From: Bacteroidota bacterium
Lineage (GTDB): Bacteria > Bacteroidota > Bacteroidia > UKL13-3
Assembly: GCA_947457395.1 (NCBI GenBank)
Contig: CANGVA010000008.1
Location: 32,629 to 96,628 of the forward strand
Direction of reading: 5' to 3'
DNA: 64,000 nt
Shown: positions 1 through 64,000 of the stretch, in pieces
Numbering within the stretch: the first letter of the stretch is position 1
How the letters are laid out: the number at the start of each line of letters is the position of its first letter
Position numbers and translations under genes: made by a program
Notes under the pieces: model-generated
What the model was told of the DNA's origin: nothing
The model's input: only the letters and a program-made list of their open reading frames with translations
Database searches by the model: none

Positions 1-1263
1 GCTGGTGCTGAAGGTCGAAAAGAAGACACAAATGGAGATGGAAGGACTGAGGATGAAGAAATTCAAAAGGCAGATGACACTGAAAAGCATGCCAATCTTA
101 TGATTAATAATAAGAAGGGTGAGGAACTTAGGGCTAAGATTAATAAAGCGCGTCAAGATTTAATTGCCTTGGTTCCGAAAGACAAACAGGCTACTATCAA
201 ATCAGATTTGATTACTGATGATTTTAAGGAAGAGGGAGAGTTAAAGAAATGGGAATCAGTAATGTTTGAACATACACCAGCTGCTGCCGTTGTAACCCTG
301 TTAACTAAAATTCAGAATGATACCAGGAATACTGAAGCACAAGTGTTGGACATGTTAAAAGGTATGCTAACAGAAGATATTGTTGTGGTTGAAAATTTTA
401 CAGCTAAAGTAATTCCGAATAATGGAACATATATTACTCAGGGTGGTAAATATTCTGCTGACATCTTTCTGGCAGCATCCACAAGACAAGAGGCGAATAT
501 CACAGTTAATGGATCTGCTTTGAAAGTTGAAGGTGGCATAGGTAAGTATGAGCTTGTTGCTTCCGGAGAGGGTGAGAAAAAATATAAAGGTGTAATCACC
601 ACTAAACGATCTAATGGTAAAGTTGAAACTTATGATTTTGAAGGATCATATTTCGTTTTAAAACCGTTGGCTGTTATTTCTGCAACGAAAATGAATGTGG
701 TATATATTGGTTTAGAAAATCCGATAGCAGTATCAGTTCCAGGTTATTCTGCCAATGATGTGCAGGTTTCTGTAAGTTCAGGTGCTACTTTGACCCCTGA
801 TAAGGAAAAAGGAACATACCTCTTAAAAGTTACTGGTACAGCTCGTGAAGTGATTGTTTCCGCTTCTGTAAAGGATAAAATGACCAATGCAGTTAAAAAA
901 ATGGGTGAGCAAAAGTATCGCGTAAGGGCAGTTCCTGAGCCTCTTCCTCAACTTGGATCAATAAAGGCATCTGGTCCACAACCTGCAGGAGTTGTTAAAT
1001 CAGCACAATTCGTTTTGGCGATTCTAGAGAATTTCCCTTATGAAGGTATTAAATATACTCCTGTTTCATTTCAGTTAGGTTATTTCCCAAAAGTTGGTGC
1101 ATTCAAAGGTATGAATGGTGCTGGGCAGGCGTTAACTGCTGAAATGAAGGCAACCTTAAGCAGGGCGCAGCCTGGAGACAGAATTATTCTTGCTAACATG
1201 AAAGCACAAGGACCTGGTGGTTTAAGAGTTTTACCAAGTGCACTTGTAATCGATATTAAATAA
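1..1263 (+). CDS. gldM: Gliding motility / T9SS motor protein GldM (PorM), 5' end outside window
   Basis: Frame is open from base 1; GldM-like motifs 'FEHTPAAAVVTLLTKIQND' and 'KMNVVYIGLENPIAVSVPG'; directly followed by gldN. Confidence 0.9.
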   Translation, partial: AGAEGRKEDTNGDGRTEDEEIQKADDTEKHANLMINNKKGEELRAKINKARQDLIALVPKDKQATIKSDLITDDFKEEGELKKWESVMFEHTPAAAVVTLLTKIQNDTRNTEAQVLDMLKGMLTEDIVVVENFTAKVIPNNGTYITQGGKYSADIFLAASTRQEANITVNGSALKVEGGIGKYELVASGEGEKKYKGVITTKRSNGKVETYDFEGSYFVLKPLAVISATKMNVVYIGLENPIAVSVPGYSANDVQVSVSSGATLTPDKEKGTYLLKVTGTAREVIVSASVKDKMTNAVKKMGEQKYRVRAVPEPLPQLGSIKASGPQPAGVVKSAQFVLAILENFPYEGIKYTPVSFQLGYFPKVGAFKGMNGAGQALTAEMKATLSRAQPGDRIILANMKAQGPGGLRVLPSALVIDIK

Positions 1264-1270
1264 TAAAACC

Positions 1271-2140
1271 ATGATAAGAAGAGTAGCTTTATTGCTCATT
1301 TCCATTCTTGCACTAACAGATTTTGTATTAGCACAAGGAGTATATGATGATTTCATATACACTAGACAAGCTGTGCAAGAGCGCAAGGTTGTACCTTGGC
1401 CATATTTGCGTGAGGCTGATGTTTTTTGGGCAAAAAGGGTACACAGAATTATTGATACACGTGAAAAACAAAACATGTGCATGCAATGGCCTAAAAACCC
1501 ATTGAGTTTAATTCTTTATAATGCTGTTGTTGATGGTAAGTTAATTCCTTACAGAGAAGACTCGTTAACATCTTCGCTAACGGTGGAAGAATTTCTAGCT
1601 TTAGGTGCAGATACTTCTTATCCTAAAAATATCATAGATCCGAATGGTGATCCTGAAGATCCTTTTAATCAGAGAATAGATACGGTGGTAGACAGGTTAG
1701 ATCCAATCAGAAAAATAATAAAATTTCGTGTGGTTGAAGATTGGATATTTGATAAAAAAGAATCACGCATGTATGTAAGAATAATTGCTATTGCACCGCA
1801 GTACCGCCCGAAATTTGCCGGACAGGAAGTGGATCAGGATCAGGATTTGTGTGTTTTAAAATACCACAGAGATGCAAGTGACCCCGACAATTACGATATC
1901 AGAGAAATTCTTGTAAACATGGAGGTGTTTAATAGGGGTAATGATGCTGCTCGTATTACTTTCGATGATTGGTTTGAACAAAGAATGTTCAGTAGCTATA
2001 TTATCAAAGAAGCCAATCAGTATGATAGAAAAATAAGTGAAATGGAGGAATTCAAAGATAATGGACTTGCAGCTTTACTAGAATCAGAGCGTATTAAGCA
2101 TGACTTATTTGAAAGAGAGCACGATCTTTGGGAATATTAA
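1271..2140 (+). CDS. gldN: Gliding motility / T9SS protein GldN (PorN)
   Basis: Signal peptide; 'LREADVFWAKRVHRIID', 'EDWIFDKKESRMYVRIIAIAP'; C-terminal 'EHDLWEY'. Confidence 0.92.
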   Translation: MIRRVALLLISILALTDFVLAQGVYDDFIYTRQAVQERKVVPWPYLREADVFWAKRVHRIIDTREKQNMCMQWPKNPLSLILYNAVVDGKLIPYREDSLTSSLTVEEFLALGADTSYPKNIIDPNGDPEDPFNQRIDTVVDRLDPIRKIIKFRVVEDWIFDKKESRMYVRIIAIAPQYRPKFAGQEVDQDQDLCVLKYHRDASDPDNYDIREILVNMEVFNRGNDAARITFDDWFEQRMFSSYIIKEANQYDRKISEMEEFKDNGLAALLESERIKHDLFEREHDLWEY

Positions 2141-2157
2141 GAATTAAATAATTATGT

Positions 2158-2188
2158 AAAATCCCGGCCATTTGGTCGGGATTTTTTT
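2158..2188. terminator. Intrinsic terminator between convergent gldN and dtd
   Basis: AAAATCCCGGCC-ATTT-GGTCGGGATTTTTTT hairpin with A and T tracts. Confidence 0.8.
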
Positions 2189-2639
2189 ATTCCTTCAGTT
2201 TTGAATCAATAATGATAGTAACAGGCCCATCATTGATTAAGTTAATTTGCATATCTGCCCCGAATCTGCCTGTTTTAATTACTACTTTAACTATACCTTC
2301 TAGTTTCCTAATAAAGTACTCATATAGTGGAATGGCCTTCTCTGGCCTTGCTGATTTGATAAACGAAGGCCTGTTTCCCTTTTTGGTTGATGCAAATAAA
2401 GTAAATTGACTGATAATCATTAACTCGCCTTTAGTATCATTAACCGATAAATTCATCAATCCTTGTTGGTCAGAAAAAATCCTTAATCCGGCAACCTTTG
2501 TAGCAAGCCAATCTGCATCAGATTCATTGTCATCTTCTTCAATGCCAATTAGAATACAAAGTCCAGTTCCTATTTCGGCATACACTTTTTGTTCAATATG
2601 CACGGTCGCTTTTGTTACTCGCTGCACAACTAATCTCAT
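2187..2639 (-). CDS. dtd: D-aminoacyl-tRNA deacylase
   Basis: 'MRLVVQRV', 'SQFTL', 'NDGPVT' motifs. Confidence 0.95.
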   Translation of the reverse strand: MRLVVQRVTKATVHIEQKVYAEIGTGLCILIGIEEDDNESDADWLATKVAGLRIFSDQQGLMNLSVNDTKGELMIISQFTLFASTKKGNRPSFIKSARPEKAIPLYEYFIRKLEGIVKVVIKTGRFGADMQINLINDGPVTIIIDSKLKE

Positions 2640-2641
2640 AA

Positions 2642-3559
2642 CTATGCGTATAAATCTTCGTTTGCAAGGATGCCTAGATAACTGTGATATCGCTCTGTAG
2701 TAATCATCCCTTTTTCTACTGCAGCCTGAACGGCACAGCCGGGTTCATCCTTATGTAGGCAGTTGTTAAATTTACAGGTTCCAATAAGCGGTTTCATTTC
2801 TTTGAAATAATGAGATAATTCAGCGTCTTCAATGTCAATAATGCCAAATTCCCTGATGCCCGGGGTGTCTATTATAAAACCTCCATTGCTTAGCTCCAGC
2901 ATTTCAGCAAAAGTGGTTGTATGCTGCCCTTTTAGATGGTAATTTGATAAAGCACCTGTTTTAAGATTCAGCTTTGAATCCAGTTTGTTTAATAAAGTAG
3001 ATTTACCAACACCGGAATGGCCCGTTAATAGTGTGGTCTTATCTTTTAGCAAATCTCGGAGTGTCTCCAATCCTTCTCCTGTTTTTGCCGATGTTTTTAT
3101 GCAGGTATAGCCAACTTTCTCATAAAGTTTAATGCTATCTTCCAGCACAGCTTCTAATTCATCTGTGCATAAATCACACTTATTAAATACAATGATTGCA
3201 GGTATATGGTAGGCTTCTGCTGTTAGCAAAAACCGGTCAATAAAACCAAGTGAAGTTTGAGGGAAGGCAATAGTGGTAACCAATATAGCTTGATCAAGAT
3301 TGCTGGCAATAATATGTGTTTGCTTAGATAGATTGCTGGCTTTGCGTATGATATAGTTCTTTCTGGGCTCAATACTATCGATAATACCTGTTTCTTGGCC
3401 GGGTTCAATTTCAAAGTTTACATAATCTCCCACAGTAATAGGGTTAGTATGCTTTAACCCCTCTAACCTAAATTTACCCTTTATCCGGCAGGCAATATTT
3501 TTTGCACCAAGTTTTACCTGATACCAGCTGCCTGTTGATTTTGTAACCAGTCCTTTCAT
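2642..3559 (-). CDS. rsgA: Ribosome small subunit-dependent GTPase A
   Basis: Circularly permuted GTPase (NKCD, GHSGVGKS, GQHTTT, DTPG) with C-terminal Zn finger CKFNNCLHKDEPGC. Confidence 0.95.
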   Translation of the reverse strand: MKGLVTKSTGSWYQVKLGAKNIACRIKGKFRLEGLKHTNPITVGDYVNFEIEPGQETGIIDSIEPRKNYIIRKASNLSKQTHIIASNLDQAILVTTIAFPQTSLGFIDRFLLTAEAYHIPAIIVFNKCDLCTDELEAVLEDSIKLYEKVGYTCIKTSAKTGEGLETLRDLLKDKTTLLTGHSGVGKSTLLNKLDSKLNLKTGALSNYHLKGQHTTTFAEMLELSNGGFIIDTPGIREFGIIDIEDAELSHYFKEMKPLIGTCKFNNCLHKDEPGCAVQAAVEKGMITTERYHSYLGILANEDLYA

Positions 3560-3933
3560 TGTTTTGCTAATGATATGATTTCATAACCTAGCCAAACAGA
3601 TAATAAACCGATTATATTGCTTCCGGCAATATAAAGAAAGGCAATTTTGTAAGCCTGATGCTTTAAAAGCATATACGTTTCTGCTCCGAAACCGGAGAAT
3701 GTGGTAAAACCACCGAGAAAACCTGTAGTAAGGAAAAGTTCAATGGCTGAAAACCCTTTGGATTGGCTCAAATAACTGCAGCTGAAGCCAATTATGAAAC
3801 AGCCGCTAATATTTACAAGAAACGTATGCCAAGGGAATATACCGGGATCAATTGGCTTTATCCAAAGTCCAATCAAATAACGACAGCATGCACCCAACGC
3901 TCCGCCAATGGCTACTATTAAAAGGGGTTTCAT
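3556..3933 (-). CDS. crcB: Fluoride efflux channel FluC/CrcB
   Basis: 'GGALGACCRY' and 'GFLGGFTTFS' motifs; four hydrophobic segments. Confidence 0.92.
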   Translation of the reverse strand: MKPLLIVAIGGALGACCRYLIGLWIKPIDPGIFPWHTFLVNISGCFIIGFSCSYLSQSKGFSAIELFLTTGFLGGFTTFSGFGAETYMLLKHQAYKIAFLYIAGSNIIGLLSVWLGYEIISLAKQ

Positions 3934-3950
3934 GGGTGCTAAGATACACT

Positions 3951-4535
3951 TTAAATATAAATTAGACCTTCATGTAACTGTCCGAAACTTTGATTGGTTT
4001 TGTTTTTGATGCGGTAAGCAATCAGCCAACATATCAATGCATCAGCATAGTGCCAGTTAGGTATTTCAAATGCCGGTAAATTTACATCAAATTTGTGCTT
4101 GAGTATTTCAATAAATTGTGGTGTTAATTCTTTCTCCTTCTTATTATATGAATCTGTCAGTTTAAATTCTTTTACAAAACCTCCGGGGTAACCCTCATAA
4201 AACTTAATGCCATGCAACACGGGGTCGTTTTTTAGTTTGATGGCTCGGGCAGTGAGCCCGCCTAGAAACATTGGCGACATGGCATTTAAGGCCTTATCGG
4301 AATGACGATAAAAATAATCTGTGCAGTCGGGCAAATTGTAATAAATTCCTGGAAGTGTGAGCGGGGCATCAATACAAACAAGTTCCGGCTTTATATTTAA
4401 AAGCATCAACTGAAGAAACTGATCTGCATCCTGTTTTACACGTGTGCCAACCAAATTTAGTTTCTCCGGATGATAACCATAACAGATTACCGTTGTTCCT
4501 GCAGTTTTACTACCATAATCAATACCTGCCAGCAT
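3951..4535 (-). CDS. DUF429-like protein, predicted RNase H-fold nuclease
   Basis: N-terminal 'AGIDYG', 'IDAPL', 'EGYPG' and 'DAL' acidic motifs typical of DUF429. Confidence 0.55.
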   Translation of the reverse strand: MLAGIDYGSKTAGTTVICYGYHPEKLNLVGTRVKQDADQFLQLMLLNIKPELVCIDAPLTLPGIYYNLPDCTDYFYRHSDKALNAMSPMFLGGLTARAIKLKNDPVLHGIKFYEGYPGGFVKEFKLTDSYNKKEKELTPQFIEILKHKFDVNLPAFEIPNWHYADALICWLIAYRIKNKTNQSFGQLHEGLIYI

Positions 4536-4679
4536 TTATTTGTTTTTATTTTTTTTACAACGTTCACTGCAATATTTCACCTCATCCCATACCAATGACC
4601 ATTTTTTTCTCCAGGTGAATGGTCTTGAACATATTTCACATGTTTTTGAGGGTAAATGCTGTTTTTTTACACCTTTCAT
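4536..4679 (-). CDS. DUF2256 family small Cys-rich protein (47 aa, absent from the ORF track)
   Basis: Manual translation MKGVKKQHLPSKTCEICSRPFTWRKKWSLVWDEVKYCSERCKKNKNK; CxxC-RPFxWRKKW-VKYCSxRC signature; ATGA overlap with the upstream gene. Confidence 0.9.
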   Translation of the reverse strand: MKGVKKQHLPSKTCEICSRPFTWRKKWSLVWDEVKYCSERCKKNKNK

Positions 4680-4948
4680 CTTTTGCTTATCTTATTGCCG
4701 GATATGGCTCTTTGTCGGCTGCACTTAAATCTGCTAATCTCTTCACTTCTTTTGTATCTGTGTTTTTGTGATATACCTTGATTTACTCTCTTGCGCCAAA
4801 GCCTCCAGCTGGATGGTTTGAGTTGTTGACGCATTAATCTCACCACATCGGCCTCCGTTAATCCAAATTGCAGATGTATTGCCTCAAAGGGAGTCCTATC
4901 TTCCCAGGCCATCTCAATTACTCTGTCTATTTGTTCGGCTGAAAGCAT
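4676..4948 (-). CDS. TIGR03643 / DUF2805 family protein
   Basis: 'IDRVIEMAWEDRTPFEAI' and 'WRLWRKRV'; ATG at 4948 preferred as start. Confidence 0.85.
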   Translation of the reverse strand: MLSAEQIDRVIEMAWEDRTPFEAIHLQFGLTEADVVRLMRQQLKPSSWRLWRKRVNQGISQKHRYKRSEEISRFKCSRQRAISGNKISKR

Positions 4949-4988
4949 GAATCCTAAACATCTTACATTTATGAATGTTTTAAGTATC

Positions 4989-6520
4989 ATGGATAAACAA
5001 AAGGTAGTTGTGTTATGGTTTAAGCGTGACCTGCGTATAACAGATCACAGGCCTGCAGCTATGGCAATAGCTCACGGATTACCGGTTCTTTGTCTATATG
5101 TATATGAACCTGATTTATTGCAGCATCCCGATAGTGATATTAGGCATTGGCGCTTTGCACACCAAAGCATCGGGCAGTTGGATCAGTACTTACAAACATT
5201 CCATCAACGTGTGCTTGAGTGGTATGGCAATGTGCTTGATGTCCTCGAGTATATTCAGCGTCATTATTCGATTGAAGCAATCTACAGTCATGAAGAAATT
5301 GGGGTTGGGATAAGCTTTGAAAGAGATAAAGCTGTAGCAAAATGGTGTCATCATCATGGGGCAAAATGGATTGAATCTCCTACCAATGGTATTATTCGAG
5401 GTTTAAAAAGCAGAAAGAGCTGGCAAACCAAATGGTATGATACCATGCGGGCGGAAATCGTTCATCCGGATTGGATACATATAAGGCCCGCACCAATTAC
5501 TTTGCTAAACAATAAAGATTTTGAATTGCCGCCTGAATTTAAAGCAGCTGTTGCAAGGCATGAGCCACTTTTTCAATTCGGAGGGTTTCTCCATGCACGT
5601 GAGGTGTTGGCATCTTTTCTTCATAATCGCATATGGCAATACAGTTCATCCATTTCAAAACCTCATGAAAGCAGAGATGGATGCAGCAGGCTATCAGCAC
5701 ATTTAGCTTGGGGTAATTTGAGTATAAGGGAGGTTTATCAGGCAGCAGTTTCTGCAGCGGGGCAATACCCACCAAAAAGCAGGCAAATACAGTTTTTTAT
5801 TACCAGACTATTTTGGCACTGCCACTTTATACAAAAGTTTGAATCGCACAGCACAATGGAGTTTGAAAACGTAAATAAGGGATATGACCTGATACGGAAC
5901 GATCGAAATGAATTTTATATAGAGGCTTGGCGTAATGGCCAAACCGGTTATCCGCTGGTGGATGCCAGCATGGAATGCTTGCGCCAAACAGGTTATATTA
6001 ATTTCAGGATGCGGGCTATGCTCGTAAGTTTTCTCACCCATAACTTATGGCAGCACTGGGAAACCGGGGTACATCATCTGGCATCTCTTTTTTAGATTAC
6101 GAGCCGGGTATTCATTACCCGCAATTTCAGATGCAGGCAGGTACCATGGGCGTGCACACCATCAGAACTTATAATCCGGTGAAACAAGCGAAGGAGAAAG
6201 ACCCATCGGCCGTATTTATAAAGACCTGGCTTCCTCAATTAGCAGCATTACCTTTACCATTTGTGCATGAGCCATGGGAAATGAGCATGCAGGAACAAAA
6301 AAAGTATGGTGTTTTGCTTGGGGTGGATTATCCTGAGCCAATTATTGATTATAAAATGAGTGCAGCAGAGGCTTCCAGACGCTTATGGGAAATGAAGCGG
6401 CAAAAACAAGTAAAAGCCAATAATGCTGAAGTGCTGGAGAAACTAAGTTTGCGAAAATCTGATGCTGAGCATCCAATTAAGCGTCAAAAAAGCGTAGATT
6501 TAAATTTTAAACTCTTTTAG
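4989..6520 (+). pseudogene. Cryptochrome/DNA photolyase family protein split by a 1-nt frameshift at 6088-6093 (true pseudogene or sequencing error)
   Basis: 'WFKRDLR', 'SRLSAHLAWG', 'GYINFRMRAML' in ORF1 and 'DYEPGIHYPQFQMQAG', 'YPEPII' in ORF2; one extra T in the T6 run restores ASLFLDYEPG. Confidence 0.85.
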
Positions 6521-6522
6521 CC

Positions 6523-7434
6523 ATGAAAGCCATCATCGACTTGGGAACAAATACCTTTCATCTGTTAATTGCCAATTTAAATGGGTCGGCAATTGATATC
6601 ATAGAAAAAGTTCAGATTCCTGTTAAGATTGGTGAAGGTGGGATTAATAACCAGCAAATAAGTGAAGCGGCATTTAAAAGGGGTATGCAAGCACTAGAGT
6701 TGTTTAGCGAAGTGATCAAAAAACATGATTTAACTGAGATAAAAGCATTTGGCACTTCTGCTATTCGTGATGCAGAAAATGGAGCAAAATTTATTCAGCA
6801 GGCAGTTGATTTAGGTATTCCCATCGAAGCAATATCCGGTGATGCCGAAGCACAGTTAATTTATGAGGGAGTAAAACACTCCATGACTATGCCTGAGCAG
6901 CCTGTATTGGTAATGGATATAGGTGGAGGAAGTGTTGAGTTTATAATAGGCATGAAGGATCAGATTTTATGGAAAGAGAGTTTTAAACTGGGGGCAGCCC
7001 GTTTGATTGAACGTTTTCATTTAACCAACCCTATAACAACGGATGAAGTATTAAAACTTTCTCTTTTTATTGAGGAGTCGCTAGCATCCTTGTGGCAATC
7101 ATTGAATCTGTATCCTGCATCAATTCTTATCGGATCGGCAGGTTCTTTTGAAACACTGGTTGAGGTGCTTGAAAAGGATCTGAATGAAAATTGTCCTGCC
7201 TTATCTGCACATGCGCACCTTGTCTCTACAAAGCAGCTTAATCAATTCTGTGCGCTCATGAAGCAGTGCAATTCCAGTGAGCGTGCATCACTGAAAGGAA
7301 TGGCTTCTTTCAGGGTTGATATGATAGTGGCTGCTGCTATTCTGATGGAAGTAGTTGTTGCAAAAGCCTCCATCAGACAGGTGATCTCATCGGCTTATGC
7401 TTTAAAGGAAGGGATGCTTTTTTCTATGCGTTAA
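6523..7434 (+). CDS. ppx: Ppx/GppA family exopolyphosphatase
   Basis: 'IDLGTNTFHL', 'GTSAIRDAEN', 'DIGGGSVE', 'LKEG'. Confidence 0.88.
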   Translation: MKAIIDLGTNTFHLLIANLNGSAIDIIEKVQIPVKIGEGGINNQQISEAAFKRGMQALELFSEVIKKHDLTEIKAFGTSAIRDAENGAKFIQQAVDLGIPIEAISGDAEAQLIYEGVKHSMTMPEQPVLVMDIGGGSVEFIIGMKDQILWKESFKLGAARLIERFHLTNPITTDEVLKLSLFIEESLASLWQSLNLYPASILIGSAGSFETLVEVLEKDLNENCPALSAHAHLVSTKQLNQFCALMKQCNSSERASLKGMASFRVDMIVAAAILMEVVVAKASIRQVISSAYALKEGMLFSMR

Positions 7435-8348
7435 CTCAGGATAATGGTCTTCCCTTCGGTTGCCAATTCTGTATTTTCAAATACTGATTTTGCTTCATTC
7501 AGCAATACATTTAAGTCATCGTATCTCGAAGAGAAGTGCCCTATGAGTAATTGCTCTACTGCTGCGGCTGAGCCAATCTGTCCTGCCTGTAATGCGGTAG
7601 TATGCATGGTTTCTTCTGCCCTGTTAAGTTTTTCATGTAAGAACGTGGCTTCATGATAAAGCAATTTAACCTGCCCTACATGTTTAATTGTATCATGATG
7701 GTAGCAGGTATCAGAGCAATAAGCGTATCGTATGGGTTTACCATTGTCAAATGTAAGCTCGTGGTTAGGGATAATTATCTTTCCTTCATTTTCAAAATAA
7801 TCTTTTCCTGTCTTCAGTTCATAGTAGTATGATACAGGTATTTCATGTTTTTTACACGCCTCTGCATTCAGTTTTCTGGGTCTGTCAATTTCTTCAAATA
7901 AAAAGCCTGTGGTAGGTATGCGATGGTGCAGCGGAAAGGAACTTACACGCAGGCGTTCATTTTGAAAGATAACTTCCTTTTCCTGGTCTTGTGTAAGGTG
8001 TTTTATAATTGCAAAATGCAGTTTGGTATCACTGCTTTTTAAGAATAAGTCAAGTATTTCAAATAATGAGGCGGGTCCGAAAATATGCAGCGGATTTGTT
8101 CTTCCGTTGAGATTCATTGAAAAGATGAGACCTGGTAAGCCTAAAATATGATCACCATGTATGTGGCTAATGAAAATATAGTCAAGTTTAGATTTTTTGA
8201 TTTTGTATTTACTCATCTGCATCTGTGCGCCTTCCCCGCAATCAATAAGCATATGGTGCTCAAGAAAATGAAGGTACTGTGCAGATGGGAAACGATTCGG
8301 GGTGGGTGTAGCCGAACTACTTCCGAGAATGGTTAGTTCAAAACTCAT
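7431..8348 (-). CDS. rnz: Ribonuclease Z
   Basis: 'DCGEGAQ', HxHxDH (SHIHGDH), 'YHEATF', 'GHFSSRY'. Confidence 0.93.
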   Translation of the reverse strand: MSFELTILGSSSATPTPNRFPSAQYLHFLEHHMLIDCGEGAQMQMSKYKIKKSKLDYIFISHIHGDHILGLPGLIFSMNLNGRTNPLHIFGPASLFEILDLFLKSSDTKLHFAIIKHLTQDQEKEVIFQNERLRVSSFPLHHRIPTTGFLFEEIDRPRKLNAEACKKHEIPVSYYYELKTGKDYFENEGKIIIPNHELTFDNGKPIRYAYCSDTCYHHDTIKHVGQVKLLYHEATFLHEKLNRAEETMHTTALQAGQIGSAAAVEQLLIGHFSSRYDDLNVLLNEAKSVFENTELATEGKTIILS

Positions 8349-8725
8349 ACTTTGGGAGAGTCATTATCCAAATCAAGGTATTGTTTTTCCAGCTGATCCA
8401 TAAAAACAAAATCAATGGCTTCCATATCTGTTGGTATAAATGTGATATCTGCTTTATTAAAAAGGCGGGTAAAATGATCATCTGCATGGGTTAAAATTAG
8501 CATCCCATCAGTATTTCTTAGATCCAGTGCCAGTTGTATTAATTCACGGGTACCCTCTGCATTGCATTCTTTAACACCTTCTATATTCACAATTACGTAT
8601 TTGCTGTTACTTGCCACCTCATGCAATACTTTTTCACGAAGCTTATGACAGGTATGCTGATTCATTACCGTGAGGTCTGTTTTAATAAGCGAATAATGCT
8701 CATTTTTCTCAATTGTGTAATTCAT
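8345..8725 (-). CDS. STAS-like (anti-sigma-factor antagonist) domain protein
   Basis: Size and pattern; C-terminal 'IPTxxEAIDFVFMDQLE' typical of the Bacteroidota STAS protein upstream of rnz. Confidence 0.6.
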   Translation of the reverse strand: MNYTIEKNEHYSLIKTDLTVMNQHTCHKLREKVLHEVASNSKYVIVNIEGVKECNAEGTRELIQLALDLRNTDGMLILTHADDHFTRLFNKADITFIPTDMEAIDFVFMDQLEKQYLDLDNDSPKV

Positions 8726-8776
8726 AGGGTAAATTTAAGCCAGCATTTATATTTTTACAATCTTTTTTAAATAAAA

Positions 8777-9538
8777 ATGAGCAGCAAAGTAGTATTTATT
8801 ACAGGTGCTTCATCAGGTTTAGGTGAAGCAGCAGCCAGGCAACTAGCATCGGAAGGTTACACATTGATACTTGCCGCTCGCAGAATCGATAAGCTTCAAC
8901 ACTTAGCTGATGAGCTTTTGCAGCGATACGGTGCATTATGTTATTGTATGGAGTTGGATGTGCGGCAAAGAGATAAAGTGAAAAAAGTGATTACCGGATT
9001 GCCTGAGAAGTGGAAGAAAATAGATGTACTAATTAATAATGCCGGACTTGCAAGTGGTTTATCATCCATTGAGAATGGGGATGTAGATGATTGGGATGTT
9101 ATGATAGATACGAATATAAAGGGTTTACTTTATGTTACGCGTCAGGTACTTCCGCTGATGATTGAAAACGGTGGAAGCCATGTCATCAATATTAGTTCAA
9201 TTGCAGGTAAAGAAGTGTATGCAAACGGTAATGTATATTGTGCAACAAAGCATGCTGTTGATGCCTTAAATAAGGCTATGCGTATGGAGCTGGTAAAATA
9301 TCCGATTAAGGTTACTGCAATAAATCCTGGAGCAGTTGAAACAGAATTTAGTATTGTGCGCTTTCACGGAGATGAAGAACGCGCCAAAAAGGTATATGAG
9401 GGCTTTGATAGTCTGCTAGCAGCTGATATTGCAGAGGCAATTAGCTTTGTTTTATCACGGCCGGCACATGTAAACATTAACGAACTTACAATTATGCCAA
9501 CTGCACAGGCAGTAGCGGGAGTGATTCACAGAAAATAA
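8777..9538 (+). CDS. SDR oxidoreductase (YdfG-like)
   Basis: TGASSGLG, NNAG, YxxxK (YCATK), 'RPAHVNI'. Confidence 0.9.
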   Translation: MSSKVVFITGASSGLGEAAARQLASEGYTLILAARRIDKLQHLADELLQRYGALCYCMELDVRQRDKVKKVITGLPEKWKKIDVLINNAGLASGLSSIENGDVDDWDVMIDTNIKGLLYVTRQVLPLMIENGGSHVINISSIAGKEVYANGNVYCATKHAVDALNKAMRMELVKYPIKVTAINPGAVETEFSIVRFHGDEERAKKVYEGFDSLLAADIAEAISFVLSRPAHVNINELTIMPTAQAVAGVIHRK

Positions 9539-10906
9539 TTATCTGGGAGTAGCATTTTCCAGGCTGATTTGTTCGTCACCTTTTTGATAAGGCACGTACG
9601 TTACAATTAACTGAAACATTTCATCTGTGGTTCTCATGCTTCCATTTCTTTCCCTAATTTCCTGAGGGGGATGAAATGGATTGTTGGGATTGGCGGTAGT
9701 GTTATCATATACTCCTTCTACAAATATCTTTGTGCCTCTTGGTAAATGAAGTAGTTTTTTGAATTGATAAAAATATTGCCATCTGAAATCCCAATTATGA
9801 ATACGAATCAGCGGCACGGTATCTCCGCTTGGTTTAATGGCATATACCAGATAACTCTTACCAATCAAATGCATATGCGGGACGATGCTGATAAGTGAGA
9901 GGTCTTCCGGCAAGATGGTTTTGATACGAAATGTTTTTACGCTACCTGCAGGAATAATCAATTCCGGCTCAACCGGGGCAATACCCAAGGTGCCCAATTG
10001 GAATTCAGCAACCGGTCGGGAAGGGGGAGTTGCGCTAAAATATATTTTGTAATATGAGGAGTCAACTGCATCAACCGGTGAAGGGCCATAATGCATATCG
10101 TTTAAGTAAAATACATTTTTCTTTTTTAGTTTATAACCACCAATTTCTTTGGGATAAAAGCTAAACAATGCTCCCGGGAGGTAATTGCTTACACTTGGTG
10201 TCATAGGGGCATAACTGTCATCGTCCTGAAGCAGCCCAAGTTGATTATGTATGGTTTGACTGTTAGCCTGGTCCTGGTTGATATAATATGCACCCTCATG
10301 AAGGTTTTTCTTCTTGCCCTCATCATATTGTATCAGGTGCGTGTTAACATGGTGAACTAACTTTTTATTACCGGGCACAAATTCTATAGCGCGTACATAG
10401 GTGTCTTGAGGTAGTTCAAAAGGAATTTTCATAACAAGGAATAAATCCTTGTTATTCCCTTTAATCTTAATCTTAGGAACATTCACAATCAAATCGGGTT
10501 CGCCCAGTTGTACATATTGCTTTACAGATTCAATGGTATAAGTTTTCAGGCTATCGCCAACAGGCATACCTGAATCAACCCATTTCTCAATCAGTTTTAT
10601 TTCATCATCGGATAGCACCATTTCATTGGCAAAATGGCTATAGGTTGGATCGGCAGGCCATGGTGGCATCAGTCGTTCCTTCACCATATATTTAATTAGC
10701 TTAGCTTTCTTTGCAACATCCTGATAAGTAATCAGGCTAAATGGGGCAGCCTCTTCCGGCATATGGCATTTGCTACAATATTTATGAATCACAGGGGCCA
10801 CATGCTCTGAGAAGGTAATATCCTCCTTCTCACTTTTGTGTGAACCTGTATTGCAAGCTGAAACGCAAATTGATAATATTATCAGAATACTTATTCTATA
10901 AAACAT
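9539..10906 (-). CDS. Lipoprotein with c-type heme motif fused to a copper type II (PHM/DBH-like) monooxygenase domain
   Basis: Lipobox VSAC; CxxCH (CSKCH); 'MPPW'; 'VHH', 'MHY', 'PHMH', 'WDFRWQ', 'DEM' match PHM CuH/CuM ligand spacing. Confidence 0.7.
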   Translation of the reverse strand: MFYRISILIILSICVSACNTGSHKSEKEDITFSEHVAPVIHKYCSKCHMPEEAAPFSLITYQDVAKKAKLIKYMVKERLMPPWPADPTYSHFANEMVLSDDEIKLIEKWVDSGMPVGDSLKTYTIESVKQYVQLGEPDLIVNVPKIKIKGNNKDLFLVMKIPFELPQDTYVRAIEFVPGNKKLVHHVNTHLIQYDEGKKKNLHEGAYYINQDQANSQTIHNQLGLLQDDDSYAPMTPSVSNYLPGALFSFYPKEIGGYKLKKKNVFYLNDMHYGPSPVDAVDSSYYKIYFSATPPSRPVAEFQLGTLGIAPVEPELIIPAGSVKTFRIKTILPEDLSLISIVPHMHLIGKSYLVYAIKPSGDTVPLIRIHNWDFRWQYFYQFKKLLHLPRGTKIFVEGVYDNTTANPNNPFHPPQEIRERNGSMRTTDEMFQLIVTYVPYQKGDEQISLENATPR

Positions 10907-11436
10907 CCTATTGCTTTTGTTTTTTTAACTTGTATGGGTTTGTTAAGAACAAGGGCTGACATTGCATCCTTTAAATCATGTGCTGTTATTACACTTCTTT
11001 TTTTGCCAAGCTCATACGCCCAGTTATCAATTCTTCCGGCATATCTCAACTGCTCGCTGTTATCTATAACAAATACCTCAGGTGTAATTCGGGCTTTAAA
11101 ATACCCTGCTAGTTTCCCTTGTCTGTCCATATATACAGGAAAGGAAATTTGATAGTTTTCTTTATAGGAACGGACTTCTTCGGGCCTAAAATCATTGCCT
11201 GGTATCACGCCAATCATTTGCACACCTTTGCTGCTAAATTCTTTGTTTAGATTGTTTAAAGTAAGCGAGTAGCTTTGGCACAGCGGGCATTCAGGTGAAA
11301 GAAAAATAAAAACAGTTGCTTTGTTTTTTTCTGATGGTTTCAGGATAACAGGCTTACCTTCAATAGTAGTTAGGGCATCTTTGGGGAAGACTCCGTTAAG
11401 CATAAAGCCAGTAAGTAGTATGAGCAGTGTTTTCAT
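10891..11436 (-). CDS. Exported redoxin (AhpC/TSA-like thioredoxin fold)
   Basis: Signal peptide; CPLC; 'TPEVFV', 'YAGRID'; C-terminal 'IGC'. Confidence 0.85.
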   Translation of the reverse strand: MKTLLILLTGFMLNGVFPKDALTTIEGKPVILKPSEKNKATVFIFLSPECPLCQSYSLTLNNLNKEFSSKGVQMIGVIPGNDFRPEEVRSYKENYQISFPVYMDRQGKLAGYFKARITPEVFVIDNSEQLRYAGRIDNWAYELGKKRSVITAHDLKDAMSALVLNKPIQVKKTKAIGCFIE

Positions 11437-11507
11437 ACCATGCAAATATGATAAAACTATTTTGTATCTCTGTGTGTCTTTACCTGTAAAATATATTAAA
11501 TGTAATA

Positions 11508-12176
11508 ATGGTCTTAAGGAATCAAATACTGCTGTTGTTTGTTACGTTCATATGGCAGTTCTCTTGTTCGCAACCATCTAATCCTAGCCAGACAAATACT
11601 GTTCAAATGACAAACGCAGATATAAATCAACAAATAGATACCGCTGTATTTGGTGGCGGTTGCTTCTGGTGTGTGGAAGCAGTTTATCTTCAACTAGAGG
11701 GAGTGGTCAAGGTTGAATCGGGGTATAGTGGCGGGGATGTTAAAAATCCTACCTATCGCGAAGTGTGTTATGGTAAAACAGGTCATGCCGAAGTGGTACG
11801 CATCTTCTATCATCCGCATGAAATAAGTTATAAAGATTTATTACAGGCATTTTTTCTGAGTCATGATCCAACTACCTTAAACAGGCAGGGAAATGATATT
11901 GGTACACAATATCGATCTGTAATTTATTATTCTAACAAGCAGCAATTAGATGAAGCGGTTGCTGTAATTAATCAATTAAACTTGTCTGGAGCATTTAGCA
12001 GTAAAATTGTTACGGAAGTTTCACCGCTGGCTGAATTTTATGTTGCAGAAGATTACCATCAGAATTATTATAACCTGAACAAAGAGGAACCTTACTGCCA
12101 GTTTGTAATTAGGCCCAAACTTGAAAAATTTGAAAAGGTTTTTAAGAGTAAGTTAAAGAAGAAGACAGCTGAGTAA
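11508..12176 (+). CDS. msrA: Peptide-methionine (S)-S-oxide reductase with N-terminal export/lipoprotein signal
   Basis: GGGCFWCVE, 'HDPTTLNRQGND', 'AEDYHQNY'. Confidence 0.95.
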   Translation: MVLRNQILLLFVTFIWQFSCSQPSNPSQTNTVQMTNADINQQIDTAVFGGGCFWCVEAVYLQLEGVVKVESGYSGGDVKNPTYREVCYGKTGHAEVVRIFYHPHEISYKDLLQAFFLSHDPTTLNRQGNDIGTQYRSVIYYSNKQQLDEAVAVINQLNLSGAFSSKIVTEVSPLAEFYVAEDYHQNYYNLNKEEPYCQFVIRPKLEKFEKVFKSKLKKKTAE

Positions 12177-12179
12177 AGC

Positions 12180-13136
12180 TTAAAAAACTTTACTCGCTAT
12201 TGCCTTGGTTGTTTCACTTAAGCCCATGGTGTAATAGTGCAGTACAGGTACACCTATGTTTTTAAGTTCAATGGATTGTTGAATGGCCCATTCTATGCCA
12301 ACCTGTTTTACAGCCTTATCATCTTTACATTTCTCAACAGCCTCTACTAATTCTTCGGGTAAATCAATATGAAATATTTTAGGCAGGGCTGTTAATTGTT
12401 TTCTTGTAGTGAGCGGTTTAATGCCGGGTATAATGGGAATATTAATTCCCATCTCGCGACATTTAGTTACAAAATCAGTATATTTCTGATTGTTAAAAAA
12501 CATTTGGGTTACGATGTAGTTTGCACCAGCATCGACCTTTGCCTTGAGCCATTTTAAATCACTCATCATATTCGGTGCTTCAAAATGTTTTTCAGGGTAG
12601 CCAGATACACCAATACAGAAGTTTGTTGGGGTAGCATTTTCCAGTTCTTCATCCAGATAACGACCACTATTCATAATGGTAACCTGTTCAAGCAGTTCAA
12701 GAGAGTTTTTATTTCCATCAGGCTCAGGTACAAAACTGGGTTCGTTTTTAATGCCATCACCGCGCAAAGCCAATACATTTTGTATGCCTAAGAAATTAAG
12801 GTCTATCAATGCATTTTCTGTTTCCTCTTTGTTAAAGCCACCGCAAATCAGATGTGGAACAGCTTCCACTTTGTATCGGTTCATAATTGCAGCACAAATA
12901 GCAACTGTGCCGGGTCGTTTACGTGTATACACCTTATCAAAACCACCATCTTTTCTTTTACGTAAAATGTATTCTTCTCTATGATAGGTTACATCAATAA
13001 AAGCAGGCTTAAACTCCATTAACGGGTCTATGCCATCATACAATGATTTAATATCTTTACCCTTTAGCGGAGGTAAAATCTCTATGGAGAAAAGCGTTTC
13101 TTTTTTATGCTGATTTAAAATATCGGTTAGCTTCAT
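12180..13136 (-). CDS. metF: Methylenetetrahydrofolate reductase
   Basis: 'SIEILPP', 'PHLICGG', 'LALRGD', 'GYPEKH', 'TQMFF'. Confidence 0.93.
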   Translation of the reverse strand: MKLTDILNQHKKETLFSIEILPPLKGKDIKSLYDGIDPLMEFKPAFIDVTYHREEYILRKRKDGGFDKVYTRKRPGTVAICAAIMNRYKVEAVPHLICGGFNKEETENALIDLNFLGIQNVLALRGDGIKNEPSFVPEPDGNKNSLELLEQVTIMNSGRYLDEELENATPTNFCIGVSGYPEKHFEAPNMMSDLKWLKAKVDAGANYIVTQMFFNNQKYTDFVTKCREMGINIPIIPGIKPLTTRKQLTALPKIFHIDLPEELVEAVEKCKDDKAVKQVGIEWAIQQSIELKNIGVPVLHYYTMGLSETTKAIASKVF

Positions 13137-13144
13137 AAGGACGG

Positions 13145-13152
13145 CAAAAGTA
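13145..13152 (-). promoter_or_regulatory. Bacteroidota sigma-A -7 element for metF
   Basis: TACTTTTG on minus strand (TAnnTTTG consensus), 8 nt before the ATG. Confidence 0.6.
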
Positions 13153-13183
13153 ATGAACTTGTCTGGTTCTGAAACGAATTAGT

Positions 13184-14131
13184 TTAAAATAAAAATGAGC
13201 ATCCAATATAGGGAATAAACATATCGGTTTTAGAGCTCTTGGTTTTATAGCTGATTCTATTGTTTGCATCAAATGTTACGGACTCAGGATCTATATAGGT
13301 GGCGTTGCCCCCATATTGATAATTCAGTTTAAGTTCAAATCTAAAGTGATGCCCATTGGAGAATCCTAAACCTCCGCCAAACCCATAATATCCTACCGTA
13401 GAAGCCTCTAAAGTTCTAGATGCATTGTCGGTTGTAATATTTCCCGGAAAACCTGGTCGAGGAGTTCTGGTTATGGTTACATTATTAGAGCCATTAAAAA
13501 ATCTAAAACCTGCACTGTATTCAATAAAAGGATAGAATTTGTAGCTCAAAAATTCACACCTCCCGGACAGCCCTATGCCAAGTGCTCCGGAAGATACCCT
13601 TGATTCTATGTCATTCACGTAAAAGGCTTCTGTCTGGCTGTAATTCTCAGTTTTTGCTCCAAACCAAATGTGTTGAACTTCCAAGCCCAGCAGAAAGGGC
13701 CTCACATACTCACCAACCAACAAACTATGAAATGGATTGTATGCTAGTCTAGCCGATATACCATAGCCCCAATTATTGCTTATTTCCTTGAATTCCCCAT
13801 GAGGCAGGCCTAGAATACCGCCAAGGTTAAGAATTACATTGTTCTTAAGCGGTTCAGGGCTTGAAGTTTCGGTATTAGAAATGGAGGCTCCGGCAGCAGG
13901 TGTGGTATTTGCAGGTGCTGAATTTGCAGGAGTAGGTGTAACGCTAGCAGGAGCAGGTTTGGTTGGAGTAGGATTGGCAGGATTGGCATTGCTGCGATTT
14001 GGGGCAGGTGTTGTTGTTCTATTGGCTGGCTTGTTTGCCCCCGGGTTTTTACTTGCCGGTTTTATCCTTGGGTTTTGGGCATTAATACATATTACACTGA
14101 AAATAAGAAAAGTAAGGATAAATATTCTCAT
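13184..14131 (-). CDS. Hypothetical outer-membrane beta-barrel protein with Pro/Ala/Thr/Asn-rich N-terminal linker
   Basis: Signal peptide, low-complexity PAT stretch, alternating Gly/aromatic strands, terminal Phe. Confidence 0.6.
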   Translation of the reverse strand: MRIFILTFLIFSVICINAQNPRIKPASKNPGANKPANRTTTPAPNRSNANPANPTPTKPAPASVTPTPANSAPANTTPAAGASISNTETSSPEPLKNNVILNLGGILGLPHGEFKEISNNWGYGISARLAYNPFHSLLVGEYVRPFLLGLEVQHIWFGAKTENYSQTEAFYVNDIESRVSSGALGIGLSGRCEFLSYKFYPFIEYSAGFRFFNGSNNVTITRTPRPGFPGNITTDNASRTLEASTVGYYGFGGGLGFSNGHHFRFELKLNYQYGGNATYIDPESVTFDANNRISYKTKSSKTDMFIPYIGCSFLF

Positions 14132-14325
14132 ACTAGGTTATGATTGGTTGTCGAATTTAAATAAAAATCGTGCCATTATTATTTATTTCTAAAATTGAAT
14201 AGCTTCAAGGTTATGGTGCCATTTTGACAAGAAACTTGTAAATGGCTTTATTTCTGCAGATAAAAAGCGCTATAGCTATTCATAATAATGTATTATTTTT
14301 ACAGCCCATAAGTCGGAATTATTAA

Positions 14326-17300
14326 ATGATTGGATCAGTATTTAAAGCACTTACAAAGGTTTTTGGAAGCAAGTCGGAGAGAGACCTGAAAGAAATAACC
14401 CCATTTGTAGCAGAAATTAATCAGGCATACGTGAACCTTCGTACGCTTACACATGATGAGTTGCGTGGCAAGACGCTGGCATTCAAAAAGCAAATCAATG
14501 ACTATTTATCTGATATTGATGCTGAGATTAATAACCTTAAGACAAAGACCGATGACGCTGAAATGGATCTTGGTGAGAAAGAAGTTGTTTTTAAGGAAAT
14601 TGATGTATTGCTAAAACAACGCGATGAAGCATTAGAAAAAGTATTGATGGATATTTTGCCGGAGGCATTTGCTGTGGTTAAAGAAACAGCAAGGAGGCTA
14701 ACGGAGGATAAAGAATTGGAAGTAACAGCTACTGATTTTGACAGGGAATTGAGTACCAAAACCAAGCCTAAGAAACCTGTAACTATTAATGGTGACAAGG
14801 CCATTTGGAGCAATAGTTGGGAAGCTGCAGGTAATGTTATAACCTGGAGTATGGTGCATTATGATGTGCAACTGATTGGTGGTATTGTATTGCATCAGGG
14901 TAAGATATCAGAGATGGCAACCGGTGAAGGGAAAACCCTTGTTTCTACTTTGCCTGCATATTTAAATGCACTGGCCGGACAAGGCGTGCATCTGGTAACC
15001 GTTAATGATTATTTGGCACGAAGAGACTGTGAATGGAATGGGCCATTATTTGAATTTCATGGTTTGCGCGTAGATTGTATCGATTACCATCAGCCTAATT
15101 CTGAAGAGCGCAGGAGAGCCTACATGGCAGATATTGTATATGGTACCAATAATGAATTCGGTTTTGATTACCTGCGTGATAATATGAGTCGCGACACATC
15201 AGAACTGGTTCAGCGCAAGCACCACTTTGCCATGGTTGATGAGGTTGACTCTGTTTTGATTGATGATGCCCGCACACCACTCATTATCTCGGGACCTGTA
15301 CCCAAAGGTGATGATCAGCAGTTTTATGCGCTTAAGCCAAGAATTGAGAAACTAGTACAGGCCCAAAAAACATATTTGAATACTGCACTGGCAGATTCCA
15401 AGAAATTGATTGCCTCCGGTAACGAAAAAGACGGTGGCTTTAAGTTGCTTCAGGCATATAGAGGCTTGCCTAAGAGCAGCGCCTTAATTAAGTTCTTGGG
15501 CGAGCAGGGTATGAGAGGCGTATTAAACAAAACTGAAAATTTTTACATGCAGGATCAATCAAAGGAAATGCACAAGGTTGATGCTGATTTGTATTTTGTA
15601 ATAGATGAAAAACATAACAGTGTTGAGTTAACGGATAAAGGAGTTGAGCTGATAACTGCAAATGGAGAGGATCAGCATTTTTTTATTATTCCTGATGTAG
15701 GCAGTGAAATAGCAGAAATAGAAAAATCTAATCTTACGGATGAGGAAAAGCTTAAACTTAAGGACCAACTTATGCTTGATTTCTCTGTTAAATCTGAGCG
15801 TATTCATGCGGTAAACCAGCTATTAAAAGCCTATTGCCTTTATGATAGGGATGTTGAATATATTATTGCGGATGGGAAAGTTAAGATTGTAGATGAGCAA
15901 ACGGGCCGTGTATTGGAAGGCAGAAGATACAGTGATGGTTTACATCAGGCCATTGAAGCAAAAGAGAATGTTAAAGTAGAGGCAGCAACCCAAACCTATG
16001 CTACCATCACTTTACAAAATTATTTCCGCATGTACCATAAACTAGCGGGTATGACCGGAACAGCCGAAACAGAAGCAGGCGAGTTCTGGGAAATATATAA
16101 GCTCGATGTTGTTGTTATTCCTACCAATAGGGCTATATCACGTAAGGATGAGAATGATGTGATTTATAAAACCAAGCGCGAAAAGTACAATGCAGTAATT
16201 GATGAAATTGTAAGACTGATAGAACAGGGCAGGCCGGTGTTGGTTGGAACAACTTCAGTAGAGGTTTCTGAGCTGCTAAGTCGTATGCTTACGCTCAGAA
16301 AAATTAAACACAATGTGTTAAACGCCAAACAACATCAGCGTGAAGCTGATATTGTAGCAGAGGCAGGCCAGAAAAGTGCAGTAACTATTGCGACTAATAT
16401 GGCAGGTCGTGGTACGGATATAAAACTTGGTGCCGGTGTAAAAGAGGCTGGTGGTCTTGCCATAATTGGTACAGAGCGTCATGAGTCACGTAGGGTAGAT
16501 CGTCAGTTGCGCGGGCGCGCAGGTAGGCAGGGCGATCCGGGTTCTTCTAGGTTTTATGTTTCGTTGGAAGATGATCTGATGAGGCTTTTCGGAAGCGAGC
16601 GCATATCATCTATCATGGACAGGCTGGGCATGAAGGAAGGAGAAAATATTGAGCATTCACTTATTACAAAAAACATAGAACGTGCGCAGCGAAAAGTAGA
16701 GCAGAATAATTTTGGTATTCGTAAACGTTTGCTTGAGTATGATGATGTGATGAACTCACAGCGTGAAGTGATTTATACCAAGAGAAGAAATGCATTATAC
16801 GGAGATAAACTCGGGCTTGATATTAATAACATGCTGGCCGACTTAACACATGAGCTGGTAGAAGAATATCAGGATCAGAAAAACTATCATGAGTTTAAAT
16901 TTGAATGTTTGCGTTTGTTTGCCTACGAGCCCTCAATTGATGAAACGCAATTCCTGAATGGTAAAACCGAGCAGGTAGCTGAAGCATTCTTCATTGAACT
17001 TCTTGCGCACTATCAGCACAAGAAAGAAAGTATAGCTAAGGATGCTTTTCCTGTGGTAAATGATTTGTTTAATAACAGAGGTTCTCAAATAGAAAATATT
17101 GCTGTGCCTTTTACAGATGGTATTAGGGGTATGCAAATACCTGTGAACCTAAACAAAGCTTATGAAACGAAGGGTAAAGAGTTGTTTAAAACTTTTGAAA
17201 AATTTGCTACCCTTTGGATAATTGATGATGAGTGGAAAGAAAATCTGCGTGAAATGGATGAGCTAAAGCAGTCGGCACAAAATGCGGTGTTTGAGCAAAA

Positions 17301-17652
17301 AGATCCGTTGCTAATTTATAAACTTGAATCTTTCAACCTATTTAAGGCCATGCTTAGCAGAATAAATAGAGATGTGTTATCGATGCTTTTTAAAGCAACG
17401 ATACCGGTTGAAAGGGGAGAGAATTTGCAGGAAGCAAAGGTTCAGCAACGCAAACAGGAAAGATTGCAAACAAGCAGAACGGATGAACTCGCAGAGGTCC
17501 AAAGAGCTGCTGCACTGGCAGCAGCAGGTCAGACACAGGAAACAGCTAGGCAACAACAGATAAAAGGAGTAATTAAAATTGGGAGAAACGACCCTTGCCC
17601 GTGCGGAAGTGGAAAGAAATATAAAGCTTGCCACGGCAAAGAAGAGGCGTAA
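14326..17652 (+). CDS. secA: Preprotein translocase subunit SecA
   Basis: [12 protein letters not shown], '[10 protein letters not shown]', '[13 protein letters not shown]', SEC-C motif [13 protein letters not shown]. Confidence 0.98.
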
Positions 17653-17667
17653 AGAAAATATTATACT

Positions 17668-18339
17668 ATGGAAACAACTGAAGTATCGACATTGGCAGGT
17701 TTTATTGAGCATACCTTACTCAGGCCTAATTGCAATCAACAGGATATTATCCTACTATGTGAGGAGGCCGTAGAGCACAAGTTTCATGCTGTTTGTGTGC
17801 CCCCTTATTATGTGCAACTGGCAAAGAAAACTATTAAGAAAGCTCCGGTTAAAATTGTAACAGTTGTTGGTTTCCCTATGGGCTACTCAACGGTAGCAGC
17901 CAAAGTTGAAGAAACCAAAAAGGCTATTATATCGGGTGCTGATGAAATAGACATGGTTATGAATATAGCAGCTTTTAAGGCTGGTGATTATGCTGCTGTG
18001 CAAAATGATATACAGGCAGTAATTACAGCTTGTCATCTGCAGAATAAACAATGTAAGGTTATTATTGAGATTGCTTATCTGACCAATGACGAAATTGAAC
18101 ACGCGTGCAGAATATGTGCCGATTGTCAACCTGAATTTGTTAAAACATCCACCGGCTATGCGCCCGGAGGTGCAACAGTTGATTCAGTTGCTTTGATGCG
18201 AAAAGTATTGCCTGCAAAAATTAAAATAAAGGCATCAGGTGGAATTAAGGAGAAGGATTTTGCAGAGCAATTGATTCAGGCAGGTGCATCTAGAATTGGT
18301 ACTTCAGCAGGATTGCATCTGATAGGTGTTGAAGCATAA
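17668..18339 (+). CDS. deoC: Deoxyribose-phosphate aldolase
   Basis: 'EHTLL', 'VGFPMG', 'DEIDMV', 'KTSTG', 'KASGGI', 'RIGTS'. Confidence 0.95.
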   Translation: METTEVSTLAGFIEHTLLRPNCNQQDIILLCEEAVEHKFHAVCVPPYYVQLAKKTIKKAPVKIVTVVGFPMGYSTVAAKVEETKKAIISGADEIDMVMNIAAFKAGDYAAVQNDIQAVITACHLQNKQCKVIIEIAYLTNDEIEHACRICADCQPEFVKTSTGYAPGGATVDSVALMRKVLPAKIKIKASGGIKEKDFAEQLIQAGASRIGTSAGLHLIGVEA

Positions 18340-18342
18340 TTT

Positions 18343-18753
18343 ATGCAGCTAACATCATCATATCGCTCCACTCGGTTTGTTACAATTATTGTTGTGATGT
18401 TTTTAGTAACCAAAAGCTATGGTCAGCAGCAAACACTTGTAATTAGCGATCCTCAGGTAGATACATTGATTCAACGAAACATAGAAGAGAATAAATTGGC
18501 TGATGGTATAGCCGGTTACCGTATTCAGATTTATTCTGCTTCTGATAGGAAAGGTGCAGTTGAAGCCCGTACAAGATTTTTACAGCTGTATCCTGATGCT
18601 GATGCTTATCTTATCTACCAGCAACCTAATTTTCGCGTTAGGGTTGGAGACTTTCGTACCAAACAGGAAGCACACGCATTGTTTAAACTGATGTTGCAGG
18701 AGTTCCCGGAGGTTATTATCGTACCGGATAAAATTAAACTACCCAAATTGTAA
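18343..18753 (+). CDS. SPOR domain-containing exported protein
   Basis: Signal peptide; 'GYRIQI', 'PNFRVRVGDFRT'. Confidence 0.8.
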   Translation: MQLTSSYRSTRFVTIIVVMFLVTKSYGQQQTLVISDPQVDTLIQRNIEENKLADGIAGYRIQIYSASDRKGAVEARTRFLQLYPDADAYLIYQQPNFRVRVGDFRTKQEAHALFKLMLQEFPEVIIVPDKIKLPKL

Positions 18754-18789
18754 TCAGCATAATCAACTTATCATTTACTCTTTATACGT

Positions 18790-19803
18790 ATGAAATTAGT
18801 TACCTATCTTCATCAAAACACAGCCCGCTTGGGGATGCTAAATTATGGTGTAATTGCAGATCTGCAAGCACTTGACAATAGTTTACCTGATAATATGCGC
18901 GATTTTTTAGTTGCAGGTCAGGAGGCTATGCATAAGGCCATGAAACTCGATGCAGACTTGAAGTCGAATAAGATTACTTATACTGCAATTCCTGAAAATA
19001 GTACAACCTTGCTTGCACCAGTTCCGCAACCTACCTCTTGCAGAGATGGATATGCCTTTCGTCAGCATGTTGCTGCTGCTCGCAGAAACAGGGGAGTGCC
19101 TATGATTCCGGAATTTGATCAGTACCCTATATTTTATTTTACAAACCACAATGCAGTTCAAGGACCCGGAGATATTTATTGTATGCCCGATCATTTTAAT
19201 AAGCTCGACTTTGAGCTGGAGGCTGCCATTGTAGTTGGCAAAAAAGGTAGAAATATAAAAGCTGCTGAGGCAGATGCATACATTGCTGGTTATATGATTA
19301 TGAACGATATGAGTGCAAGGACTCTACAAATGGAAGAAATGTTGCTCAACCTGGGCCCTGCTAAAGGTAAAGATTTTTCTACGGTTATTGGACCCTACTT
19401 CGTAACGCCTGATGAACTGGAAGCATATAAGATACCCGCCAAGGCTGGGCATGTTGGTAATAATTATAACCTGAGTATGAAGTGTTGGGTGAATGGTAAA
19501 CTTGTAAGCGAGGGTAATGTTGGAGATATGGACTGGACATTTGCAGAAATACTGGAGCGCTGTGCTTATGGAGTTGATATTTTACCCGGAGACGTTATTG
19601 GGTCTGGAACTGTTGGCACAGGATGTTTCCTTGAGCTTAATGGTACCGGTTTATTAAATGATAAAAACTTTAAACCTCAATGGTTACAAGAGGGTGATGT
19701 GGTGGAAATGGAAATAACCGGCTTGGGTCATTTAACCAATACAATTAAAAAAGAAAACACAGATTTTAGCTTATTGGCTATGAAAAAGCCTGCACAGGTT
19801 TAG
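18790..19803 (+). CDS. Fumarylacetoacetate hydrolase family protein
   Basis: 'LDFELE', 'MNDMSAR', 'KGKDF', 'PGDVIGSGT'. Confidence 0.9.
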   Translation: MKLVTYLHQNTARLGMLNYGVIADLQALDNSLPDNMRDFLVAGQEAMHKAMKLDADLKSNKITYTAIPENSTTLLAPVPQPTSCRDGYAFRQHVAAARRNRGVPMIPEFDQYPIFYFTNHNAVQGPGDIYCMPDHFNKLDFELEAAIVVGKKGRNIKAAEADAYIAGYMIMNDMSARTLQMEEMLLNLGPAKGKDFSTVIGPYFVTPDELEAYKIPAKAGHVGNNYNLSMKCWVNGKLVSEGNVGDMDWTFAEILERCAYGVDILPGDVIGSGTVGTGCFLELNGTGLLNDKNFKPQWLQEGDVVEMEITGLGHLTNTIKKENTDFSLLAMKKPAQV

Positions 19804-19820
19804 CCTTTGGGTTTACCTAA

Positions 19821-21065
19821 TTATTCTGTTTCATAAATGATTAAACCGGTGCGCAACTTAGGTTCAATCCAAGTCGATTTAGGCGGCATAATCAGATTGT
19901 TTTCTGCAATAATTTTCACCTCTTCAATGCTGGTATGATAAAGCGTTATTGCCAGATCAAATTCTTTCTTATCTATGATTTCCTGCAAGGTAAGTATACC
20001 CTTACTGCCATCAATAAATGATAATCTCTTGTCTGTTTTACTATCTTTTATTTGAAAAACTCTATTGAGAATAAACTCTTCTACAATACTCACATCTAGA
20101 TTTTCGAGTATGCCTTCCAGCTCAGCAATATAATCCTCCTTTAATTTGAGCAAATAAGCCGAGTGATTAAAATAAATTCCGAACTCTTTTGGTTTCAATG
20201 GCTGCACAGGAAGGTGCCCACTAGGTATGATTTCAAAGTATCTGGCAATTTCCTGCATAAATTGTGGTTGATGCACCAATTCATCTTTAATGAGGCGGTG
20301 ATACTCCAGGATATGCAATTTGCTAAAGGGTATCAAGCAAACTGGAAAAAAATTAAAACTTTCTTTCCCGTCAAATAATGGATTTATCGTTCTCTTATAT
20401 TCGCAATGCGCTGCAGCACCTGCACTGCGGTGATGCCCGTCAGCAATATATAATGACGGGATATTTTCAAACTCACTTTTAATCAGTTCTATATCCTGTT
20501 CACTGCTTACCACCCAAAGGTTATGCTTAAGTTGATCGGCACTAATAAAGTTATATTCAGGAATATGATGTTCGATATAATGATCAATCAGACTTTCTAT
20601 TTTAGCGGAGTCAGGATAGGTTAATAATACGGGATTCCCTAATTGCTTGAACCATCTGATATGATCGGCAAGTTCATTTTGCTTCTCTGTTAGCGTATTT
20701 TCATGTTTGAGGATTCTGTTGTTATTATAATCATCAACACTTGCAGCAGCAATAATACCTGTATAGGCATTGCTACCTTTTATTACACGATAGATATAAT
20801 AAGATTCCTTCTCATCTCTAATAAACCATCCCTGCTCTTTAAATTTATTAAGGTATTCAAGACCAAGTGGAAAATGTTTTTCAGGATTTTTCTTTTCTCC
20901 CTTAAAATGTAGATAAGGTTTAACAATATGGAGGTAGCTGTATGGATTTGTCTCCAGTTCTGTATATGCTTTATCTCTGCCGGAAGAGTCGTAGCTAGGG
21001 GCAGAGATGAAAGCCACTTTTTCTCGGGAAGGCCGTAAGGCCTTGAAAGGTTTTACAATAGCCAT
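19821..21065 (-). CDS. DUF1015 family protein
   Basis: 'KPFKALRP', 'KHENT', 'YIADGHHR', 'MPPKSTWIEPKLRTGL'; usual neighbour of serC/serA. Confidence 0.9.
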   Translation of the reverse strand: MAIVKPFKALRPSREKVAFISAPSYDSSGRDKAYTELETNPYSYLHIVKPYLHFKGEKKNPEKHFPLGLEYLNKFKEQGWFIRDEKESYYIYRVIKGSNAYTGIIAAASVDDYNNNRILKHENTLTEKQNELADHIRWFKQLGNPVLLTYPDSAKIESLIDHYIEHHIPEYNFISADQLKHNLWVVSSEQDIELIKSEFENIPSLYIADGHHRSAGAAAHCEYKRTINPLFDGKESFNFFPVCLIPFSKLHILEYHRLIKDELVHQPQFMQEIARYFEIIPSGHLPVQPLKPKEFGIYFNHSAYLLKLKEDYIAELEGILENLDVSIVEEFILNRVFQIKDSKTDKRLSFIDGSKGILTLQEIIDKKEFDLAITLYHTSIEEVKIIAENNLIMPPKSTWIEPKLRTGLIIYETE

Positions 21066-21094
21066 GTGTTTATCAGATAAACTGTTGCCGAGAA

Positions 21095-22060
21095 TTATTT
21101 TTTGAAGTGTTCTATTACCTTTTCAGCCAACTCAATGCCAATTCGGTTTTGTGCTTCTACTGTGCTGCCGCCAATATGTGGGCTTAAACTTACATGCGGA
21201 TGAATTAATATATCCATATTTACAGGCGGTTCCTTTTCAAATACATCTAAACCGGCAAATGCAACATGACCCTTGTTTAAATTATCCAGTAAATCTTTTT
21301 CACTAATTACCCCACCTCTTGAACAGTTAATCAAACCCACACCTTTTTTCATTTTATTCATTTTGGCGGCATCAATAATTGCTTTATCGCCTTCATTAAA
21401 CGGAACATGAAAGGTAATAAAATCAGCATGTGTTATTACGGATTCTTCACTAACGGTATGAATGGTTAATTTTATTCTTGAGTTTTGACCAAGTGCGGGT
21501 AACTCCAGGCTTAAATCAACAGCATTTACATAAGGGTCAAAAACCAGCACTTTCATTCCTAATCCCACAGCAATTTTAGCTACTTCCTGTCCAATGCGGC
21601 CAAAACCATAAACACCCATAGTTTTACCTTTGAGTTCAATTCCGTTTGATGCTATTTTTTTAAGATTAGCAAACTCAGTATTTCCTTTATCAGGCATTAC
21701 ACGATTGGTTACCTGTAGAAATCGGGTGCCCGTAAAAATATGGGCAAACACAAGCTCTGCTACTGAAATAGATGAGGATGCAGGTGTATTGATAACGGCA
21801 ATCCCTTTATTCTTAGCATAGGCTACGTCAATATTATCCATTCCTACACCACCACGGCCAATAAGCTTAAGTCCGGGACAAGTATCAATTAAATCCTTTC
21901 TTACTTTGGTTGCACTGCGCACAATAATGGCATCATAAGCCTGTAGTTTTTCTTTTAGTTCTTCCTGAGCAATTTTATTGGTATCTACAATAAATCCTGC
22001 TGCTTCCAGCATCTTTTTCCCTGTGGCATCAATGCCATCATTTGCTAATATTTTAGTCAT
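21095..22060 (-). CDS. serA: D-3-phosphoglycerate dehydrogenase (short form, no ACT domain)
   Basis: 'VRSAT', 'GVGMDNID', GFGRIG, 'DVFEKEP', 'PHIGGST'; adjacent to serC. Confidence 0.85.
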   Translation of the reverse strand: MTKILANDGIDATGKKMLEAAGFIVDTNKIAQEELKEKLQAYDAIIVRSATKVRKDLIDTCPGLKLIGRGGVGMDNIDVAYAKNKGIAVINTPASSSISVAELVFAHIFTGTRFLQVTNRVMPDKGNTEFANLKKIASNGIELKGKTMGVYGFGRIGQEVAKIAVGLGMKVLVFDPYVNAVDLSLELPALGQNSRIKLTIHTVSEESVITHADFITFHVPFNEGDKAIIDAAKMNKMKKGVGLINCSRGGVISEKDLLDNLNKGHVAFAGLDVFEKEPPVNMDILIHPHVSLSPHIGGSTVEAQNRIGIELAEKVIEHFKK

Positions 22061-22074
22061 AGTTGATTATGCAC

Positions 22075-22450
22075 TTATGGTTTAATGTAATTTTTCTTTA
22101 GGTAACTTATGTAGCCAATCAATAAATTAGTTTAATAAAACCTTAAATTCAAAATAATCAAATTTACCATATAAATATATTTTTTCGTTCAAAGCTACTA
22201 CTAAATGGCCAATTAATTCATTTATGGAGGCTATAGCTATAATGCAAAATTTCATATTTTATTTCGGTAAATCTACTCTATTCTGTTTACAGTAATTCAC
22301 CCACTGGCTCTTGTAATCTTACTTGTTAATCATTATTATTCACCAGCGAGAATTATTTTTGTTAGTTTGCTAATTTCACTTTATAGCTTCCTTGCTATTT
22401 TGTAAGCAATTAATTGTTCGAACCATTCAAAAACTCTTTTCATTTTCCAC
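22075..22450 (-). pseudogene. Heavily degraded four-helix-bundle (23S rRNA IVP-like, TIGR02436) gene
   Basis: Manual translation with stops and frameshifts: FEQLIAYKIARKL*SEISKLTKIILAGE***LTSKITRASG*ITVN ... NMKFCIIAIASINELIGHLVVALNEK ... LIGYISYLKK, collinear with the family pattern. Confidence 0.7.
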
Positions 22451-22479
22451 TATTATTTTATCCTTATAGAATAAAGTTA

Positions 22480-23565
22480 TTAGGCCAGAGAAACCTTAAG
22501 GGCCTCAAATTCCTGCATGGCATTAACTAATTCTTGCACGCTTGCTAGTTCCAGTGCATTATATAAACTGGCTCTTAATCCGCCAACTGAACGATGTCCT
22601 TTTAATCCGCTAAGGTTTTTGCTCTCACAGAATTTTAAGAATTCAGCTTCATGGCCTTTATTCGTCAGAATAAAATTAACATTCATGCGACTTCTGTCCT
22701 CTTTCGCAACTGTTCCGGTAAACAGGCTGTTTCTATCTATTTCGTTATAAAGTAAATCAGCTTTGGCCTTATTGCGTTCGCCCATTGCTTCCAGCCCTAT
22801 GGATTTTATCCAGCGCAGGGTGTGCATACAAACGAAAATGGCAAATACACTTGGGGTATTATACATGCTGCCATTTTCTACATGCACTTTATAATCAAGC
22901 ATAGTTGGTATGGAGCGTTTGGCTCTTTTCTCCAGGAATGATTTCTTTATGATCACCAATGTTGTGCCTGCAGGGCCCATATTTTTTTGGGCACCTGCAT
23001 AAATAAGATCAAATGCAGTGGCGTCAAAAGGCCTGCTGAAAATATCTGAACTCATATCACAAACCAGCGGTACACCATTTGTTTCAGGGAAACTAAACAT
23101 TTCAGTTCCATATATGGTATTGTTGCTGGTGCAGTGAAAATACGCTGCATCCGCAGGAATTGTATAATCTTTTGGGATATAGCTGTAGTTCTTATCCTCA
23201 CTGCTTGCCAGCACATTTACATTGCCAAACATTTTTGCTTCCTTGATTGCACGACTTGCCCAAACACCAGTATTGGTATAGGCTGCGGTTTGTTCCTCGC
23301 CCAGCCAGTTCATAGGAATCATATCAAATTGCAGGCTAGCTCCACCCTGTAAGAAAATAACGGAATAATCATCGCCTAGTTTTAGGATATCCTTAACCAG
23401 TTGTGTAGCCTCTGCAACCACTGCTTCGTATTCCTTGCTGCGGTGCGAAACCTCAATCAGTGATAAACCTGTTCCTGCAAAATTCTGAAGTGCTTCAACG
23501 GAAGCATCGATAGCAGATTTAGGCAAAATGGCCGGACCTGCTGAGAAGTTATGAACTTTATTCAT
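22480..23565 (-). CDS. serC: Phosphoserine aminotransferase
   Basis: 'NFSAGPA', 'SHRS', 'GAQKNMGPAG', 'GHRSVGGLRASLYNA'. Confidence 0.96.
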   Translation of the reverse strand: MNKVHNFSAGPAILPKSAIDASVEALQNFAGTGLSLIEVSHRSKEYEAVVAEATQLVKDILKLGDDYSVIFLQGGASLQFDMIPMNWLGEEQTAAYTNTGVWASRAIKEAKMFGNVNVLASSEDKNYSYIPKDYTIPADAAYFHCTSNNTIYGTEMFSFPETNGVPLVCDMSSDIFSRPFDATAFDLIYAGAQKNMGPAGTTLVIIKKSFLEKRAKRSIPTMLDYKVHVENGSMYNTPSVFAIFVCMHTLRWIKSIGLEAMGERNKAKADLLYNEIDRNSLFTGTVAKEDRSRMNVNFILTNKGHEAEFLKFCESKNLSGLKGHRSVGGLRASLYNALELASVQELVNAMQEFEALKVSLA

Positions 23566-23672
23566 TTTGTGCTGTTTATAAAAGCTATGCGAAATAAGGT
23601 TTATTCGGTTAATTTCGCCAATTAATAGGCTTTATTTTTTGCAAATTATTCGCCCAGTAATAGAACTTATTT

Positions 23673-24308
23673 ATGAATAAAAGACATAAGCATCTATACA
23701 AATTAATCATTATTCCTGCTATTTTACTGCTGGCAAATCCTACTATGGCACAGCGAAAGCTTAAACAACTTGATGAGCAGAAAAAAGAGGATTCTAACAA
23801 AAAGTATGACAAGCCTGAAAGCTTTTGGGATAAAGTAAGTTTTGGTGGCAATATTGGTGGAGGATTCGGTCAAGGTGTTTCCAGTTTTTTACTTCAGCCT
23901 CAGGCATTATATCGCGTCAATGATAATCTCGGTGTGGGTATGGGATTTACTTATTTTTATTGGAGTAGAGAAATACAATATGCAAGTGGAACAAAAAAAA
24001 CCTATTCAGACAATTCTTATGGACCTAACCTTTTTGTGCGCCAGCGTTTATTCAGCGAAATATTTGGTTATGCAGAATATAATGCCATGAACTTTACCTC
24101 ATTTAATGAGTTTGGTCAGTCCAGAAGATTATGGAATCAGGCTTTGTTTCTAGGTCCCAGCTATGTTCAGGAAACTGGCCGCGGTGGTGCTTATATTCTA
24201 ATTTTATATGATGTGTTGTGGCGCCAGGATGACCTATCGCAGCCGGGGAGCTTTACCACAAATTTCAGGGTTTCTCCATGGGATTTTCGTATTGGATTTT
24301 TCTTTTAA
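23673..24308 (+). CDS. Hypothetical outer-membrane beta-barrel protein
   Basis: Signal peptide, 'FGGNIGGGFG', amphipathic strands, ends in RIGFFF. Confidence 0.6.
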   Translation: MNKRHKHLYKLIIIPAILLLANPTMAQRKLKQLDEQKKEDSNKKYDKPESFWDKVSFGGNIGGGFGQGVSSFLLQPQALYRVNDNLGVGMGFTYFYWSREIQYASGTKKTYSDNSYGPNLFVRQRLFSEIFGYAEYNAMNFTSFNEFGQSRRLWNQALFLGPSYVQETGRGGAYILILYDVLWRQDDLSQPGSFTTNFRVSPWDFRIGFFF

Positions 24309-24916
24309 ACAAACCAAAACAGCTGTTTAATAAAAAATATAAATAAGGCCGGTTTAAATACGATGGTATAAAGTATGCCATATATGGCACCAAAGAAATG
24401 AGCCTCATGGTTTACATGATCAGTTGCTTTCTGATTCATATACCATGAATAAAACATGTAGGCAATGCCCCATACGATGGCAGGAAGACCCAGTAATCCG
24501 TATAGATATATTTTTTGGTAAGGTTTGAATAAAATGAATATAAATACAATAGCTGATACAGCTCCTGAAGCACCCAGCGATCTGTAATTGCTGCTATGCA
24601 TATATTTCTGATAGGTTGAAACGTTTGCTGCTCCTATGGCAGATAGGTATAATAACAGGTACATCCAGATACTTTTAGGATACCCAAATGCCATTGCATA
24701 GTATTGCTCTACTGCCGTGCCAAAGGAGTACAATACAAACATATTTACTGCCAGATGAATAAAATCAGCATGCAACAATCCGCATGTAAAAAAGCGATAC
24801 CATTGTTTATACTTGTGCACGGTGTAAGGCTCAAAAATGAGTTGATTGGTTAGTGTTTGGTTGTAAAACCCTAAAATACTAACTATGCAGGTAATGATTA
24901 CAATATAAATAGTCAT
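24305..24916 (-). CDS. Rhomboid family intramembrane serine protease
   Basis: 'WYR', 'HADFIHLAVNM', GASG, 'HEAHFFGA'; ATG at 24916. Confidence 0.92.
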   Translation of the reverse strand: MTIYIVIITCIVSILGFYNQTLTNQLIFEPYTVHKYKQWYRFFTCGLLHADFIHLAVNMFVLYSFGTAVEQYYAMAFGYPKSIWMYLLLYLSAIGAANVSTYQKYMHSSNYRSLGASGAVSAIVFIFILFKPYQKIYLYGLLGLPAIVWGIAYMFYSWYMNQKATDHVNHEAHFFGAIYGILYTIVFKPALFIFFIKQLFWFV

Positions 24917-24936
24917 GCACGGCAAATATAGCCTTT

Positions 24937-25446
24937 ATGAAAAGAGTTGGTATTTTATCTGATACGCATGGTTACCTGCATCCTTATCTGTTCACTTTCT
25001 TTAAAGATTGTGATGAGTTGTGGCATGCTGGCGACTGGGGTAATTTGGAAACCATTAAACAATTGGAAGCTTTTAAGCCGGTTAGGGGCGTTTGGGGAAA
25101 TATTGATGACAGAGCAGTAAGGATGCATTATCCAGAGATAAATAGCTTTGAAATTGAAGGGTTCTCGGTATGCATGCTTCATATTGGTGGCTATCCGGGC
25201 AGCTATAGCCCCAAGTTTAAACAACAGTTGCAACACAAAATACCTGATATCATGGTATGCGGTCATTCCCATATTTTAAAAGTAATGAAAGATCCCAAAA
25301 ATAGTTTGATGCATTTTAATCCCGGAGCGGCAGGAAAAAAGGGTTTTCATCAGGTATGCACTGCACTGCGATTAACCCTTGATAGAAAAAAGATGTTTGA
25401 AATGGAGGTGTGGGAGCATAAAAGAATTGCAGATGCAACCATTTAG
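24937..25446 (+). CDS. Metallophosphoesterase (YfcE family)
   Basis: SDTH, HAGD, GNID, GHSH, NPG motifs. Confidence 0.9.
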   Translation: MKRVGILSDTHGYLHPYLFTFFKDCDELWHAGDWGNLETIKQLEAFKPVRGVWGNIDDRAVRMHYPEINSFEIEGFSVCMLHIGGYPGSYSPKFKQQLQHKIPDIMVCGHSHILKVMKDPKNSLMHFNPGAAGKKGFHQVCTALRLTLDRKKMFEMEVWEHKRIADATI

Positions 25447-25761
25447 GTATTAAATTAGACTCTCTTTTAAAAAAATGCAGTTAGGGTTAGATTTTGTGCT
25501 CTTAAAGCACCATTCAAGGAAAATCGGTCATCATTTCTGCATCGTTAAAACCTAGTTATTTATACAATTAGTAGGCTGGTATGGCTTAAAAGATTAAGCT
25601 TGGGTGTTCTTTTAATAGCGTTTTATATTTACAATCAGGTTTTTACAGGTTGTTTACATAGAAAATGCATTGGTTAATTGACTACAAACAGAATTTTATT
25701 ATTTTGCCAGTCAAAATAACCGTAACAAAGGTTACTAACAACAGAATAATAAATCGTTTAT

Positions 25762-28026
25762 ATGAAAAAGATAATACTTAGCATGATTGTAGCGGCAGTT
25801 TCTTTTGGAGCTTCTGCCCAAGTTAAAATGTGCGGAACTGATGAGTATCTGAGAGATCAGATGCAGTTAAATCCTCAGCTTGCAATTGACAAGGCTCAGT
25901 TCGAGGCTGGTCTAAAGGATTTTATGAAGACCTTCAATGCTAAGGAATACAGAAAAGCTACAAGAGCCTACGGTAAAAATGCCCAGCCGAAGTACATTAT
26001 TCCAGTAGTTGTGCATGTATTCCACAATAATGGCTCTGAAAATATATCCGATGCCCAAATTCAGAGTGAGATCAATTTCCTAAATAGAGCTTTCAGAAAG
26101 GCAAATAGTGATACAGGAAGAATAAGACCATTCTTTAAAGACATTGCAGAAGATGCTCAGATTGAGTTTAGATTAGCAAGAAAGGATCCCAATGGTAATT
26201 GCACAAACGGTATTGTAAGGGTATTTACACCATTAACTGAAAGGGGTAATGATAACTTGAAAAGACTTAGTTCATGGGATACCAAACGTTACTTTAATAT
26301 GTGGGTTGTACGAACCATCAGTCGTGGTCCAGGTGTGGCCTTGGCCGGATATGCCCAGTTTCCTTTCTTTGCAGGTGGTACTTCATCCTCCATCACGGAT
26401 GGTATTATGGTAATTCATAATGAATTTGGTAACATCGGAACTTCTTTGCCAGGTCAAACACCAAACGTAACAACGGGAACACATGAAGCAGGTCATTGGT
26501 TTGGATTATATCACCCATTTCAGGGAGATAGTTGTGATAACGAAGGTGACGGTATACAAGAAACGCCTACTACTTATAAATGGCAGGAGGGTCTAAGGCC
26601 ATGCTGCCCGGCTATCAATTGCAAACAAAGCCCATGTACAACTGTAAGTAATCAGGAAGTTGTTAGAACTCCTAATACTTGTGGATCAGATAATCCTGAT
26701 TTGCCTGATCAAATTGAAAATTTTATGGATTATTATACCGGGGACAGTGCCAGTAATATGTTTACCACAGAGCAGGTAGCTCGGATGCATTTTTGCCTTA
26801 ATACCTACCGAAGAGAGCTTTGGCAGCCTGAAAATCTTGTTAGGACAGGGGTTGATGTTACAAGTGCACCTTCTTGCCCTCCGGTTCCTGCATTTAGCAG
26901 CACTACCGGAAACTTTGCTGTTTGCACAGGTGTTGACTTTACATTCAGAGATAACTCTTATAACGGAACCATAACCGCGCGTGAGTGGAACTTTGGCGAA
27001 GGAGCAACTCCTGCAACGGATGTTACAACCACCCCAACTGTTAGGTGGAGCACACCAGGGTGGAAGAATATTACGCTCAAAGTAACCAACGCTGCAGGAA
27101 CAACAACCAAGGTGTTTGAGAAAGCAATATTTGTTGAGGATCCAAATAACATTCCTAAAGATGGCAATGTTTCCTATGCCGATTGGGATTATATCAATGA
27201 TTTTATAAATAAAGGTTGGTACTTTGAAAATGAAACGCCAAATGCCCGATGGCTCAGAACAACCAATGCTGTTTACTCAGGTGGATATAGCATGGTTTTA
27301 GAGAGGTCTTCTCTTAGTTTTGGTTCAGCCTATTCTCTTATTTCTCCAACATACAATTTAAGTGGAGGTAGCCAGGCTTATCTTCAGTTCTTCTATTCAT
27401 TTGCATCTAGTTATATTTCGCCTGCAAATACCAACGACTCAAGAGATGGTTTAGCCATATTTGTTTCAACAGATTGCGGCAAAACATGGCTCAGAAGGCT
27501 CAATATTGAAGGCTCAGCTACAGCAACCACTCCAAATACTTTAAATACCAATCTTGCTCCGCTTCAATCTGTAGGTTACTACATACCAACTAACCTTACG
27601 CAGTGGAAGAAACTAGAAATTAAAGGACCTGAGGTTGGAACCGGTGCGCAGTTAAACAATGTTAGATTTAAGATAACATTTACTTATCAGGGTGGTCATA
27701 ATTTATATCTTGATAATTTACAGGTTGGTCTTAACAGTAGCGTGAATGAAACACTAAGACCTTCAGATATAAAATTTGAAGTCTATCCGAATCCCTTTAA
27801 TCAAACAGCTAATGTGTCATTTGAAACACAAAGCAAAGGTGCTGTTAAAATTGATTTAATGGATATTGCAGGCAAGCACATCGCCACACTGAGTAATGAA
27901 GTGAAAGAATCAGGAATGCATAAATTAACTATTGATAGAAATACATTGAATCTGAAAAATGGAATGTATTTCATCCAAGTTAAAGTGGGCGATTCTGGTT
28001 TTACACATAAAATTGTATTGCAGTAA
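25762..28026 (+). CDS. M43 (pappalysin-like) zinc metalloprotease with PKD domain and T9SS C-terminal sorting domain
   Basis: Propeptide CG, 'IPVVVHV', HEAGHWFGLYH, Met-turn NFMDY, PKD 'WNFGEG', CTD 'YPNP...GMYFI...KIVLQ'. Confidence 0.9.
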   Translation: MKKIILSMIVAAVSFGASAQVKMCGTDEYLRDQMQLNPQLAIDKAQFEAGLKDFMKTFNAKEYRKATRAYGKNAQPKYIIPVVVHVFHNNGSENISDAQIQSEINFLNRAFRKANSDTGRIRPFFKDIAEDAQIEFRLARKDPNGNCTNGIVRVFTPLTERGNDNLKRLSSWDTKRYFNMWVVRTISRGPGVALAGYAQFPFFAGGTSSSITDGIMVIHNEFGNIGTSLPGQTPNVTTGTHEAGHWFGLYHPFQGDSCDNEGDGIQETPTTYKWQEGLRPCCPAINCKQSPCTTVSNQEVVRTPNTCGSDNPDLPDQIENFMDYYTGDSASNMFTTEQVARMHFCLNTYRRELWQPENLVRTGVDVTSAPSCPPVPAFSSTTGNFAVCTGVDFTFRDNSYNGTITAREWNFGEGATPATDVTTTPTVRWSTPGWKNITLKVTNAAGTTTKVFEKAIFVEDPNNIPKDGNVSYADWDYINDFINKGWYFENETPNARWLRTTNAVYSGGYSMVLERSSLSFGSAYSLISPTYNLSGGSQAYLQFFYSFASSYISPANTNDSRDGLAIFVSTDCGKTWLRRLNIEGSATATTPNTLNTNLAPLQSVGYYIPTNLTQWKKLEIKGPEVGTGAQLNNVRFKITFTYQGGHNLYLDNLQVGLNSSVNETLRPSDIKFEVYPNPFNQTANVSFETQSKGAVKIDLMDIAGKHIATLSNEVKESGMHKLTIDRNTLNLKNGMYFIQVKVGDSGFTHKIVLQ

Positions 28027-28043
28027 GAATAAGACAGTTTGCG

Positions 28044-28084
28044 AAAAAAAAACGGCTGCTATCTTTGATAGCAGCCGTTTTTTT
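28044..28084. terminator. Bidirectional intrinsic terminator
   Basis: A-tract, CGGCTGCTATC-TTT-GATAGCAGCCG, T-tract; lies between convergent genes. Confidence 0.88.
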
Positions 28085-28102
28085 ATGCCCGTATTTTTGC
28101 TT

Positions 28103-28522
28103 CTAAAGATATTCAATGCTGAATTTAATCGGGAAGGCTTTGCCTAGCATAGCGCTAACTCCGCAGTATTTTTCTTTAGACAGATTTACTGCTTTTTCCA
28201 TTTTCGTTCTTTCCGTCTCAGCAATTTTTATTTTATAAATAACTTCGGCTGATGCATAGACACGTGGGTGCTCATCTGTTAATTCAGCTTTTGTTTGAAT
28301 ACTGAATTGGTCGAAATTAACCTTCATCTTATTCAGCAAAGAAACAATATCCATACCTGTGCAGCCTGCCAATGCCGAAAGGAGTAAAGGCTTTGGGCTA
28401 GGGCCCGAGTTATTGCCACCACCGGTTGTTTTAGTATCTAGTCTAATCGTGTGTCCGTCTATGACAGTATCAAAAGCCATTCCGCCAACAAAAGCAGTAC
28501 TAATTTGGTGCAGAGTTCCCAT
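28103..28522 (-). CDS. OsmC/YhfA family protein
   Basis: 'GPSPKPLLLSALAGCTGMD' and 'KYCGVS'. Confidence 0.88.
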   Translation of the reverse strand: MGTLHQISTAFVGGMAFDTVIDGHTIRLDTKTTGGGNNSGPSPKPLLLSALAGCTGMDIVSLLNKMKVNFDQFSIQTKAELTDEHPRVYASAEVIYKIKIAETERTKMEKAVNLSKEKYCGVSAMLGKAFPIKFSIEYL

Positions 28523-28523
28523 C

Positions 28524-28850
28524 TTACCGATTAATTTCAATTAAACGCTGCAGACTTAACCATGATCCACCATTGTATATTTCAACCCCTTTGGCAGAAA
28601 GCACAGCGGCAGCCTGCCTGCTTCTGATTCCACTTGCACAGCACACAATCACAGGTCTGCCGGAATGGATGAATTCTCCTGCCTTTGCAACAATTTGATT
28701 CAATGGAATATTAATAGAACCAGGTATATGGTCCCCTTTGTATTCGTTCTCCGTTCTTACATCTACAATTTGCGCATCTCTGGAAATAGCTTGTAAAAGT
28801 AATTGCTCTTTTTTTTCGTTTCCGGTAAGTTTTTTTAAAAATGATAACAT
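28524..28850 (-). CDS. Rhodanese-like domain protein
   Basis: 'DVRT', 'HIPGSINIPL', 'CASGIRS'. Confidence 0.88.
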   Translation of the reverse strand: MLSFLKKLTGNEKKEQLLLQAISRDAQIVDVRTENEYKGDHIPGSINIPLNQIVAKAGEFIHSGRPVIVCCASGIRSRQAAAVLSAKGVEIYNGGSWLSLQRLIEINR

Positions 28851-28865
28851 AGTTAGTTTAGTTTT

Positions 28866-29165
28866 TTACTTAATAAATGAATGTATAATACCTTTTAGTT
28901 GAGCGGCAGGTATCACTCCAGATTGCCTCCAAAGCACTTTGCCTTCTCTAAATAACATAAATGTAGGTACACCCCTTATTTCATAATGAGCTGCCGCTTG
29001 CTGGTTTCGGTCTATATCTACTTTAATAATTCTAATTGCTTCTCCCATATCACCGGCCACTTCCTTAAGAATGGGTGCCATTATTTTGCATGGCTGGCAC
29101 CACTCTGCTGAAAAGTCTACCAGAACAGGTGTTTTATTATTGATGATATCTTGAAAAGTTGCCAT
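28866..29165 (-). CDS. trxA: Thioredoxin
   Basis: WCQPC active site and 'GVPT'. Confidence 0.85.
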   Translation of the reverse strand: MATFQDIINNKTPVLVDFSAEWCQPCKIMAPILKEVAGDMGEAIRIIKVDIDRNQQAAAHYEIRGVPTFMLFREGKVLWRQSGVIPAAQLKGIIHSFIK

Positions 29166-29205
29166 CGTTCAGTTCTCAAATCTCTATAGAGAATGAAATA
29201 TTTTT

Positions 29206-29221
29206 TATGATATATCTCATA
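29206..29221. promoter_or_regulatory. Palindromic TATGA-N6-TCATA operator (Crp/Fnr-like spacing) upstream of trx-rhodanese-osmC
   Basis: TATGA TATATC TCATA; identical arms at 49462-49477 and a partial copy at 29937-29952. Confidence 0.5.
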
Positions 29222-29337
29222 GATACAAAAAACTTATGACAAAGCATATCATCATACACTTACTTAAATTATTCAACTCATGCCAGTAAATCCTGTGTAC
29301 TGATTTAATATGTTATGGAGGTAGTACTTTGGTAGAA

Positions 29338-29892
29338 CTACTTGGTGCTGATTGGGATATTAACCAATGTGTGATCCCAGTGTAGGTTTAGTGATGCACT
29401 GCCTGCACTATCAGGTTGTGAAAATGTTATTAGAAATTGCTCTTGTTCCGGTGCCTGGTTATTAGCACTTACCTCTGTACGAAGCACATCATTTTCTTCA
29501 TCGGGAGCCAAAAATCCCCATCGGTCAAAATCTTTATTGATTGCAATAATCCATTTGGATTCACCGGGTATCGTATACAAGCAGTAAACACCAGCATTAA
29601 GTGGCTGGTCATTGAATAAAATATCCTTATTCACTTTTATTGTGGTTGCTTCATTGGCACCTGCTCTCCAGTATTTGCCGTATGGTTGCAGGGCACCATT
29701 TTTCTCCTCACCAAAAATCAGGCGGTTTTTGCGGTAGGGGCTGCAATAATTTACTTCAATTTTTAAGTCGTTAAACTCATAAAGAGCGTTTGCTGCCGGA
29801 CTATGTTTCTTTGTAGCGCTACGCAAGTATCCGAAAATGCCTGCAAGGGCAGCACCAACAATTAATAAAATGATAATTAATTTCTTCTTCAT
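29338..29892 (-). CDS. DUF2911 domain protein
   Basis: 'SP...YCSP...R.IFG...PYGKYWRAGANEAT'. Confidence 0.85.
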   Translation of the reverse strand: MKKKLIIILLIVGAALAGIFGYLRSATKKHSPAANALYEFNDLKIEVNYCSPYRKNRLIFGEEKNGALQPYGKYWRAGANEATTIKVNKDILFNDQPLNAGVYCLYTIPGESKWIIAINKDFDRWGFLAPDEENDVLRTEVSANNQAPEQEQFLITFSQPDSAGSASLNLHWDHTLVNIPISTK

Positions 29893-29990
29893 GAGTGTAA
29901 TAGTTGTTCAAATATAGTAAATAAAGTTTTAATAGGGCTGATATCGCTCATATTTACTACCTAGTTTAAGCCATATTTTTACCGACATAT

Positions 29991-30773
29991 ATGTTGATGA
30001 TGAACCTTATTCCAAAGGCATTGTTGTTCATTTTTTCTGAAACTGCCAGTCTCACGCTATTCTTTTTCCGTTTTATCAGAAAGGGCATGATACCTGCTGG
30101 GGAATGGAGGGAGTTTTTTAAGCAATGTTTTATTGTTGGTAACCAATCTTTGCCATTGGTTGGCACCACTGCTTTTATAATCGGTCTGGTACTTACCATG
30201 CAATCACGGCCAACCTTGCAGTTGTTTGGTGCCGAATCCTGGTTGCCCGCCATGGTGGGCATATCTATTGTAAGAGAAATCGGACCTGTATTAACTGCAT
30301 TAATATGTGCAGGTAAAGTTGGTTCAAGTATAGGTGCTGAGTTAGGATCCATGAAGGTAACAGAACAGATTGATGCCATGGAGGTATCTGCTGTGAATCC
30401 CATGCGATACTTGGTTTCCACACGTATCTGGGCCTGCACACTTATGCTGCCATTGCTGGTTATATTGGGAGATGCGATTGCGCTTACCGGATCTTGGATT
30501 GCGGTGAACATTAATGGAACAGTTACATTTGCTTTATTCTTTAAAAAGGTGTTTGCCAACGTGGCCTTCGGAGACTTGATTCCTTCCATACTTAAATCAT
30601 TTTTCTTTGGATTTAGTATTGGTTTAATTGGTTGCTATAAAGGCTATATGGCCGAGAAGGGCACAGAAGGAGTGGGGCAGGCTGCAAATAGTGCCGTTGT
30701 AATGTCTTCCTTGTTGGTTTTTATCATTGATTTAATTGCCGTTCAAATTTCACAAATACTAGGCTTTATATAA
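29991..30773 (+). CDS. mlaE: MlaE family ABC transporter permease
   Basis: 'REIGPVL', 'GAELGSMKVTEQIDAMEV', 'GTEGVGQA'. Confidence 0.9.
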   Translation: MLMMNLIPKALLFIFSETASLTLFFFRFIRKGMIPAGEWREFFKQCFIVGNQSLPLVGTTAFIIGLVLTMQSRPTLQLFGAESWLPAMVGISIVREIGPVLTALICAGKVGSSIGAELGSMKVTEQIDAMEVSAVNPMRYLVSTRIWACTLMLPLLVILGDAIALTGSWIAVNINGTVTFALFFKKVFANVAFGDLIPSILKSFFFGFSIGLIGCYKGYMAEKGTEGVGQAANSAVVMSSLLVFIIDLIAVQISQILGFI

Positions 30774-30786
30774 ATAGCAGCTACCT

Positions 30787-31524
30787 ATGCATGCAGCAGA
30801 TATACTAGTTAACATGAGCAACGTTTATAAGGCCTTTGGCAGCAATCAGGTGTTAAAAGGTTTATCGCTTGAGTTATACCGAGGTGAAAACTTGGTGGTA
30901 TTGGGTAAGTCGGGCAGCGGTAAATCTGTTTTAATAAAGTGTTTGGTGCGCCTTATTAACCATGATAGCGGGAATATAGCGGTTTTAAATAATGATGTTG
31001 AAAGCTTATCTGAACGAGCGTTAGATGTATTGCGCACCAGAATTGGCTTTCTTTTTCAAGGAAGTGCGTTATATGATTCTATGACGGTTGAAGAAAATAT
31101 GGGCTTTGCGATGAATAGACTCCGGAAGCAGGTAACCGGTGTAGCATTAACTAAACTTATTGATGAGGCATTAGAGAATGTTGGATTGAAACAAACAGGT
31201 AAACTCATGCCATCCGAACTTTCCGGTGGGATGAAAAAGCGTGTTGCGCTTGCGCGTACTATTATCATGAAACCTGAAATTATGTTATATGATGAGCCTA
31301 CAACCGGGCTAGATCCAATAACATCAAGAGAAATAAGCAAGCTCATTGTAGATTTGCAGAGCCAATATCACATGTCGTCCATTATCATTACGCATGATAT
31401 ACCCTGCGCAAAGATTACTGCTAACCGCTTAATGGCGCTTGTAAACGGGGTTAATTATGCAACGGGTAGTTATGATGAGTTAAGAACACATCAGGATATA
31501 TTAGTAAAATCTTTTTTTGAATAA
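30787..31524 (+). CDS. mlaF: MlaF family ABC transporter ATP-binding protein
   Basis: GKSGSGKS, LSGGMKKR, DEPTTGLDP. Confidence 0.88.
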   Translation: MHAADILVNMSNVYKAFGSNQVLKGLSLELYRGENLVVLGKSGSGKSVLIKCLVRLINHDSGNIAVLNNDVESLSERALDVLRTRIGFLFQGSALYDSMTVEENMGFAMNRLRKQVTGVALTKLIDEALENVGLKQTGKLMPSELSGGMKKRVALARTIIMKPEIMLYDEPTTGLDPITSREISKLIVDLQSQYHMSSIIITHDIPCAKITANRLMALVNGVNYATGSYDELRTHQDILVKSFFE

Positions 31525-31526
31525 TT

Positions 31527-32498
31527 ATGGCAGCACAAAAAGTTAGACATCTATTTTTGGGATTCTTTATTATTACCGCAGTGGTGCTGATGAGTATTGC
31601 CTTATACATCATTGGCAGTAACCAGAATATTTTTGGTAGTAATTTTAAGGTTGTTGTTTTATTTAATAATGTAAGCGGTTTGCGCTCGGGCAGTAATGTG
31701 CGCTTTGCAGGAACTGATGTGGGTACCGTAAAGTCTGTTGATATCACTAGCGACTCAACAGTTAGTGTACTGCTGTTCATTAAGGATAAATACAGCAGGT
31801 TCATACGCAAAGATGCCATTGCAAGTATAGGCACAGATGGGCTCATGGGCAATAAGCTAGTTAATCTCATCAATGCAGGGCAAACAGCAGGTGTGCTCAT
31901 ATCAGGTGATACCCTGTTATCGTTAAGGCCGGTTGAAACCGATGAAATGCTGCGCACGCTTAACCAAACCAATGAGTATGTATCTATGATAGCGCTAAAC
32001 CTAAAAAATATTACGGATGAAATTGGCAACAGCAGGGGCACCCTTTGGAAACTACTTACCGATAAAGGTTTATCAGATCAATTGGATGTGGTGATGCGCA
32101 ACGTGCATCAGGCAAGCAATGAGGCATTGTATTTGGCAAATAACTTGAATGGCATGGCAGCGAAAGTAAAATCAGGCCAGGGTATGCTAGGGGCTATGGT
32201 AAATGATACTTCGTTTTATGCCAACCTGCAGCAAACCATGTTTGATTTGAGGAGTACCACAGAAAGAGCTACGCATATAGTAAGAGAGTTGGATGGTATT
32301 GTGGGGCAGATTGATGATGGTAAAGGAACATTCTGGACATTGGTAAAAGATACCATCATGCGAGATGATTTAAAATTATCTATTGAACATATAAAGAAAG
32401 GGGCTGATAATTTTAATCAGAATATGGAAGCGCTTAAAGCAAGTACCTTGTTAAAAGGTTATTTTAAAGACAAGGAAAAGCAGCAGAAAAAGAAATAA
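31527..32498 (+). CDS. mlaD: MlaD/MCE family protein
   Basis: N-terminal TM; 'GLRSGSNVRFAG..VGTV', 'TDGLMG'; helical tail. Confidence 0.88.
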   Translation: MAAQKVRHLFLGFFIITAVVLMSIALYIIGSNQNIFGSNFKVVVLFNNVSGLRSGSNVRFAGTDVGTVKSVDITSDSTVSVLLFIKDKYSRFIRKDAIASIGTDGLMGNKLVNLINAGQTAGVLISGDTLLSLRPVETDEMLRTLNQTNEYVSMIALNLKNITDEIGNSRGTLWKLLTDKGLSDQLDVVMRNVHQASNEALYLANNLNGMAAKVKSGQGMLGAMVNDTSFYANLQQTMFDLRSTTERATHIVRELDGIVGQIDDGKGTFWTLVKDTIMRDDLKLSIEHIKKGADNFNQNMEALKASTLLKGYFKDKEKQQKKK

Positions 32499-32499
32499 C

Positions 32500-32805
32500 T
32501 TAGGCTAATTTGGCAGGTTCATCCAATGGGGCAAACCTATTGGGTTTTGCTTTAAAAGGCTGAATGAGCTCTTCTACCTTATCAATGATATAGCGGGCTT
32601 TTTGCACAATTTCTTCGCCATCTTTAGTGATGCGAATGGGAAGTGTGTTTCTGTCAAATATTTGTACACCCAATTTTTCTTCCATGGTTTTTACCTGTTG
32701 GCTAATGGTACTTTGCTCTGCATGGCAAAGGTCTGCAGCTTTAGAGAAACTGCCTGTTTCTGCCACTGCAATAACGTATTGTAACTGACGAAGGGTAACT
32801 AACAT
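32500..32805 (-). CDS. Short LysR-family (OxyR-like) protein containing only the HTH and linker helix
   Basis: 'TLRQLQYVIAVAETGSFSKAADLCHAEQSTISQQVKTMEEKLGVQIFDR'; 101 aa, ends without an effector domain. Confidence 0.8.
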   Translation of the reverse strand: MLVTLRQLQYVIAVAETGSFSKAADLCHAEQSTISQQVKTMEEKLGVQIFDRNTLPIRITKDGEEIVQKARYIIDKVEELIQPFKAKPNRFAPLDEPAKLA

Positions 32806-33038
32806 GTGGGGTACTTGTTTAATGCAATTTAAACAAAAACAGTAATAAATGGTTTTTTCGAAGTGTAAAATTATATAAACGGCCAAAATACCTAAGACAC
32901 AGAAATTGGAATCAGGATATTTGTTGTCAAAACTTACATTGAATTTTGCTTACTACATCCTTTTACTGCCTTCCATCTTTGTTGCTTAAAGTAATTTATG
33001 CTGCCTCCTAATGCAGCCTCAGCCATCTCATTAAAAAC

Positions 33039-33455
33039 TTATCATAGATTTCGTAGTATGGCTGTTCAATACCTGTTTGGTAATAGATCATTTCTTTGAT
33101 TTTTTTACCTAAGCTTTTTTTTTGCCGGAAAACGATTGTATACCGCTGTAGCTTACTGGTTGGTAAAGTCTGTTAAATTTTGGGTAGATAAAATATCAAG
33201 GTATATACAGGCAAGCCGGATGCTATTGTTATATGGGTATAAAACATGCTTAATTAACCCTGTTTTACCTAAGCGCCTGATGGCAAATAGGGCCGCATGG
33301 GTTCCATTTGGATGTGTGCTGTTAGCTGCCGTGTTTCTTGTTTTCGGTCGCAAAAGTACTCCGGACCGGCATATCCTATGGATAGAAACGGATTGGTTAA
33401 TTTTTCCATACGGCAAATTCATATAACAAAATGTATGATACGAAATGTATGATAA
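33039..33455. repeat. 17-bp inverted repeat pair (16/17 match) flanking a 383-bp segment
   Basis: TTATCATAGATTTCGTA (33039-33055) versus TACGAAATGTATGATAA (33439-33455). Confidence 0.65.
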
Positions 33456-33589
33456 TGTTTCTTTCAGTAAAACATTAAAATATTACCAACAGATAAGTGG
33501 ATGGCCTTCGCTTTGATAATCTGTTTATAAAACCAAGGTATACTCTTATCAAAGATCGTTTACATACAAATTGAAACGAAGCGTAGTTC

Positions 33590-33679
33590 ATGAATTCCGC
33601 TAAAAAAACAGTCATAAAATTCATAAAGCAAATCACAATAAGGATTATTCTCCCGAGTACTCGGGATGAAAACATTTAA
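33590..33679 (+). CDS. Candidate 29-aa small protein
   Basis: MNSAKKTVIKFIKQITIRIILPSTRDENI; stop lies immediately before a plus-strand terminator. Confidence 0.3.
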   Translation: MNSAKKTVIKFIKQITIRIILPSTRDENI

Positions 33680-33711
33680 AATGGTCCCGGTTATGCCGGG
33701 ATCGTTTTTTT
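33678..33711 (+). terminator. Intrinsic terminator with no annotated upstream plus-strand gene
   Basis: AAAATGGTCCCGG-TTATG-CCGGGATCGTTTTTTT; G.U pairs favour the plus strand. Confidence 0.7.
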
Positions 33712-33982
33712 ATGACTTGCCACCTTTTTTATTTGCTACAGCAATTTATAAAATCTGCTAATATGGAACATACCTGATTTTGGGTATTGTTTTTTTACAT
33801 AACCTTGCTATAGTTACAAATGGCTTAACGGGTGAGCGCATGTTTGAGCTCCTGCTTGCAGAGCGAGTAGCGAACACGTGGCCCTGGTGTTACCTGTATT
33901 GCCTTTGCAAAGTGGTACACAAGCAGGTAAAGCCCCAGAAATATTATAAGTTAGAAGCTTGGAGAGGAGAGTGCTTGGATGA

Positions 33983-35374
33983 TTATTGCAGTAGCGTAAT
34001 GAGCGCATTGGGGAAAATGCCCAATATGATGCCGCCTGCCACGCACACACCAGCTACCAACCAAAATGCAGGGGTTGGTTCCGGTATACTTTCGTTTGCC
34101 GGCTTGGTATACATGGCCAGTATGAGTTTAAAATAGTAATATACCCCAATGATGGAGTTGATAATGGCAATAAGGGTGAGTGTTACTTGTCCACTAATGA
34201 TGGCTTCTGAAAAAATATAGTACTTACCTAAAAAGCCTGCAAAGGGTGGTATGCCTGCCAGTGAAAGCATACTGATGGTGAGCATAGCTGCCATTAGCGG
34301 ATGTTTTTTGCCTAGGCCGTTAAATGCATCTACCTGCTCACTGTGCATAGCTGCAAATACAGGAATGGCCAGTGTAAATGCCCCTAATGTGGCAAGGCTG
34401 TATGTAGTACTGTAAAAAAACAACGCAGCTGCATTGCCACCGTTGATACTTAAAAGGGTAAGTAACATATAGCCTGCATGTGAAATACCTGAATAGGCCA
34501 ACAGCCTTTTTACATTTTGCTGGCTAAGTGCAACTACATTACCCAGTATGATGGTGGCAGCTGTTACAATGGCTAGTATATCTTGCGCATAGCTGAATGA
34601 GCCTGTGAAGCAAAGCAAGATGAGACGATAAAAGGCTGCAAATACTGCAACTTTAACCAGTGTTGACATAAGTGTAGTGATAAGTGCCGGTGCTCCTTCA
34701 TACACATCCGGACTCCAGAAGTGAAAAGGTACGGCAGCTACTTTAAACAGCATGGCTATTATCATAAGTAACATACCCAGGTAAAACAAGGGGCTTACAT
34801 TGCCCGACATGGCATATACAGAAATTTGCTGCATGATGAAACTGCCGCTGGTTCCATAAATAAGCGCAATGCCCAGTAATAAAAATCCGGAAGCAAAAGA
34901 ACCCAACAAAAAATATTTGAAACCTGCTTCATTTGAGCGCACATCAAACCTGCGGCTGCCTGCCATGATATAGAGGGAAATGGAAACAATTTCAATTCCC
35001 AGAAATAGCATGGCCATATTACTAAAACTAAATAATGCCAATGCTCCGCATAAAATAAATAGTAAGATGGACAGATAATCGCTCAGGTGATGCTGCTCAT
35101 TTTTATAATAGTCATGAGACAAAATGAAGATAAAGGCAGCCAGTAAGATACTGAGGCCACTAAAAGCAACAGAGAAGTGATCTACCGTGATCATATGACT
35201 CATGTTAATGCCATAAATTACCACATCACCGGTGTGATTCCAGTTGTTCATGTTTACATAAAATATAGCAGTGAGTGCAGCCAGGATGGCCGGTATCATT
35301 ATTTTGCGCAGGTTAAATACTTCTGCTATCATGCAGAATAATCCAAGTGCGGAGGTATAGAGTAAAGTATTCAC
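33983..35374 (-). CDS. nuoN: NADH-quinone oxidoreductase subunit N
   Basis: 'EAGFKYFLLG', 'PFHFWSPDVYEGAP', 'LAGIPPFAGF'; last gene of the operon. Confidence 0.93.
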   Translation of the reverse strand: MNTLLYTSALGLFCMIAEVFNLRKIMIPAILAALTAIFYVNMNNWNHTGDVVIYGINMSHMITVDHFSVAFSGLSILLAAFIFILSHDYYKNEQHHLSDYLSILLFILCGALALFSFSNMAMLFLGIEIVSISLYIMAGSRRFDVRSNEAGFKYFLLGSFASGFLLLGIALIYGTSGSFIMQQISVYAMSGNVSPLFYLGMLLMIIAMLFKVAAVPFHFWSPDVYEGAPALITTLMSTLVKVAVFAAFYRLILLCFTGSFSYAQDILAIVTAATIILGNVVALSQQNVKRLLAYSGISHAGYMLLTLLSINGGNAAALFFYSTTYSLATLGAFTLAIPVFAAMHSEQVDAFNGLGKKHPLMAAMLTISMLSLAGIPPFAGFLGKYYIFSEAIISGQVTLTLIAIINSIIGVYYYFKLILAMYTKPANESIPEPTPAFWLVAGVCVAGGIILGIFPNALITLLQ

Positions 35375-35384
35375 GTTGCTTCTT

Positions 35385-36833
35385 TTATTTAATCGTTGCT
35401 TTATTAAGTATTACTTCCAGTGCAGGTGCAGCCAGATCCAATATTGGTTTTGGATAAATGCCTGTAACAATAATTGTTAGTGCAATGGTGCCGAGTACTA
35501 ATCTTTCATTCCACATTAAATCCTGGAATGCAGAGGTTGTATCGCTTACATTACCCAGCATAACCCGCTGAAACATGCGCAGCATATACACAGCGCCCAA
35601 GATAATGGTGAGGCCGGCAAAAACCGATAGCCACGTATTGTATGCATAAACTCCAAAGAGCAGCAGGAACTCACCAATAAAACCATTGGTTAATGGTAAG
35701 GCTACACTGCCCAAAACCACAATCATAAATAAGGTGTTAAACTGAGGGGCTACATTTCTTATTCCTCCCAGTCCATCTATATTTAAGCTTTGCGTGCGGT
35801 TTAAAATAATATCGGCACAAAAGAACAGACCAACCACATTAATACCGTGTGCCACCATTTGCACAACGCTGCCTTGCAACCCCTGCATATTTAGTGCAAA
35901 AATGCCTGCACTAATTAAACCAACGTGTGCAACAGAAGAGTAGGCCAGTAATTTTTTTAAATCTCGCTGCATGATGGCAATAACAGATGCATACACAATT
36001 CCGATTACACATAGTGTAATGGCTAATGGCCCCCACTCGGCAACGCCTGCTGGTAAAATGGGCAATAGCCAGCGGATAAGTGAGTAGGTTCCCATTTTAA
36101 GCATAATGCCGGAAAGCAGCATGGTGCCTTGTGTTGGTGCTTCTTTATAGGTATCTGCCTGCCAGGTGTGAAAAGGTATGATAGGTATCTTGATAGCATA
36201 TGCCAGGAAAAATAACCAAAACAACCAGCCCTGTTTGCAGCTGCAAATAACATTGCTGTAAAGCTCACGAATATCAAAACTATGATTAGGGTTATACCAA
36301 TAGAGCATGATAAAACCAAAGAGCATAAGCAAGCTACCTGCCAGGGTGAATATAAAAAATTTAAGTGTAACCGGTACACGGTTGGGTCCGCCCCAGCGAA
36401 GTGCAATGAAATAGATGGGTATAAGTGCAAGCTCCCAGAAAATATAATAAAGCATGCCATCCATGGCAATGAATACACCAATAAGGGCAAACTGCATGAG
36501 GCTAATGAGTGCAAAATAGCTTCTGCTATTTTCTATGTTGCGGTTAAATGTTGACAGGATAATAAGTGGTACAAGAAAATTGGTTAGAGCCACCATAATA
36601 AGCCCAAGGCCATCCATACCCAGATGAAAACTTATTTTGGGATTGGTTATCCATTCCTGAAAAAAAGTAAGCATTTCGGAACCGCCTTGCTTAAATGTTT
36701 GATAGGTGAGCCATGTTAGAACAAGCTCAACTATTGATAAACCAAGGGCCAAACGTGATGCCCATTTGTTGCCCGATAAAAATATAAGCAACGATGCAAG
36801 GAGTGGCAGAAAAAGTAATTGTAGTAACATCAT
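35385..36833 (-). CDS. nuoM: NADH-quinone oxidoreductase subunit M
   Basis: 'FWE', 'KIPIIPFHTW', 'LKMGTY', 'AYSSVAH', 'GFIGEF'. Confidence 0.94.
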   Translation of the reverse strand: MMLLQLLFLPLLASLLIFLSGNKWASRLALGLSIVELVLTWLTYQTFKQGGSEMLTFFQEWITNPKISFHLGMDGLGLIMVALTNFLVPLIILSTFNRNIENSRSYFALISLMQFALIGVFIAMDGMLYYIFWELALIPIYFIALRWGGPNRVPVTLKFFIFTLAGSLLMLFGFIMLYWYNPNHSFDIRELYSNVICSCKQGWLFWLFFLAYAIKIPIIPFHTWQADTYKEAPTQGTMLLSGIMLKMGTYSLIRWLLPILPAGVAEWGPLAITLCVIGIVYASVIAIMQRDLKKLLAYSSVAHVGLISAGIFALNMQGLQGSVVQMVAHGINVVGLFFCADIILNRTQSLNIDGLGGIRNVAPQFNTLFMIVVLGSVALPLTNGFIGEFLLLFGVYAYNTWLSVFAGLTIILGAVYMLRMFQRVMLGNVSDTTSAFQDLMWNERLVLGTIALTIIVTGIYPKPILDLAAPALEVILNKATIK

Positions 36834-38764
36834 CAGATAAACAACCTTATTACGAGTAAAATAATCATTCCTGAAACCATGGCAAAAATATAGAAGCCGG
36901 TATTGCCTGTTTGTATTAATCGAATTGTTCTGCCTGTTAGCCCAACAAACCAGGCTGTGGCATTAACCAGCAAGTCAATGATGAGTTTATCAACCAGCAC
37001 CAGAAACAACTCAGATAAAACCTGTATGGGTTTAACAAACAATTTATCATACAGCTCATCTACATAAAATTTATTTACAATAGCTTTTTGCAATACCGGA
37101 AGTGCTTGCTCATCGCTGACAGGCAAGTTTCCTTTCGATACATATTGGTTGCGTGCATACAAGATGGCTGCAATGGCTGCTATGATAGCTGTTGCTATTA
37201 ATGCATATTCAGTTGCATGGCTGAGGTGATGTGCATGCGGAAGAAATTCTTTTGATGCATCTGTAACGTGTGAAAGGTACGCGGCAAAACGGTGAGTGAA
37301 ACCAAGTACTGCAGGAAGTCCCATGAAACCTCCAACAATAGAAAGAATGGCCAATATAACTAATGGAGTGGTCATGATTGCCGGACTCTCATGTATATGT
37401 TTTTTAGTTTCTTCGGTGCCTCTGAAGTTTCCGTTAAAAGTTAAGTATACCAACCGGAACATATAGAAAGCAGTCATCATAGCACTAATGGAGAGGATAC
37501 CCCAAACCAGCGGATTTTGCTCAAATGCTTTAGCAAGAATTTCGTCTTTAGAAAAGAATCCGGCAAAAGGAGGGATGCCTGAGATGGCCAATGAACCGAT
37601 AAGGAATGTGAAATAGGTTATTTTAATGTATTTGCCTAATCCGCCCATTTTACGAATATCCTGCTCGCCATGCAAGGCATGTATAACACTACCTGAGCCA
37701 AGGAAAAGCAAAGCTTTAAAGAAAGCATGTGTTACCACATGAAACATACCACTACTGAAAGCACCCAGGCCAAGTGCTGCAAACATTAAACCTAATTGAG
37801 AAACGGTAGAGTATGCCAATACTTTTTTGATATCATTTTGCATTAAACCAATTACTGCCGCAAAAACGGAGGTAGCCACACCGGTAATAAGCACCACATC
37901 AAGGGTGTGTGGGGCAAGTGCAAACAATACATTGGAGCGCACCACCATATAAATACCCGCAGTAACCATTGTAGCGGCATGAATGAGCGCAGAAACAGGA
38001 GTGGGGCCCGCCATGGCATCAGGTAACCAGGTGTACAAAGGAATTTGAGCTGATTTACCCATTGCACCAACAAACAATAATAGGGTAATGGTAACGATGA
38101 GTATATGATTGCTATCCAAACCTGCAGCTGCATTTGCTACACCATCAAAATCAAGTGTACCGAAATGAAACAGCATAAAAAACATGCCCAGCAGAAATCC
38201 CAAATCGCCAATGCGATTCATAACAAATGCTTTTTTGGCTGCATCGTTATACGCATCATTCTTAAACCAAAAACCAATGAGCAGATAGGAGCAGAGACCA
38301 ACACCTTCCCATCCGATAAACATCATCAGGTAGTTGTTGCCCATGATGAGTATGAGCATGAAAAATATAAACAGATTGAGATAGGTGAAAAAGCGGGTAA
38401 ACCCTTCATCATCGTGCATATAGCCGATGGAGTATAAGTGAATAAGGAAGCCAATCCCGCTAACTACCAGCAACATGGTGGTAGTTAGCGAATCTACTTG
38501 CAGGCCAAATGCGATAGAAGTATTCCCAAATGTAATCCAATTAAATAAATCAATATTGATTGAATTTGTTGCATCAAGCGCATTAAAAATAGAAACTGAA
38601 CATATGAATGAACCCAGTACTGCTAAGGAAGCTATCCATCCTGTGATACTTTTAGGCAGCCTTTTACCTGCCAGGCCATTAATTATAAATCCGATTAAAG
38701 GCAGCAATGGTACCAATAATGCGGGAGTTATTAGAGCGGTATCTTGTAAAATATTTTCAGTCAT
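36833..38764 (-). CDS. nuoL: NADH-quinone oxidoreductase subunit L
   Basis: 'GWEGVGLCSYLLIGFW', 'GKSAQIPLYTWLPDAMAGPTPVSALIHAATMV'. Confidence 0.96.
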   Translation of the reverse strand: MTENILQDTALITPALLVPLLPLIGFIINGLAGKRLPKSITGWIASLAVLGSFICSVSIFNALDATNSINIDLFNWITFGNTSIAFGLQVDSLTTTMLLVVSGIGFLIHLYSIGYMHDDEGFTRFFTYLNLFIFFMLILIMGNNYLMMFIGWEGVGLCSYLLIGFWFKNDAYNDAAKKAFVMNRIGDLGFLLGMFFMLFHFGTLDFDGVANAAAGLDSNHILIVTITLLLFVGAMGKSAQIPLYTWLPDAMAGPTPVSALIHAATMVTAGIYMVVRSNVLFALAPHTLDVVLITGVATSVFAAVIGLMQNDIKKVLAYSTVSQLGLMFAALGLGAFSSGMFHVVTHAFFKALLFLGSGSVIHALHGEQDIRKMGGLGKYIKITYFTFLIGSLAISGIPPFAGFFSKDEILAKAFEQNPLVWGILSISAMMTAFYMFRLVYLTFNGNFRGTEETKKHIHESPAIMTTPLVILAILSIVGGFMGLPAVLGFTHRFAAYLSHVTDASKEFLPHAHHLSHATEYALIATAIIAAIAAILYARNQYVSKGNLPVSDEQALPVLQKAIVNKFYVDELYDKLFVKPIQVLSELFLVLVDKLIIDLLVNATAWFVGLTGRTIRLIQTGNTGFYIFAMVSGMIILLVIRLFI

Positions 38765-38776
38765 TACCAATATGAA

Positions 38777-39097
38777 TTACCATTTCAACTTATTCAAAAC
38801 ATTAATATCCGTGCTGGCCACATTGCGATAGATGCTCATAAGCAACGCAAGTCCAACGGCCACTTCTGCTGCGGCCACCACCATTATAAAAAACACAAAT
38901 ACCTGCCCGTCACTATTTCCTTTATATGCAGAGAAGGATACCAGTAGCAGATTTACCGAGTTTAGCATGAGTTCAATGCACATGAGGATAATAATGGCAT
39001 TTCTGCGCATGAGTACGCCCATCACGCCAATGCAAAACAAGAAGGCGCTTAACAGCAGATACCAGTTTTGAGGAATAGTTTGTATGGTGTTTTCCAT
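38777..39097 (-). CDS. nuoK: NADH-quinone oxidoreductase subunit K
   Basis: 'RRN', 'IELMLN', '[10 protein letters not shown]'. Confidence 0.95.
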
Positions 39098-39115
39098 TGT
39101 TTGTTTTTCGTGGTT

Positions 39116-39613
39116 TTATCTTTTTTCTTTTTTAGCCAGCAATACTGAGCCAATCATGGCAGAGAGGAAAAGGATGGATGATACCTCAAATGGCAACAGA
39201 TAATCTGTGAATAATTTTTGTCCGATAATTTCTACCAGTCCGATATTGGATTTAACCGGCAGGTGGTATGCACCGGGTATGCCTGCCTTAAGAGAAGCAA
39301 TAATGGTTAAGAATAATATGCCACCGGCTATTACCGCAGCAAATTTTATTTTACTGGTCTTATGTGGTTCAGTTTCTGCATTCAGGTTTAACAACATTAC
39401 CACAAAAAGAAACAATACCATGATGGCACCGGCATACACAATCAGGTGCACAATTGCCAGAAACTGTGCGTTGAGCATAATATAATGCCCTGCAACTGTA
39501 AAAAAGCAAGCTATTAACGACAATACACTATACATCGGGTTTTTGGCAAACAAAACGCCCAATGCACTAATGATTGTTAATGCTGAAAGAATAAAAAATA
39601 TGGTTTGGCTCAT
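39116..39613 (-). CDS. nuoJ: NADH-quinone oxidoreductase subunit J
   Basis: 'VYAGAIMVLFLFVVML', 'PFE'. Confidence 0.94.
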   Translation of the reverse strand: MSQTIFFILSALTIISALGVLFAKNPMYSVLSLIACFFTVAGHYIMLNAQFLAIVHLIVYAGAIMVLFLFVVMLLNLNAETEPHKTSKIKFAAVIAGGILFLTIIASLKAGIPGAYHLPVKSNIGLVEIIGQKLFTDYLLPFEVSSILFLSAMIGSVLLAKKEKR

Positions 39614-39637
39614 GCTTATTCAGTGTTTTATCTGTGT

Positions 39638-40192
39638 TTATTTGGTTGATTCACCTGTCATTTCATACATCTTCTTACGTTTTCCAATATCTACACGCTC
39701 TTGTGGGTTTACTCCTTCAACCAATACATCTTTACCATAAACAAAATTGCCACGTGTATAGGCAGAAGGCACAATTCTATCGGTTAGGTAAATGGCATCT
39801 TTGGGGCAAGCCTCTTCACATAAGCCACAATATATGCAGCGCAGCATATTAATTTCATATTTTGCTGCATATTTTTCCTCCCGATACAAATGTTCTTCAC
39901 CTTTTTTGCGTTCGGCAGCCTCCATTGTAATAGCCTCTGCTGGGCAAGCAACAGCGCACAAGCCACAGGCAGTACAATTCTCTCTGCCTTTCTCATCTCG
40001 TTTCAACACATGCATGCCCCTGTAGACAGGTGCTATTTCTCTTTTTACTTCGGGATACCTTACCGTTGCACTTTTTCTGAACAAGTGTTTAATGGTGATG
40101 GAGAGCCCTTGTAATATGGCAGGCAGGTATAGCTTCTCAATGAATGTAAGCTCTCTTTTTACAACTACTTTAGATCGGTTTGTTAATTGCAT
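39638..40192 (-). CDS. nuoI: NADH-quinone oxidoreductase subunit I
   Basis: Two CxxCxxCxxxCP 4Fe-4S motifs; ATG at 40192. Confidence 0.95.
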   Translation of the reverse strand: MQLTNRSKVVVKRELTFIEKLYLPAILQGLSITIKHLFRKSATVRYPEVKREIAPVYRGMHVLKRDEKGRENCTACGLCAVACPAEAITMEAAERKKGEEHLYREEKYAAKYEINMLRCIYCGLCEEACPKDAIYLTDRIVPSAYTRGNFVYGKDVLVEGVNPQERVDIGKRKKMYEMTGESTK

Positions 40193-40196
40193 GTTT

Positions 40197-40748
40197 TTAC
40201 TCAATTATTCCGTCAACAATTCCGTAAGCCAATGATTCCTGAGCGTGCATCCAGTAATCGCGGTCCATATCTGCCATTACTTTATCAAATGGCTGGCCGC
40301 AGTTTTTAGAAAGTATTTCACCACCCAGTTTTTTCGTTTTTATAATCTCGGTTGCCTGGATTTGGATATCTGATGACTGACCTTGTGCACCCCCACTTGG
40401 CTGGTGTATCATAACCTTGGCATGCGGATGTATAAATCTGCGACCTTTTTTACCTACTGAAAGCAGGATAGAACCCATAGAGGCGGCTAATCCCATACAT
40501 ACGGTTGATACAGGCGATTTAAGCGATAGTATGGTATCATACATGGCAAAGCCTGAGGTAACATAACCTCCTGGGCTATTAATGATAAGGGTAATTTCTT
40601 TACCCGGATCCATCATATCTAAATATAGTAAGCGGTCAATCACATGCTTGGCCGATTCATCATCAACCTGACCCCATAAAAATACTTTCCGATCGGTAAG
40701 GAGTTTAGCATCTATGATATCTGCCATTTTTTTGTTGTTGTCTTCCAT
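40197..40748 (-). CDS. clpP: Clp protease proteolytic subunit located inside the nuo operon
   Basis: 'INSPGG', 'GLAASMG' (Ser), 'MIHQP' (His), 'DRDYWM' (Asp), 'YGIVD'. Confidence 0.93.
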   Translation of the reverse strand: MEDNNKKMADIIDAKLLTDRKVFLWGQVDDESAKHVIDRLLYLDMMDPGKEITLIINSPGGYVTSGFAMYDTILSLKSPVSTVCMGLAASMGSILLSVGKKGRRFIHPHAKVMIHQPSGGAQGQSSDIQIQATEIIKTKKLGGEILSKNCGQPFDKVMADMDRDYWMHAQESLAYGIVDGIIE

Positions 40749-40756
40749 GGTTGTCG

Positions 40757-41782
40757 TTATTTAACAAATGTCATCCAGGCACCTGTGATTAATACATTAA
40801 TTATTGAAAGTGGAATTAATATCATCCATCCCAACCGCATTAGCTGATCATAGCGGAAACGGGGGAGGGTCCAGCGCACCCACATAAAGAATAGTATAAA
40901 GAAGATGATTTTGGCAAACAATACGGCAACACTAACAATGGCTGCAATATTTTGCGGCAAATCCAAACTATCAATGCCTGGGAAGTGATATCCGCCAAAG
41001 TAAAGCGATGCAATAATTGCCGATGAGATGAACATGTTAATGTATTCTGCAAAAAGGAACAAGCCGAGTTTCATAGAGCTGAATTCAGTGTGGTATCCTC
41101 CAATTAGTTCTGACTCGCTTTCAGGCAAATCAAAAGGTGCACGGTTACATTCTGCAAATGCGCAAATTAAAAATATCAAGAATCCCAGTGGCTGATAAAA
41201 TACGTTCCATTGGCCGTGTTGCTGAGCATCTACAATATCGCGCAGGTTGAGCGAATTATTAAACAACAATAAGGCAATAATGCTCATACCCATGGATAGT
41301 TCATAGCTTATCATCTGCGATGAAGCACGCAAAGCGCCAAGCAAGGCGAATTTGTTGTTGGATGCCCAACCGCCAATCATAATGCCATAACCGCCTATGG
41401 ATACAACTGCAAAAATGTAGAGTATACCTACATTGAGGTCGGCTACCTGAAGGCTAAATTCGTGTCCACCAAAATTGAAGGATTTTCCCCATGGAATTAC
41501 TGCACTGGTCATAAGGGCCGTCATCATAAAAATACAAGGACCAATAATGAACAGGAATTTGTCAGAGGCATTTGGTATGATTTCTTCTTTTAAAAACATC
41601 TTCACACCATCGGCAATAGGTTGCAGTAAACCAAATGGCCCGGCACGATCAGGACCAATGCGGTCCTGCAGAAATGCAGCTACTTTTCTTTCGCCATAGG
41701 TTGCGTATGCGGCAATGCCAAGGCTTACCAAAAATATGATAACAACCAGTATTGCTTTATCCAATAGTAGAGTATAGTCCAT
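40757..41782 (-). CDS. nuoH: NADH-quinone oxidoreductase subunit H
   Basis: 'ERK...QDRIGP', 'QPIADGVK', 'NRAPFDLPESESEL', 'PRFRYDQ'. Confidence 0.96.
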   Translation of the reverse strand: MDYTLLLDKAILVVIIFLVSLGIAAYATYGERKVAAFLQDRIGPDRAGPFGLLQPIADGVKMFLKEEIIPNASDKFLFIIGPCIFMMTALMTSAVIPWGKSFNFGGHEFSLQVADLNVGILYIFAVVSIGGYGIMIGGWASNNKFALLGALRASSQMISYELSMGMSIIALLLFNNSLNLRDIVDAQQHGQWNVFYQPLGFLIFLICAFAECNRAPFDLPESESELIGGYHTEFSSMKLGLFLFAEYINMFISSAIIASLYFGGYHFPGIDSLDLPQNIAAIVSVAVLFAKIIFFILFFMWVRWTLPRFRYDQLMRLGWMILIPLSIINVLITGAWMTFVK

Positions 41783-42747
41783 TATTCAGTGATGGCTTTA
41801 ATGTCGTTTAATGTAAATTCTTTTGGTTTAACCAGCTGTGCATATTTGTTGGCTGAAATAACTGAGTGGCGGTTGATAGGGGCTGGGCCCTCAATCACCC
41901 AATCGCTAGTTTGTTTTTTGTCAAAGCGGCAGGTATTGCAAATAAATTCTTCCACTTCTCCCCACTGGTCTTTTCTTCCGGTTACGCGTAATACGTCTTC
42001 ACCTTTGTACCAGAGGGCCACCTTACCGCTGCACTTATCACAATTGCGATGCGCATACATTGGTTTGGTAAACCATACGCGGCTTTTAAATCGGAATGTT
42101 TTATCAGTTAACGCACCAACTGGGCAAACATCAATTACATTACCCGAAAAATCATTATCAATGGCTTGCTGTACGTAGGTAGAAATTTCTGCATGATCTC
42201 CACGATTAATTACACCGTGCACGCGTCCATCTGTGATTTGCTCGGCTGTTTTAACGCAACGGTAGCAAAGGATACAGCGTGTCATGTGCAGTTGTATCTT
42301 CTCACCTATATCAATCTTCTCAAACGTTCTGCGCTCAAACTCTGTTCGTGTTTTATAATTGCCATGCTCATAGCTCAGATCTTGCAGGTGGCATTCACCT
42401 GCCTGATCACAAACAGGGCAATCCAGCGGATGGTTTAATAATAAAAACTCAACCACACCTGCACGAGCGTCATAGACTTTTTCAGAAGTGGTATTTTTAA
42501 CTTCCATTCCGTCCATTACCGCTGTGCGGCAACTGGCCACCAGTTTAGGCATGGGGCGCGGGTCTTTTTCAGAACCTTTGCTCACTTCCACCAAACAAGT
42601 GCGGCAATAACCGCCACTGGTTTTTAGTTTACTGTAATAGCACATAGTAGGAGGGGCCACATCGGGGCCAATCATACGTGCAGCTTGCAGAATAGTTGTT
42701 CCGTCTGCAACTTCAATTGTTATTCCGTCTATGGTTACTTTTGCCAT
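41782..42747 (-). CDS. nuoG: NADH-quinone oxidoreductase subunit G (short, Fe-S domains only)
   Basis: 'CRTCLVE', 'HPLDCPVCDQAGEC', 'CILCYRC', 'CPVGAL'; 321 aa. Confidence 0.9.
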   Translation of the reverse strand: MAKVTIDGITIEVADGTTILQAARMIGPDVAPPTMCYYSKLKTSGGYCRTCLVEVSKGSEKDPRPMPKLVASCRTAVMDGMEVKNTTSEKVYDARAGVVEFLLLNHPLDCPVCDQAGECHLQDLSYEHGNYKTRTEFERRTFEKIDIGEKIQLHMTRCILCYRCVKTAEQITDGRVHGVINRGDHAEISTYVQQAIDNDFSGNVIDVCPVGALTDKTFRFKSRVWFTKPMYAHRNCDKCSGKVALWYKGEDVLRVTGRKDQWGEVEEFICNTCRFDKKQTSDWVIEGPAPINRHSVISANKYAQLVKPKEFTLNDIKAITE

Positions 42748-42756
42748 AAATCTAAA

Positions 42757-44118
42757 TTATAAGCTGCTGTAAGCCGCAGCGGCATCTAAGTTATTGCAAT
42801 GAAAATAATATTTCACATCAGGTATAGATTGCCTATTATTAACGTAAGCTTCAAACTCTGATCTGAAATGGCGGATTGCACTGGCTACAGGCCATGCTGC
42901 AGCATCTCCCAGCGGACAAATAGTATTGCCTTCAATTTTTCTTTGAATGTCCCATAGTAAATCAACATCCGCGAGTGTGCCATGCCCGTCAAGAATCTTA
43001 TGCAGTATTTTTTCCATCCATCCTGTTCCTTCACGGCAAGGACTGCATTGCCCGCAACTTTCATGGTGATAGAAGCGAGCAAAAGTGTGGAGGTTTTTTA
43101 CGATACTGGTGCTTTCATCCATCACAATAAAGCCGCCTGATCCCAGCATGGTGCCTGCAGCAAAACCGCCATCGGCAAGGCTTTCATAGGTCATCAGGCG
43201 TTTTTCCCCATTAGCTGTTTTTAAAATTAAGTCGGCCGGCAAAATTGGAACAGAAGATCCGCCTGCAACCACAGCCTTTAGTTTTTTATCGTTTAAAATG
43301 CCACCGCAATATTCATCTGAGTAAATAAACTCTTCAACTGAAATGCCTAGTTCAATTTCATATACACCCGGTTTTTTAATATGGCCTGATGCTGAAATAA
43401 GTTTGGTACCTGTTGATTTACCAATACCAATGGCCGCATAAGCCTCGCCTCCATCGTTTACAATAGGAACAACTGCTGCAATAGTTTCTACATTATTTAC
43501 CACAGTAGGGCATTCCCATAAACCTTTCACGGCAGGGAATGGAGGTTTGATGCGCGGATTGCCACGTTTGCCTTCGAGCGATTCAAGCAAAGCAGTCTCC
43601 TCACCACATATATACGCACCGGCACCGCATTGCACATGCATATCAAGATTGTAACCTGTGCCCAGTATATTTTTACCTAACCAGCCGTTTGCATAAGCCT
43701 CACTGATTGCTTTTTCTAAAATCTTAATAATATAAAAGTACTCTCCTCTTACATAAATGTATCCTGTATTGGCACCCAGCGCATAGCTTGAAGTTATCAT
43801 GCCCTCAATAAGCAGATGCGGAATACGTTCCATCAGATAACGGTCTTTAAAAGTACCCGGTTCAGATTCATCGGCATTGCAAACCAGGTAGCGCGGCACA
43901 CCTTCAGGCTTTGCCAGAAAGCTCCATTTCATTCCGGTAGGAAAACCTGCGCCTCCGCGACCTCTCAATCCGGATTTCTTTACTTCTTCAACTACCGCAT
44001 CAGGTGTCATGGTTTTTAAAGCCTTTTCAACGCTTCTGTAGCCACCATTTTTGCGGTATAACTCGTAAGAGTGTATGCCTTCAATATGATCGTTTTCTAA
44101 TAATAATTTTCTGCCCAT
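42757..44118 (-). CDS. nuoF: NADH-quinone oxidoreductase subunit F
   Basis: 'GLRGRGGAGFPTG', 'NADESEPG', 'GAGAYICGEE', 'ESCGQCSPCREG'. Confidence 0.97.
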   Translation of the reverse strand: MGRKLLLENDHIEGIHSYELYRKNGGYRSVEKALKTMTPDAVVEEVKKSGLRGRGGAGFPTGMKWSFLAKPEGVPRYLVCNADESEPGTFKDRYLMERIPHLLIEGMITSSYALGANTGYIYVRGEYFYIIKILEKAISEAYANGWLGKNILGTGYNLDMHVQCGAGAYICGEETALLESLEGKRGNPRIKPPFPAVKGLWECPTVVNNVETIAAVVPIVNDGGEAYAAIGIGKSTGTKLISASGHIKKPGVYEIELGISVEEFIYSDEYCGGILNDKKLKAVVAGGSSVPILPADLILKTANGEKRLMTYESLADGGFAAGTMLGSGGFIVMDESTSIVKNLHTFARFYHHESCGQCSPCREGTGWMEKILHKILDGHGTLADVDLLWDIQRKIEGNTICPLGDAAAWPVASAIRHFRSEFEAYVNNRQSIPDVKYYFHCNNLDAAAAYSSL

Positions 44119-44197
44119 TCTTTTATGTTTAAGCCACAGTTTAATATATTCTTAAGCCATCACAGCATGCATGCAAATTATCTAAGGTGTTCATGCA

Positions 44198-44743
44198 TTA
44201 TATTTTTCTGAACGTATCTGTATTCAAATAGGTGCTATGGTTTGTTGCATCCTTCCACTCTTCTAAAATTTTATCAACCTTATCAAGTGTCAGGTTCTCA
44301 TGAAACGTTTGCCCAATCTGTAGCATGGGTGCTGTTCCGCAACTGCCTAAACACTCAACCGTTTTAAGGGTATACTTTCCGTCTGCAGTGGTTTCACCGT
44401 CTTTAATACCCAATCTCTTTTCAATATGTTTCACAACATCTTCTGCTCCGCGCAGCCAGCAGCTGCTTGTTCGGCAAACTTCTATCAGGCATTTACCAAC
44501 AGGTTTCAGGTTATACATAGAATAGAATGAAGCTACTTCATACACCTCTATTGGTTGCAGATTAAGCAGTTCAGCAACTTTATCCATCACCGGAACACTC
44601 AGCCATCCGTCATGCTCAGCCTGTGCAATGTGCAGGGCCGGTAGCAGCGCAGATTTATGTTTGCCTTCCGGATAGCGTTTGGTTAAATTCTTAATTAGTG
44701 CCTCCGATTCCGGAGTAAAACTTATGTTTTTTGAATCACTCAT
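44198..44743 (-). CDS. nuoE: NADH-quinone oxidoreductase subunit E
   Basis: CRTSSC and ECLGSC 2Fe-2S ligands. Confidence 0.94.
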   Translation of the reverse strand: MSDSKNISFTPESEALIKNLTKRYPEGKHKSALLPALHIAQAEHDGWLSVPVMDKVAELLNLQPIEVYEVASFYSMYNLKPVGKCLIEVCRTSSCWLRGAEDVVKHIEKRLGIKDGETTADGKYTLKTVECLGSCGTAPMLQIGQTFHENLTLDKVDKILEEWKDATNHSTYLNTDTFRKI

Positions 44744-44753
44744 GTTATTTCAA

Positions 44754-45959
44754 TTATGCATCCAGTTCTCCTGCAATTACATTCATGCTACTCATGGTTA
44801 AAATTGCATCACTAAGCATTCCTCCTTTGATCATTTCCGGATATGCTTGATAATAAATGAAGCATGGCCTGCGGAAATGCAATTTGTATGGTGCACGACC
44901 GCCATCACTCAGTAAATAAAATCCCAGTTCACCGTTACCGCCTTCTACTGCATGATAGACCTCTCCTTTAGGCACATCGCTTTCGCCCATTACTATTTTA
45001 AAGTGCCAGATAAGGGCTTCCATATTGTGGTATACATCTTCTTTTGGAGGAAGATAAAATTCAGGCACATCAGCATACCATTTTCCTGATGGCAGGTTAT
45101 CCATGGCCTGTTGTATAATTTTTAAACTTTCTCTTATTTCTTGCTGACGAACCATGAAGCGATCGTATGTATCACCATTTACACCAATAGGAATGGTAAA
45201 GTCAAAATCTTCATAGGAGCTATATGGGTTCATGATGCGTACGTCATAATCAACGCCTGCTGCCCTTAGGTTAGGGCCGGTAAACCCATAACTAAGCGCG
45301 CGCTCTGCAGTAATAGGTCCGGTATGCATAACACGGTCAACAAAGATTCTGTTTCTTTCAAGTAGGTTACTAAATTCATCAAAGATTTTCGGGAAGTCGC
45401 GCAGGAATTCTTTTATTTTTTTTATGGCTTCATCATTAAAATCTCTTTCCATTCCGCCAATGCGCCCTATATTGGTTGTGAGGCGTGCTCCGCAAATCTG
45501 TTCAAAAATATCGTAGATTTTTTCGCGCCACTGAAAAACATAAGTAAACCCAGTTAAGGCTCCTGTATCAACACCAACCACTGCGTTGCAAACAAGGTGA
45601 TCAGCAATACGTGCCAACTCCATAATAATAACGCGCATGTATTGTGCACGCTTAGGAATATCAACACCAATGAGTTTCTCAACGGTCATATGCCAGCCCA
45701 TATTGTTAATAGGCGAGGAGCAGTAGTTGAGTCGGTCTGTTAATGTTGTAATCTGGTAATATGGTCTGCGTTCTGCAATTTTTTCAAAGGCACGGTGAAT
45801 ATATCCTACAGTTTGCTCGGCATCCACCACAATTTCGCCATCCATTTTAAGGATATTTTGGAAAATGCCGTGGGTGGCAGGGTGGGTTGGACCAAGGTTG
45901 AGCGTGGTATATTCAGGCTCTTCAATTTGTTCTATGCTTTTATCGTCAAATTCGTTCAT
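44754..45959 (-). CDS. nuoD: NADH-quinone oxidoreductase subunit D
   Basis: 'GPTHPATHG', 'GYIHRAFEK', 'DRLNY', 'GELD'. Confidence 0.95.
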   Translation of the reverse strand: MNEFDDKSIEQIEEPEYTTLNLGPTHPATHGIFQNILKMDGEIVVDAEQTVGYIHRAFEKIAERRPYYQITTLTDRLNYCSSPINNMGWHMTVEKLIGVDIPKRAQYMRVIIMELARIADHLVCNAVVGVDTGALTGFTYVFQWREKIYDIFEQICGARLTTNIGRIGGMERDFNDEAIKKIKEFLRDFPKIFDEFSNLLERNRIFVDRVMHTGPITAERALSYGFTGPNLRAAGVDYDVRIMNPYSSYEDFDFTIPIGVNGDTYDRFMVRQQEIRESLKIIQQAMDNLPSGKWYADVPEFYLPPKEDVYHNMEALIWHFKIVMGESDVPKGEVYHAVEGGNGELGFYLLSDGGRAPYKLHFRRPCFIYYQAYPEMIKGGMLSDAILTMSSMNVIAGELDA

Positions 45960-45974
45960 GAAACTGCTTGGGTT

Positions 45975-46481
45975 TTATCTGCCAAAGTATTGATCATCCT
46001 TATCTGTTCTGGTACCATCTTCCAGCGGAAATTCTTTACGCAGCGGGAAATAATCCATTTCATCTACGTTTAATATCCGTTGAAGGTTAGGATGGCCTGT
46101 AAACTGAATGCCATAATAATCGTACGTTTCACGTTCCATCCAGTTTGCTGAAGGGAATAATCCGGTAAGGGAAGGTACCTCAGGTTTAGAGATTGGAACA
46201 AAACATTTTAAACGTATTCTAAAGTTGTTTGGCATGCTTTGCATATGGTAAATGGCGCAAAGCTCTTTCCCCGGAACTTGCGGAAAATGACTGCCACAAA
46301 TATCGGTTAAGAAATGTGCGTTAATTACCGAATGATTTTTAAGCCACTCTACAACGGAGGTAATGGCTGAAACTTCTACAACAACAGTAAGCATGCCATA
46401 TGGCTCATCGGTAGATAAAATGACATCACCAAATTGCTTATAAAGTTCTTCCGAAACGAATTGATTGGTTATTTCTGCCAT
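45975..46481 (-). CDS. nuoC: NADH-quinone oxidoreductase subunit C
   Basis: 'ANWMERETYDYYGI.F.GHP', 'PLRKEFPL'. Confidence 0.93.
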   Translation of the reverse strand: MAEITNQFVSEELYKQFGDVILSTDEPYGMLTVVVEVSAITSVVEWLKNHSVINAHFLTDICGSHFPQVPGKELCAIYHMQSMPNNFRIRLKCFVPISKPEVPSLTGLFPSANWMERETYDYYGIQFTGHPNLQRILNVDEMDYFPLRKEFPLEDGTRTDKDDQYFGR

Positions 46482-46483
46482 GC

Positions 46484-47029
46484 TTATTGAATGCCGTAAG
46501 ATCCTAACAATGCTTTATATTCAGTTGAATTTCTTCTTCTGAGAGATTCATTTTTTACGAGTTCCTGTATTTGCATAAACCCATCAATTATCTGCTCGGG
46601 TCTTGGAGGGCAGCCAGGAACATACACATCAACCGGAATTACCTTGTCAATTCCCTGCAAAACGGAGTATGTATCAAATATGCCACCGCTTGAGGCACAG
46701 GCACCAACGGATAAAACCCAGCGCGGCTCAGCCATTTGCAAGTATACCTGACGCAAAACGGGACCCATTTTTTTTGCAATTGTTCCGGCAACAATAAGTA
46801 AATCCGCCTGTCGAGGAGAAAAGCTGATACGTTCTGAACCAAAACGGGCAAGATCATAATTGGAGCCCATAGTGGCCATAAATTCAATACCACAGCAGGA
46901 TGTGGCAAACGGCAAAGGCCAGATAGAATTTGCTCTAGCCAAACCAATAGCTTTTTCAAGCGAGGTAGCAAAGAAACCGGGTCCTTCAACTCCGGCCGGC
47001 ATTTCTGCTATTGTAATTTCTTTCGACAT
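46484..47029 (-). CDS. nuoB: NADH-quinone oxidoreductase subunit B
   Basis: 'SCCGIE', 'SPRQAD', 'GACA', 'PGCPPRPE'; ATG at 47029. Confidence 0.95.
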   Translation of the reverse strand: MSKEITIAEMPAGVEGPGFFATSLEKAIGLARANSIWPLPFATSCCGIEFMATMGSNYDLARFGSERISFSPRQADLLIVAGTIAKKMGPVLRQVYLQMAEPRWVLSVGACASSGGIFDTYSVLQGIDKVIPVDVYVPGCPPRPEQIIDGFMQIQELVKNESLRRRNSTEYKALLGSYGIQ

Positions 47030-47051
47030 ATCCTGAGTAAATACTTTTAAA

Positions 47052-47414
47052 TTATTCCCACTTAAGGGCACCTTTTTTAATAATATAAACAAAGCCAATA
47101 AGTAAGGTGCCAATAAACAATACCATCTCAACAAACCCAACAGCACCCAAGGCTTTAAAGTTTACAGCCCACGGATACATGAAAATTACCTCTACATCAA
47201 ACATTACAAAAAGGATGGCTGTCAGAAAATACTTAATGGAGAAAGGCAATCGTGCATTGCCGACACTCTCAATTCCGCACTCAAAGTTTTCAAGTTTATC
47301 TGATGTTTTGCGTCTTGGTCCAACATAATGTGTAACCAGCATGGTTGTAACAACAAAACCCGCTGCAACAGAGAACTGTATAACTAAAGCCAAATAATCT
47401 ATTGATGACGACAT
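47052..47414 (-). CDS. nuoA: NADH-quinone oxidoreductase subunit A
   Basis: 'FECG', 'FDVE', 'YPWA', 'KGALKW'. Confidence 0.95.
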   Translation of the reverse strand: MSSSIDYLALVIQFSVAAGFVVTTMLVTHYVGPRRKTSDKLENFECGIESVGNARLPFSIKYFLTAILFVMFDVEVIFMYPWAVNFKALGAVGFVEMVLFIGTLLIGFVYIIKKGALKWE

Positions 47415-47437
47415 GATTGTGTATTTTTAGAGGCGTG

Positions 47438-47445
47438 CAAACTTA
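47438..47445 (-). promoter_or_regulatory. Bacteroidota -7 promoter element of the nuo operon
   Basis: TAAGTTTG on minus strand, 23 nt upstream of nuoA. Confidence 0.55.
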
Positions 47446-47503
47446 CATAAAGTTTTGATTTTACCATATGGATTTACCCACATTACGAGCAGGTAAAAAT
47501 CAA

Positions 47504-47749
47504 TTAGGATGAGATGGAATTCCGGACCCTTTCAAAGAACTCCCTTATGGCTATTCTTGTGTCTTTATTTTCTGATTTTATAGTTTTTAAAATTTCAATT
47601 GCTCCCAAAACGTGCGTGAGTCTTTCTCCTTCATCATTGCCTTCAACTTCAATAGCTGGTTCTAGCCCTTCAAGCATTTGTTGCTCAGCTTCTTCGCATT
47701 GTTCCAAGGTGTAGGTTTCAACCAGCTTTTTTATTACAGGTAATTTCAT
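47504..47749 (-). CDS. Small conserved Bacteroidota protein (DUF6952-like)
   Basis: 'MKLPVIK', 'EVEGNDEGERLTH', 'RVRNSIS'; usually follows a thioredoxin. Confidence 0.65.
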   Translation of the reverse strand: MKLPVIKKLVETYTLEQCEEAEQQMLEGLEPAIEVEGNDEGERLTHVLGAIEILKTIKSENKDTRIAIREFFERVRNSISS

Positions 47750-47761
47750 GCGGAAATTCTA

Positions 47762-48076
47762 TTACAGTATTTTATGGATCAGTGCCTCAACCCCCTCTTC
47801 TTTGGCAGTAGTATCAGCTCCTATGAGTTTTCCACTTTTGAATACGGCAAAAAATGGGAGATTGCTTACACCAGCCAACTTGCGTGCAGCAGGATTTTCT
47901 TCGGCATTTATGTCTAAGAACAGAACGTTTTTATATTCATCTTTCTCAGCAATTTTTTTAAATTTCGGGGCAAATAGCCGACAAGTTCCACACCATCCGG
48001 CAAAGAATTTAATCACTACCTTTTCGTTTTTCTCCAGTAATTGCTGAAAGTCAGCATCTGTTGCAAGGGTAACCAT
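47762..48076 (-). CDS. Thioredoxin family protein
   Basis: WCGTC active site and 'NLPFFA'. Confidence 0.85.
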   Translation of the reverse strand: MVTLATDADFQQLLEKNEKVVIKFFAGWCGTCRLFAPKFKKIAEKDEYKNVLFLDINAEENPAARKLAGVSNLPFFAVFKSGKLIGADTTAKEEGVEALIHKIL

Positions 48077-48131
48077 GTTGTTAGATTTTAATTACAATAA
48101 AGACACAAAAAAACGTGAAATGTTTGCAAAT

Positions 48132-48162
48132 AAAAAGCCCACTGAGTTCTTCAGGGGGCTTT
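48132..48162 (-). terminator. Intrinsic terminator
   Basis: AAAAAGCCC-A-CTGA...TCAG-G-GGGCTTT hairpin downstream of the minus-strand gene 48183-49370. Confidence 0.6.
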
Positions 48163-48182
48163 ATAAATAACGTTATATTTCT

Positions 48183-49370
48183 TTATGGCTTAAATGGTAT
48201 CATTGACTGCAGGTTTAAACCTACCCCGGCTGTAAGCATATTGTACTCTGCAAAGGTATAATCTGCATGGAAGGTTAAAATAGCTAGTTTTATTCTGGCG
48301 CCAAAGGTTGCTCTGAAACCGCTGATAGTACCGGTTATTTTTACAGGATCTTTTTCGGTTAAATTTACTCTTTTCTTTGTTGGAATGTTGGGGTCGAAAT
48401 CGGCTTCTCCTGGCATAATGAATGTTGTAAATGGATACTGTCCTTCTACGGTAAGATCAGTTGTGGCCCGCTGATAGCCAAAGCCGGCATAGGGGGTAAA
48501 GAATAATAATTTTGCGGATACCAGTAATTGTGCATTCCATGCGGTTGAATTAATGCTAATCTGCTGTGTGGATGTTGGTTTGGAATTATTGTTAATGATA
48601 TTCCCATTAGGAGAGGTGCTGCCATAAGGAGCATCAGGCTGTAACTCATCCAATCCCAATGTTGAATTAAATTGGGTATATCCAAAAAAGCCGGCAATAT
48701 CCCATATTTTTTGTTCTTTAATAACCGGTATCCATTGCTTGATATCATGCTTAATACCAAAGCCCCATAAGCCAATTTCAAAAGACTCCTGTTTGATTTT
48801 AGGAACATAACGAATAATAATTTCTGTATTCTTGTAAATACCAAGGGCAATATTGGCAGATGGTGAACCAAAAATATTGATGCCCATACCTGCAGGCATC
48901 CGGAAGCTAGCCATCGTTGTATCTCTGCTAAATGGGTTGGGCGAGCCCGGATTATTCTGGTTATAATATACCCAGGCTGGGTTGGTAGTATTAATATCCA
49001 AGATAGGAGCAGCGCTCTCATTATTTGAGCCAAATACTGTGGGTCCGGAAATTGCATTTCCCTGAGGTTTTAAAATAGTTAATCCACTTAAAGGGAAGGT
49101 AAGATCGGCAGTAGGGGTAATTGCCAGATTGGCGCAAATGGTAATATCAAAACCAAGTGTGCCATGGGGTCGGGCTGTATTGTACCAACCATTGTTTAAC
49201 GAGGATCCAAAAGACTTTAGTACCGGACTAAAATAACCATTAAGTAAGATATTGGCATCAGCAACTCCACCTTTCATTAGGTTGGATGCATCGCTCTGCG
49301 CATTTGTAATCTGGCTCGCACAGAAGAGGAGCGTTCCAAGTACAAGTTTAGGTAGAAATTGTTTTTTCAT
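48183..49370 (-). CDS. Outer-membrane protein, DUF6588-like
   Basis: Signal peptide; 'LNNGWYNTARPH', 'RYVP', 'GIKHDIKQW'; beta-strand C-terminus. Confidence 0.65.
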   Translation of the reverse strand: MKKQFLPKLVLGTLLFCASQITNAQSDASNLMKGGVADANILLNGYFSPVLKSFGSSLNNGWYNTARPHGTLGFDITICANLAITPTADLTFPLSGLTILKPQGNAISGPTVFGSNNESAAPILDINTTNPAWVYYNQNNPGSPNPFSRDTTMASFRMPAGMGINIFGSPSANIALGIYKNTEIIIRYVPKIKQESFEIGLWGFGIKHDIKQWIPVIKEQKIWDIAGFFGYTQFNSTLGLDELQPDAPYGSTSPNGNIINNNSKPTSTQQISINSTAWNAQLLVSAKLLFFTPYAGFGYQRATTDLTVEGQYPFTTFIMPGEADFDPNIPTKKRVNLTEKDPVKITGTISGFRATFGARIKLAILTFHADYTFAEYNMLTAGVGLNLQSMIPFKP

Positions 49371-49461
49371 ATAAGTAATGTGTTATGTTAATTCTATACT
49401 CAAATGTAGTGGTAGTTTTTAATTATCCCTACCAAAATTTTGAAATACGCATAAAAGCGAA

Positions 49462-49477
49462 TATGATTTCCATCATA
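49462..49477. promoter_or_regulatory. Second TATGA-N6-TCATA palindrome, in the divergent DUF6588/map intergenic region
   Basis: TATGA TTTCCA TCATA. Confidence 0.45.
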
Positions 49478-49534
49478 CTTTTTCCTTTCAATTATTATTG
49501 TGTTCTTCGCATCACCCAATAAAAAAGTCTATTC

Positions 49535-50320
49535 ATGGCATTCAGAGATACAGACGCTAAAATCATAATTAAAAATAAGGAACAAATTGAAGGCATCAGG
49601 CTCAGCTCGCAACTTGCAGCAAAAACCCTCATAGCTGTTGCGCCTTTTGTTAGAGCTGGAGTTACTACGGCATACCTAAATCAAATTTGTGCAACCTTTA
49701 TGCGTGATCATGGAGCAAAGCCTGCAACCTTAGGTTATCATGGGTATCCAAAAGAGAGTTGTATTTCCGTGAATGATGTAATTTGCCACGGTATACCGGG
49801 GCCTTATGAGTTAAGGGATGGTGATATAGTGAATATCGATGTTACCACCATTCTTAATGGTTTTTATGGTGATACTAGTAAAATGTACGAGGTAGGAGAA
49901 GTTTCAATGCATGCAAAAAAACTAATTCAGGTAACACGTGAGTGCTTGCGCATTGGCATTGAACAAAGTATTGCAGGTAATCATTTGGGTAATATCGGTT
50001 ACCATATAAATAAGCATGCTGTTGCTAATGGCTATTCAACTGTTTATGAGTTTTGCGGACATGGTATTGGGCTTAAATTTCATGAAGAGCCGGAGGTATG
50101 CCATATTGATGAAAAAAATACTGGCCCAATCTTAAAGCCCGGTATGATTTTTACTATTGAGCCCATGATTAATGCAGGTAAAGCCAGAGCAAAGGTAGAT
50201 AAGAAAGATGGCTGGACCGCACGTACCATTGACGGTAAACTCTCTGCCCAGTTTGAACATACCATATTGGTTACCGATGGTGAGGCTGATGTACTAACAG
50301 ATGTTGATGGTAGCTTTTAA
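49535..50320 (+). CDS. map: Type I methionine aminopeptidase
   Basis: 'CISVNDVICHGIP', 'GDIVNIDVT', 'GHGIG', 'TIEPMI', 'SAQFEHT'. Confidence 0.95.
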   Translation: MAFRDTDAKIIIKNKEQIEGIRLSSQLAAKTLIAVAPFVRAGVTTAYLNQICATFMRDHGAKPATLGYHGYPKESCISVNDVICHGIPGPYELRDGDIVNIDVTTILNGFYGDTSKMYEVGEVSMHAKKLIQVTRECLRIGIEQSIAGNHLGNIGYHINKHAVANGYSTVYEFCGHGIGLKFHEEPEVCHIDEKNTGPILKPGMIFTIEPMINAGKARAKVDKKDGWTARTIDGKLSAQFEHTILVTDGEADVLTDVDGSF

Positions 50321-50322
50321 AT

Positions 50323-50353
50323 AAAAAAACCTTGCAATATGCAAGGTTTTTTT
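50323..50353. terminator. Bidirectional intrinsic terminator
   Basis: AAAAAAACCTTGCA-ATA-TGCAAGGTTTTTTT between convergent genes. Confidence 0.88.
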
Positions 50354-50370
50354 ATGGTTAATAATGTTGG

Positions 50371-51018
50371 TTAAAATTCCTTTACTACTTTAACGATGAA
50401 TTTGATGGTTACAATCAAATTCATCGTTGGTTTAGAAACCTTTTTGTTGTCAAATGTGGCCAGTTTAATATTAAATCCGATTTTTGAGGCTGCCATGTAG
50501 GGCTGCAAATTGGTAGGAGGGTTGCTCCAGAAATTGTAAGTGCCATCAGTCAATGGTTTTTCAGTATATGTAGCCGTTATTTTTTTGCGTCCAGCATCTG
50601 CATTTGGCTTTCCATTGGTTATGTCAATAGTTGTGTTGTTTAATCCAGGTGCAGTAAAGGTTGCACTGCTGTAGTGCAAGCTGTCAAAATTGGCCTGAGC
50701 ATTTATGTCTGGTATTTCAAGAGTGAGCGCTAGTAAATTTACGCTTTTTATATCAGCTATGCTTAAATCGGGGTCAATTGTTTTTAACAAGCTGTCTGCG
50801 TTTGGAAAAATTTCACCTGAAATTTCAACAAAACCATCAATTGTTTTGGCTGGAATTGTAAATGGTACGGAGTAAAACGTTTCTTTATTTACTTCAATAT
50901 TTGGCTTTTTTGGGAGCAGGTCCTCTTTATCGCAGGAAACAAAAAGAAATAAAACGGTGGCGATGATGCACAATGGAAGCAATTGACGCATCAACCGAAG
51001 AGTTTGGTAGTTTTTCAT
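50371..51018 (-). CDS. Hypothetical lipoprotein
   Basis: Hydrophobic signal with lipobox FVSC followed by acidic DKED (Bacteroidota surface-export-like). Confidence 0.65.
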   Translation of the reverse strand: MKNYQTLRLMRQLLPLCIIATVLFLFVSCDKEDLLPKKPNIEVNKETFYSVPFTIPAKTIDGFVEISGEIFPNADSLLKTIDPDLSIADIKSVNLLALTLEIPDINAQANFDSLHYSSATFTAPGLNNTTIDITNGKPNADAGRKKITATYTEKPLTDGTYNFWSNPPTNLQPYMAASKIGFNIKLATFDNKKVSKPTMNLIVTIKFIVKVVKEF

Positions 51019-51122
51019 GGCTAGCTTTTTTAGGTTTTAGTGTGCAAGAATATTCATATCAAATGTAATAATTAATTTAAAATCTGAATAGCTGTATTAA
51101 AAAAGGAGCAACAAAATGGCCT

Positions 51123-51893
51123 TCACTCCTTCAGGTAAATGCATGGCAGCAGATTAGAATAAAAAATAAACTCAACACGGTTTCTGCTGTTTTGAAGAGG
51201 CTGGGTAGGTTTAACGGCTGCGCCTTTTGATGCAGAGGTAATGCGTTGCTGGCTTATGCCTTGTTCAGCGCATAATTGCTCACACAATGCTAACGACTTT
51301 AAAAATCCAATATCTGCAACATTGGCAACTTTCTCTTTGGTGTGGTTAAACGTATCTGTATGGGCAACTATTAAAAGTTGCAGATCGGTATTTTTCAGGA
51401 GTATTTCCTTTACTTTAATTAGGGTGGTCTGCGTTCTGCTATCAGGTTTAATGGAGTTTGACGCAAAAAGAACCCGATCGCTTATTTCTACTATCATTTG
51501 AGAACATGAGATGCGACATGAATAATCAGAGGGTGTTATGTTTTTAAATGAATCAAAAATGCTTTGTGCAAGTGATCTGAATGCTTCTGACTCCTGCTCT
51601 TTTCTGGATTTCATGTCCTTTAAACTGGCTTCTCTTTCTTTCAATTGTTTTTCTTTGGCGTTTAATGAATCTTCTTTTTCCTGTAGCCTGGTGTTCAGCG
51701 CTTGTTCAGTGATGGCATTTTTCTGCTCAAGATACTCTTTTTCGTCAAGCAATTTTCTGATACGATTTTCCTGAGCCAAGCTATCTAAGCGCAGGCGAGT
51801 GTTCTCATCAGTTAATTGCTGGTTCATTCGTGAACTTGCGCATCCGCATAACAGGGCGGTAATCAATATAAAAGTTGAATTTCTTATGTACAT
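51123..51893 (-). CDS. OmpA/MotB-like lipoprotein with coiled coil
   Basis: Lipobox LCGC, long coiled coil, 'LFASNS', 'AHTD', 'RNRVEF'. Confidence 0.65.
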   Translation of the reverse strand: MYIRNSTFILITALLCGCASSRMNQQLTDENTRLRLDSLAQENRIRKLLDEKEYLEQKNAITEQALNTRLQEKEDSLNAKEKQLKEREASLKDMKSRKEQESEAFRSLAQSIFDSFKNITPSDYSCRISCSQMIVEISDRVLFASNSIKPDSRTQTTLIKVKEILLKNTDLQLLIVAHTDTFNHTKEKVANVADIGFLKSLALCEQLCAEQGISQQRITSASKGAAVKPTQPLQNSRNRVEFIFYSNLLPCIYLKE

Positions 51894-52023
51894 CAGGCCT
51901 ACAAAAATAAAATAATCTATGCTGCGAACTAATAACGTTTTACACATGGCTGGCATAAAATAACCTGACTCGGTCGCAAATTTTTCAAAACATCGTCTAT
52001 TTTCGTGCGAAAACCATTGTTAT

Positions 52024-53178
52024 ATGACTGAGCAAAAACGTGTGTATTTGGATAATGCCGCTACAACACCAATAGATCCTGAAGTGATTGATACCATGCT
52101 GCCTTTGATGAAGGAGCATTATGGTAATCCATCTTCTACACATGCACATGGCAGGGTTGTTCGCACATTTGTTGAGGAAGCGCGTAAAACTGTAGCTAAA
52201 TTAATGGGATGCACACCCGGAGAAATATTTTTTACCTCAGGTGGCACCGAAGCTGATAATATGGCGATTAGAAAATCTGTTGAGTGCTTGGGCGTAAAAC
52301 ATATTATTACTTCGCCTATTGAGCACCATGCCGTTTTACATACTATAGAGGAATTGCACAAAGCAGGTAAGGCAACCATGCATCTGGTGAAGCTAACAGA
52401 TAATGGCTATGCGAATATGGATGATCTGGAAAGCCTTCTCAAACAGCACCCGCATGCATTGGTTTCTTTGATGCATGCAAATAATGAAATTGGAAATATG
52501 ATTGATATTGATGCTGTGGGTGAATTATGTAAACAATATGAAGCTTACTTTCATTGCGATACAGTGCAAACTATCGGACATTACCGCTTTGATTTAAGCA
52601 AACAGCATATTCATTTCATGGCCTGTGCAGCTCATAAATTTAATGGCCCTAAAGGTGTAGGGTTTATTTATATTAACGCTGATACCAAAATTGATTCATT
52701 TATTACCGGTGGTGCTCAGGAACGAAACATGCGTGGAGGTACGGAAAATGTGGTGGGCATTGTTGGTTTGGCAAAAGCACTGGAAATTAGCTATAGAGAT
52801 CTGGATAAAGATAGCGAGCATATTAGCAGTCTTAAACAATATATGAAGCAAAGGTTGGTGGCAGAAATACCTGGTATCTCCTTTAACGGAGACCCGGATG
52901 GTAATGCCTCCTACACTGTTCTCAATGTCTCTTTCCCGCCCAGCCCTATTTCTGAAATGATGTTGTTTAAGCTGGATATTGCAGGAATTTCTGCTTCCGG
53001 GGGCAGTGCGTGCTCCTCCGGTTCTAACGTTGGCTCACATGTGCTAAAGGCTATCGGAGCAAATCCAGAGAGAGCTGCTGTACGATTTTCTTTTGGAAAG
53101 TTTAATACCAAAGATGATGTTGATTATACAATTAGCCAATTAAAACAAATGCTTAAAATTGATTTTGCTACATTATAA
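52024..53178 (+). CDS. iscS: Cysteine desulfurase (IscS/NifS family)
   Basis: 'YLDNAATT', 'GNPSS', 'AHKFNGPKG', 'GSACSSG'. Confidence 0.88.
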   Translation: MTEQKRVYLDNAATTPIDPEVIDTMLPLMKEHYGNPSSTHAHGRVVRTFVEEARKTVAKLMGCTPGEIFFTSGGTEADNMAIRKSVECLGVKHIITSPIEHHAVLHTIEELHKAGKATMHLVKLTDNGYANMDDLESLLKQHPHALVSLMHANNEIGNMIDIDAVGELCKQYEAYFHCDTVQTIGHYRFDLSKQHIHFMACAAHKFNGPKGVGFIYINADTKIDSFITGGAQERNMRGGTENVVGIVGLAKALEISYRDLDKDSEHISSLKQYMKQRLVAEIPGISFNGDPDGNASYTVLNVSFPPSPISEMMLFKLDIAGISASGGSACSSGSNVGSHVLKAIGANPERAAVRFSFGKFNTKDDVDYTISQLKQMLKIDFATL

Positions 53179-53188
53179 ATTTAAAACT

Positions 53189-54103
53189 ATGAAAAAACTG
53201 ACACTAATTGCTTCACTCTGCTCAATTACTTTCCCGTTTATGGCACAAAGCCAAGATGCACCAGCTGCCACAGGTTGGAAAAATGAATTACAAACCGGTA
53301 TTAATTTTAATCAATCCAGTTTTAGCAGCAACTGGAAAGCCGGTGGTGTAAATGCCATTGCAATAAGCGGATTTATTAATGGTAAAGCAGAACTGAAAAA
53401 AGAATCATATAGTTGGACAAATGATTTACAGTTGCTTTATGGTAATGTGCAAAATGAAACGCAAGGACTTAGAAAAACAGCCGACCGTATTTTTTTTGAT
53501 AGTCGGTATGGTTATAAAGTAAGTAAGCACTGGAGTGCATTTGCCTCTGTAAACTTTCAAACCCAATTTGATGCGGGTTATGAGTATGTGAAGGAAAAGG
53601 ATGCGGCAGGAAAGGAAACCGGGATAGAAACGGCAACCCGTATCTCCGGATTTATGTCGCCTGGATATTTAACCCAAGCATTGGGTATGGAATATAAGCC
53701 GGTAGATTATTTCTCTGCACAGTTTGGTGTGGGTGCATTGCGTCAGTCCTTTGTGCTTGATCAGACTTTATATGATGTAGCCGGAAAGGATGAGTTATAT
53801 GGAGTGAAGCGGGGAGACAATATGCGCAATCAGATGGTTTTTCAATTTGTGGCCAACTTTGATAAGGAAATCATGAAAAATTTGCTTCTTAAAGCAAGAT
53901 ATATGGGACTTGCCGATTATGAAAAAATAAATGGTCAAGGTATTGTACATAGGCTTGATGTAAACATTACTGCTAAAGTAAACAAGTACATCAATGTAAA
54001 TTTAGCCGGGGTGTTACTGTATGATTATGATCAGGATGCTGATGTGCAATACTCTCAGGTAATGGCCTTGGGTATCTTATATACATTTGGTGGCAGTAAA
54101 TAG
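53189..54103 (+). CDS. DUF3078 outer-membrane protein
   Basis: Signal peptide; 'FSSNWKAGG', 'RKTAD', 'TQFDAGY', 'FMSPGY'. Confidence 0.85.
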   Translation: MKKLTLIASLCSITFPFMAQSQDAPAATGWKNELQTGINFNQSSFSSNWKAGGVNAIAISGFINGKAELKKESYSWTNDLQLLYGNVQNETQGLRKTADRIFFDSRYGYKVSKHWSAFASVNFQTQFDAGYEYVKEKDAAGKETGIETATRISGFMSPGYLTQALGMEYKPVDYFSAQFGVGALRQSFVLDQTLYDVAGKDELYGVKRGDNMRNQMVFQFVANFDKEIMKNLLLKARYMGLADYEKINGQGIVHRLDVNITAKVNKYINVNLAGVLLYDYDQDADVQYSQVMALGILYTFGGSK

Positions 54104-54164
54104 GCTGCAGCCTCTGTTGATATTTAAATTTTCTGCACCCACATGCATAGCCTAATTTCGCTAT

Positions 54165-56462
54165 GTGAATTACCTTGATGAATTAAATGACCCACAACGC
54201 GATGCTGTTGTAAATACAGATGGTCCTGTTATTATTATTGCAGGTGCCGGTTCGGGCAAAACCCGCGTGCTAACCTATCGCATTGCATACCTGATAAAAA
54301 ACGGAACAGATCCATTTCAGATACTTGCACTAACTTTTACCAATAAAGCTGCAAAGGAAATGCGTGAGCGCATACATCATGTGGCAGGGGCTGAAGCGCG
54401 CAATCTCTGGATGGGTACTTTTCACTCCATCTTTGCACGTATACTCAGAATTGAAGCAGATAAAATTGGCTATCCAAGAAACTTTACTATTTATGATACG
54501 GATGATGCTAAAAGCCTGATTAAGTCTATTGTAAATGATTTAAAACTGAATGATAAGGTTTATAAACCGTCTATGATTGCAGGTAGAATTTCAGCAGCAA
54601 AAAATAATATGCTCACAGCTGCTGAATATGCGGCTGATAGTGATAACATATCATATGACGAAAGCTCAGGCAGGCCAAAATTTGCTGAAATATTTGCCGC
54701 CTACGAGGCTCGTTGCTTCAGAGCAGGTGCTATGGATTTTGATGATTTGTTAATTAAAACATATCATCTGCTAAATACACATCCTGAGGTTACCAATAAG
54801 TACCAACATATGTTCAAATATATTCTGGTTGATGAGTTTCAGGATACCAACGGGGTGCAGTATGCCATTGTTAAGAAACTGGCAAACGTATTTCAAAATA
54901 TTACGGTGGTTGGTGATGATGCCCAAAGTATTTATGCCTTTAGAGGTGCAACCATTAAGAATATATTACACTTCCATAAAGATTTTCCTGATACACGTGT
55001 TTATAGACTTGAGCAAAATTATCGCTCTACACAAACCATTGTTAATGCAGCTAACTCTGTTATTAAGCAAAACAAAGAGCAATTGGATAAGAAAGTTTGG
55101 ACACATAACGAAATTGGGGACAGAATAAAGGTATTTCGTGCATTGACAGATAATGAAGAAGGCAAGGTTGTTGCATCTTCTATTTTTCAGGAAAAAATGA
55201 ACAGCCATTGTTTTAATCATGAGTTCGCTATTCTCTACCGAACCAATGCGCAAAGTCGTGCCATAGAAGAGGCACTTAGAAAAATCAATATCCCCTATAA
55301 GATTTATGGTGGTCTTTCATTTTATCAGCGCAAGGAAATAAAGGACCTACTTGCCTATTTTCGTGTTACTATCAACCCTACAGATGAAGAAGCGCTGAAG
55401 CGCATTATAAATTACCCTGCAAGAGGAATTGGTAAAACCACGCTTGATCATTTAGCGGTACTGGCTAATGAGCATAATAAAAGCTGGTGGGAAATCATGA
55501 CTGATGCACATCAATATGGAATAAAGGCAGCAGCAGCACTTTCCGACTTTGTAATGATGATTAAAAGTTTTCAGGCTATACTCGACAGGAATGCTTATGA
55601 TGTGGCTATGCATATTGCCAAACAAAGCACTATCCTGAAAACGCTTTATGAAGACAAAACAGTTGAGGGTATTGCACGATATGAAAACCTGGAAGAATTG
55701 CTTAACGGTTTAAAGGAATTTAGTATAGATGAACCCATTGATGAGGATGGTGTGGTGCGTGTTAGAACCTTACCTGAATACATGCAGGATATTGCTCTCC
55801 TAACTGATGCCGACCGGGAAGATGAAAGTGATTATGATAAAGTAAGCCTGATGACAATTCATGCTTCCAAGGGGCTCGAATTTAAATACGTATATATTGT
55901 TGGGCTGGAGGAAAACTTATTCCCTTCACAACTTTCGTTAAACAGCAGAAATGAACTTGAAGAAGAGCGCAGGTTATTTTATGTGGCATTAACCCGCGCC
56001 ATGAAAAAACTGCACCTGTCTTTTGCTACCTCACGATTTAAATTCGGTACTATGATACATAGTGAACCCAGCAGATTTCTTCAGGAAATTGATCCGCAGT
56101 TCCTAATTATGGAAGGAATGTATAATAATAACAGGGGCAGTGAAAACAGATCTTTTGGTGGCAGAGGTAATAGTGGTCAAGCCAAAATTATATCCTCATC
56201 CACGCCTACAAAATCCAATATCAATTTACCTAAAAATTTCAAGCCTATAAACAAGGCTGCACCTTCTTCTGTTGATCCTGACTTTGTGGGTGATGATACC
56301 TCGCTTTTGCAGGCTGGTAATATGGTTACGCATCAGCGTTTTGGTAAGGGTACCGTGCTAAGTATTGAAGGAGCAGGCGACAACAGAAAAGCACAAATTG
56401 ATTTTGGCGAAGCCGGCAAAAAAATGCTGGTTTTAAAATTTGCAAAATTAAAAATCAATTGA
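54165..56462 (+). CDS. pcrA: ATP-dependent DNA helicase UvrD/PcrA
   Basis: AGAGSGKT, TFTNKAA, VDEFQD, 'QNYRS', 'TIHASKGLEF', 'EERRLFYVA'; C-terminal Tudor 'HQRFGKG'. Confidence 0.93.
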   Translation: MNYLDELNDPQRDAVVNTDGPVIIIAGAGSGKTRVLTYRIAYLIKNGTDPFQILALTFTNKAAKEMRERIHHVAGAEARNLWMGTFHSIFARILRIEADKIGYPRNFTIYDTDDAKSLIKSIVNDLKLNDKVYKPSMIAGRISAAKNNMLTAAEYAADSDNISYDESSGRPKFAEIFAAYEARCFRAGAMDFDDLLIKTYHLLNTHPEVTNKYQHMFKYILVDEFQDTNGVQYAIVKKLANVFQNITVVGDDAQSIYAFRGATIKNILHFHKDFPDTRVYRLEQNYRSTQTIVNAANSVIKQNKEQLDKKVWTHNEIGDRIKVFRALTDNEEGKVVASSIFQEKMNSHCFNHEFAILYRTNAQSRAIEEALRKINIPYKIYGGLSFYQRKEIKDLLAYFRVTINPTDEEALKRIINYPARGIGKTTLDHLAVLANEHNKSWWEIMTDAHQYGIKAAAALSDFVMMIKSFQAILDRNAYDVAMHIAKQSTILKTLYEDKTVEGIARYENLEELLNGLKEFSIDEPIDEDGVVRVRTLPEYMQDIALLTDADREDESDYDKVSLMTIHASKGLEFKYVYIVGLEENLFPSQLSLNSRNELEEERRLFYVALTRAMKKLHLSFATSRFKFGTMIHSEPSRFLQEIDPQFLIMEGMYNNNRGSENRSFGGRGNSGQAKIISSSTPTKSNINLPKNFKPINKAAPSSVDPDFVGDDTSLLQAGNMVTHQRFGKGTVLSIEGAGDNRKAQIDFGEAGKKMLVLKFAKLKIN

Positions 56463-56532
56463 TTCAGCAGGTATCAGCTGCCTATTTTCTATCAAATTAC
56501 AATTTTATATTTGTCACCTTTATTAATTAGGT

Positions 56533-56832
56533 ATGTTCGATAAATTAATGGATGCCCAAAGAAAGGCAGACGAAGTAAAACAAAGACTTGAAACCATAAC
56601 GGTAGAAGGTGAGACAGCCAATGGTTTGGTTAAGGTAACAGCCAATGGCAATAGGATAATTAAAGATATTGCCATTGCAGATGAGTTAATGACTCCTGAA
56701 AGAAAAGAGGAGCTTCAGGATTTTATACTGATTGCCTGCGAAAAGGCACTTCAGCAAGCAGATAATGTTTCGCAGGCCGAGATGATGAAGCTGATGGGTG
56801 GTATGGGTCTTGGTAATCTTTTTGGTAAGTAG
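56533..56832 (+). CDS. ybaB: YbaB/EbfC nucleoid-associated protein
   Basis: 'VEGETANGLVKVTANG', 'EELQDFI'; TATATTTG promoter element at 56506-56513. Confidence 0.85.
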   Translation: MFDKLMDAQRKADEVKQRLETITVEGETANGLVKVTANGNRIIKDIAIADELMTPERKEELQDFILIACEKALQQADNVSQAEMMKLMGGMGLGNLFGK

Positions 56833-56908
56833 TAGAAAAGAGAAAGCCGGACACAGTGCCCGGCTTCTCCTCTTAGCTATGAAACTACCCAGACTTGCGC
56901 CTGAGTAT
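56833..56908 (-). ncRNA. Candidate small RNA: GNRA hairpin, unpaired linker, terminator
   Basis: Minus strand UACUCAGGC-GCAA-GUCUGGGUA, linker GUUUCAUAGCUAAGAGG, terminator AAGCCGGGCA-CUG-UGUCCGGCUU-UCUCUUUU; G.U pairs fix the strand; promoter-like elements upstream. Confidence 0.55.
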
Positions 56909-56966
56909 TACGTGCAATTTATATTGCCATTTTGCTACCTTCAAAATATAAAAGGTTAAAATATCC

Positions 56967-58247
56967 TTAACTGTTACTTACTACCTTAGTTAGCAGCTTT
57001 TTAAATAGAGATAATTCCATGATTACCTCGGTTGCTCCCTGATGATTTTGTATATAGGATCGTGCAAGATTGCCTGCCGACTTTCTTCTATCTGCAGATG
57101 CCGTGAAATCGTTTAATAAGTGCAGCATGCTTTCTTTATCTGTAACTTTGAATCCGCCACCTGTTTCAATCAATTCCTTGGCTTCAGGAAATTTATCATG
57201 ATTCAACGGGCCATAAATTACCGGTACACCAAAAGTAGCCGGCTCTAGAATATTATGCATTCCTTTGGTGCCGAACCCTCCGCCAACCAAAGCGATATCA
57301 CCACTCTTATAAGCTGCAGCAAGCATTCCTATATTATCCATGATTAATACATTTGATGGCTTACCTGCATCAAAAGTTGAATATCGCTGTGTAACTAGGT
57401 CCTTGAAAGTTTTTTCAATAGCTAGTAAACGGTTCTCGCTAATTTCATGCGGTGCTATCAATATTTTCATTTCAGCATTTATTTTACCCATGGCATATGC
57501 CAGTATTTCCTCCTCTGCTGTATAGGTGCTTCCGGCTACCAATAAAAGTTTATGCTGTTTAAACGCTTCCAGTTTGTCGATTGCACATGCCGTTCTAGCG
57601 GTTTGTATCACCCTGTCAAATCTGGTATCGCCTGCTTTTTTACTGTTGGCAATACCGTAGTTGCGCAATAAATGAACTGAATTTTCATCCTGCGTAAATA
57701 TGAAATGAAACATCTGCAGTATTCGTTTAAAAAAATTACCATACCACTTAAAGAAAATCTGATCTTTTCTGAATCGGGCCGAGATAAGTACAAGTGGTAA
57801 TTCCCTTTTGCGCAGTTCATTGATGTAGAAGTACCAAAATTCATACTTGGTAAAAACGGCAGCAACTGGGTTTATTGCCGTAATAAATCTGCTGGCATTG
57901 CCGGCTTGGTCATCTGGCAGGTAAAACACATAATCTGCCACTGGCGTATGCTTTCTTGTTTCATATCCTGATGGGGAAAAAAAAGTGAGTACAATAGCGA
58001 GATTAGGATTTTGTTTTTTAAAAGCTTCCATTACAGGCCTTGCCTGCTCAAACTCTCCGAGGGATGCGCAATGGAACCAACATTTTTCTCTGTTGTCATT
58101 CATTAATTGCGCCTCAATATTTTCAAGCAATTTCTTTCTGCCATTCACATATAAGCTTGCCTTTTTATTGACAGGAGCAATGATTCGGAGCAACCCAAAG
58201 TAAAAGTTTGTAGCAATGATGTATAACAGCAAGCTAGCCCCCCTCAT
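56967..58247 (-). CDS. waaA: 3-deoxy-D-manno-octulosonic acid transferase
   Basis: 'WFHCASLGEFEQ', 'TFFSPSG', 'GDTRFD', 'GST', 'HNILEPA'; ATG at 58247 overlaps the upstream TGA. Confidence 0.92.
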   Translation of the reverse strand: MRGASLLLYIIATNFYFGLLRIIAPVNKKASLYVNGRKKLLENIEAQLMNDNREKCWFHCASLGEFEQARPVMEAFKKQNPNLAIVLTFFSPSGYETRKHTPVADYVFYLPDDQAGNASRFITAINPVAAVFTKYEFWYFYINELRKRELPLVLISARFRKDQIFFKWYGNFFKRILQMFHFIFTQDENSVHLLRNYGIANSKKAGDTRFDRVIQTARTACAIDKLEAFKQHKLLLVAGSTYTAEEEILAYAMGKINAEMKILIAPHEISENRLLAIEKTFKDLVTQRYSTFDAGKPSNVLIMDNIGMLAAAYKSGDIALVGGGFGTKGMHNILEPATFGVPVIYGPLNHDKFPEAKELIETGGGFKVTDKESMLHLLNDFTASADRRKSAGNLARSYIQNHQGATEVIMELSLFKKLLTKVVSNS

Positions 58248-59056
58248 CTGTAGTAAAATTCTTTTTCCTCTTTTATCGTTAAGTACATTGGAATCATCCA
58301 TCCAAACTTAAAACTCCAGAGCAAGTCTGTTCTTTGTGCGGTATCAGGCAAGCGGGTATCATAATTGTAACCTCTAACACTTTGTGTAAACGCCTGGGTA
58401 AAATCAAAGCCGGCATAAAAATTTATGAATCTGTTTTTGCTATGAAAATAATAGCCGATTGTTTGATGTAATGCTGGTCCTCGGGTTAAACGGTCGTAGC
58501 CTTTTTTCATATCTTCTGTTAAAGGTGCTACATCGTTTCGCTGGCTATAAATAGAAATATGATGAGCAAACATGCCCGCACCAAACATTACAATAATTCC
58601 TGAATTGAGGTTAAATGGGGATAATGGAAATACCTTGCCTACTTTACCGGAAAATGCAAGGCCTCGCATGTTTACTGTTAATTCAGCCGGAAACCCACCG
58701 GTATTGGTAATGAATCCGCTGCTATTAGTTAAATTAAAAAAGATGCTATTTTCTTTCATTATTTCTCCAAAGTAGTAGGTAGCATCAGCCGCATAAACAA
58801 AGTTTCTTTTTGTTTTAAACAAGATACCGCCTCCGGCACCATGAAAAGCACCAAATCTTTTGAGCAAGTCGCCTCCGGGTTCGTTGTAGGTGTAACTGAA
58901 TTGGAAATTAAATATCTTATTGGCAAAAGGCTTCTCTACGTTTTCCGAGGTTTTTTTTACTGGTTCTGTTTTACCTTTTTCCTGCGCTGCAGCAAAAGGC
59001 AATGCCAGATATAAAATGCTGAAAAGTAAAACGATGTTTTGTTTCAAGTACTGCAT
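58244..59056 (-). CDS. Hypothetical outer-membrane protein
   Basis: Signal peptide; 'PGGDL..RFG', 'KGYDRLT', 'FGWMIP'. Confidence 0.6.
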   Translation of the reverse strand: MQYLKQNIVLLFSILYLALPFAAAQEKGKTEPVKKTSENVEKPFANKIFNFQFSYTYNEPGGDLLKRFGAFHGAGGGILFKTKRNFVYAADATYYFGEIMKENSIFFNLTNSSGFITNTGGFPAELTVNMRGLAFSGKVGKVFPLSPFNLNSGIIVMFGAGMFAHHISIYSQRNDVAPLTEDMKKGYDRLTRGPALHQTIGYYFHSKNRFINFYAGFDFTQAFTQSVRGYNYDTRLPDTAQRTDLLWSFKFGWMIPMYLTIKEEKEFYYR

Positions 59057-59139
59057 TTGTTTTCCAAAAATAGCTTATTTATTTAAATGTAAAAGGTAAG
59101 TTTATATTTGCCATTCTATTAAAACTACACAATTATCAC

Positions 59140-60279
59140 ATGCAACCCATCCAAATGGTTGATTTAAACAACCAATATCTTAAAATTAAAAATCAGGTAG
59201 ACGAAGCTGTGCTAGATGTAATTGCCTCGTCAAAATTTATTAATGGCCCTGCGGTACAGGAGTTTGCTGCCAATCTTTCAGGGTATTTAAAGGTTAAACA
59301 CGTTATACCTTGCGCCAACGGAACTGATGCCCTTCAGATTGCTATGATGGCGCTAAACCTGCAGCCGGGAGACGAGGTTATTCTTCCCGCATTTACCTAT
59401 GTAGCAACAGCCGAAGTTATTGCCTTACTTAGGCTAAAACCGATAATGGTTGATGTGGATCCTAAAACCTTTTTAATTGACATCTCAAAAATTGAACCTG
59501 CCATCACTTCTAAAACCAAGGCTATTGTTCCGGTTCATTTATTTGGCCAATGTGCCGATATGGAAAGTATTATGCAAATTGCTGCAAGGCATTCACTTTA
59601 TGTAATTGAAGATACCGCTCAGGCCATTGGTGCTGATTATACATTAGGCAATGGTAAGATTAGCAAGGCCGGCACCATTGGAACCATAGGTGCAACATCA
59701 TTTTTTCCTTCAAAAAATCTGGGCTGTATGGGTGATGGTGGTGCCATGTTTACCAATGATGATGAACTGGCCAAAAGGCTTAAGATGATTGCCAACCATG
59801 GTCAGAGTGTTCAGTATGTGCATGATGATATTGGTGTGAACTCCAGGTTGGATACCATACAGGCAGCTATACTTAATGTAAAGCTTAAATATTTAGATGT
59901 TTATGCACAAGCACGTAATCATGTGGCCGATTTTTATGATGTTGCTTTTGCAAACCATCCAAATTTACTACCACCGGTTCGGGTTAAAAACTCCACGCAT
60001 GTATTCCATCAATATACGTTACAAACTTGTGGAATAGATAGAGATCATATGCGTAAATGGCTGGCAGAAAAAAGTATTCCATCTATGGTATATTACCCCA
60101 TTCCGCTGCATTGGCAAAAAGCTTATGCAAGTTCAGATTTTCCTAAAGGTAGTTTACCGGTTACAGAGCAGTTATGTTCATGCGTAATTTCCTTGCCTAT
60201 CTCAACTGAAATGAGCAGTGATCAACTGGAGTATATTGTTAAGCATGTTAAGGACTATTGTAAAGAATTTGCCAAGTAA
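59140..60279 (+). CDS. DegT/DnrJ/EryC1/StrS (WbpE-like) sugar aminotransferase
   Basis: 'ANGTDAL', 'VHLFGQ', 'EDTAQA', 'SFFPSKNLG', 'NSRLD'; TATATTTG promoter element at 59103-59110. Confidence 0.92.
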   Translation: MQPIQMVDLNNQYLKIKNQVDEAVLDVIASSKFINGPAVQEFAANLSGYLKVKHVIPCANGTDALQIAMMALNLQPGDEVILPAFTYVATAEVIALLRLKPIMVDVDPKTFLIDISKIEPAITSKTKAIVPVHLFGQCADMESIMQIAARHSLYVIEDTAQAIGADYTLGNGKISKAGTIGTIGATSFFPSKNLGCMGDGGAMFTNDDELAKRLKMIANHGQSVQYVHDDIGVNSRLDTIQAAILNVKLKYLDVYAQARNHVADFYDVAFANHPNLLPPVRVKNSTHVFHQYTLQTCGIDRDHMRKWLAEKSIPSMVYYPIPLHWQKAYASSDFPKGSLPVTEQLCSCVISLPISTEMSSDQLEYIVKHVKDYCKEFAK

Positions 60280-60291
60280 AATTAAGTAAAC

Positions 60292-61614
60292 ATGAAAATT
60301 GCCGTAGTAGGAACAGGATATGTTGGATTGGTTACAGGTGCCTGTTTATCTGATGTTGGTATTGATGTAACCTGTATTGATATTGATGATAAAAAAATTG
60401 AAAACCTGAAAAAGGGTGTATTGCCAATTTATGAGCCCGGACTTGAGGAGATTGTTGAACGAAACACACAAGCGGGTCGTTTGCATTTCTCCACTTCTCT
60501 TGCCGAAAGTATTAAAGGTTGTGATGTAGCTTTTATTGCAGTTGGAACACCTCCTGGTGAAGATGGCAGTGCTGACTTAAAATATGTATTGGCAGTTGCT
60601 ACTCAAATTGGTGAAAATATAGAAGATTATTTGGTGGTAGTTACCAAAAGTACTGTGCCTGTAGGCACAGCAACCAAGGTAAAGAAAGCTGTTCAGGATG
60701 CACTGGACAAGCGCAGCTCAAATGTGCTCTTTGATGTGGCATCCAATCCTGAATTCTTAAAGGAGGGGGCAGCCATCGATGATTTTCAGCGTCCAGATAG
60801 GATTGTAATTGGAGTAGAAAGCCAGCGTGCAGAAGATGTAATGCGTAAATTATATAAGCCTTTCCTACTTAACGGTCACCCCATTATTTTTATGGATATC
60901 CCATCTGCTGAGATGACCAAGTATGCAGCTAACGCCATGCTTGCTACTAAAATCAGTTTCATGAATGATATTGCAAACCTTTGTGAGATTATGGGTGCTG
61001 ATGTGAACCTTGTAAGAAAAGGCATAGGCAGTGATCCCAGAATAGGTAATAAATTTATTTATCCTGGTATAGGATATGGTGGCTCCTGTTTCCCAAAAGA
61101 TGTAAAAGCGTTGATAAAAACTGCGCAAGAAAACGGTTATCGTATGCGCATATTACAAGCAGTTGAGCAAGTAAATGAAAGCCAAAAATCTGTTTTGGTT
61201 GATAAAATACTGAAACATTTTAATGACGCGGTAAAAGGTAAAACCTTCGCCTTATGGGGGCTCTCCTTTAAGCCCAAAACGGATGATATGCGTGAGGCAC
61301 CATCATTGGTTATTATTGATAAGTTGATTCAAGCAGGGGCAAAAATTGTAGCATATGATCCGGTGGCTATACATGAAGCGAAAAAAATTATTGGCGAACA
61401 GATAAATTATGTAACAAAACCTGATACAGCGCTGGTTGATGCAGATGCCTTAATTATTGCAACAGAATGGCCTGAGTTTCGTTCTCCTGATTTTAATGTG
61501 ATGAAAAAGCTCATGAAAGGCAATGCTATTTTTGACGGACGAAATATTTATGATCCGGTTGAAATGAAAGAACTTGGATTTGATTATTACTGCATTGGAA
61601 TAAGAACTAAATAA
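60292..61614 (+). CDS. ugd: UDP-glucose 6-dehydrogenase
   Basis: GTGYVG, 'SNPEFLKEG', '[10 protein letters not shown]', '[10 protein letters not shown]'. Confidence 0.93.
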
Positions 61615-61625
61615 CCTACTCATTT

Positions 61626-62594
61626 ATGCCAAGAATATTAATAACAGGTGCAGCAGGATTTTTGGGGTCACATTTGTGCGACCGTTTTATTAAAGAAGGT
61701 TTTGAGGTGGTTGGGATGGATAATTTAATTACAGGCGATCTTAAAAACATAGAGCATCTGTTTAAGTTAAAAGAGTTTGAATTCTACCATCATGATGTAA
61801 GCAAGTTTGTTCATGTATCCGGTAAATTGGATTATATTTTACATTTCGCATCACCTGCCAGCCCGATAGATTATCTGAAGATTCCTATTCAAACACTAAA
61901 AGTAGGGTCATTGGGTACTCATAATTGCCTAGGTTTGGCAAAGGATAAACGTGCGCGTATTTTGGTGGCTTCAACATCTGAAGTGTATGGAGATCCAATG
62001 GTGCATCCGCAAACAGAAGATTATTGGGGAAATGTGAATCCCGTTGGCCCGCGTGGTGTGTATGATGAAGCCAAGCGTTTTCAGGAAGCTATTACCATGG
62101 CATACCATACCTATCATGGTTTGGAAACACGCATTGTGCGTATTTTTAATACTTATGGGCCCAGAATGCGATTGAATGATGGCAGGGTATTACCAGCTTT
62201 TATTGGACAGGCATTGCGTGGCGAAGATTTAACCGTTTTTGGTGATGGATCTCAAACCCGTTCTTTTTGCTATGTTGATGATTTGATAGAAGGTATTTAC
62301 CGTTTGCTGATGAGTGATTATACCTACCCGGTTAATATTGGTAACCCCGATGAAATTACGATAAAAGAGTTTGGAGAAGAAATTATTAAACTAACCGGAA
62401 CCAAACAGAAATTAATTTATAAGCCACTGCCTAAGGATGATCCCAAACAAAGACAACCCAATATTAATCTTGCTAAAGAACTGCTTGGATGGGAGCCAAA
62501 AGTGAGCAGGGCAGAGGGCTTGAAAATTACCTATGATTATTTTAAAAATCTGCCACCGGAAGAACTAAACAAAAGTGCTCACCGATTTGACTAA
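61626..62594 (+). CDS. UDP-glucuronic acid decarboxylase (UDP-xylose synthase)
   Basis: GAAGFLGSH, 'ASPASP', 'STSEVYGDP', 'YDEAKR', '[10 protein letters not shown]'. Confidence 0.9.
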
Positions 62595-62604
62595 TTAAAA
62601 ATTA

Positions 62605-62826
62605 TTAGCGAAAAGACTGCTTGAGTTTTTTTGCCATCTCAGGTAACTCAACTATTGGAAGCGCGTTGTTCTGACCAGGTTTTTGTTTTCTCTTACCCTT
62701 TCTTAGCACGTATCTGAATATGTTGCTGTTACTTAAATCAATCATCAGCAGGCATAGAATAATACCCGTGGTTTTAAAAATGTTACCTAAAGTGTTTGCC
62801 GGTTTTGGAACCATAGCTTTCATCAC
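62605..62826 (-). CDS. Small hypothetical protein with one hydrophobic segment and a basic tail
   Basis: 73-aa ORF filling the gap downstream of uvrA; no recognised family. Confidence 0.35.
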   Translation of the reverse strand: MMKAMVPKPANTLGNIFKTTGIILCLLMIDLSNSNIFRYVLRKGKRKQKPGQNNALPIVELPEMAKKLKQSFR

Positions 62827-62891
62827 TAGATGATTAAGTTATCCACAAAAATAGGCTTAGATTCACAAAAACCTAATTTATTTATTGAATA

Positions 62892-64000
62892 TCAGCTTAT
62901 TCTCAATTTTTTTGACAAAAACCGTGCGGTATGTCCCTTAGGCTTTTTTACCATTTCTTCCGGAGTACCTTCAAATACAAGCTCACCACCGTTTTTACCC
63001 GCTTCCGGCCCCAGGTCAATAACCCAATCCGCACATTTAATTACATCCATATTGTGCTCAATAACAATAATGCTGTGGCCTTGATGTATTAAAGCGTTAA
63101 AAGAGGTAAGAAGCTTGTTTATATCATGAAAATGGAGTCCGGTAGTGGGTTCATCAAAAATGAAGAGCACATGCTCCTGGTTTTTACCTTTACCTAAGAA
63201 TGAAGCTAGCTTCACTCGCTGCGCTTCGCCACCGGATAAGGTGTTGGATGATTGGCCCAGTTGCACATAACCCAAACCTACATCGGCAAGTGGCTTTATT
63301 TTATTGATGATAGAGGCTTCTTCTGAAAAGTACTCAAGTGATTCATCAATAGTCATTTTTAGCACATCGCTAATATTTTTGCCTTTATAAGTTATATCCA
63401 GAATTTCTTCTTTAAAGCGGCTGCCTTTGCATTCCTCGCAAGGCAAATGAATATCTGCCATAAACTGCATTTCAATGGTAACTTCTCCTTCACCCATGCA
63501 AGTTTCACACCTGCCACCATCTACATTAAATGAAAAATGCTGAGGCTTATATCCCCTAGATTTAGCCATAGGCTGTGAAGAAAATAAATCCCTGATGGCG
63601 TCATACGCTTTGATATAGGTAACCGGATTGGATCGAGATGATTTGCCTATGGGATTCTGATCAACCAATTCAATCTGTTTTACTGATTTTAGATTTCCGC
63701 CCAGCTTATCAAAAGCACCTGTTTTTTCTCCTGTGTAATTACCTAAGTGTTTTTGCATAGCCGGGTGCAGAATACCTTTTACCAGTGTTGTTTTGCCGCT
63801 ACCAGAAACGCCTGTTACGGCAATAAGGCAATGTAATGGGAATTTTATATTTATACCTTTTAGGTTATGGTGCCTGGCTCCGCATACCTCAATATAATCA
63901 CTCCATTTTCTCCGCTTTGCTGGTATGGTAATACTTTCTGTTTCTGCAAGGTATTTACCTGTTAAGCTGTTCTTGTTTTTCTTTATTGCTGCCATATTGC
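62892..64000 (-). CDS. uvrA: Excinuclease ABC subunit UvrA, C-terminal part (5' end outside window)
   Basis: GVSGSGKT, 'FSFNVDGGRCETC', 'LSGGEAQRVKLA', 'DEPTTGLH'. Confidence 0.95.
   Translation of the reverse strand, partial: NMAAIKKNKNSLTGKYLAETESITIPAKRRKWSDYIEVCGARHHNLKGINIKFPLHCLIAVTGVSGSGKTTLVKGILHPAMQKHLGNYTGEKTGAFDKLGGNLKSVKQIELVDQNPIGKSSRSNPVTYIKAYDAIRDLFSSQPMAKSRGYKPQHFSFNVDGGRCETCMGEGEVTIEMQFMADIHLPCEECKGSRFKEEILDITYKGKNISDVLKMTIDESLEYFSEEASIINKIKPLADVGLGYVQLGQSSNTLSGGEAQRVKLASFLGKGKNQEHVLFIFDEPTTGLHFHDINKLLTSFNALIHQGHSIIVIEHNMDVIKCADWVIDLGPEAGKNGGELVFEGTPEEMVKKPKGHTARFLSKKLRIS

Follow-up and report, generated by a model that had tools for sequence, protein, structure and literature searches.

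In ClpP peptidases, an N-terminal axial loop normally gates the pore and helps to dock the ATPase, and second ClpP subunits alter Clp specificity and regulation in Listeria, Pseudomonas, mycobacteria, and Chlamydia. The protein described here, ClpP2, is encoded within a complex I (nuo) operon of a member of the Bacteroidota and shares with canonical ClpP (E. coli; PF00574, MEROPS S14) the fold family, the catalytic triad, and the Arg-Asp pair. It differs from canonical ClpP in that it has no axial-loop motif, is shorter at both ends (183 aa as compared to 228 aa in ClpP1), stays below the equivalog cut-offs, and is not encoded beside clpX.

According to an extract of the respective report, PaClpP2 of Pseudomonas aeruginosa shows activity only when complexed with ClpP1, the subunit to which ClpX binds (PMC12451819). 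In Pseudomonas, a second paralogue with an atypical N-terminus likewise stands beside a canonical ClpP1, whereas the Bacteroidota family is known from sequences. PaClpP2 is not known to lie in a respiratory operon. For the ClpP of Mycobacterium tuberculosis, part of a further report describes an asymmetric core, and the same part names a loop at the N-terminus together with a hydrophobic patch in the docking of chaperones (PMC4416901). The mycobacterial ClpP1P2 consists of two paralogous rings with the ATPases docking on one face only, and its tandem genes resemble the loci of family f35 treated below. It belongs, however, to another phylum and probably goes back to an independent duplication, and in the genome of our window the two genes are unlinked.

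A link between ClpP and complex I also exists in mitochondria, where ClpXP turns over the N-module of complex I, as the preliminary description of our locus had stated in agreement with an extract of the source (PMC7118099); in our case, it is the gene order that suggests co-expression. Mitochondria have a single canonical CLPP without gene linkage, whereas here there is linkage, although comparison across genomes does not connect the ClpP2 family with complex I. Titles and abstract openings of open-access papers and preprints contained nothing on a clpP inside a nuo operon or on a second ClpP family in Bacteroidota, and such a second family appears not to have been described before.

The nuo operon is among the most conserved operons, and the insertion of clpP2 is an unusual interruption. 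In the window, i.e., the whole 64,000-nt stretch that was analysed, the genes are arranged as follows, listed from nuoA to nuoN:

41782..47414, minus strand: nuoA, B, C, D, E, F, and G, the upstream part of the operon (PF00507, PF01058, PF00329, PF00346, PF01257, PF01512/PF10589, PF22117/PF10588)
40757..41782, minus strand: nuoH (PF00146, E 6.9e-122)
40749..40756, minus strand: spacer of 8 nt separating the nuoH stop from the clpP2 ATG, from the sequence
40197..40748, minus strand: clpP2, a 183-aa ClpP-family paralogue with ATG start (PF00574, E 4.4e-68)
40193..40196, minus strand: spacer of 4 nt separating the clpP2 stop from the nuoI ATG, from the sequence
39638..40192, minus strand: nuoI, starting at the conserved ATG 40192 (TIGR01971, 135.5 bits versus a cut-off of 113; Fer4 domains)
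33983..39613, minus strand: nuoJ, K, L, M, and N, the downstream part of the operon (PF00499, PF00420, PF00361 three times, and PF00662)

All 14 of the 14 subunits, each Pfam-confirmed, lie in canonical nuoA-N order on one strand, the minus strand, and the operon begins at 47414 and ends at 33983. The nuoH stop codon is at 40757-40759, the clpP2 ATG at 40748-40746, and the clpP2 stop at 40197-40199. The preliminary description had placed a clpP between nuoH and nuoI, on the strand of an otherwise canonical operon and with gaps of 8 and 4 nt. This layout holds with the nuoI start at ATG 40192; what had gone unnoticed is that the operon runs on the minus strand and that the ClpP is missing its N-terminal loop. 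The nuoI ATG at 40192 (ATGCAATTAAC) is kept in all 10 filled junctions of relatives that were compared and in most of the empty ones. A TTG at 40204, which automatic ORF extension had offered as the nuoI start, was rejected, as the relatives keep ATG 40192.

Judging from this layout, clpP2 is most likely transcribed together with the complex I genes, on account of the very short spacers, the common strand, and junctions at which no terminator was seen. A consensus scan found no terminator-like site at either the nuoH-clpP2 or the clpP2-nuoI junction. Among the 10 filled junctions of relatives, the nuoH-clpP2 spacer is very short in some and reaches about 30 nt in others. Over the whole operon, there was no clear excess over shuffled sequences (46 promoter-like sites versus 41.3 +/- 6.9, and 22 terminator-like sites versus 13.6 +/- 4.9), where the promoter scan follows the sigma-70 consensus, Bacteroidota-type promoters lie outside its model, and an internal promoter within nuoH is possible. 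RNA-library contigs of two studies match at 99% identity or more, but just over 40347-40740, within clpP2; such contigs prove no transcription and cannot rank expression. In the 3.8-kb stretch compared, no RNA contig bridged either clpP2 junction, and the flanking nuoH and nuoI were unmatched. In seven RNA runs, only 5-6% of the sampled words were present, and four of these runs were aligned to the stretch.

The NuoG of this operon is short, with 321 aa (41782-42747, minus strand) that match the first 260 of the 606 positions of TIGR01973 (294 bits versus a cut-off of 470). It is without the large C-terminal domain of proteobacterial NuoG, and the relatives align over the same 321 aa. Upstream of nuoA (47762-49370, minus strand), a thioredoxin (PF00085) and a DUF6588 protein are encoded, and downstream of nuoN (32500-32886, minus strand), there is a 128-aa frame with only the HTH domain of LysR-type proteins.

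ClpP2 matches the CLP_protease profile PF00574 with 229.2 bits (cut-off 20.2), covering positions 6-180 of 182. The housekeeping equivalog model TIGR00493 is missed (210.8 versus a cut-off of 308.6 bits), and the subfamily model NF009205 is just reached (229.3 versus 228 bits). Of the solved ClpPs in the PDB, the best chains match with E 3e-57 and about 50% identity, and query residue ~9 aligns to chain residue ~17. We aligned the window ClpP2 with E. coli ClpP, 34 canonical Bacteroidota ClpPs, and 55 ClpP2 relatives. The catalytic positions, which we take to be Ser97, His122, and Asp171 of E. coli, are conserved in every row, including 55 of 55 ClpP2 rows. In ClpP2 itself, these are the invariant S90, H115, and D164, and the motifs GLAASMG, MIHQP, and DRD that had been noted as signs of an intact triad are all found in the translation. 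The Arg-Asp pair beside the catalytic Asp is kept as well, and FLWG and GGYVTSG are signatures of the paralogue family.

In comparisons with three congeners and one other genus, clpP2 has a dN/dS of 0.024-0.073 with saturated dS, and nuoH, nuoI, and nuoJ reach 0.010-0.042 where computable. clpP2 is under strong purifying selection, and the protein is a selected, probably catalytic ClpP.

The N-terminal axial-loop motif I-E-E-R..N is present in 34 of 34 canonical ClpP1 rows and in 0 of 55 ClpP2 rows. As the open frame of clpP2 in the window comprises only 187 aa, with four codons upstream of the ATG at most, a longer N-terminus is impossible. The AlphaFold2 model of ClpP2, which was based on 26 aligned sequences and has a mean pLDDT of 90.3, begins with a helix of residues 2-18 and has no N-terminal hairpin. 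In the putative ATPase docking pocket, for which we assume a set of E. coli residue positions, Leu48, Ile90, and Leu189 are kept in the alignment, Tyr62 is replaced by Ile, and the position of Phe82 is occupied by Ser. In the column corresponding to E. coli Tyr62, the nuo-embedded clade has Ile throughout (15 of 15 rows), and standalone ClpP2 nearly always has Tyr or Phe (21 of 22).

The host genome (2.54 Mb in 34 contigs, 99.96% complete) contains two strong PF00574 matches and one weak match (21 bits, in a 619-aa frame). The embedded clpP2 is on contig 8, and the other strong match is the canonical ClpP1 of 228 aa on contig 16 (266.5 bits), directly followed by a 411-aa frame with an AAA_2 match that we read as clpX. 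The gene in the nuo operon is a second ClpP, in agreement with its earlier classification as a paralogue; it adjoins neither clpP1 nor clpX, and its product is 51% identical to ClpP1 of the same genome. As NuoH (PF00146) has only a single match in the host genome, clpP2 sits in the sole complex I operon that this genome has. Besides ClpX, two Hsp100-class AAA_2 proteins are encoded (C5:74633-75145 and C15:32674-33195, in frames of 877 and 850 aa).

A pattern scan with one genome per species recovered at least 592 stretches related to clpP2, the best 80 loci of which were examined; 78 of these are from other lineages, and the remaining two are contigs of genomes that are counted below with the family of the window genome. 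Most of these best 78 outside loci are from Flavobacteriaceae (Maribacter, Arenibacter, Aquimarina, Cellulophaga), with 69-78% identity and a length of mostly 183 aa, and no nuo genes were found in their flanks of up to 4 kb. In samples of the class and the phylum, 20 of 401 and 37 of 401 genomes, respectively, have a ClpP2-like gene, the latter including other classes with 68-76% identity. From these two samples, 38 loci were fetched (18 + 20), and again no nuo genes were found nearby, which amounts to 0 of 116 loci examined outside the family. A tandem clpP1-clpP2 arrangement occurs in 9 of the 38 fetched loci, with clpX next in seven of them. Beside standalone clpP2, no partner gene recurs across lineages; the neighbors reflect synteny at the genus level, without respiratory genes. 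Among five Flavobacteriaceae genomes with a ClpP2 of 69-78% identity, all five have a canonical ClpP, and NuoH (PF00146) is absent from four.

A ClpP tree of 89 rows was obtained by a quick IQ-TREE search with SH-aLRT support only; left out were three of every four Flavobacteriaceae scan loci, duplicates, partial sequences below 150 aa, and L001, L002, L011, L012, L035, and L125-L138. Canonical ClpP (34 rows) and ClpP2 (55 rows) are split with an SH-aLRT of 100, so that a clade separate from the canonical copy, which the preliminary description had considered, is borne out. The nuo-embedded copies form one clade (15 of 15 rows, support 99), which groups with standalone ClpP2 of Flavobacteriaceae (94), and the tandem ClpP2 copies form a separate clade (99) inside the paralogue family. 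On this tree, the nuo position is a derived state within a ClpP2 family that is Bacteroidota-wide. A horizontal origin of clpP2 was also considered and is not claimed: ClpP1 of the family groups with f35 and ClpP2 with Flavobacteriaceae, and the path lengths are similar and the support is moderate.

We favor, with moderate confidence and partly by analogy, the explanation that ClpP2 is an old and functional ClpP paralogue that would act as a partner ring for ClpP1/ClpX; in one lineage, the nuo operon probably captured the gene, which would be expressed along with it. The ClpP2 family has kept the Ser-His-Asp site and lost the canonical N-terminal axial loop. Its genes stand in tandem as clpP1-clpP2(-clpX) in some lineages and alone among unrelated genes in most, and one copy became fixed between nuoH and nuoI in a single order-level lineage that includes this genome. 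By analogy to Pseudomonas and mycobacteria, the catalytic ClpP2 ring would pair with a canonical ClpP1 ring, and ClpX would dock on the ClpP1 face. We infer this mixed ClpP1/ClpP2 assembly because of the tandem clpP1-clpP2-clpX operons, the Pseudomonas system, and the asymmetric mycobacterial core. The location in the nuo operon would couple the dosage of clpP2 to the expression of the respiratory chain and would be no mark of a protease specific for complex I.

Several of these features would also fit an open-pore peptidase that is independent of an ATPase, in which ungated ClpP2 homo-oligomers degrade peptides or unfolded chains without ClpX and the operon position is an accident of expression. 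The axial-loop motif is missing in 55 of 55 ClpP2 rows, the model has no N-terminal hairpin, several of the assumed E. coli pocket positions are altered (Tyr62 to Ile, Phe82 position to Ser), and most clpP2 genes stand alone, away from clpX. We nevertheless regard this as rather unlikely, as the tandem clpP1-clpP2-clpX order in seven loci argues for joint action with ClpP1 and ClpX and as a peptidase with no gate would put the cell at risk. Moreover, second ClpPs with odd N-termini are inactive alone, as stated for PaClpP2 in the extract of the report mentioned above (PMC12451819).

The GTDB family of the window genome comprises the whole order, with 119 genomes in 17 genera. Counting 18 genomes with matches at E 1e-70 or better and two fragments at contig ends (G002, G133), 20 of the 119 carry clpP2. 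These carriers are found in four genera, namely g1 (5 of 5 genomes), g2 (6 of 17), g8 (3 of 19), and g14 (6 of 8), and the 13 other genera have none (0 of 70). Within the reach of the contigs, all 20 carriers have clpP2 directly next to nuoH and/or nuoI, with gene order and strand unchanged, and the embedded orthologues are 74-93% identical at an unchanged position. In contrast to the 20 genomes with clpP2, 114 of the 119 have nuoH. Empty sites, with nuoI following nuoH after 13-146 nt, were found in 26 genomes of six genera, ten of them in g2. When these 26 spacers were compared by short-word blastn with 10 filled sites, only the flanking nuoH and nuoI ends matched, and no clpP remnants were detected. 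When presence and absence of the insert are mapped on a 42-row tree of nuoH, at least seven changes are required, at least three of which are forced by well supported branches. The nuoH-clpP2-nuoI arrangement is conserved yet dispensable among close relatives, as the 26 empty sites and the repeated presence changes on the nuoH tree demonstrate. For the synteny suggested in the preliminary description, this means that the order is not unique to this genome, with 20 carriers in four genera, but that it was not seen beyond the family, with 0 of 116 loci examined outside.

In many genomes of the family, a second, distant NuoH of 43-48% identity was found, which suggests a second operon of the NDH-1 type in these genomes; the listed clpP2 carriers have a single nuoH, genes split between contigs aside. 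The longer empty spacers of g8 (L174, L176-L181) have in common a perfect palindrome, GACGTTGCATGCAACGTC, and repeated AAATTCGAA units, and this palindrome with its repeats between nuoH and nuoI may be a REP-like element or an attenuator.

The same family data bear on a lineage-specific neofunctionalisation, according to which ClpP2, once the nuo operon had captured it, turned into a protease for the quality control or maturation of complex I and is produced in step with its substrates. Such a role would account for the tight same-strand embedding with spacers of 8 and 4 nt, for the unchanged position in 20 of 20 carriers of four genera, for a dN/dS of clpP2 as low as that of the nuo genes, for the substitutions specific to the nuo clade, and for the fact that the sole nuo operon of the host carries clpP2. 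It would also have a parallel in mitochondrial ClpXP, which removes damaged N-module subunits according to the extract of the source (PMC7118099). Against it, close relatives have the same operon without clpP2, with 26 empty sites, ten of them in g2, where only 6 of 17 genomes are carriers, and presence changed at least seven times on the nuoH tree, at least three times by force of supported branches. Furthermore, the ClpP2 family is older than the insertion and present in genomes without NuoH, and in no other lineage examined is ClpP2 tied to respiratory genes. We consider neofunctionalisation unlikely.

A protease dedicated to complex I, as the preliminary description had proposed, is unlikely on comparative grounds, because the ClpP2 family sits elsewhere in other Bacteroidota, including species without complex I. 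The orthologues in unrelated loci (0 of 116 near nuo), the four of five Flavobacteriaceae carriers without NuoH, and the 26 empty sites speak against the proposal, and a necessary role in complex I is disfavored by the history of the family and by sister species that naturally lack the gene. Several points nevertheless weigh against our preferred explanation of a captured partner ring. In this genome, clpP2 is neighbor to neither clpP1 nor clpX, and no RNA contig spans its junctions. A position kept in 20 genomes of four genera under strong selection is also predicted by a function linked to complex I, and the nuo clade's own substitutions, such as the Ile at the Tyr62 position, could reflect a new role. 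We find it quite improbable that, in this order-level lineage, a ClpP without a gate was recruited to the complex I operon to act in assembly or to mend the NADH-oxidising arm, which would make it the equivalent, in a free-living bacterium, of the salvage pathway run by mitochondrial ClpXP. A recently transferred, functionless gene that hitch-hikes or decays would explain the patchy distribution (20 of 119 genomes) and the clean empty sites without remnants, but is hardly credible in view of the intact frame in all full-length copies, the conserved triad, a dN/dS of 0.02-0.07 with saturated dS, and orthologues that diverged to 74-93% identity with the position kept.

The ClpP2 clade delimited here extends across the phylum, has its active site intact, lacks the axial loop, and occurs in three settings, i.e., in tandem with clpP1 and clpX, alone, and in nuo. 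The presence or absence of clpP2 among close relatives constitutes a natural experiment on whether a Clp peptidase serves a bacterial complex I. If it does not, the locus is a clear-cut case of a gene captured by an operon, and to read functional coupling into it would go too far.

Some side aspects concern the ClpP2 loci outside the family. The genome of L166 (G038, about 0.5 Mb in 9 contigs) has two ClpP genes, one of which is ClpP2-like and lies next to ribosomal protein genes; this copy has a very long branch of 1.65 and a deviant composition, and its grouping with ClpP2 is unsafe. Standalone clpP2 has a GNAT acetyltransferase gene as neighbor in Aquimarina and in two f11 family genomes (L055 3421-3846, L152 3549-3992, L154 3411-3863), and a cNMP-binding (Crp-like) protein is encoded just upstream of clpP2 in three genomes of family f39 (L158 3368-3946, L159 4572-5168, L163 3333-3944). 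In ClpP2 copies that stand in tandem with clpP1 and clpX (L153, L156, L160, L162, L164, and L165, at about 4510-4640 each), strongly acidic N-terminal tails with runs of E and D replace the axial-loop motif.
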